A stretch of DNA of 20,000 nt from Asterionella formosa (lineage: Eukaryota), in NCBI GenBank assembly GCA_002256025.1, contig NKIB01012997.1:45953-65952 (forward strand). Reading direction: 5' to 3'. Position 1 is the first letter of the stretch; every line of letters starts with the position of its first letter. The translations under genes were made by a program, and so were the position numbers. Under the pieces are notes generated by a model, which was not told the origin of the DNA, made no database searches, and saw only the letters and a list, made by a program, of their open reading frames with translations. Positions 1 to 20,000 of this stretch are shown here, in pieces.

Positions 1-354
1 TCAACTGCATGCTTTTATTTAGCCTCTAGACCACCGCTACAACATAAATGAAATACATAAATGATATATAATATATCCTAAACGTGACTATATTATGTAG
101 TATGTAAATCAATGAAAATTATTTTACTGGTCGTAGCTATACAGGGGCGATCTTAACAGAGGTACAAATAATTTATTATTTTTTTATAAAATTTTGTCTT
201 CAGAAAAAATGAATCTTTACAGAGAAACATTTCACAAGTAAATCTCAGTAACGGCAAAACAGTTTGCTTTTTCTTCGTTTCTCTGCAAACATGTGCATCA
301 GATTCCCGCTTCAATTATACAACCTGTCTGATGATCTTCATTACTCAAATAACA

Positions 355-1663
355 ATGACAAATTGACAAGAAGAAGCTGACAGTTGGGCTGTCATTGACA
401 ATCTTGATTTAGAACAGAAAATACAAGCGGAACAACAGCGCTTTCTGTTACCTGCAGCAGTTGCATTATCATTTTTGGAATCCTATGGACAAAACTCAAA
501 GCCAGTGCAATCAGCAAAATGGGAGCATCAATGACTTGACTGGAATGATCATGTCATAGAGCTTCTCCATGAGAATAGGTTTCATCGTAAATATTGCATG
601 TCTCCAAGCTTTCAATCACTTACTGCAACTACTTCGACCTTCCATCACAGTTGATGCTGTCAAATCAAATGCAAGTTCCGGTTTATACAGCACAAATCAG
701 CATATTTATCCCAAGTTGATTCACGCCATCGGCCTTCACTGGCTTGCAGGCGGAAACCTTATGGACATATGTCATGTCTGTGGAGTTTCTTATCCATCTC
801 TTTATGCAATCACTAAAACATTCCTTGATGCGGTGAACTCTTGGGCAGCATTATCAATAAAATTACCTAAAACAAACAAGGATAAACAAACAGTGATGAA
901 TGGATTCCTTGAAGAAACGAGCATCAACTATTTCATGGATGCATTGGTGCTGTAGAGGATGGATATTTACAGCCTATTGCTAAATCAAGAAAAAGGATTG
1001 TGATGGCTTCCCTCAAGCATATTGGTCTGGGCATTATATGTCATATGGATTGAATGTTCAAGCTGTTTGCGACAGTAATTATTGGTTTTTATACTTTGGT
1101 GTTGTGGCACCAGGAAAATGTCCAGATCAGAAGGCATTTGAAAGAACAAAACTTTTTCAGATTGTATCCAAACTTTGTCCAGGACAATACAAAGTAGATG
1201 ATGCTGATTACACATTGACTGATCAAGTCCTCTGTCCCTTTGTTGGAAATCAAAGGGAATCAACAAACAAAGATGTATACAACTTTTTACTTTCGCAACT
1301 ATGCATTAGAATTGAGATGACATTTGGGTTGGTGGATCCTGATGACATCCTTGTCCTTCAGCCTGAAGAAATCAGTTGCTATTCTTTCTGCTTGAAGCGT
1401 ACACAATTTTTGCCTACTCATGGATGATAATAGAAATAAGAAACTTGCTAATGGATTTGAATTTCTGACTAGTTTGGAGCTTGTTGATTCAATACCAAAT
1501 GCCCCTCTTGAGTGGGCCTTATCTTCCAACTGTCAGGAAATTGGATGTAGTTCAAGGTCCTCAACAAATTCAGCAAATTATTCTTGATGTTGTCACCAAC
1601 AATGGGTTTAGGTGGCCTCCAGCTAATATGTTGCGCCAACAACATGAACTTACTGAAATATGA
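355..1663 (+). pseudogene. Decayed PIF/Harbinger-superfamily DDE transposase (DDE_Tnp_4 / HARBI1-like), broken by stops and frameshifts
   Basis: Joining frames gives LDWNDHV..LLHENRFHRKY.MS..AFNHLLQLL, an HTH-like segment (LHWLAGGNLMDIC...GVSYPSLY), FHGCIGAVEDGYL (first catalytic D, about 932-970), YWSGHYMSYGLNVQAVCD, VAPGKCPD, VDDADY (second D) and IRIEMTFG (E). In-frame TGA stops at 364-366 and 532-534 plus several frameshifts. Start ATG 355 is tentative. Confidence 0.88.
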
Positions 1664-1779
1664 TAAATGTAGCATACAAATAGTAACTGGAAGAAATTTG
1701 ATTCAAAGGAGGTAGTAACAACCAAATTAGAAATATAATAGCTACCCTAATTATGATTAGTAGGTGCATCCTCACTGGT

Positions 1780-2677
1780 TTAAATGAGATCTACAAAATT
1801 CTTTGTCAGTGCATCCATGGCTTCAAAAGGCTTGGCTTCAACAAAATGCACTGACATTCTCTGATACTCTTTACCATCAAAATGTTGTGACACTTCATTG
1901 CTTGCTACTTCAGCCTGAGCTTCCTTAAACTTTTTTCGGTACATACTTACAACCACCATTAGTATTTCCCTTTCTCGTTTAACAGCAAGAGTTGTTTGTG
2001 TTAATTCTGTGTTGGAACTTTGAGAGGCAAGCAAGTGCCATTTGTGTATGGCGTTCATCTGCTTTTGAAAATTCTCTAAGAGATTTGACCACTTGTTTGA
2101 ATATTTATCAAGCTCATTGCTGGCATATTTTCTCCCTTTTTCTTTGAACAGGGAGCTTGGCAACTTTATCCTCTGCATGAAGAACATGACTTAGACTGTC
2201 CACAGCATGTGTAGGCATGGAAATGTGGCACCTGTTGAGGCCATAAATGATAGTACAAACAGTAAGGCTGGGAAATGGTCAAAATTGTGGTGTTGACCAG
2301 CAGAAAATTTGCTATTATTGAAACAGATCTTGTAATGCGCATTTAGAAATTCCATATTCTCTGACAATTGTTTGCTATCCAACTTATTCTTGCTTGGGAG
2401 GTCATCCACATTTCTTAATGATCTGGGACTTTTCAGAATCATTGTCTAATAAAATATCGGCAGGGAATGGAAATGAAAAAGCCAATAATTGGGAAGAAGG
2501 TAATTTGGAATCTGTACTAGAATGATCATTGGCAATATTCTCTCTGGTGGCGGCAGAAAGTTGCTTTGATAGTAGACAAGGAGACTTCCTTGTTGACAGT
2601 TCAGGAGTAAATTGAGCTTCATTTCTTTTGCAGATACTGCTTCGGTTTTTTGAATGACCTTTTGTAGTACCCCATCA
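1780..2677 (-). pseudogene. Decayed second ORF of the Harbinger element (putative DNA-binding partner protein), convergent with the transposase
   Basis: Fragmented minus-strand ORFs (1780-2187, 2191-2442 and upstream pieces) lie tail-to-tail with the transposase in similarly CpG-poor sequence. One frame reads RKSP[C]LL...KK[C]G[*]PPKQ, which becomes RKSPRLL...KKRGRPPKQ if CpG>TpG changes are reverted. A two-ORF layout is established for PIF/Harbinger. The 5' boundary is approximate. Confidence 0.55.
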
Positions 2678-3063
2678 TACTACTTGAAAGAGACTTGGAA
2701 GAAGACAAACTCTGAACTTGATGGGATCTTGGGATTTCTGGGTGAGTAAGCAAGAGAAAATTCGAAAGCAAATGAATTCGTCCACCACTCCGTGCTCATC
2801 TTCAAAACCATCAATAAACGATGACAATTCAAATTAGGTGGAAGCGAACAACGACGATATGACTGTCGAAATAGGAATGTCATCTGAAGCAGAAATCGAT
2901 AGCCACGCAGCCTTAATGGTCTTGTCGCTTGACTCAAACTGCCTTAGAGGTCCCACCGCTTCACTCGAGCTGTTTGTCACCATGATAGAAACGTACATAA
3001 CTAAATATATGGTAGAAAGAACAATACCGAATAATCTCTAGGGTGTACAAGGGTATTAACTAA

Positions 3064-4218
3064 TTATGTACTAGCTCGGGCCATGTTTCTATAACCATTG
3101 CCGAGACAACTCAAAAGGACTGTCTTGGTTTCATGATCAGCAAGAATTTTAAACTCCACATTGAATGCCTCCTTGAATAGTCTAAGGGATCCGATGGTAT
3201 ACTGACTTAATGTTCCCAGTCGTACTCTGGCAACATCTTCAGGACCCAAGCACATCAGCATCAAAACGACGGATTGCGCGGACGTGTCCGCGCATCCTCC
3301 TCGACGAATCTCTTCCAGAAGCATGGCGGCACCTCTAGTTCCAATATCCTCTGGAAGTTCAAGTCCTCGTGGTTGATTGGGATCCATGCAACATTCTGCT
3401 GTTATGACAACACCTGTTGTACTTTCTGCTGAGAGAACAAGTCCCAGCCCTGGACTAGGTCCACATGTCTTACTCGAATGAACATCTGTATGAATCCAAA
3501 CATCTGGAAGCATTCTATGCAGAAGACCCTTGGCCGAGTGAGCGACTCGAGCAGCAGAACTAGGCGGAATTTTACAGGTTGTGGCGTTGCCTCGCACTCT
3601 CTTGAACTTGCCAGGATCCAACAAATTCAGAGGCAAAAGTTCCTTGATAATGGGGCAGTAAAATTCGACTCTTCCACCTCCACATGGAGATGCTCCTCGC
3701 TTCGTCACTCGCATGTATGGAGGAGCGGCTTCATCTTCGTGAACACCAACTCCAAAGTGAGCGAGTAAGGGAAGTATAGATCTCTGTAGATAGTCCGGGG
3801 AGGGATCCATTTCGCACGTCCCGTCAGTGATTCCGGTCAATGTCAAGTACAAATGATCTTTTCCGAACATTGCCAGTGGCAAAATACCTTCTAAAAACCA
3901 GCCGACTCCTCGTGCTTTATACAGAGGTTCAACATCCTTGTCAGGAACTGGGCATGCATGTTCTAAATCCCCTCCAAGCAACACGCCTGGCTTGAAGCGC
4001 AACTGAGTTCCAGTCGCGTTGATTTCTATGCTACTACCATTCGTCATACGGTCCAGTAGTCTTAAAAAAGATGCTTCATAGTCTCGAAGTCCTGGATGGT
4101 CAAGATCATCGGATCGAATGTTGCGAATCAACACTGGGCGATTCGAAAGAATGGACACTACGAGGCGCTGGCGAAACTGCACAGCGCCATCATCAAATTT
4201 GAGAGTTGCTCCTGGCAT
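3064..4218 (-). CDS. RCL1: RNA 3'-terminal phosphate cyclase-like protein (18S rRNA biogenesis factor Rcl1), 384 aa, single exon
   Basis: Typical Rcl1 motifs: FRQRLVVSILSNRPVLIRNIRSDD..PGLRDYEASFLRLLD..TNGS.IEINATGT.L.FKPG, LTLTGIT, KRG..P.GGG.V.F, LPDVWIHTD, SPG.GL.L.AESTTG, PEDIG..A..LLEEI..GG..D, C.G.GY.N. It lacks the adenylated catalytic His motif of true RtcA (reads CADTSAQ). Confidence 0.96.
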   Translation of the reverse strand: MPGATLKFDDGAVQFRQRLVVSILSNRPVLIRNIRSDDLDHPGLRDYEASFLRLLDRMTNGSSIEINATGTQLRFKPGVLLGGDLEHACPVPDKDVEPLYKARGVGWFLEGILPLAMFGKDHLYLTLTGITDGTCEMDPSPDYLQRSILPLLAHFGVGVHEDEAAPPYMRVTKRGASPCGGGRVEFYCPIIKELLPLNLLDPGKFKRVRGNATTCKIPPSSAARVAHSAKGLLHRMLPDVWIHTDVHSSKTCGPSPGLGLVLSAESTTGVVITAECCMDPNQPRGLELPEDIGTRGAAMLLEEIRRGGCADTSAQSVVLMLMCLGPEDVARVRLGTLSQYTIGSLRLFKEAFNVEFKILADHETKTVLLSCLGNGYRNMARAST

Positions 4219-4473
4219 GATGAGGGAAATTCGTTTTTCGTTTTATGAATAAAAGGCCAGATGAGATGGATTCGAGTCATTAGATGCAGGGTGGCAGAGA
4301 GTGGTTCATCAAATATTTCTGGGAACACAAATATGGATGCATGTCATGAATATTTTCACGTTGCTCCGCAAAATGTCGTCTTTGCCATTACAAATAACAT
4401 GTTACGGTATACATGCTATTATTTATATATTTATATATGTATGTACGTACGACATCATGCATTCGATTGCCTC

Positions 4474-4491
4474 GTACCTGGTACCAGGTAC
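4474..4491. repeat. Perfect 18-bp palindrome GTACCTGGTACCAGGTAC upstream of RCL1
   Basis: The sequence equals its own reverse complement. It belongs to a motif family recurring across the window. Confidence 0.9.
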
Positions 4492-5037
4492 ATGTGGTCG
4501 ACCTGTATGAATATCCAGATAAATGTTTGAAATGGTATCATAGCTTAGAATGAGTTTCACTAATAATTGGTGGCCGAGAGTGGTCTGGAAAATAGAATGT
4601 CTAATCCATGGAACCTTTTCAATCGCAACTGTAGTGCATAATGGTCAAGTCAATTCATGGCAAATTCTTACCTACCTGTACATACAGTATCCTATGGTGC
4701 CAGGTTGTCAGAGTACCTTGTACCAGTACCAGGAAGGTCCGGTAATCGAGATTCCGGTATATAACTCAGTCTTTTCTTAAGTATAAAACGTGTTTTACCG
4801 GACCTTCCAGGTGGGCATATATTTCCTTGTTTTGTAGAATCAGTGACTTGGGTCATGACTCAGCCATACCTAGGCAGAAGCACTCCTCATAGAGATGGAT
4901 GATGAGATTTTATCTGTTAAGAAAAGTTGTATCATCATTGTTATAAATTTGTTATCATCAATCAACAGTACATTTTAATTGTTGACCATGTCGAGCCCCT
5001 GAAAATTGTGGTAAAAACTTGCTAGCTAATTCCCATA

Positions 5038-5346
5038 TAGGAATCATACTCTAATGATAATCTGTTTTAAAGCCCATTCGTGCTCCCCTTTTTCAAGGCA
5101 AGAATTCCTCATTGTGCTACCTGCCAACAAGACCTGTGTTTCCCTAGGTTTGTTAGCATAGATGAATCCCCAACTAGCTACCTTTTGTGAACAGTGATTG
5201 TCTTAGCCGCAGCATTAGGGGAAACTCCGACCGACTAGGAAGGCGGCACAAGCTGCTTGTAGGCAAACCCACTATTCCTTGCACACCAGGCAAGACCATC
5301 AGGGACAGCCAGCCACAATAAGGAGTGTGATTAGGAATCATACTCT
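5038..5346 (-). mobile_element. 279-bp insertion flanked by a perfect 15-bp direct repeat (probable TSD); likely a SINE or 5'-truncated non-LTR retrotransposon 3' end
   Basis: TAGGAATCATACTCT occurs at 5038-5052 and 5332-5346. The insert 5053-5331 is more GC-rich than its flanks and on the minus strand ends in ...TTTTAAAACAGATTATCATT, a short ATT/ATC-like tail. Strand and element class are inferred. Confidence 0.65.
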
Positions 5347-6823
5347 GTTTCATTAGTATTGCTTCATAGAAATATTTTACAGTGTTTATTACATATGTTT
5401 TGCTCTCCTATGTCATAGTCAATGGCTGGGTGGTTGACAACAAAGGTTTTCCAAAAAACCTGTTAGAATTTTTTTCGATTGTCTGACCAAAACCGAAACC
5501 GAACCAAACCAAAACTATGTGCTTTGTTTTGTCTTTCGGTCCACGGTTAGCAGTATTGGCCTCACTTCTATAAAACTAACAAAATGCAAACGTTTCAAGG
5601 AGGCTAATCCTCAAGAAGAAACCTAACTTGTTTTAATGTGATCGATCCTAAATTTTAGTTGCCTGTTACTACTTGAGTCACTGGAAAAGGTGGTCCCAGC
5701 TGTTACCAACCCCGTTCCAAATGTGCTATATTGTGCTTCAATACTAATAAATCTTTGGGATTGATATTTAATCCCCTCGTATGTTTGTTAACAATATGAT
5801 CATGCGAACGATGGGGCGTTACTATTGGTAAATTCTTTCATTCAAAGGTGACCAAAAGTATACAGGTCCTCAGACAGGATGTAACAGGAAAATGACGACA
5901 ATCAATCTTAGATTATGGTCGTCTTCAAAACTTACAAAATGAAGATGATGGTGACAACAGAATAAATAGGTGGTTAGCATTACAATACAGCACTTTGGAA
6001 TCATGTGTTTGAATCGCACTCAAATGGAGAGATACCGCTGTTTTGCATCATTTCCTTTTATTTTACCAGTAAACAACTAGAATCCACTAATGAGGACTTG
6101 ATTGAAACAAATAAAAGTTATCTCGTATTTAACAGGAGATCCCAAGTTGCAAATGCATAACATATTGTAATATAGTGGCAGCACTTGTTGCCTTAGCTCT
6201 TACCCAACTGGATAACTATTACCTATAAAGTGTTAGGAAGCGGTGTGTCTTCTTGTTGGCAGTGAATAGGCCCAGTTTGATGAGCATAGGGTGTGTGCAT
6301 TGATTTGGATGATTGGGATGCGGCTATATTCATGATTCAAGTGTCTATGCAACAAAATTCTATCTTGAGACCAGTCGGGATCACTGGAGACTAATAATCT
6401 GCCAGTGACAAAATAGTCATATGCTGCTATGATAATATAAGAAATGTCGCTGGAAATATGGGGAAATGGTTGGATGAAAAAGGTTTACACATAACATGGT
6501 AATTTTTTCAACTCCATAGCCACATACATTCTTACAGCATTTTCAAGAAAACTAGCTTGCTGGTCCACATGTTGTTGAGACATGACTGCATTGCAGAAAT
6601 GGACCTTAAAAGTAGCGAAGATGATACATCTCTAAGGATTGCTGGTTGTAGACCTGTCGTTTTGTGGGAGTGCTGCTGTTGCAGCCTATTTCTTGACCTA
6701 GCTATTATTCAGGACTTGATAACTCTTGACTCCTTACACATCCCAGACCACTTAAACGCCCTATTCTATCCAACATTATCACTGGCTTGAAATCAGTGGT
6801 CGCCGAACGGCGAAACAAAGTGA

Positions 6824-7519
6824 TTACAATAGCCTTTGTTTCTTGATCGCTGGTACTTCGATTTTCTCACGAATCATAAGGTTGAACTGAACAATAGTTT
6901 GGTCGTCGTCTGAAACTTCACTCAGCTTTTCCTTCATTATGCCAGACACCAGGATAAACATTTCTTTCATTGCAGCCTTTTCGCCCAAGCAATGATTCAA
7001 TTGTCCCAAATTATTTAGCAGCGAAAGCTCAAGGACCGGATTGTCCATCGTCAACAATCTCCCATCAATGACAAGTGTTTTGACCAGCCCGTAAAGATCG
7101 TTCGCTTTCTGCAAGTCAGCCTTGTAATCCTTCAAATCCACCTTGCCACCCTTCATTTTATCAAGCCCTCTTATGTGAAACATATATGCCAAATTGTAAA
7201 GAATGACAATGATGGTCAACTCGACAGAGTCATTCTCTGGTGGTACCTTGAAGACTTTATGCAGCAGTAAGCAAGTCCCATCTGAAGGATTCTCATTGTG
7301 ACCAACCCTGTTCGCCAGTGTTACCACTGCCAGCTGCATTTGAGCTCCTCCCTTAATGTTTGCATTTCTAACTTTCGTACCCAAACCCTCGAGCAATTGC
7401 ATTGCCATCCCTGTGGCTTCTTGTTGTAGCTTCATCGCCTCAATGGCATTTCCTCCCTTTAGCATTATGATGCTCCTGTTGTTCAATCCCGTTGCTTTTG
7501 TGAACAATGGCATTATCAT
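6824..7519 (-). CDS. Uncharacterised TPR-like alpha-helical protein (about 231 aa) resembling a family expanded in diatoms
   Basis: Long ORF with TPR-like helices LNNRSIIMLKGGNAIEAMKL, IIVILYNLAYMFHIRG, LQKANDLYGL and LLNNLGQLNHCLGE, and a basic tail KKQRLL. The first ATG is at 7519 (alternative 7513); the ORF track start at 7528 is TTG. Confidence 0.75.
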   Translation of the reverse strand: MIMPLFTKATGLNNRSIIMLKGGNAIEAMKLQQEATGMAMQLLEGLGTKVRNANIKGGAQMQLAVVTLANRVGHNENPSDGTCLLLHKVFKVPPENDSVELTIIVILYNLAYMFHIRGLDKMKGGKVDLKDYKADLQKANDLYGLVKTLVIDGRLLTMDNPVLELSLLNNLGQLNHCLGEKAAMKEMFILVSGIMKEKLSEVSDDDQTIVQFNLMIREKIEVPAIKKQRLL

Positions 7520-8855
7520 GTAATACAATGTTCAATACAATACCACTTCGAAACTTTGTGAAAAGGCGAACGATGATGATGTTGTTCAATATAATGAGCA
7601 AGTTCTGGTACCAAGGCAGGACAGCACTATTGGGAATCCTGATGGGGCTCACGAGAGTTGAAGTCTTAGCACCATTACATTTCGGTTTCACATGTATTCG
7701 TAGTAGATGTAGACTACCGGAAGTTCCGTTATTGTATATTATTTTTCAACATATGCCGGTACTACCTGGTATCGTGCAGGATACGTGATTAATTTCACCG
7801 GTTCTTAGTTTTTCCCTCTTGTTGTTCGCTTGTATTTTCTATATACGAGCAGCTAAACAAATACATAGGCTGATGGGAACATCTATACTTAAGTACTGTA
7901 ATGATGAAAACAACGAAAATGTCGTATCACTCTGCCTTTAGCGGTCAACGACAGCAAGTATGCCGGTGTACCGGTGTATGACACACATATATATATGAAT
8001 TGTATATACCGGTATTCTATGCTTTGATGACGAGCAGAAGACGCACGACTAAAACACAGTGATGACCCCATGAGGCTGCGTCAGTGTCCTCTGACGTTTA
8101 TTGGAGGATGACAACATGGAATTTCCCACGTATGCCTGCAATCATACAGTATTACCAGTGAAAAGAAGATGTTGCCTTATGTGGAAAGGTTGACCAGACG
8201 TTCCACTTGAGAGGCGCCGCTCGTAGCAGCCAGCAGGGGGAGAAGGATGACCGCCCACGACCCGGGGTGGTTTGGTAACAAATACGCAACACGTTGAGCG
8301 CTTGTTGGACTTGTTGATGTTCTCTAGCCCGGCTGTGCTCAATTTTATGTAGAAATAAAGAACGCTGACATTCTGTACCGGTAGTCCGTACGGGTAGTCC
8401 GTCCGGAAACAGTAGCCTCGTTTACCAAGAATAGCTTTACATGGTAAATATGATTTAGAGCTTATGAAGTACTCCGAGTACCGGTACATGTTTGTCTGTC
8501 GACCGGAAAAGTAGGCTACTTCTTATTGCTTTCCTTGTGAAGATACTCGAATAATTGTTTTCGAGCGGAGGATGTCCATCCAAACCATGCTGATACCTGA
8601 ACCACACAACCGTGATATCCTTGTGTCATGTCGTCAATGTGGACGACCCACAAGTAAGACTACTAGGTACCATATGCTGCTATGTTAATCATTTTTACAG
8701 TCCGTGCTTACTCTTGACCATTATGGTTGGCCATACTTGCTGATTGCAACAACCCAGCATTGCAATTCCTCTGGTATGTACGACTGGTCAGTGCAAGAAT
8801 GATGCCATGCCAGTTACATCATGGAGACTACCCAAATAACCATAGAAGAATAACA

Positions 8856-8876
8856 GTACCTGGTACTACCAGGTAC
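8856..8876. repeat. Inverted repeat GTACCTGGTA-C-TACCAGGTAC
   Basis: Perfect 10-bp arms with a 1-nt spacer; same motif as 4474-4491. Confidence 0.9.
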
Positions 8877-9911
8877 CTCTCCTCTGGTGAGGTTTATCTT
8901 GCTGAGCGAAGGCAATACACACCCGAGGTGGTCTCTTGCCTGCGAGTATACATGTGTTCAAGGCTGGGTGGCGCGAGTAGGTTGACCGCATGAGTGGCAC
9001 CCCCGGCGCTGTGAGAATCAGTTCAGTGATGATGCCAGTAGTGATTCATTGTCTAACAGATGTGGTTGGTTGTTGTATTGCTTGTCTTCTCCAGGGATTC
9101 ATGTAGTCGCATTGTCCATATTTCATAGGACGAACAATGATAGCAATAAATCTGATGTTGATGGCAAGTTTTTGCTCCGGTCATGCATCTGATGATGCTG
9201 CCTGAATGGATACTCTACCGGTAGTCATCTTTTCTACATAAATGACCATGCATGGTTTAAGCTATACTTTAATGCTTACTTTGAACACGTTATCATATTA
9301 CTCTGTTGAATTGGTATTATTTTTACAAGACCTGAATGTTAAATTATATTGTTCACATATTCTTTGATTTTACATACCGTATCCCGATTTCGTCGTCACA
9401 ATTATAGTTCTCACTCTATCTTGCCTGCCTTTGCTGTAGTTGGGCTTGCAATAGGCAACGTTCGTCTTTCTTTGATCCCATCGTCTGCTGCTTGTTATGA
9501 TAGTTGAAGCAGATCGGTGAGTACAACAGTGAAACACTGAATGTGGATTGTCAATTGTTTTTATCGACTTTCCGAATTGATTGCTTCCATGGTTTGTTTT
9601 GATCGCTTCCATCGTTGTTTGTCATTATGCACTGTCGTTTTTTTGATTGTATCTATCTACATAAGATCCAATTTATTTATCAATGGCTACTCATCGAAGA
9701 TGTAGTATTGTGCCCTTGTTGATTTGTATAATTGTTGACATTGATGTCAATATTGCCGCCAAGCAATGACTAATCTACTAAGAGTTCGTATCAGAAGCTA
9801 TGTATATTCAGCTAGAGGGAGTCGATAGTGCTGGAGCAGCCTGGCGATTATACTCAATCAGAATGGATTGGAATGGAATGATGATCAGGGTTGTTTGGTG
9901 GGAGGAGGAAC

Positions 9912-9950
9912 GAGGACTGTGGGCGGAAGGGGAGGACTGTGGGCGGAAGG
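9912..9950 (+). repeat. Tandem duplication, 20-bp period (GAGGACTGTGGGCGGAAGG x2)
   Basis: Identical 19-mers at 9912-9930 and 9932-9950. Confidence 0.9.
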
Positions 9951-10519
9951 ACTGCAACTTGTGTCAGGCTCCTACAGCGATGTGCATGGTTACAGCAAGC
10001 AGATCATCTATGCTACATAATGATGCAGGTCAAGATTGGGTTCAGCTTTTTCCCTTCTTATTTCGGTCGTTGATTGTGTGGTGATGGAAATTTAATTGCC
10101 TGTGTAAGTACTACAATGTCACAATGCATACATCTCCAATGGAAACTCTTATTTTTTACTTCATTTCTAACCCAAAACAATTTTTTCTATTTCTCATTTG
10201 ATGCTACTGATTACATCCCATTTCATACTTTGGTTGCTCCAAAAATTATGTTCAATTTTCATTGATGTTGCATTTTACAATCATTCTCGTGTGTTTTATG
10301 CTTGTTGTACCATCTCTATACATATTACCGTTATTCTGGCGGCAATTTTATTGCGGAAAAATTCGATGTGCCCCATATTGCCCTTGAATAAAAGTTACTT
10401 AAGAAATTACTTAGAGCCTAAAAATTACTTAAAAAGTACCCGAATGGCAAGACGATAGCTGGAGCGGGAATTGCTGTCATTAACTACCAGCGCGGATGAA
10501 ATCTAACAATTGTGCGCAA

Positions 10520-13270
10520 CTAGTAATTAAGCCGAAGCCATTGACTTGATGGGACGTTCCTCTTCAATGATCCGTCATCGTACAAAATGTCCACATTTCC
10601 ACTTGGCATGACCTTTTTAACCAACCCTGGATACAGGACGCCGCTTTCTCCGTAGTCGGCTGTTACCAAAGCACCCTCTTCTAATGGCCTATACCTTCGA
10701 ATGATGTCCATAGAAACCTGGCCTTGCGTCTCACCGTCTTCATAATTCACTTGGCAAGTCTCTCCGTCTAATCCGCCAATACTGCCTCGGAACCATTGGC
10801 CTTTGCCGTCATAGTTAACAGCCACAGTCTCGCCTGTGATCAATGAAGCAGGTGGTAGTGGAGGATGCCTCCATCGATGATGCTGATATGTGTAAGGCTC
10901 CACCGTCGGAATCTGTCTCTGGGGAATGATTTGAACACTCGATTTCACTTTAAATTCAGGTTGCCTGGGAACCAATGGCATGGCTGCGATATTTTTGTCT
11001 GCCGATTCAAACAAGAGCTTTCTCCATGTGAGCAAGTTGTCACGAGATTTGTAACCAAGTATAGTGTGCCGAACAGGAGCATCAAATCTATAGTGAGCCA
11101 GTTGCAACGATATGCATTTGTGTAGAGCTCTCAAGAAGTCCTTGGACGCGAGATTCAGTACAAGGCCCACGTGTTTTTTTGTGTCGCTTTCAGTAAGACG
11201 CCTCCATTGGCCATTTCTCCAATCTTGCTCAAGGAAACGTCCTCTGGTTGTCTCCAATATCGAATCGGTGAGTGTCTCCAAAAAAATATCTGGAAGTCCC
11301 ACAAACGACTTGACGAACGGTGCATAATGTGCGATGGCTAAACGAAAGGCGGCATTTCCAGGGTGATAGTCCAACCATCGATCATAAGCTCCAAGAAAAT
11401 AAGAATCAAATCTACTTCCAATCAAAACGTCTTCTTTTTCTGGCAAAGTGGTGGGGCCCGTTGACAGCGAAAGGTCTTCCATTTCCATTACTTCGACGTC
11501 AAATGGTTCGTTCAAAATTCTTCCGAGCTTGACATCTTGCCCCCAACGACTGAACTCGATTCGCCGTTGGACTCGATACAAGACCAATGCTGGAAAAACG
11601 TGTGTGAAGGCGAGCCCAAGGAAAGCGCGAGTGATATGTCTTCGTTTTCGGGTTTTAAAACTGACTAACAAGATAGCAACTCCATAAGTCGATAAAACAA
11701 CAAGATTGATAATTTCCAAAATAATGAGACAATTTTTCGTTGTGTCGCGAAGATACGTTTCCCACGCACGATTGTTCTTCAAAACGGGTCCTTGCAAAAG
11801 TTTCGGAATTCCAATCCTATCAATTACAGTGTCGATGAAATCAGGTAGCTCACTCCAATGGACTCCCATCTGACCGTTGGCCATACGCATCATTGCGGAG
11901 GTCACAAGATCGTAGCCCCAGTTGCGATTCTTTGGTTTCCATAGTCCAAGACACCTTAGGATTGAAAAATGCTTAACCATGCTTCGTTGAGCATCAAACA
12001 AGTCTGCCCAGGTATGACCCCACATATTCCATTTCATGTGAAAATAGGTCCCTCTCGACAATTGTCGAGGATCTATTCCATGCTGCGGTCTGCCAATAAA
12101 TGATACAATGAAAAGGATACGCTCCAATGAGTTCGGGTCGGAATGTTTATACCCGCGATGCCAAATTTGCTGGTTCAACAATGCGGCATCTCCCGCGTGC
12201 CAAAGCTTGTCTGATGCTGCTGCATTCAGCTGTATTCCATTTTCTGCGCACATGACATCCAGCCAATTAGCACAATAATGAGTGCCAGGACAAAGCTCAG
12301 TAGCTCCCATTGCCGATGAGGTGTCTTGCAAAGCAACGAACATAGAGTATGAATGCGAGAATGTCCGAGCAAATTTTATCCCATTGCCATCTGGCTTGAC
12401 ATCGGGATGCCAAGATTGATGTGTTGCACCGAATCTAGCAGTGATTGCAGTGATCTCCGTGACTGCGGGGTCTGAACCGACCAGGCCTTCAATCAAGGGT
12501 TGAAGAGTTGGATTCGTGGCAATTTCCCTCAAGGCAATAGGAACAATGGGATCTTCTGTCGCATCAATACCAAAGCTGACTCGAGTGTTGCCTTCGCCTT
12601 GAGAAACAAAGATTTCGTCTTCCTCAGTCAGTTCAGCATTTCGTCGTACAATGAATTTTCGAAGTGCTTCAACAGTGCTAGGCTTCAATACTTGAGGAAT
12701 CATTGCCGCTCCATGTTTCATCATGGTATCAACAGCTTGAACCGGTGTGGTGCCATTCGTAAGGAGCAAATCTTGCAGGTTGCGTGTCGACAAGTCATTC
12801 GCGGTACACGCTCGTTCATAGTACGTATACTCCGACTGAAGACGAACATCCGAAGCAGCTCTACCAGCCGATTTAATAATGTGCACAAAATACTCCTTGT
12901 AGAGATGTTGTGCATGATAGGTACAAAGAAGGATTAAAAACAGTGCTGCCAACGGAAGATCCAGAATGAGAACTCTTAAAATGGAACCTGCTCGCTGCAA
13001 TCGCCTTCCGGATGGCGACGATAGCTTGTCATTTACGTCGTTTGTGATACCATTGACTGTCGTTTCTCGGATTTGCTCTCTGAATGCAAAGCCTCTTGTT
13101 GTGAATGTCGGCTGAAAAGGGACGGACGGAAAGGGACAATGGTCGGCATTGGGCTCAATTGATGCTGTTGCAATCAAAAAGCGACGCAGCAAATCCAAAT
13201 CGCTTCGTTGTTGAAGATCCACTGCCTCTGTCAGTCCTTCGACTGAGTGGTGTCCTGAAGTGCCGTTCAT
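10520..13270 (-). CDS. 916-aa multidomain membrane protein: TM - PhyH-like 2OG-Fe(II) dioxygenase - 2 TM - DUF6824-like - tandem Tudor-like domains
   Basis: Uninterrupted 2.75-kb ORF. Hydrophobic helix VLILDLPLAALFLILLCTY. PhyH motifs KHGAAMIPQVL, QSWHPD (HxD, 12401-12412), FVALQD...MGATELCPGTH, GDAALLNQQIWHRG (distal His 12158-12160) and ERILF. Two further hydrophobic segments flank KTRKRRHITR. EDVLIG...HPGNAAFR...GRFLEQD...W is DUF6824-like. Two C-terminal repeats follow the pattern G..V...Y...G..(F/Y).G.......(V/I).Y(E/D)DG. Confidence 0.9.
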   Translation of the reverse strand: MNGTSGHHSVEGLTEAVDLQQRSDLDLLRRFLIATASIEPNADHCPFPSVPFQPTFTTRGFAFREQIRETTVNGITNDVNDKLSSPSGRRLQRAGSILRVLILDLPLAALFLILLCTYHAQHLYKEYFVHIIKSAGRAASDVRLQSEYTYYERACTANDLSTRNLQDLLLTNGTTPVQAVDTMMKHGAAMIPQVLKPSTVEALRKFIVRRNAELTEEDEIFVSQGEGNTRVSFGIDATEDPIVPIALREIATNPTLQPLIEGLVGSDPAVTEITAITARFGATHQSWHPDVKPDGNGIKFARTFSHSYSMFVALQDTSSAMGATELCPGTHYCANWLDVMCAENGIQLNAAASDKLWHAGDAALLNQQIWHRGYKHSDPNSLERILFIVSFIGRPQHGIDPRQLSRGTYFHMKWNMWGHTWADLFDAQRSMVKHFSILRCLGLWKPKNRNWGYDLVTSAMMRMANGQMGVHWSELPDFIDTVIDRIGIPKLLQGPVLKNNRAWETYLRDTTKNCLIILEIINLVVLSTYGVAILLVSFKTRKRRHITRAFLGLAFTHVFPALVLYRVQRRIEFSRWGQDVKLGRILNEPFDVEVMEMEDLSLSTGPTTLPEKEDVLIGSRFDSYFLGAYDRWLDYHPGNAAFRLAIAHYAPFVKSFVGLPDIFLETLTDSILETTRGRFLEQDWRNGQWRRLTESDTKKHVGLVLNLASKDFLRALHKCISLQLAHYRFDAPVRHTILGYKSRDNLLTWRKLLFESADKNIAAMPLVPRQPEFKVKSSVQIIPQRQIPTVEPYTYQHHRWRHPPLPPASLITGETVAVNYDGKGQWFRGSIGGLDGETCQVNYEDGETQGQVSMDIIRRYRPLEEGALVTADYGESGVLYPGLVKKVMPSGNVDILYDDGSLKRNVPSSQWLRLNY

Positions 13271-13569
13271 TATAATGTAATAGGCGAACGAGTTTCACTA
13301 TTTTCCGGCATTCGAACTTTGTAAAATCTGTTGTGGCATCAAATGTGAAATATTCTATTTGATATTTCTTTCTTATGTGTAATAAAATATATTTCGGTAC
13401 AGATACTGGAGAATGATTTAAAACTACATATGGAAATTACAATAACAGTGCATGTGTTCATATCCAGACATGAGGATACAAAGTGCTGCTCTTGTTGTGC
13501 TATGTAGGCGTGCGTTGTGTTCGGTTTTCGGTCGTACCCCCACCGCCTATATTACAGCCAATAAACACA
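13271..13569. promoter_or_regulatory. Probable bidirectional promoter region (299 bp) between divergent genes
   Basis: Head-to-head starts at 13270 (-) and 13570 (+), with an AT-rich core at about 13345-13445. No specific sites were identified. Confidence 0.5.
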
Positions 13570-14403
13570 ATGATGTACTATATATGGCTAATTGTATCTC
13601 TTGTATTCCTTTGGGTGCCGTACGGATCATGTCAATCTGCTGCGGGTCAAGAGACCCTGGTCGGTATAGTCGGTAGAAATTTCGTCGTCTTGGGAGCTGA
13701 TTCTTCTGTGTCCACATCTATCGCCTTCACTGCCAGCGATCTTGACAAGATTGCAATTTTGGACGGCCAGGCGACGATTGCAGCAGCCGCAGCTGGTGAT
13801 GCTGCTGATTCGGATCGGCTGTTGGGTATTCTAAGTGCTCATTGCGCGATTCGAGAATACGAAGAAGGCGGCGAGGTTGACTTTTATATGATGAACGAAA
13901 ACGACAAACTTCCGGAGCGCCCAATTGGCTTGACGGTGCAGGAGGTGGCTCATTTAGCACGAAACCAAATAGCTTCTTCTCTTCGGTCCAGATCTCAACT
14001 GAAGGTATGCCTGCTGATTGCCGGAATGATGAAAAGCGAAGGAATAGAACCAGAATCATTTAGCAAAAGGCTGCAATCGCAAGCTTCAGGCAACACTGGT
14101 ACTGCAAGTATTACATCGTTGATAACAAATGATGTCACTACTTCAGCTTCACTCAGGCCGCATTTATTTTGGCTAGATCCCTATGGCAGTCTGCAAAAGG
14201 TACAGTATGGCGCACATGGTCACGGTGCCAACTTTATGCTCTCCATCTTGGACCAGTCCTACCAACCTGATTTGAGCCAGGAGGAGGCTATACAAATTGT
14301 TCGTGATTGCTTCGATCAGCTTCGGATACGATATGTTATCAACACGCCGCAGCCTCCTTGTATCAAATGTATTGACAAGGACGGATGCCGTTTGATACGT
14401 TAG
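13570..14403 (+). CDS. 20S proteasome beta subunit, beta-4 / PSMB2 (Pre1)-like, with N-terminal signal peptide and two insertions (277 aa)
   Basis: ETLVGIVGRNFVVLGAD, DLDKI, GDAADSDR, AHLARNQIASSLRSR, VCLLIAG, PHLFWLD.YGSLQKVQYGAHGHGANFMLSILD..Y.PDLSQEEAI, LRIRYVIN and IDKDG all match the PSMB2 pattern. The first ATG is 13570 (the track start is GTG). MMYYIWLIVSLVFLWVPYGSC precedes the fold. Confidence 0.9.
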   Translation: MMYYIWLIVSLVFLWVPYGSCQSAAGQETLVGIVGRNFVVLGADSSVSTSIAFTASDLDKIAILDGQATIAAAAAGDAADSDRLLGILSAHCAIREYEEGGEVDFYMMNENDKLPERPIGLTVQEVAHLARNQIASSLRSRSQLKVCLLIAGMMKSEGIEPESFSKRLQSQASGNTGTASITSLITNDVTTSASLRPHLFWLDPYGSLQKVQYGAHGHGANFMLSILDQSYQPDLSQEEAIQIVRDCFDQLRIRYVINTPQPPCIKCIDKDGCRLIR

Positions 14404-14539
14404 GAAATTATCATGTTAAGCAAGCACACTTATGATGGCAGCACGAGATATTACAGCCACATTTGCAGTAATATTATACAAGCATTAATCTGATGAAATG
14501 TAATGTAACATTTCAATGCACTTTGTTTGAATAACATGA

Positions 14540-15043
14540 CTAGGTCGATTTCTTTTGTCGCTTTCGCGTTGTGGAGACTTGTGATGGCTCCCCTGTGACA
14601 TCGCCTACATCTCGTTTCTTTGGTACAGGGTGTACAACTGACTTCTCCTTTATTGAGTGAAACCGCTTTTGTAGTTCCACCTGAACCTTTTCTGGCAGTT
14701 TTTCCCATCCCACAAGCTCGTTTATGGTCTCCAATTTTATAGTCTCTGGATATTCCCATGCACATGAAGATCCATGAAAATAGGTTGATTGCTTACAGCC
14801 CTTGTGGCACTGAAGGAACAATCGTAACCGAAGTTGGCCTTTGCAGATTGGGTCATGGCACTGACGACATTTGGATCGACTGGAGGGACTCATATCAACC
14901 TCTGCGTCATGGGGAGTATCAGCCCATGTCTTTCTAGCAAACGGCATTGTCAAATCATCTTTGGACTCAAACCGCTTGAGTTTTAAATGCAAGTAGCGTC
15001 CAGAAGGATCGCGGGGCAACATGTCTCCCGGATTCGTTTTCAT
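14540..15043 (-). CDS. Small protein with a single PARP-type zinc finger (zf-PARP) and basic C-terminus (167 aa)
   Basis: AEVDMSPSSRSKCRQC..PICKGQLRL...YFHGSSC...INELVGWEKLPEKVQ.EL matches the zf-PARP pattern, including the GW..L...Q helix. KKR...RKRQKK is NLS-like. The first ATG is at 15043 (the track start at 15109 is GTG). Confidence 0.85.
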   Translation of the reverse strand: MKTNPGDMLPRDPSGRYLHLKLKRFESKDDLTMPFARKTWADTPHDAEVDMSPSSRSKCRQCHDPICKGQLRLRLFLQCHKGCKQSTYFHGSSCAWEYPETIKLETINELVGWEKLPEKVQVELQKRFHSIKEKSVVHPVPKKRDVGDVTGEPSQVSTTRKRQKKST

Positions 15044-18000
15044 GGTTGGAAGATATGGGTTACAAAGTCCTTTCCTCTGATGCTCTGTGTTATTTGGCAA
15101 AAGCCTCACTATACTGCTTCGCTATAGTATGCTGCTTGGATGTCCTCTTGGATCAGTAAAATGCAAATATAAGGAACGAGTTGAATGGTATTGTACCGCC
15201 AAGAAGGATGATAGAGTATTTGCACTCGACATCATAAACCATCGCTAATAGAGAAGCCATCGTGAGGAGTGTCACGAGGATTGCGGACTCGATTACACTC
15301 CAACTAATCGAATCATGTGTGGCCATGCCAATCCTCAGCTGGCTAACGAGACCAAAGATTGAAGACTTCTATAGAGATCGAATTCCATTCTATTAAGTGG
15401 AAATTCGAGGATACTCTTAGAATGCCTTGTAAGAAGCAAATGATTCATAGGTCACTTATTTGAGAATTAGCAATTGGCTGAGTAAGCCGTGATAATTGAG
15501 AGGAAGGTCAATTAGTTTATCTAGCAGGAAGGCTAGCAGAAAAAGTAAGAGGTAATCCCTCTGTCCAATAACAGTTACATCGATAATAGAAATTTCTCCG
15601 GGTCCATTTGGACTGCTACGATTTTCTCTGGCTTCATTACCCAATTGTGTGGATTGCCCTAGTAAACTACAGATCCATGTATTAGTATGCCAGTATACAA
15701 TAAAACGAAAGCAGGTGAAAGAGTGCTGAGTCACATGGGTTCAAGATCCCCTTCATGTTATAAAAATATGTGATCATTGTAGCTATGCAGCTCCCTATTC
15801 TGGATGGTGGATTGTTCTTCTGCTGAGTCCCCATACAAGAACCTGTTTCTGGCCTTCCAACAATCAGTGCTGTACTTGCACATTTGTGCCACCAATTTTG
15901 TGCCCCGAAGTCGTGGAACCACCTATAAAAATTATTACAATAATTGTGAAAAATTATTGCAAAAATTATCACAAGCATAGAATTAGGTAAAAAAATAAAT
16001 CTAGAATTTATTTTGGAAGCATAAAATTCGGGCGCACCAGTGCACCAAAAATGGAAATTCAGTTGATCGCTCATAGAAACCATTTGAGCATCAAAATTAT
16101 ATCTTTAAGTGTTGTAATTTATGTCTTAGACTATTGAGAACACCGTTGTGAAGTTTGCTTTCTTATAATGCTTTGCACTAGGCGCACTTGTCATCATGTG
16201 TAGATAGGATTCAGATACCAAGCAAGCAAGGGGCTTCTATTATTTTTTGGCCTCCTTCAGAATTGAGATTTTTTATTACAATCCCCTATTTGTTCTCCCA
16301 ATTTGATAACAAGATGTTGGAGATGTGGAAAGAGCACAAATCATTTCTGAATCAACATCTGTGGGCAGCCATGCAGCAGTGTATCTGGCTATAATCACGT
16401 CTGCAAATAGAATGTATCAAATTTATAAGATCATAGGTATTGTACGATAACTGGCACAGATTTTTCGCTGCATGATACATATTTCGTTATTTGTATGTTA
16501 AATGGTGCATACTATAAGTAAGATCATGTTAAGCATACTTGTATTAACCGATACACCACGATATTATCAAAACGTTATCCTATGATGTACATTCTTTCAT
16601 CATCTATCTATCTTAAAATATTGGTAATTCAAATCGAAATCACTATTAAAATAGGTTGAAATGTTTTGTAGTTTTCTGCTATATCTAGAAATGATTTTTA
16701 TGTTTCTATATTCTGCGCGGTTGAACACCAGCCAATGCTCCCTTTTTCTATTGTCTTATTGATCCTGATGTATGCCTCTCAACTCCCTTGAGGATGCATG
16801 CCTCCCCCCGCCACCCTTCAATGATCTTGATGCATGCCTCCTGCCTCCCGTTCAATCTGATTCTGAAACTCATCTGACTGCCTTGTGCCTTTGCCCTTTC
16901 CATTTGCTCCGATTCTGAATTCGCAGGCGCTATTCAATTGCTTTGTCCACTTTGATTTTCTAGTCACACTACCAATCAGAAGGAATTACTTGCAGTTAGC
17001 CATCTTTTGTTCAAACCTCAACACTGTAGTCCCATTTTATCATGCTACACTTACCAGAAATCGATGAACTTTCGCATAATTATGTAAAACTGTGTCAGTC
17101 GAATATCGCATAAGTACACATCAAAGATTGTTCCACCAATGTCATTGATTACTTACAGCAAAACGGTTTGATTACAATTATCCTAAAAGATTAAAACACG
17201 CGTGTGTCAGTATGTTCTAACAGTTGTGCATTGTTCCAACTACTAGAGCACTTACCAATTAGATTTTGTCAACATTGGTGTTTTCCCAATGAATGCAAAA
17301 TGAGCTATTAAATTGCTAGAAATGGAAGAAATCATTTAGTATTGTTTGTGAACCCAACAATCGATCAACCTGACATGTGCTGCCCTTGACATGCCATACT
17401 AGGTAGATTCCATTCACTTTTACATTTTCACCCCTTCTCAGCCGCAACGTTAATCATTGTGCTGTAGCTTCAATTCAGTTTTCCTTGTCATGTGGTTGAT
17501 GTGAACTCTCATTTCAGGATGAGTTACCGGTATGCATGACAATGAACCTTTAGATATGATTTCAAATGTATTAGCCATGTATACATATATAAAAATTTAT
17601 AAAAGGATAAATATATACAATACAGTTTGAAAAGTTTCATAGATCAAAGACAATCTTGTTTATATCTCACATCATGTTTATAATATCATCCGTAAGAGGA
17701 TATCGTTTTTCCACTATCTGAGGTACAATTTTCCCGTATTAAATCTTGTACCTACTACTACAAGTAAGTGATTTAATAAACACCTCAATTAACGGTAGTA
17801 GAATGAATGTCATGCTGACATTTTCGAGATATTGGAACTACGAAGAAAAAATTAATGTTCTAAATAATGCATCCAACTCAAAAGTTTGATTACCTTTTCG
17901 ATAAGTGATCAGGGCATTCCAAGCAGCAACCTGATAGATTGAATTCGCTCACAATGATTGAATCGAATCTGTGGTGTCGAGAATTCCAGTATCCACCAAT

Positions 18001-19043
18001 CAACCATCTTTGAACAGGGACCTTGATTTCTCGGAATCTATGACCCACAACTGCAAGTGGCTGGAACAACTTCTAGTCAAGCCTGTTCAAATTGGTCCAT
18101 TTTGGATGACTCCAGGTAAGCAACATTCATGCCGACATGATGTCCCGTTAAGAAGGTGAAGACTCATGTGCATTGATGTGGCTCGGACTTTGATTGCAGG
18201 TTTGTAATGAATGTCAATTGATTGAACGATTGCTGATTGTGGTGTGATGGTAAACATTACATAAATACATGTATCTATATATTTATACTTACAATATTCT
18301 ATGATGATAATTATTCTACATATTAGATGATTTATTGAAATTTTATGATCATATGATTGTCATTATAAGGTGCATCACACAAATAAGATGTTTTCTATTT
18401 GCAGACACTGGCAGGTGGTGGCAAACAAGCAAGAAAAGTTTTGGGGCCTTCAGGATCTTCTTATTGTAGAAGTGCAATTGAATTAATGTTTTGGTGTTAT
18501 GTTCACCTTGATGATCACATGGGATGAATGACATCAGATTCAACAATTTGCGAATCAAATGACTATCAACCTAACTAAGTCACAGGATCAATGATGCTAG
18601 TCGAGCTACAAAATGAGGGGTATTGACGTTCCTACTATTTATAAAAAAAATATATTAAATTATAGAAATAGATGGACGAGCAAGACGAGGCCTCCACAAT
18701 ACCCCACCTATTAGGCATATACCCGGTACTAGAGCAAAAAGACGAGGTACCTGGTACTCCTGTTACGTACGTTGCGGGGGATTGATCACCTTGTTTTACG
18801 GTAAGGTTACTGGTATCATCCATATCATCAGTACATCCATATCATACAACATTCTTGGTGACAAGCATTCAACTGGTGCACATACGGAACTGTAAAATTT
18901 CAAAATGACCCCTTGCTGACGTCATGTCGTCGCTGCAGCAGGCGGAGGAAGCAAAATCGGATGTATGTGATCATGATGATGCGTACGGGATGAACCATTA
19001 TGCTGGGTACCATATGAAGTATCTAACTAGAAGTAGTAGTATT

Positions 19044-19208
19044 TGTTGAATATATGAGCTTATTTGTTAATCCTTGTGTGTAACTCGTTCTCCAAGTCGA
19101 CACCAAAGTATACAATGAGGGTTAGTCGAGTTCTTATTCATATATGATATAACACTAACCCTATATACATCTGTATTGATGCGCAAGATCGCTCACTCTC
19201 CCACACCA
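19044..19208 (-). mobile_element. Candidate polypurine tract (about 19196-19208) and short 3' LTR (19195 to about 19044, TG...CA) of the gypsy element
   Basis: Just after the pol stop, the minus strand reads ...GGTGTGGGAGAG|TGAGCGATC...AAATAAGCTCATATATTCAACA. It cannot be confirmed because the 5' LTR lies outside the window. Confidence 0.5.
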
Positions 19209-19220
19209 AGGGAAAACCTT

Positions 19221-20000
19221 TTACCTTTGAAAAGGTTTGATGTAATGGATATTAATTCGTTCCGTAGTATGCATAGTTTGTTGAAAAGTAACTGTACCAT
19301 TGGCATATACTTGAATAAATAGAATAAGGACCTCGTCCATGGTTATCCAAGGTAGTAGGATTATCCAATAGGATTAAAACCTCATCAACAACCTTGTAAT
19401 CGCAAGAACGACGACGGAAATTATCACGACGTAGTCATTTGTCAATTATCACTTATCGACATTGATATCCCAATATCAATTACATATCTGTAATCAAATC
19501 ATGTTGGAAAACCCATGTTCCTGGTGAAAATACACAATGTACTATAAATAGTAACTCGAGCTGCATATGATACAGCAAACTGGTATCCACAATATTCTGA
19601 ACTTGAAATTCCTTGATTGGAGGATGAGCCTTTAACATGACTTGTACATAGATTTTTACTGATAGATTGATGTAAACGTTCACGGATAGCATTTGTTTGT
19701 GGATTCTTGACTGTAATGGTCCCAATTTTAATTCCATTCAACACTTACATGTGTCTGAAAGGAATACCAGTAAATTGACCTCCATTGTCATGTATACAAC
19801 CTTCTGGACGGAGATATCTTTCTAACCAATCATTTTTAAATTTCATCGCAATATATTCTGATGTCTTATTATCGATATGTGAAATTTCTGGTAAATTGGT
19901 GACTGTGTTAACTCAAGTTGGAGCATGAAATTCAATCGCTTGTGCAGTCACTGTTATCTTCCATGGACCAATGAAATCCACTGTGACTTCTGAGCATTGT
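19221..20000 (-). pseudogene. Decayed Ty3/gypsy integrase (3' end of pol), truncated by the window edge
   Basis: The minus strand reads EVTVDFIGPWKI...NLPEISHIDNKTS...NDWLERYLRPEGCIHDNGGQFTG...KNPQTNAIRERLHQ, a D,D35E triad with exactly 35 codons between the second D and E. It continues SPGTWVF, GPY, QVYANGTVT and INIHYIKPF. Internal stops and frameshifts are present. Confidence 0.92.

What the first reader, a model, noticed from the sequence alone, without database searches (positions are those of the whole stretch)
10520..13270. Membrane-anchored 2OG-Fe(II) dioxygenase fused to DUF6824-like and tandem Tudor-like domains
Seen: one intact ORF with a complete HxD...H iron triad and a downstream Arg, three hydrophobic segments, a DUF6824-like domain (about 11440-11170) and two Tudor-like repeats with aromatic residues (about 10840-10530). 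Established: PhyH-family enzymes are hydroxylases, Tudor domains often bind methyl-Lys/Arg, and DUF6824 is uncharacterised and common in diatoms. Inference: this could be an enzyme-plus-reader module, such as a hydroxylase/demethylase or an O2/Fe/2OG sensor, tethered to a membrane. I know of no functional description of this architecture. Basic residues before TM1 and in the KTRKRRHITR loop suggest the enzyme, and the C-terminal domains if TM3 is real, face the non-cytosolic side, which is unexpected for Tudor domains.
Basis: partly seen in the sequence, partly recalled or inferred. Interest (0 to 1): 0.7.

Follow-up and report, generated by a model that had tools for sequence, protein, structure and literature searches.

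The report
Diatom membrane hydroxylase with Tudor readers
A conserved, expressed diatom gene encodes a membrane-embedded iron/2-oxoglutarate hydroxylase joined to two methyl-mark-reading Tudor domains, an undescribed combination that may modify methylated proteins inside the secretory pathway.

Summary
Window 10520..13270 (-) is one intact 916-aa ORF. RNA contigs cover it colinearly, with no intron.

- **Catalytic domain.** It is a PhyH-type Fe(II)/2OG dioxygenase: Pfam 26.9 bits against a cut-off of 22; AF2 pLDDT 94.4; Z 20.3 to AsqJ and 15.7 to human PHYH. H288, D290, H371 and R384 are invariant.
- **Membrane segments.** Three hydrophobic, non-amphipathic helices recur across the family.
- **C-terminal half.** It holds a DUF6824-type domain (32 of 51 relatives; the query itself is sub-threshold) and a tandem Tudor (family profile against the KDM4A Tudor, E 5e-6; Foldseek 2e-5; Z 9.5).
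- **Distribution.** The whole architecture is kept in at least 80 full-length relatives. All 11 named source organisms are diatoms.
- **Topology.** Charge bias, four invariant cysteines and a positionally conserved N-x-S/T sequon place the enzyme on the non-cytosolic side. If TM3 spans the membrane, the Tudor module is on that side too.

My best reading, at about 0.4 confidence, is a reader-guided hydroxylase acting in the secretory-pathway lumen. The boldest reading is that it makes the trimethyl-delta-hydroxylysine of silaffins. No paper on this family was found. Its function is untested.

The parts
10520..13270 (-). Complete single-exon ORF, 916 aa plus stop (P0001)
   Evidence: colinear RNA contigs with no joint inside the ORF
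10442..13355 (-). Outer limits of the RNA contigs that cover the gene (X6 from 10442, X3 to 13355); approximate transcript extent
   Evidence: table 8, records 7, 14, 29
12983..13270 (-). Poorly conserved N-terminal tail, aa 1-96, basic just before TM1; inferred cytosolic
   Evidence: family mean K+R 2.9 against D+E 0.42 in the 15 residues before TM1
12914..12982 (-). TM1 / signal anchor, aa 97-119, with conserved R99, D104, P106, F111
11735..12913 (-). PhyH-type Fe(II)/2OG dioxygenase domain with family-specific N- and C-terminal extensions, aa 120-512
   Evidence: Pfam PhyH 26.9 bits at aa 185-374; AF2 pLDDT 94.4, pTM 0.93; Foldseek E 1.2e-12; Z 20.3 to AsqJ
12401..12409 (-). H288-P-D290, first two iron ligands
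   Evidence: invariant in 51/51 and in the 103-row alignment
12158..12160 (-). H371, distal iron ligand
   Evidence: invariant
12119..12121 (-). R384, inferred binder of the 2OG C5 carboxylate
   Evidence: invariant in 51/51; its role is inferred from the PhyH family pattern (recalled)
12752..12760 (-). N171-G-T sequon in a variable loop; candidate N-glycosylation site
   Evidence: a sequon occurs within aa 160-184 in 36/51 (A1) and 53/103 (A3); all other 25-aa windows of the domain are <= 14/103 except one near aa 316 (37-38/103)
12248..12292 (-). C327-x5-C333-x7-C341 cluster; with C155 (12806-12808) this makes four conserved cysteines
   Evidence: 51/51, 50/51, 51/51 and 51/51 for C155, C327, C333 and C341
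11657..11731 (-). TM2, aa 514-538, with conserved N522 and Y529
11636..11656 (-). Basic loop KTRKRRH, aa 539-545; inferred cytosolic
   Evidence: family mean K+R 4.16 against D+E 0.44; loop length 4-33 aa
11570..11635 (-). TM3, aa 546-567; moderately hydrophobic, non-amphipathic, with the conserved R-L-x-x-T-H-G motif (G at the R position in the query)
10991..11563 (-). Alpha/beta domain containing the DUF6824 match, aa 570-760 (Pfam match at aa 635-703 = 11162-11368); invariant D614, R620, H636, N639
10847..10990 (-). Low-confidence linker, aa 761-808
   Evidence: pLDDT 54-60
10691..10846 (-). Tudor barrel 1, aa 809-860; cage-position residues Y820, W826/F827, Y843, D845
10523..10690 (-). Tudor barrel 2, aa 861-916; cage-position residues Y873, Y880, Y897, D899

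Best explanation
The gene encodes a diatom-specific three-pass membrane protein.

Shown: the ORF is intact and lies on one colinear RNA contig. It has a PhyH-fold Fe(II)/2OG dioxygenase domain with a complete, invariant H-x-D...H...R site. Three hydrophobic helices are conserved across the family. A DUF6824-type domain and two Tudor barrels follow on the same polypeptide.

Inferred topology: the N-terminus is in the cytosol and TM1 acts as a signal anchor. The dioxygenase sits in the lumen of the secretory pathway (ER, Golgi or a derived compartment). TM2 and TM3 form a tight hairpin around a basic cytosolic loop. The DUF6824 and tandem-Tudor module then returns to the same non-cytosolic side as the enzyme.

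Inferred mechanism: the Tudor barrels, which keep aromatic-cage and Asp positions, dock a methylated Lys or Arg on a secretory or cell-wall protein. The tethered dioxygenase uses O2 and 2OG to hydroxylate a nearby side chain. This is the logic of KDM4A (oxygenase plus Tudor), but with a PhyH-type catalytic domain and in a membrane-bound, lumenal setting.
For: Gene and transcript.

Active-looking enzyme: Pfam PhyH above the cut-off in the query and at E <= 1e-3 in 43 of 51 relatives. AF2 pLDDT 94.4. Z 20.3 with rmsd 3.6 over 242 aa to AsqJ, Z 20.1 to KanJ, 16.7 to PHYHD1 and 15.7 to PHYH. H288, D290, H371 and R384 are invariant.

Reader: the family profile hits the KDM4A double Tudor at E 5e-6. 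Foldseek gives ADCP1 tandem Agenet at 2e-5, and also SETDB1, 53BP1 and SGF29. Single barrels give Z 9.5 with rmsd 1.0 over 49 aa to MTF2 and Z 9.3 to PHF19. The tandem gives Z 7.6 over 103 aa to 53BP1.

Cage positions that are aromatic, out of 51: 820 in 33, 826 in 44, 827 in 38, 843 in 38, 873 in 26, 880 in 32, 897 in 47. Asp is present at 845 in 35 and at 899 in 41.

Topology: K+R/D+E is 2.9/0.42 before TM1, 1.64/1.6 after TM1, 1.94/1.74 before TM2 and 4.16/0.44 in the loop (n = 50). TM3 is not amphipathic (mean moment 0.16, like TM1 at 0.11 and TM2 at 0.15; 0 of 50 above the surface-seeking line) and follows loops as short as 4-5 residues. The enzyme domain has a sequon hotspot (36/51; 53/103) and four invariant Cys.

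Conservation of the whole architecture: 81 of the 82 hits have E <= 3.4e-61 and most cover >= 85% of the query. There are 388 cluster representatives at E <= 1e-30. MMETSP transcripts marked complete carry both PhyH and DUF6824 (P0050).
Against: No Tudor or DUF6824 domain is known to me outside the nucleus or cytosol (recalled).

The C-terminal module has no conserved cysteine and no sequon hotspot (at most 6 of 51, and only in the linker). Its sequon density is below shuffled expectation: 0.18 against 0.44 per 100 aa in the DUF6824 domain and 0.05 against 0.24 in the Tudor region. That gives no positive sign of lumenal exposure.

TM3 is only marginally hydrophobic: KD >= 1.5 in 30 of 50, mean Eisenberg H 0.56 against 0.72 for TM1 and TM2.

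The closest solved enzymes all act on small molecules, not proteins.

The cage positions are not universally aromatic (26-47 of 51).

The query's own Tudor and DUF6824 scores are sub-threshold.

The four cysteines could form a Zn site, which would be compatible with a cytosolic location; I could not inspect model coordinates.
Confidence: 0.4

Rival explanations
1. Split across the membrane (two true TM helices). The dioxygenase is lumenal, but the segment called TM3 does not span, so the DUF6824 and tandem-Tudor module is cytosolic or nucleoplasmic. The protein would then work like the lamin B receptor: a membrane enzyme whose Tudor tail tethers methylated chromatin, or a methylated cytosolic protein or RNP, to the ER or nuclear envelope. 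It might also relay the lumenal O2/2OG/Fe state.
For: Every solved match of the reader module is a nuclear or cytoplasmic methyl-mark reader. These include the LBR Tudor (Z 8.8, rmsd 2.8, 61 aa), KDM4A, 53BP1, SETDB1, SGF29 and ADCP1. TM3 is the weakest helix. The flank after TM3 is still net basic (2.12 against 0.88). There is no conserved Cys and no sequon hotspot in the C-terminal module.
Against: TM3 is non-amphipathic (moment 0.16; 0 of 50 above the surface line), so it does not look like an in-plane helix. Loops of 4-5 residues after TM2 in some relatives leave little room for anything but a hairpin. TM3 carries a conserved polar motif (R552 in 43/51, T556 in 26/51, H557 in 32/51, G558 in 31/51), typical of a packed membrane helix. 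An enzyme and a reader on opposite sides could not cooperate on one substrate.
Confidence: 0.25
2. A small-molecule or lipid oxygenase. The PhyH domain hydroxylates a metabolite such as a lipid, a polyamine or a free amino acid (for example free trimethyl-lysine) at the membrane. The DUF6824 and Tudor module would only localise, regulate or oligomerise the enzyme.
For: All top structural neighbours are small-molecule enzymes: DhiD, AsqJ, AndA, TlxIJ, PrhA, KanJ, FtmOx1, EasH, a free-proline hydroxylase, PHYHD1, PHYH and EctD. The nearest feature clusters in the ESM Atlas are bacterial PhyH proteins (score 0.94). Membrane embedding with conserved polar residues in the TM helices would suit a lipid substrate.
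Against: A tandem Tudor with preserved cage and Asp positions, fused in essentially all full-length relatives, argues that a methylated macromolecule is part of the reaction or of its targeting. The catalytic domain has about 100 extra, highly conserved residues (aa ~410-512, many invariant W/Y/F/R) not covered by the solved small-molecule enzymes (aligned range aa 163-458). Its substrate site may therefore differ.
Confidence: 0.2
3. Inverted topology. The N-terminus is lumenal, while the dioxygenase and the Tudor module both face the cytosol or nucleoplasm. The protein would be a membrane-tethered, chromatin- or RNP-directed hydroxylase or demethylase at the ER or nuclear envelope.
For: This puts enzyme and reader together in the compartment where Tudor substrates are known. 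Oxygenase-plus-reader fusions for chromatin do exist in diatoms: JmjC-MBT and JmjC-chromo are listed in PMC3145265 (passages seen).
Against: It violates the positive-inside bias at two independent places (before TM1 and in the TM2-TM3 loop). It requires translocating an N-terminal tail with no signal peptide, whose TM1 begins at residue 30 to 267 across relatives. It leaves the conserved sequon hotspot and the cysteine quartet of the enzyme domain unexplained. As far as I recall, no PhyH-type enzyme is a known demethylase.
Confidence: 0.1

Closest known systems
Phytanoyl-CoA dioxygenase (PhyH, PF05721) family of Fe(II)/2OG oxygenases: AsqJ, KanJ, AndA, EasH, PHYHD1, human PHYH, EctD
   Same: The double-stranded beta-helix fold (Z 20.3 down to 15.4), the H-x-D...H triad with a downstream Arg, and a Pfam score above the gathering cut-off.
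   Different: Those enzymes are soluble, about 250-310 aa, and act on small molecules. This domain is about 390 aa, with family-specific extensions (aa 120-162 and about 459-512 lie outside the aligned ranges). It is flanked by TM helices, carries four invariant Cys and a conserved sequon, and is fused to reader domains.
KDM4A/JMJD2A (JmjC demethylase with a C-terminal double Tudor)
   Same: A 2OG oxygenase and a tandem Tudor on one polypeptide. The KDM4A Tudor is the best sequence-profile match in the PDB (E 5e-6, about 100 aligned residues).
   Different: The catalytic domain here is PhyH, not JmjC/JmjN. KDM4A is soluble and nuclear, and its Tudors are interdigitated (recalled). The model here has two separate five-stranded barrels that superpose better on 53BP1.
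53BP1, ADCP1/AGDP1, SGF29 and SETDB1 tandem Tudor/Agenet readers
   Same: The tandem SH3-like barrels (Foldseek E 2e-5 to 6e-4; TM-score on target up to 0.53). Aromatic and Asp residues sit at the positions that form the 53BP1 cage (the mapping to 53BP1 is recalled; counts are).
   Different: Those proteins are soluble chromatin readers. None is fused to a dioxygenase of this type or to TM helices.
Lamin B receptor (Tudor plus a multi-pass membrane enzyme at the inner nuclear membrane)
   Same: A Tudor domain and a membrane-embedded enzyme in one protein. The LBR Tudor matches barrel 1 (Z 8.8).
   Different: In LBR the Tudor is N-terminal and single, and the enzyme is an 8-TM sterol reductase (recalled). 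There is no 2OG oxygenase.
Membrane-anchored lumenal 2OG oxygenases (P4H-TM, plant type II prolyl 4-hydroxylases) and lysyl hydroxylases (PLOD, JMJD6)
   Same: An inferred N-in signal anchor followed by a lumenal Fe/2OG enzyme, and the proposed chemistry (side-chain hydroxylation of proteins).
   Different: They belong to a different subfamily: the prolyl hydroxylases score lower than the PhyH enzymes (Z 11.7-14.9, ranks 24-49), and PLOD and JMJD6 are not among the 50 rows shown. None of them has a Tudor or DUF6824 domain or a second TM hairpin.

Membership tests
PhyH (PF05721) Fe(II)/2OG dioxygenase | Pfam HMM score above the gathering cut-off | tested here: met
   26.9 bits against a cut-off of 22, aa 185-374; 43 of 51 relatives match at E <= 1e-3
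PhyH (PF05721) Fe(II)/2OG dioxygenase | Double-stranded beta-helix fold close to solved family members | tested here: met
   AF2 pLDDT 94.4, pTM 0.93; Foldseek E 1.2e-12; Z 20.3, rmsd 3.6, 242 aa to AsqJ; Z 15.7 to human PHYH
PhyH (PF05721) Fe(II)/2OG dioxygenase | H-x-D/E...H iron triad and a basic residue for the 2OG C5 carboxylate | tested here: met
   H288, D290, H371 and R384 are invariant in 51/51; H288, D290 and H371 are invariant and R384 nearly so in 103 rows. The role of R384 is inferred.
PhyH (PF05721) Fe(II)/2OG dioxygenase | 2OG-dependent turnover | not testable with these tools
   Needs a succinate/CO2 release assay on recombinant protein
Tudor / Agenet (royal family) tandem reader | Significant profile match | tested here: met
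   At family level: the profile of 51 sequences against the KDM4A Tudor gives E 4.9e-6. Individual relatives pass the Pfam cut-offs for TUDOR, Agenet, Tudor_3 and PTM_DIR17_Tudor. The query alone does not: no Tudor family at E <= 10 and a best PDB E of 0.17.
Tudor / Agenet (royal family) tandem reader | Two SH3-like five-stranded barrels | tested here: met
   AF2 of aa 570-916, pLDDT 87.7, with the barrels at 91-97; Foldseek E 2e-5, probability 1.00; Z 9.5, rmsd 1.0, 49 aa to MTF2; Z 7.6, rmsd 3.8, 103 aa to 53BP1
Tudor / Agenet (royal family) tandem reader | Aromatic cage | tested here: inconclusive
   The query has Y820, F827, Y843, D845 and Y873, Y880, Y897, D899. These positions are aromatic in 26-47 of 51 relatives and Asp in 35 and 41 of 51. 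The mapping to known cages rests on the printed KDM4A alignment plus recalled residue numbers. No coordinates were inspected.
Tudor / Agenet (royal family) tandem reader | Binding of methyl-Lys or methyl-Arg | not testable with these tools
   Needs peptide arrays or ITC
DUF6824 (PF20710) | Pfam HMM score above the gathering cut-off (27 bits) | tested here: inconclusive
   The query scores 14.4 bits, E 0.053. The aligned region matches at E <= 1e-3 in 32 of 51 relatives and reaches >= 27 bits in 4 of the 13 scanned singly. The nearest Atlas clusters are DUF6824 at scores 0.86-0.87, which count as a lead only.
DUF6824 (PF20710) | Known fold or function | not tested
   The fold searches were filled by the Tudor part (model residues 239-347), so aa 570-760 was barely tested.
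KDM4/JMJD2 demethylases | JmjC catalytic domain | tested here: not met
   The only catalytic-domain family found is PhyH, and the best structural matches are PhyH-type enzymes
Lamin B receptor type | Sterol-reductase multi-pass domain | tested here: not met
   Only three hydrophobic segments and no such Pfam match
Type II membrane-anchored lumenal 2OG oxygenases (P4H-TM-like) | N-in signal anchor with a lumenal catalytic domain | tested here: inconclusive
   Charge bias, sequon hotspot and Cys quartet fit this arrangement, but no dedicated topology predictor was run and there is no experiment. Prolyl 4-hydroxylases match at lower Z (11.7-14.9) than the PhyH enzymes.

The most novel reading that the evidence does not exclude
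This family may be the missing lumenal hydroxylase of diatom biosilica proteins. On this reading the tandem Tudor recognises the di- or trimethyl-lysines of silaffin-like proteins in the ER, Golgi or silica deposition vesicle. The tethered PhyH domain then hydroxylates the delta carbon, producing the epsilon-N,N,N-trimethyl-delta-hydroxylysine that is characteristic of diatom cell walls and is later phosphorylated.

Four points are consistent with this:
- All 11 named source organisms are diatoms.
- The enzyme domain bears lumenal hallmarks.

A chromatin-type domain family, the diatom-specific SET methyltransferases (BacSETs), is already reported to be co-expressed with cell-wall formation genes (Seminavis preprint, passages seen). 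I know of no enzyme assigned to this hydroxylation (recalled), and my searches found none.
Probability: 0.17. Interest if true: 0.9.

Novelty: new variant of a known kind. Interest (0 to 1): 0.6.

Why it matters
Every domain here is of a known kind. The combination was not found described: a PhyH-type oxygenase held between membrane helices and fused to DUF6824 and a tandem methyl-mark reader, probably facing the lumen. It is also widespread in diatoms, with 388 cluster representatives at E <= 1e-30.

It would also give a concrete, clonable candidate for one of the unusual lysine modifications of diatom silica-forming proteins. Trimethyl-hydroxylysine was found in diatom walls in 1970 (reference list of PMC4557024), and I know of no enzyme assigned to it.

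If instead the Tudor tail is nucleoplasmic, the protein would be an LBR-like chromatin tether carrying an oxygen-dependent enzyme in the perinuclear lumen, which would also be new.

Either outcome can be tested directly in Phaeodactylum, which has a single named orthologue, XP_002179312.1.

Tried and rejected
1. Domain contact (complex prediction, enzyme domain against C-terminal module). I ran this to ask whether the two parts touch and therefore lie on the same side. The result was 'no answer': score 0.00, my alignments were not used and the controls were not run. It says nothing either way.

2. The window's own genome is not held, so I could not count paralogues in this organism.

3. Stand-alone short enzymes. 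One search listed 44 shorter proteins. Of the 11 I aligned, the 8 without extra tail sequence stop at the same place, K-W-N-M-W417, three of them followed by Y-V or Y-V-K. That is what an intron-naive ORF call gives at a splice donor, so I read them as first exons of intron-containing orthologues and not as a separate short family. The window's gene has no intron there.

4. Stand-alone DUF6824 relatives. I looked for these to learn which compartment the domain normally occupies. The search returned only 5 fragments of this same family.

5. Fold of the DUF6824-containing domain (aa 570-760). I therefore make no claim that its fold is new.

6. KDM4A-like interdigitated hybrid Tudor. The sequence profile matches best, but the model shows two separate barrels, so I rejected it as the structural type.

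7. TM3 as an amphipathic in-plane helix. The hydrophobic moment does not support this.

8. Coupling between TM1 and TM3. R99 and D104 change together within TM1, but no clear coupling to R552 or H557 was seen. I do not use this.

9. Rfam and tRNA scans of the window found nothing.

10. Literature. There were zero hits for DUF6824, for the Phaeodactylum accessions, for the Seminavis and Fistulifera gene names, and for 'Tudor domain' + diatom + biosilica. The one paper holding diatom + Tudor + phytanoyl-CoA dioxygenase (PMC2938197, passages seen) does not describe this fusion. In one search, 66 papers held at least two of the three terms; none of the 15 listed held all three, and none of their titles or abstract starts concerns this family. 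Nemoto et al. 2020 is not held, so only its title was seen, in a reference list.

11. Earlier notes of this scan: none at this place or on this sequence.

Full report
**1. The observation**

The window holds one ATG-to-stop ORF at 10520..13270 on the minus strand, encoding 916 aa. The stop-to-stop frame reaches 13294.

Four RNA libraries from two studies hold the gene, three of them poly(A)-selected and one cDNA-based. Single contigs lie colinearly on it at 10495-13265 (X2), 10466-13355 (X3) and 10442-13250 (X6). In X4 two contigs abut at 11596/11600. No joint falls inside the ORF.

In three of the four runs the contigs stop in the 200-300 bases between this gene and the divergent neighbour. 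In X4 one contig runs on to 13554. This fits transcripts better than contaminating DNA, although contigs cannot prove transcription. The gene is therefore single-exon and, on these contigs, covered end to end by single RNA assemblies.

- the H288-P-D290...H371...R384 site;
- three hydrophobic segments at aa 97-119, 514-538 and 546-567;
- the KTRKRRH loop;
- a weak DUF6824 match at aa 635-703 (14.4 bits, E 0.053);
- two repeats rich in aromatic residues at aa 809-916.

**2. Relatives**

A word-indexed search gave 82 proteins at E <= 1e-3. Of these, 81 have E <= 3.4e-61, and most are 880-1000 aa long and cover >= 85% of the query. An exhaustive HMMER search gave 1275 cluster representatives at E <= 1e-3, 746 at <= 1e-10 and 388 at <= 1e-30.

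Every record that names an organism is a diatom: Fragilaria crotonensis, Phaeodactylum tricornutum, a Bacillariaceae sp., Seminavis robusta, Fistulifera solaris, Cylindrotheca fusiformis, Nitzschia inconspicua, Epithemia clementina (two genes three locus tags apart), Thalassiosira exigua, Stauroneis constricta and Entomoneis sp..

MMETSP transcripts marked complete carry PhyH and DUF6824 together (P0050), so the fusion is transcribed as one unit in other species too.

The shorter proteins found are not a stand-alone enzyme family. Of the 11 I aligned, the 8 without extra tail sequence end at the same residue, W417, three of them followed by Y-V or Y-V-K. That is what an ORF caller produces at an intron.

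**3. The enzyme domain**

Pfam PhyH scores 26.9 bits in the query against a cut-off of 22, and 43 of 51 relatives match at E <= 1e-3.

AlphaFold2 on aa 120-512 with 103 sequences gave pLDDT 94.4 and pTM 0.93. Foldseek matched DhiD (E 1.2e-12), AsqJ, AndA, TlxIJ, PrhA, KanJ and FtmOx1. The Foldseek-independent search gave these Z-scores:

| Solved enzyme | Z | Detail |
|---|---|---|
| AsqJ | 20.3 | rmsd 3.6, 242 aa, query aa 163-458 |
| KanJ | 20.1 | |
| PHYHD1 | 16.7 | |
| human PHYH | 15.7 | |
| EctD | 15.4 | |
| SyrB2 | 15.0 | |

H288, D290, H371 and R384 are invariant, so the domain looks catalytically competent. The domain is far better conserved than the rest of the protein: identity to the query is 35-81% over this domain against 20-51% over the C-terminal third.

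It has about 100 extra conserved residues after the core, many of them invariant W, Y, F, H or R. The ends of these extensions (aa 120-162 and about 459-512) lie outside the aligned ranges of the best solved matches. All close solved relatives act on small molecules, so the structural matches do not tell us the substrate.

**4. The C-terminal half**

AlphaFold2 on aa 570-916 with 87 sequences gave pLDDT 87.7 and pTM 0.80. The model has an alpha/beta domain (aa 570-760), a low-confidence linker, and two five-stranded barrels.

*Tudor barrels.*
- The family profile hits the KDM4A double Tudor at E 4.9e-6 over about 100 residues. Tandem Agenet proteins, ARID4A/B, KDM4B/C, PHF20, SGF29 and UHRF1 follow.
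- Foldseek gave ADCP1 tandem Agenet at 2e-5, then SETDB1, 53BP1, SGF29, BAHCC1 and FMRP.
- Single barrels gave Z 9.5 (rmsd 1.0, 49 aa) to MTF2, 9.3 to PHF19, 8.9 to SMN and 8.8 to the lamin B receptor Tudor.
- The pair gave Z 7.6 (rmsd 3.8, 103 aa) to 53BP1.

The tandem Tudor call is therefore sound at family and structural level, even though the query alone is not significant.

The residues at the positions that form the cage in KDM4A and 53BP1 (residue numbers recalled; alignment printed) are Y820, F827, Y843, D845 in barrel 1 and Y873, Y880, Y897, D899 in barrel 2. Across 51 relatives these positions are aromatic in 26-47 and Asp in 35 and 41. The cage is mostly kept, but not universally.

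*DUF6824.* Thirty-two of 51 relatives match at E <= 1e-3, and D614, R620, H636 and N639 are invariant. The Atlas neighbours are small diatom DUF6824 proteins (0.86-0.87, a lead only). Here the corresponding stretch reads I-G-S-R, so this is a divergent member. The fold of this domain was not tested, because Tudor matches filled both lists.

**5. Topology**

In 50 relatives, the 15 residues before TM1 hold a mean of 2.9 K+R against 0.42 D+E, and the TM2-TM3 loop holds 4.16 against 0.44. The two flanks on the enzyme side are neutral (1.64/1.60 and 1.94/1.74). This places the N-terminus and the loop in the cytosol and the enzyme outside it.

Two further signs agree with that:
- Four cysteines of the enzyme domain are conserved in 50-51 of 51 relatives.
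- A variable loop (aa 160-184) carries an N-x-S/T sequon in 36 of 51 relatives (A1) and 53 of 103 (A3). The sequon takes many forms (NGT, NST, NTT, NET, NRT, NMT, NAS and others). Every other 25-aa window of the domain has at most 14 of 103, except one near aa 316 with 37-38 of 103.

The rows are related, so these counts are not independent events, and the cysteines could instead bind zinc.

TM3 is the weak point. KD reaches >= 1.5 in only 30 of 50, though >= 1.0 in 49 of 50. However:
- Its hydrophobic moment is as low as that of TM1 and TM2 (0.16 against 0.11 and 0.15; none of 50 above the surface-seeking line).
- It follows TM2 after as few as 4-5 residues in some relatives.
- It carries a conserved polar motif, R-L-x-x-T-H-G.

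I read TM2 and TM3 as a hairpin, which puts the Tudor module on the same non-cytosolic side as the enzyme. My estimates are about 0.7 for a lumenal enzyme and about 0.65 for TM3 spanning.

Against this reading, the C-terminal module has no conserved cysteine and no sequon hotspot, and I know of no lumenal Tudor. The contact test gave no answer.

**6. Mechanism**

The reading I commit to, at about 0.4, is a three-pass membrane protein with its PhyH hydroxylase and its methyl-mark reader on the same lumenal side. The Tudor pair docks a methylated residue of a secretory or cell-wall protein, and the enzyme hydroxylates a nearby side chain.

The rivals are:
- a split arrangement with a lumenal enzyme and a cytosolic or nucleoplasmic, LBR-like Tudor tether (0.25);
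- a small-molecule or lipid substrate, with the tail serving only for targeting (0.2);
- an inverted, wholly cytosolic topology (0.1).

The second rival concerns the substrate rather than the topology, so it can hold together with any of the other three readings.

**7. The bold reading**

[quoted passage not shown] These proteins mature in the secretory pathway.

A lumenal dioxygenase tied to a methyl-lysine reader and confined, as far as names show, to diatoms is what one would design for that step. Diatom-specific SET methyltransferases are already linked by co-expression to wall formation (Seminavis preprint, passages seen; only the title of Nemoto et al. 2020 was seen).

I found no paper that names a hydroxylase for this modification, but subscription journals are largely outside the library. 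I put this reading at about 0.17.

**8. Novelty**

The components are known kinds. Oxygenase-plus-Tudor fusions exist (KDM4), as do membrane-anchored lumenal 2OG oxygenases (P4H-TM; recalled).

The PhyH type, the TM hairpin, DUF6824 and the probable lumenal reader together make a new variant. No description was found in print.

The supplements of the Seminavis preprint were closed. They may hold the expression phase of the orthologue Sro1975_g308800.

Noticed in passing
window 10405-10476 (core 10434-10476), just downstream of the gene's stop codon: A stretch of about 43-70 bases has depths of hundreds to thousands in all four RNA runs. Contigs that share it continue into unrelated sequence on either side (tables 2, 7, 8). 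It looks like an element shared by many abundant transcripts or a dispersed repeat. It occurs once in the window and matches no Rfam family or tRNA.
   Followed up: partly
window 13570-14403 (+): A divergently oriented proteasome subunit gene (Pfam Proteasome, E 1.7e-24) starts 300 bases from the ATG of the dioxygenase gene. It is covered by its own RNA contigs. A 237-aa ORF call from another assembly (P0266) carries the proteasome family and also matches part of the dioxygenase, which hints that the two genes are neighbours in a relative too.
   Followed up: no
relatives P0108-P0262, aligned at query residue W417 (window about 12018-12020): Many orthologues from other assemblies are called as 340-480-aa proteins that end at K-W-N-M-W, some followed by Y-V. 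This fits an intron at this codon in those species. The window's gene has none.
   Followed up: partly
Epithemia clementina records KAL7569915.1 / KAL7569914.1 (ACA910_008578) and ACA910_008581 (P0062): Two family members lie three locus tags apart on one 1.28-Mb contig, so the family has tandem paralogues in at least one diatom.
   Followed up: no
window 3064-4242 (-), 14540-15121 (-), 984-1427 (+): Other ORFs in the window: an RNA 3'-terminal phosphate cyclase (E 1.4e-41); an ORF with a zf-PARP-like match just under the cut-off (37.5 against 39.3 bits); and a DDE_Tnp_4 transposase fragment (E 2.8e-14).
   Followed up: no
window 10034-10099: RNA contigs of two runs (X3, X6) replace 64 bases with 22 other letters (tables 5 and 5c). 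This is probably an allelic or strain difference in the intergenic region.
   Followed up: no
TM1, aa 99 and 104 (window about 12959-12976): R99 and D104, five residues apart inside the first membrane helix, change together in relatives: R/D becomes F/H in four sequences. This suggests an intra-helix or inter-helix charge pair.
   Followed up: partly
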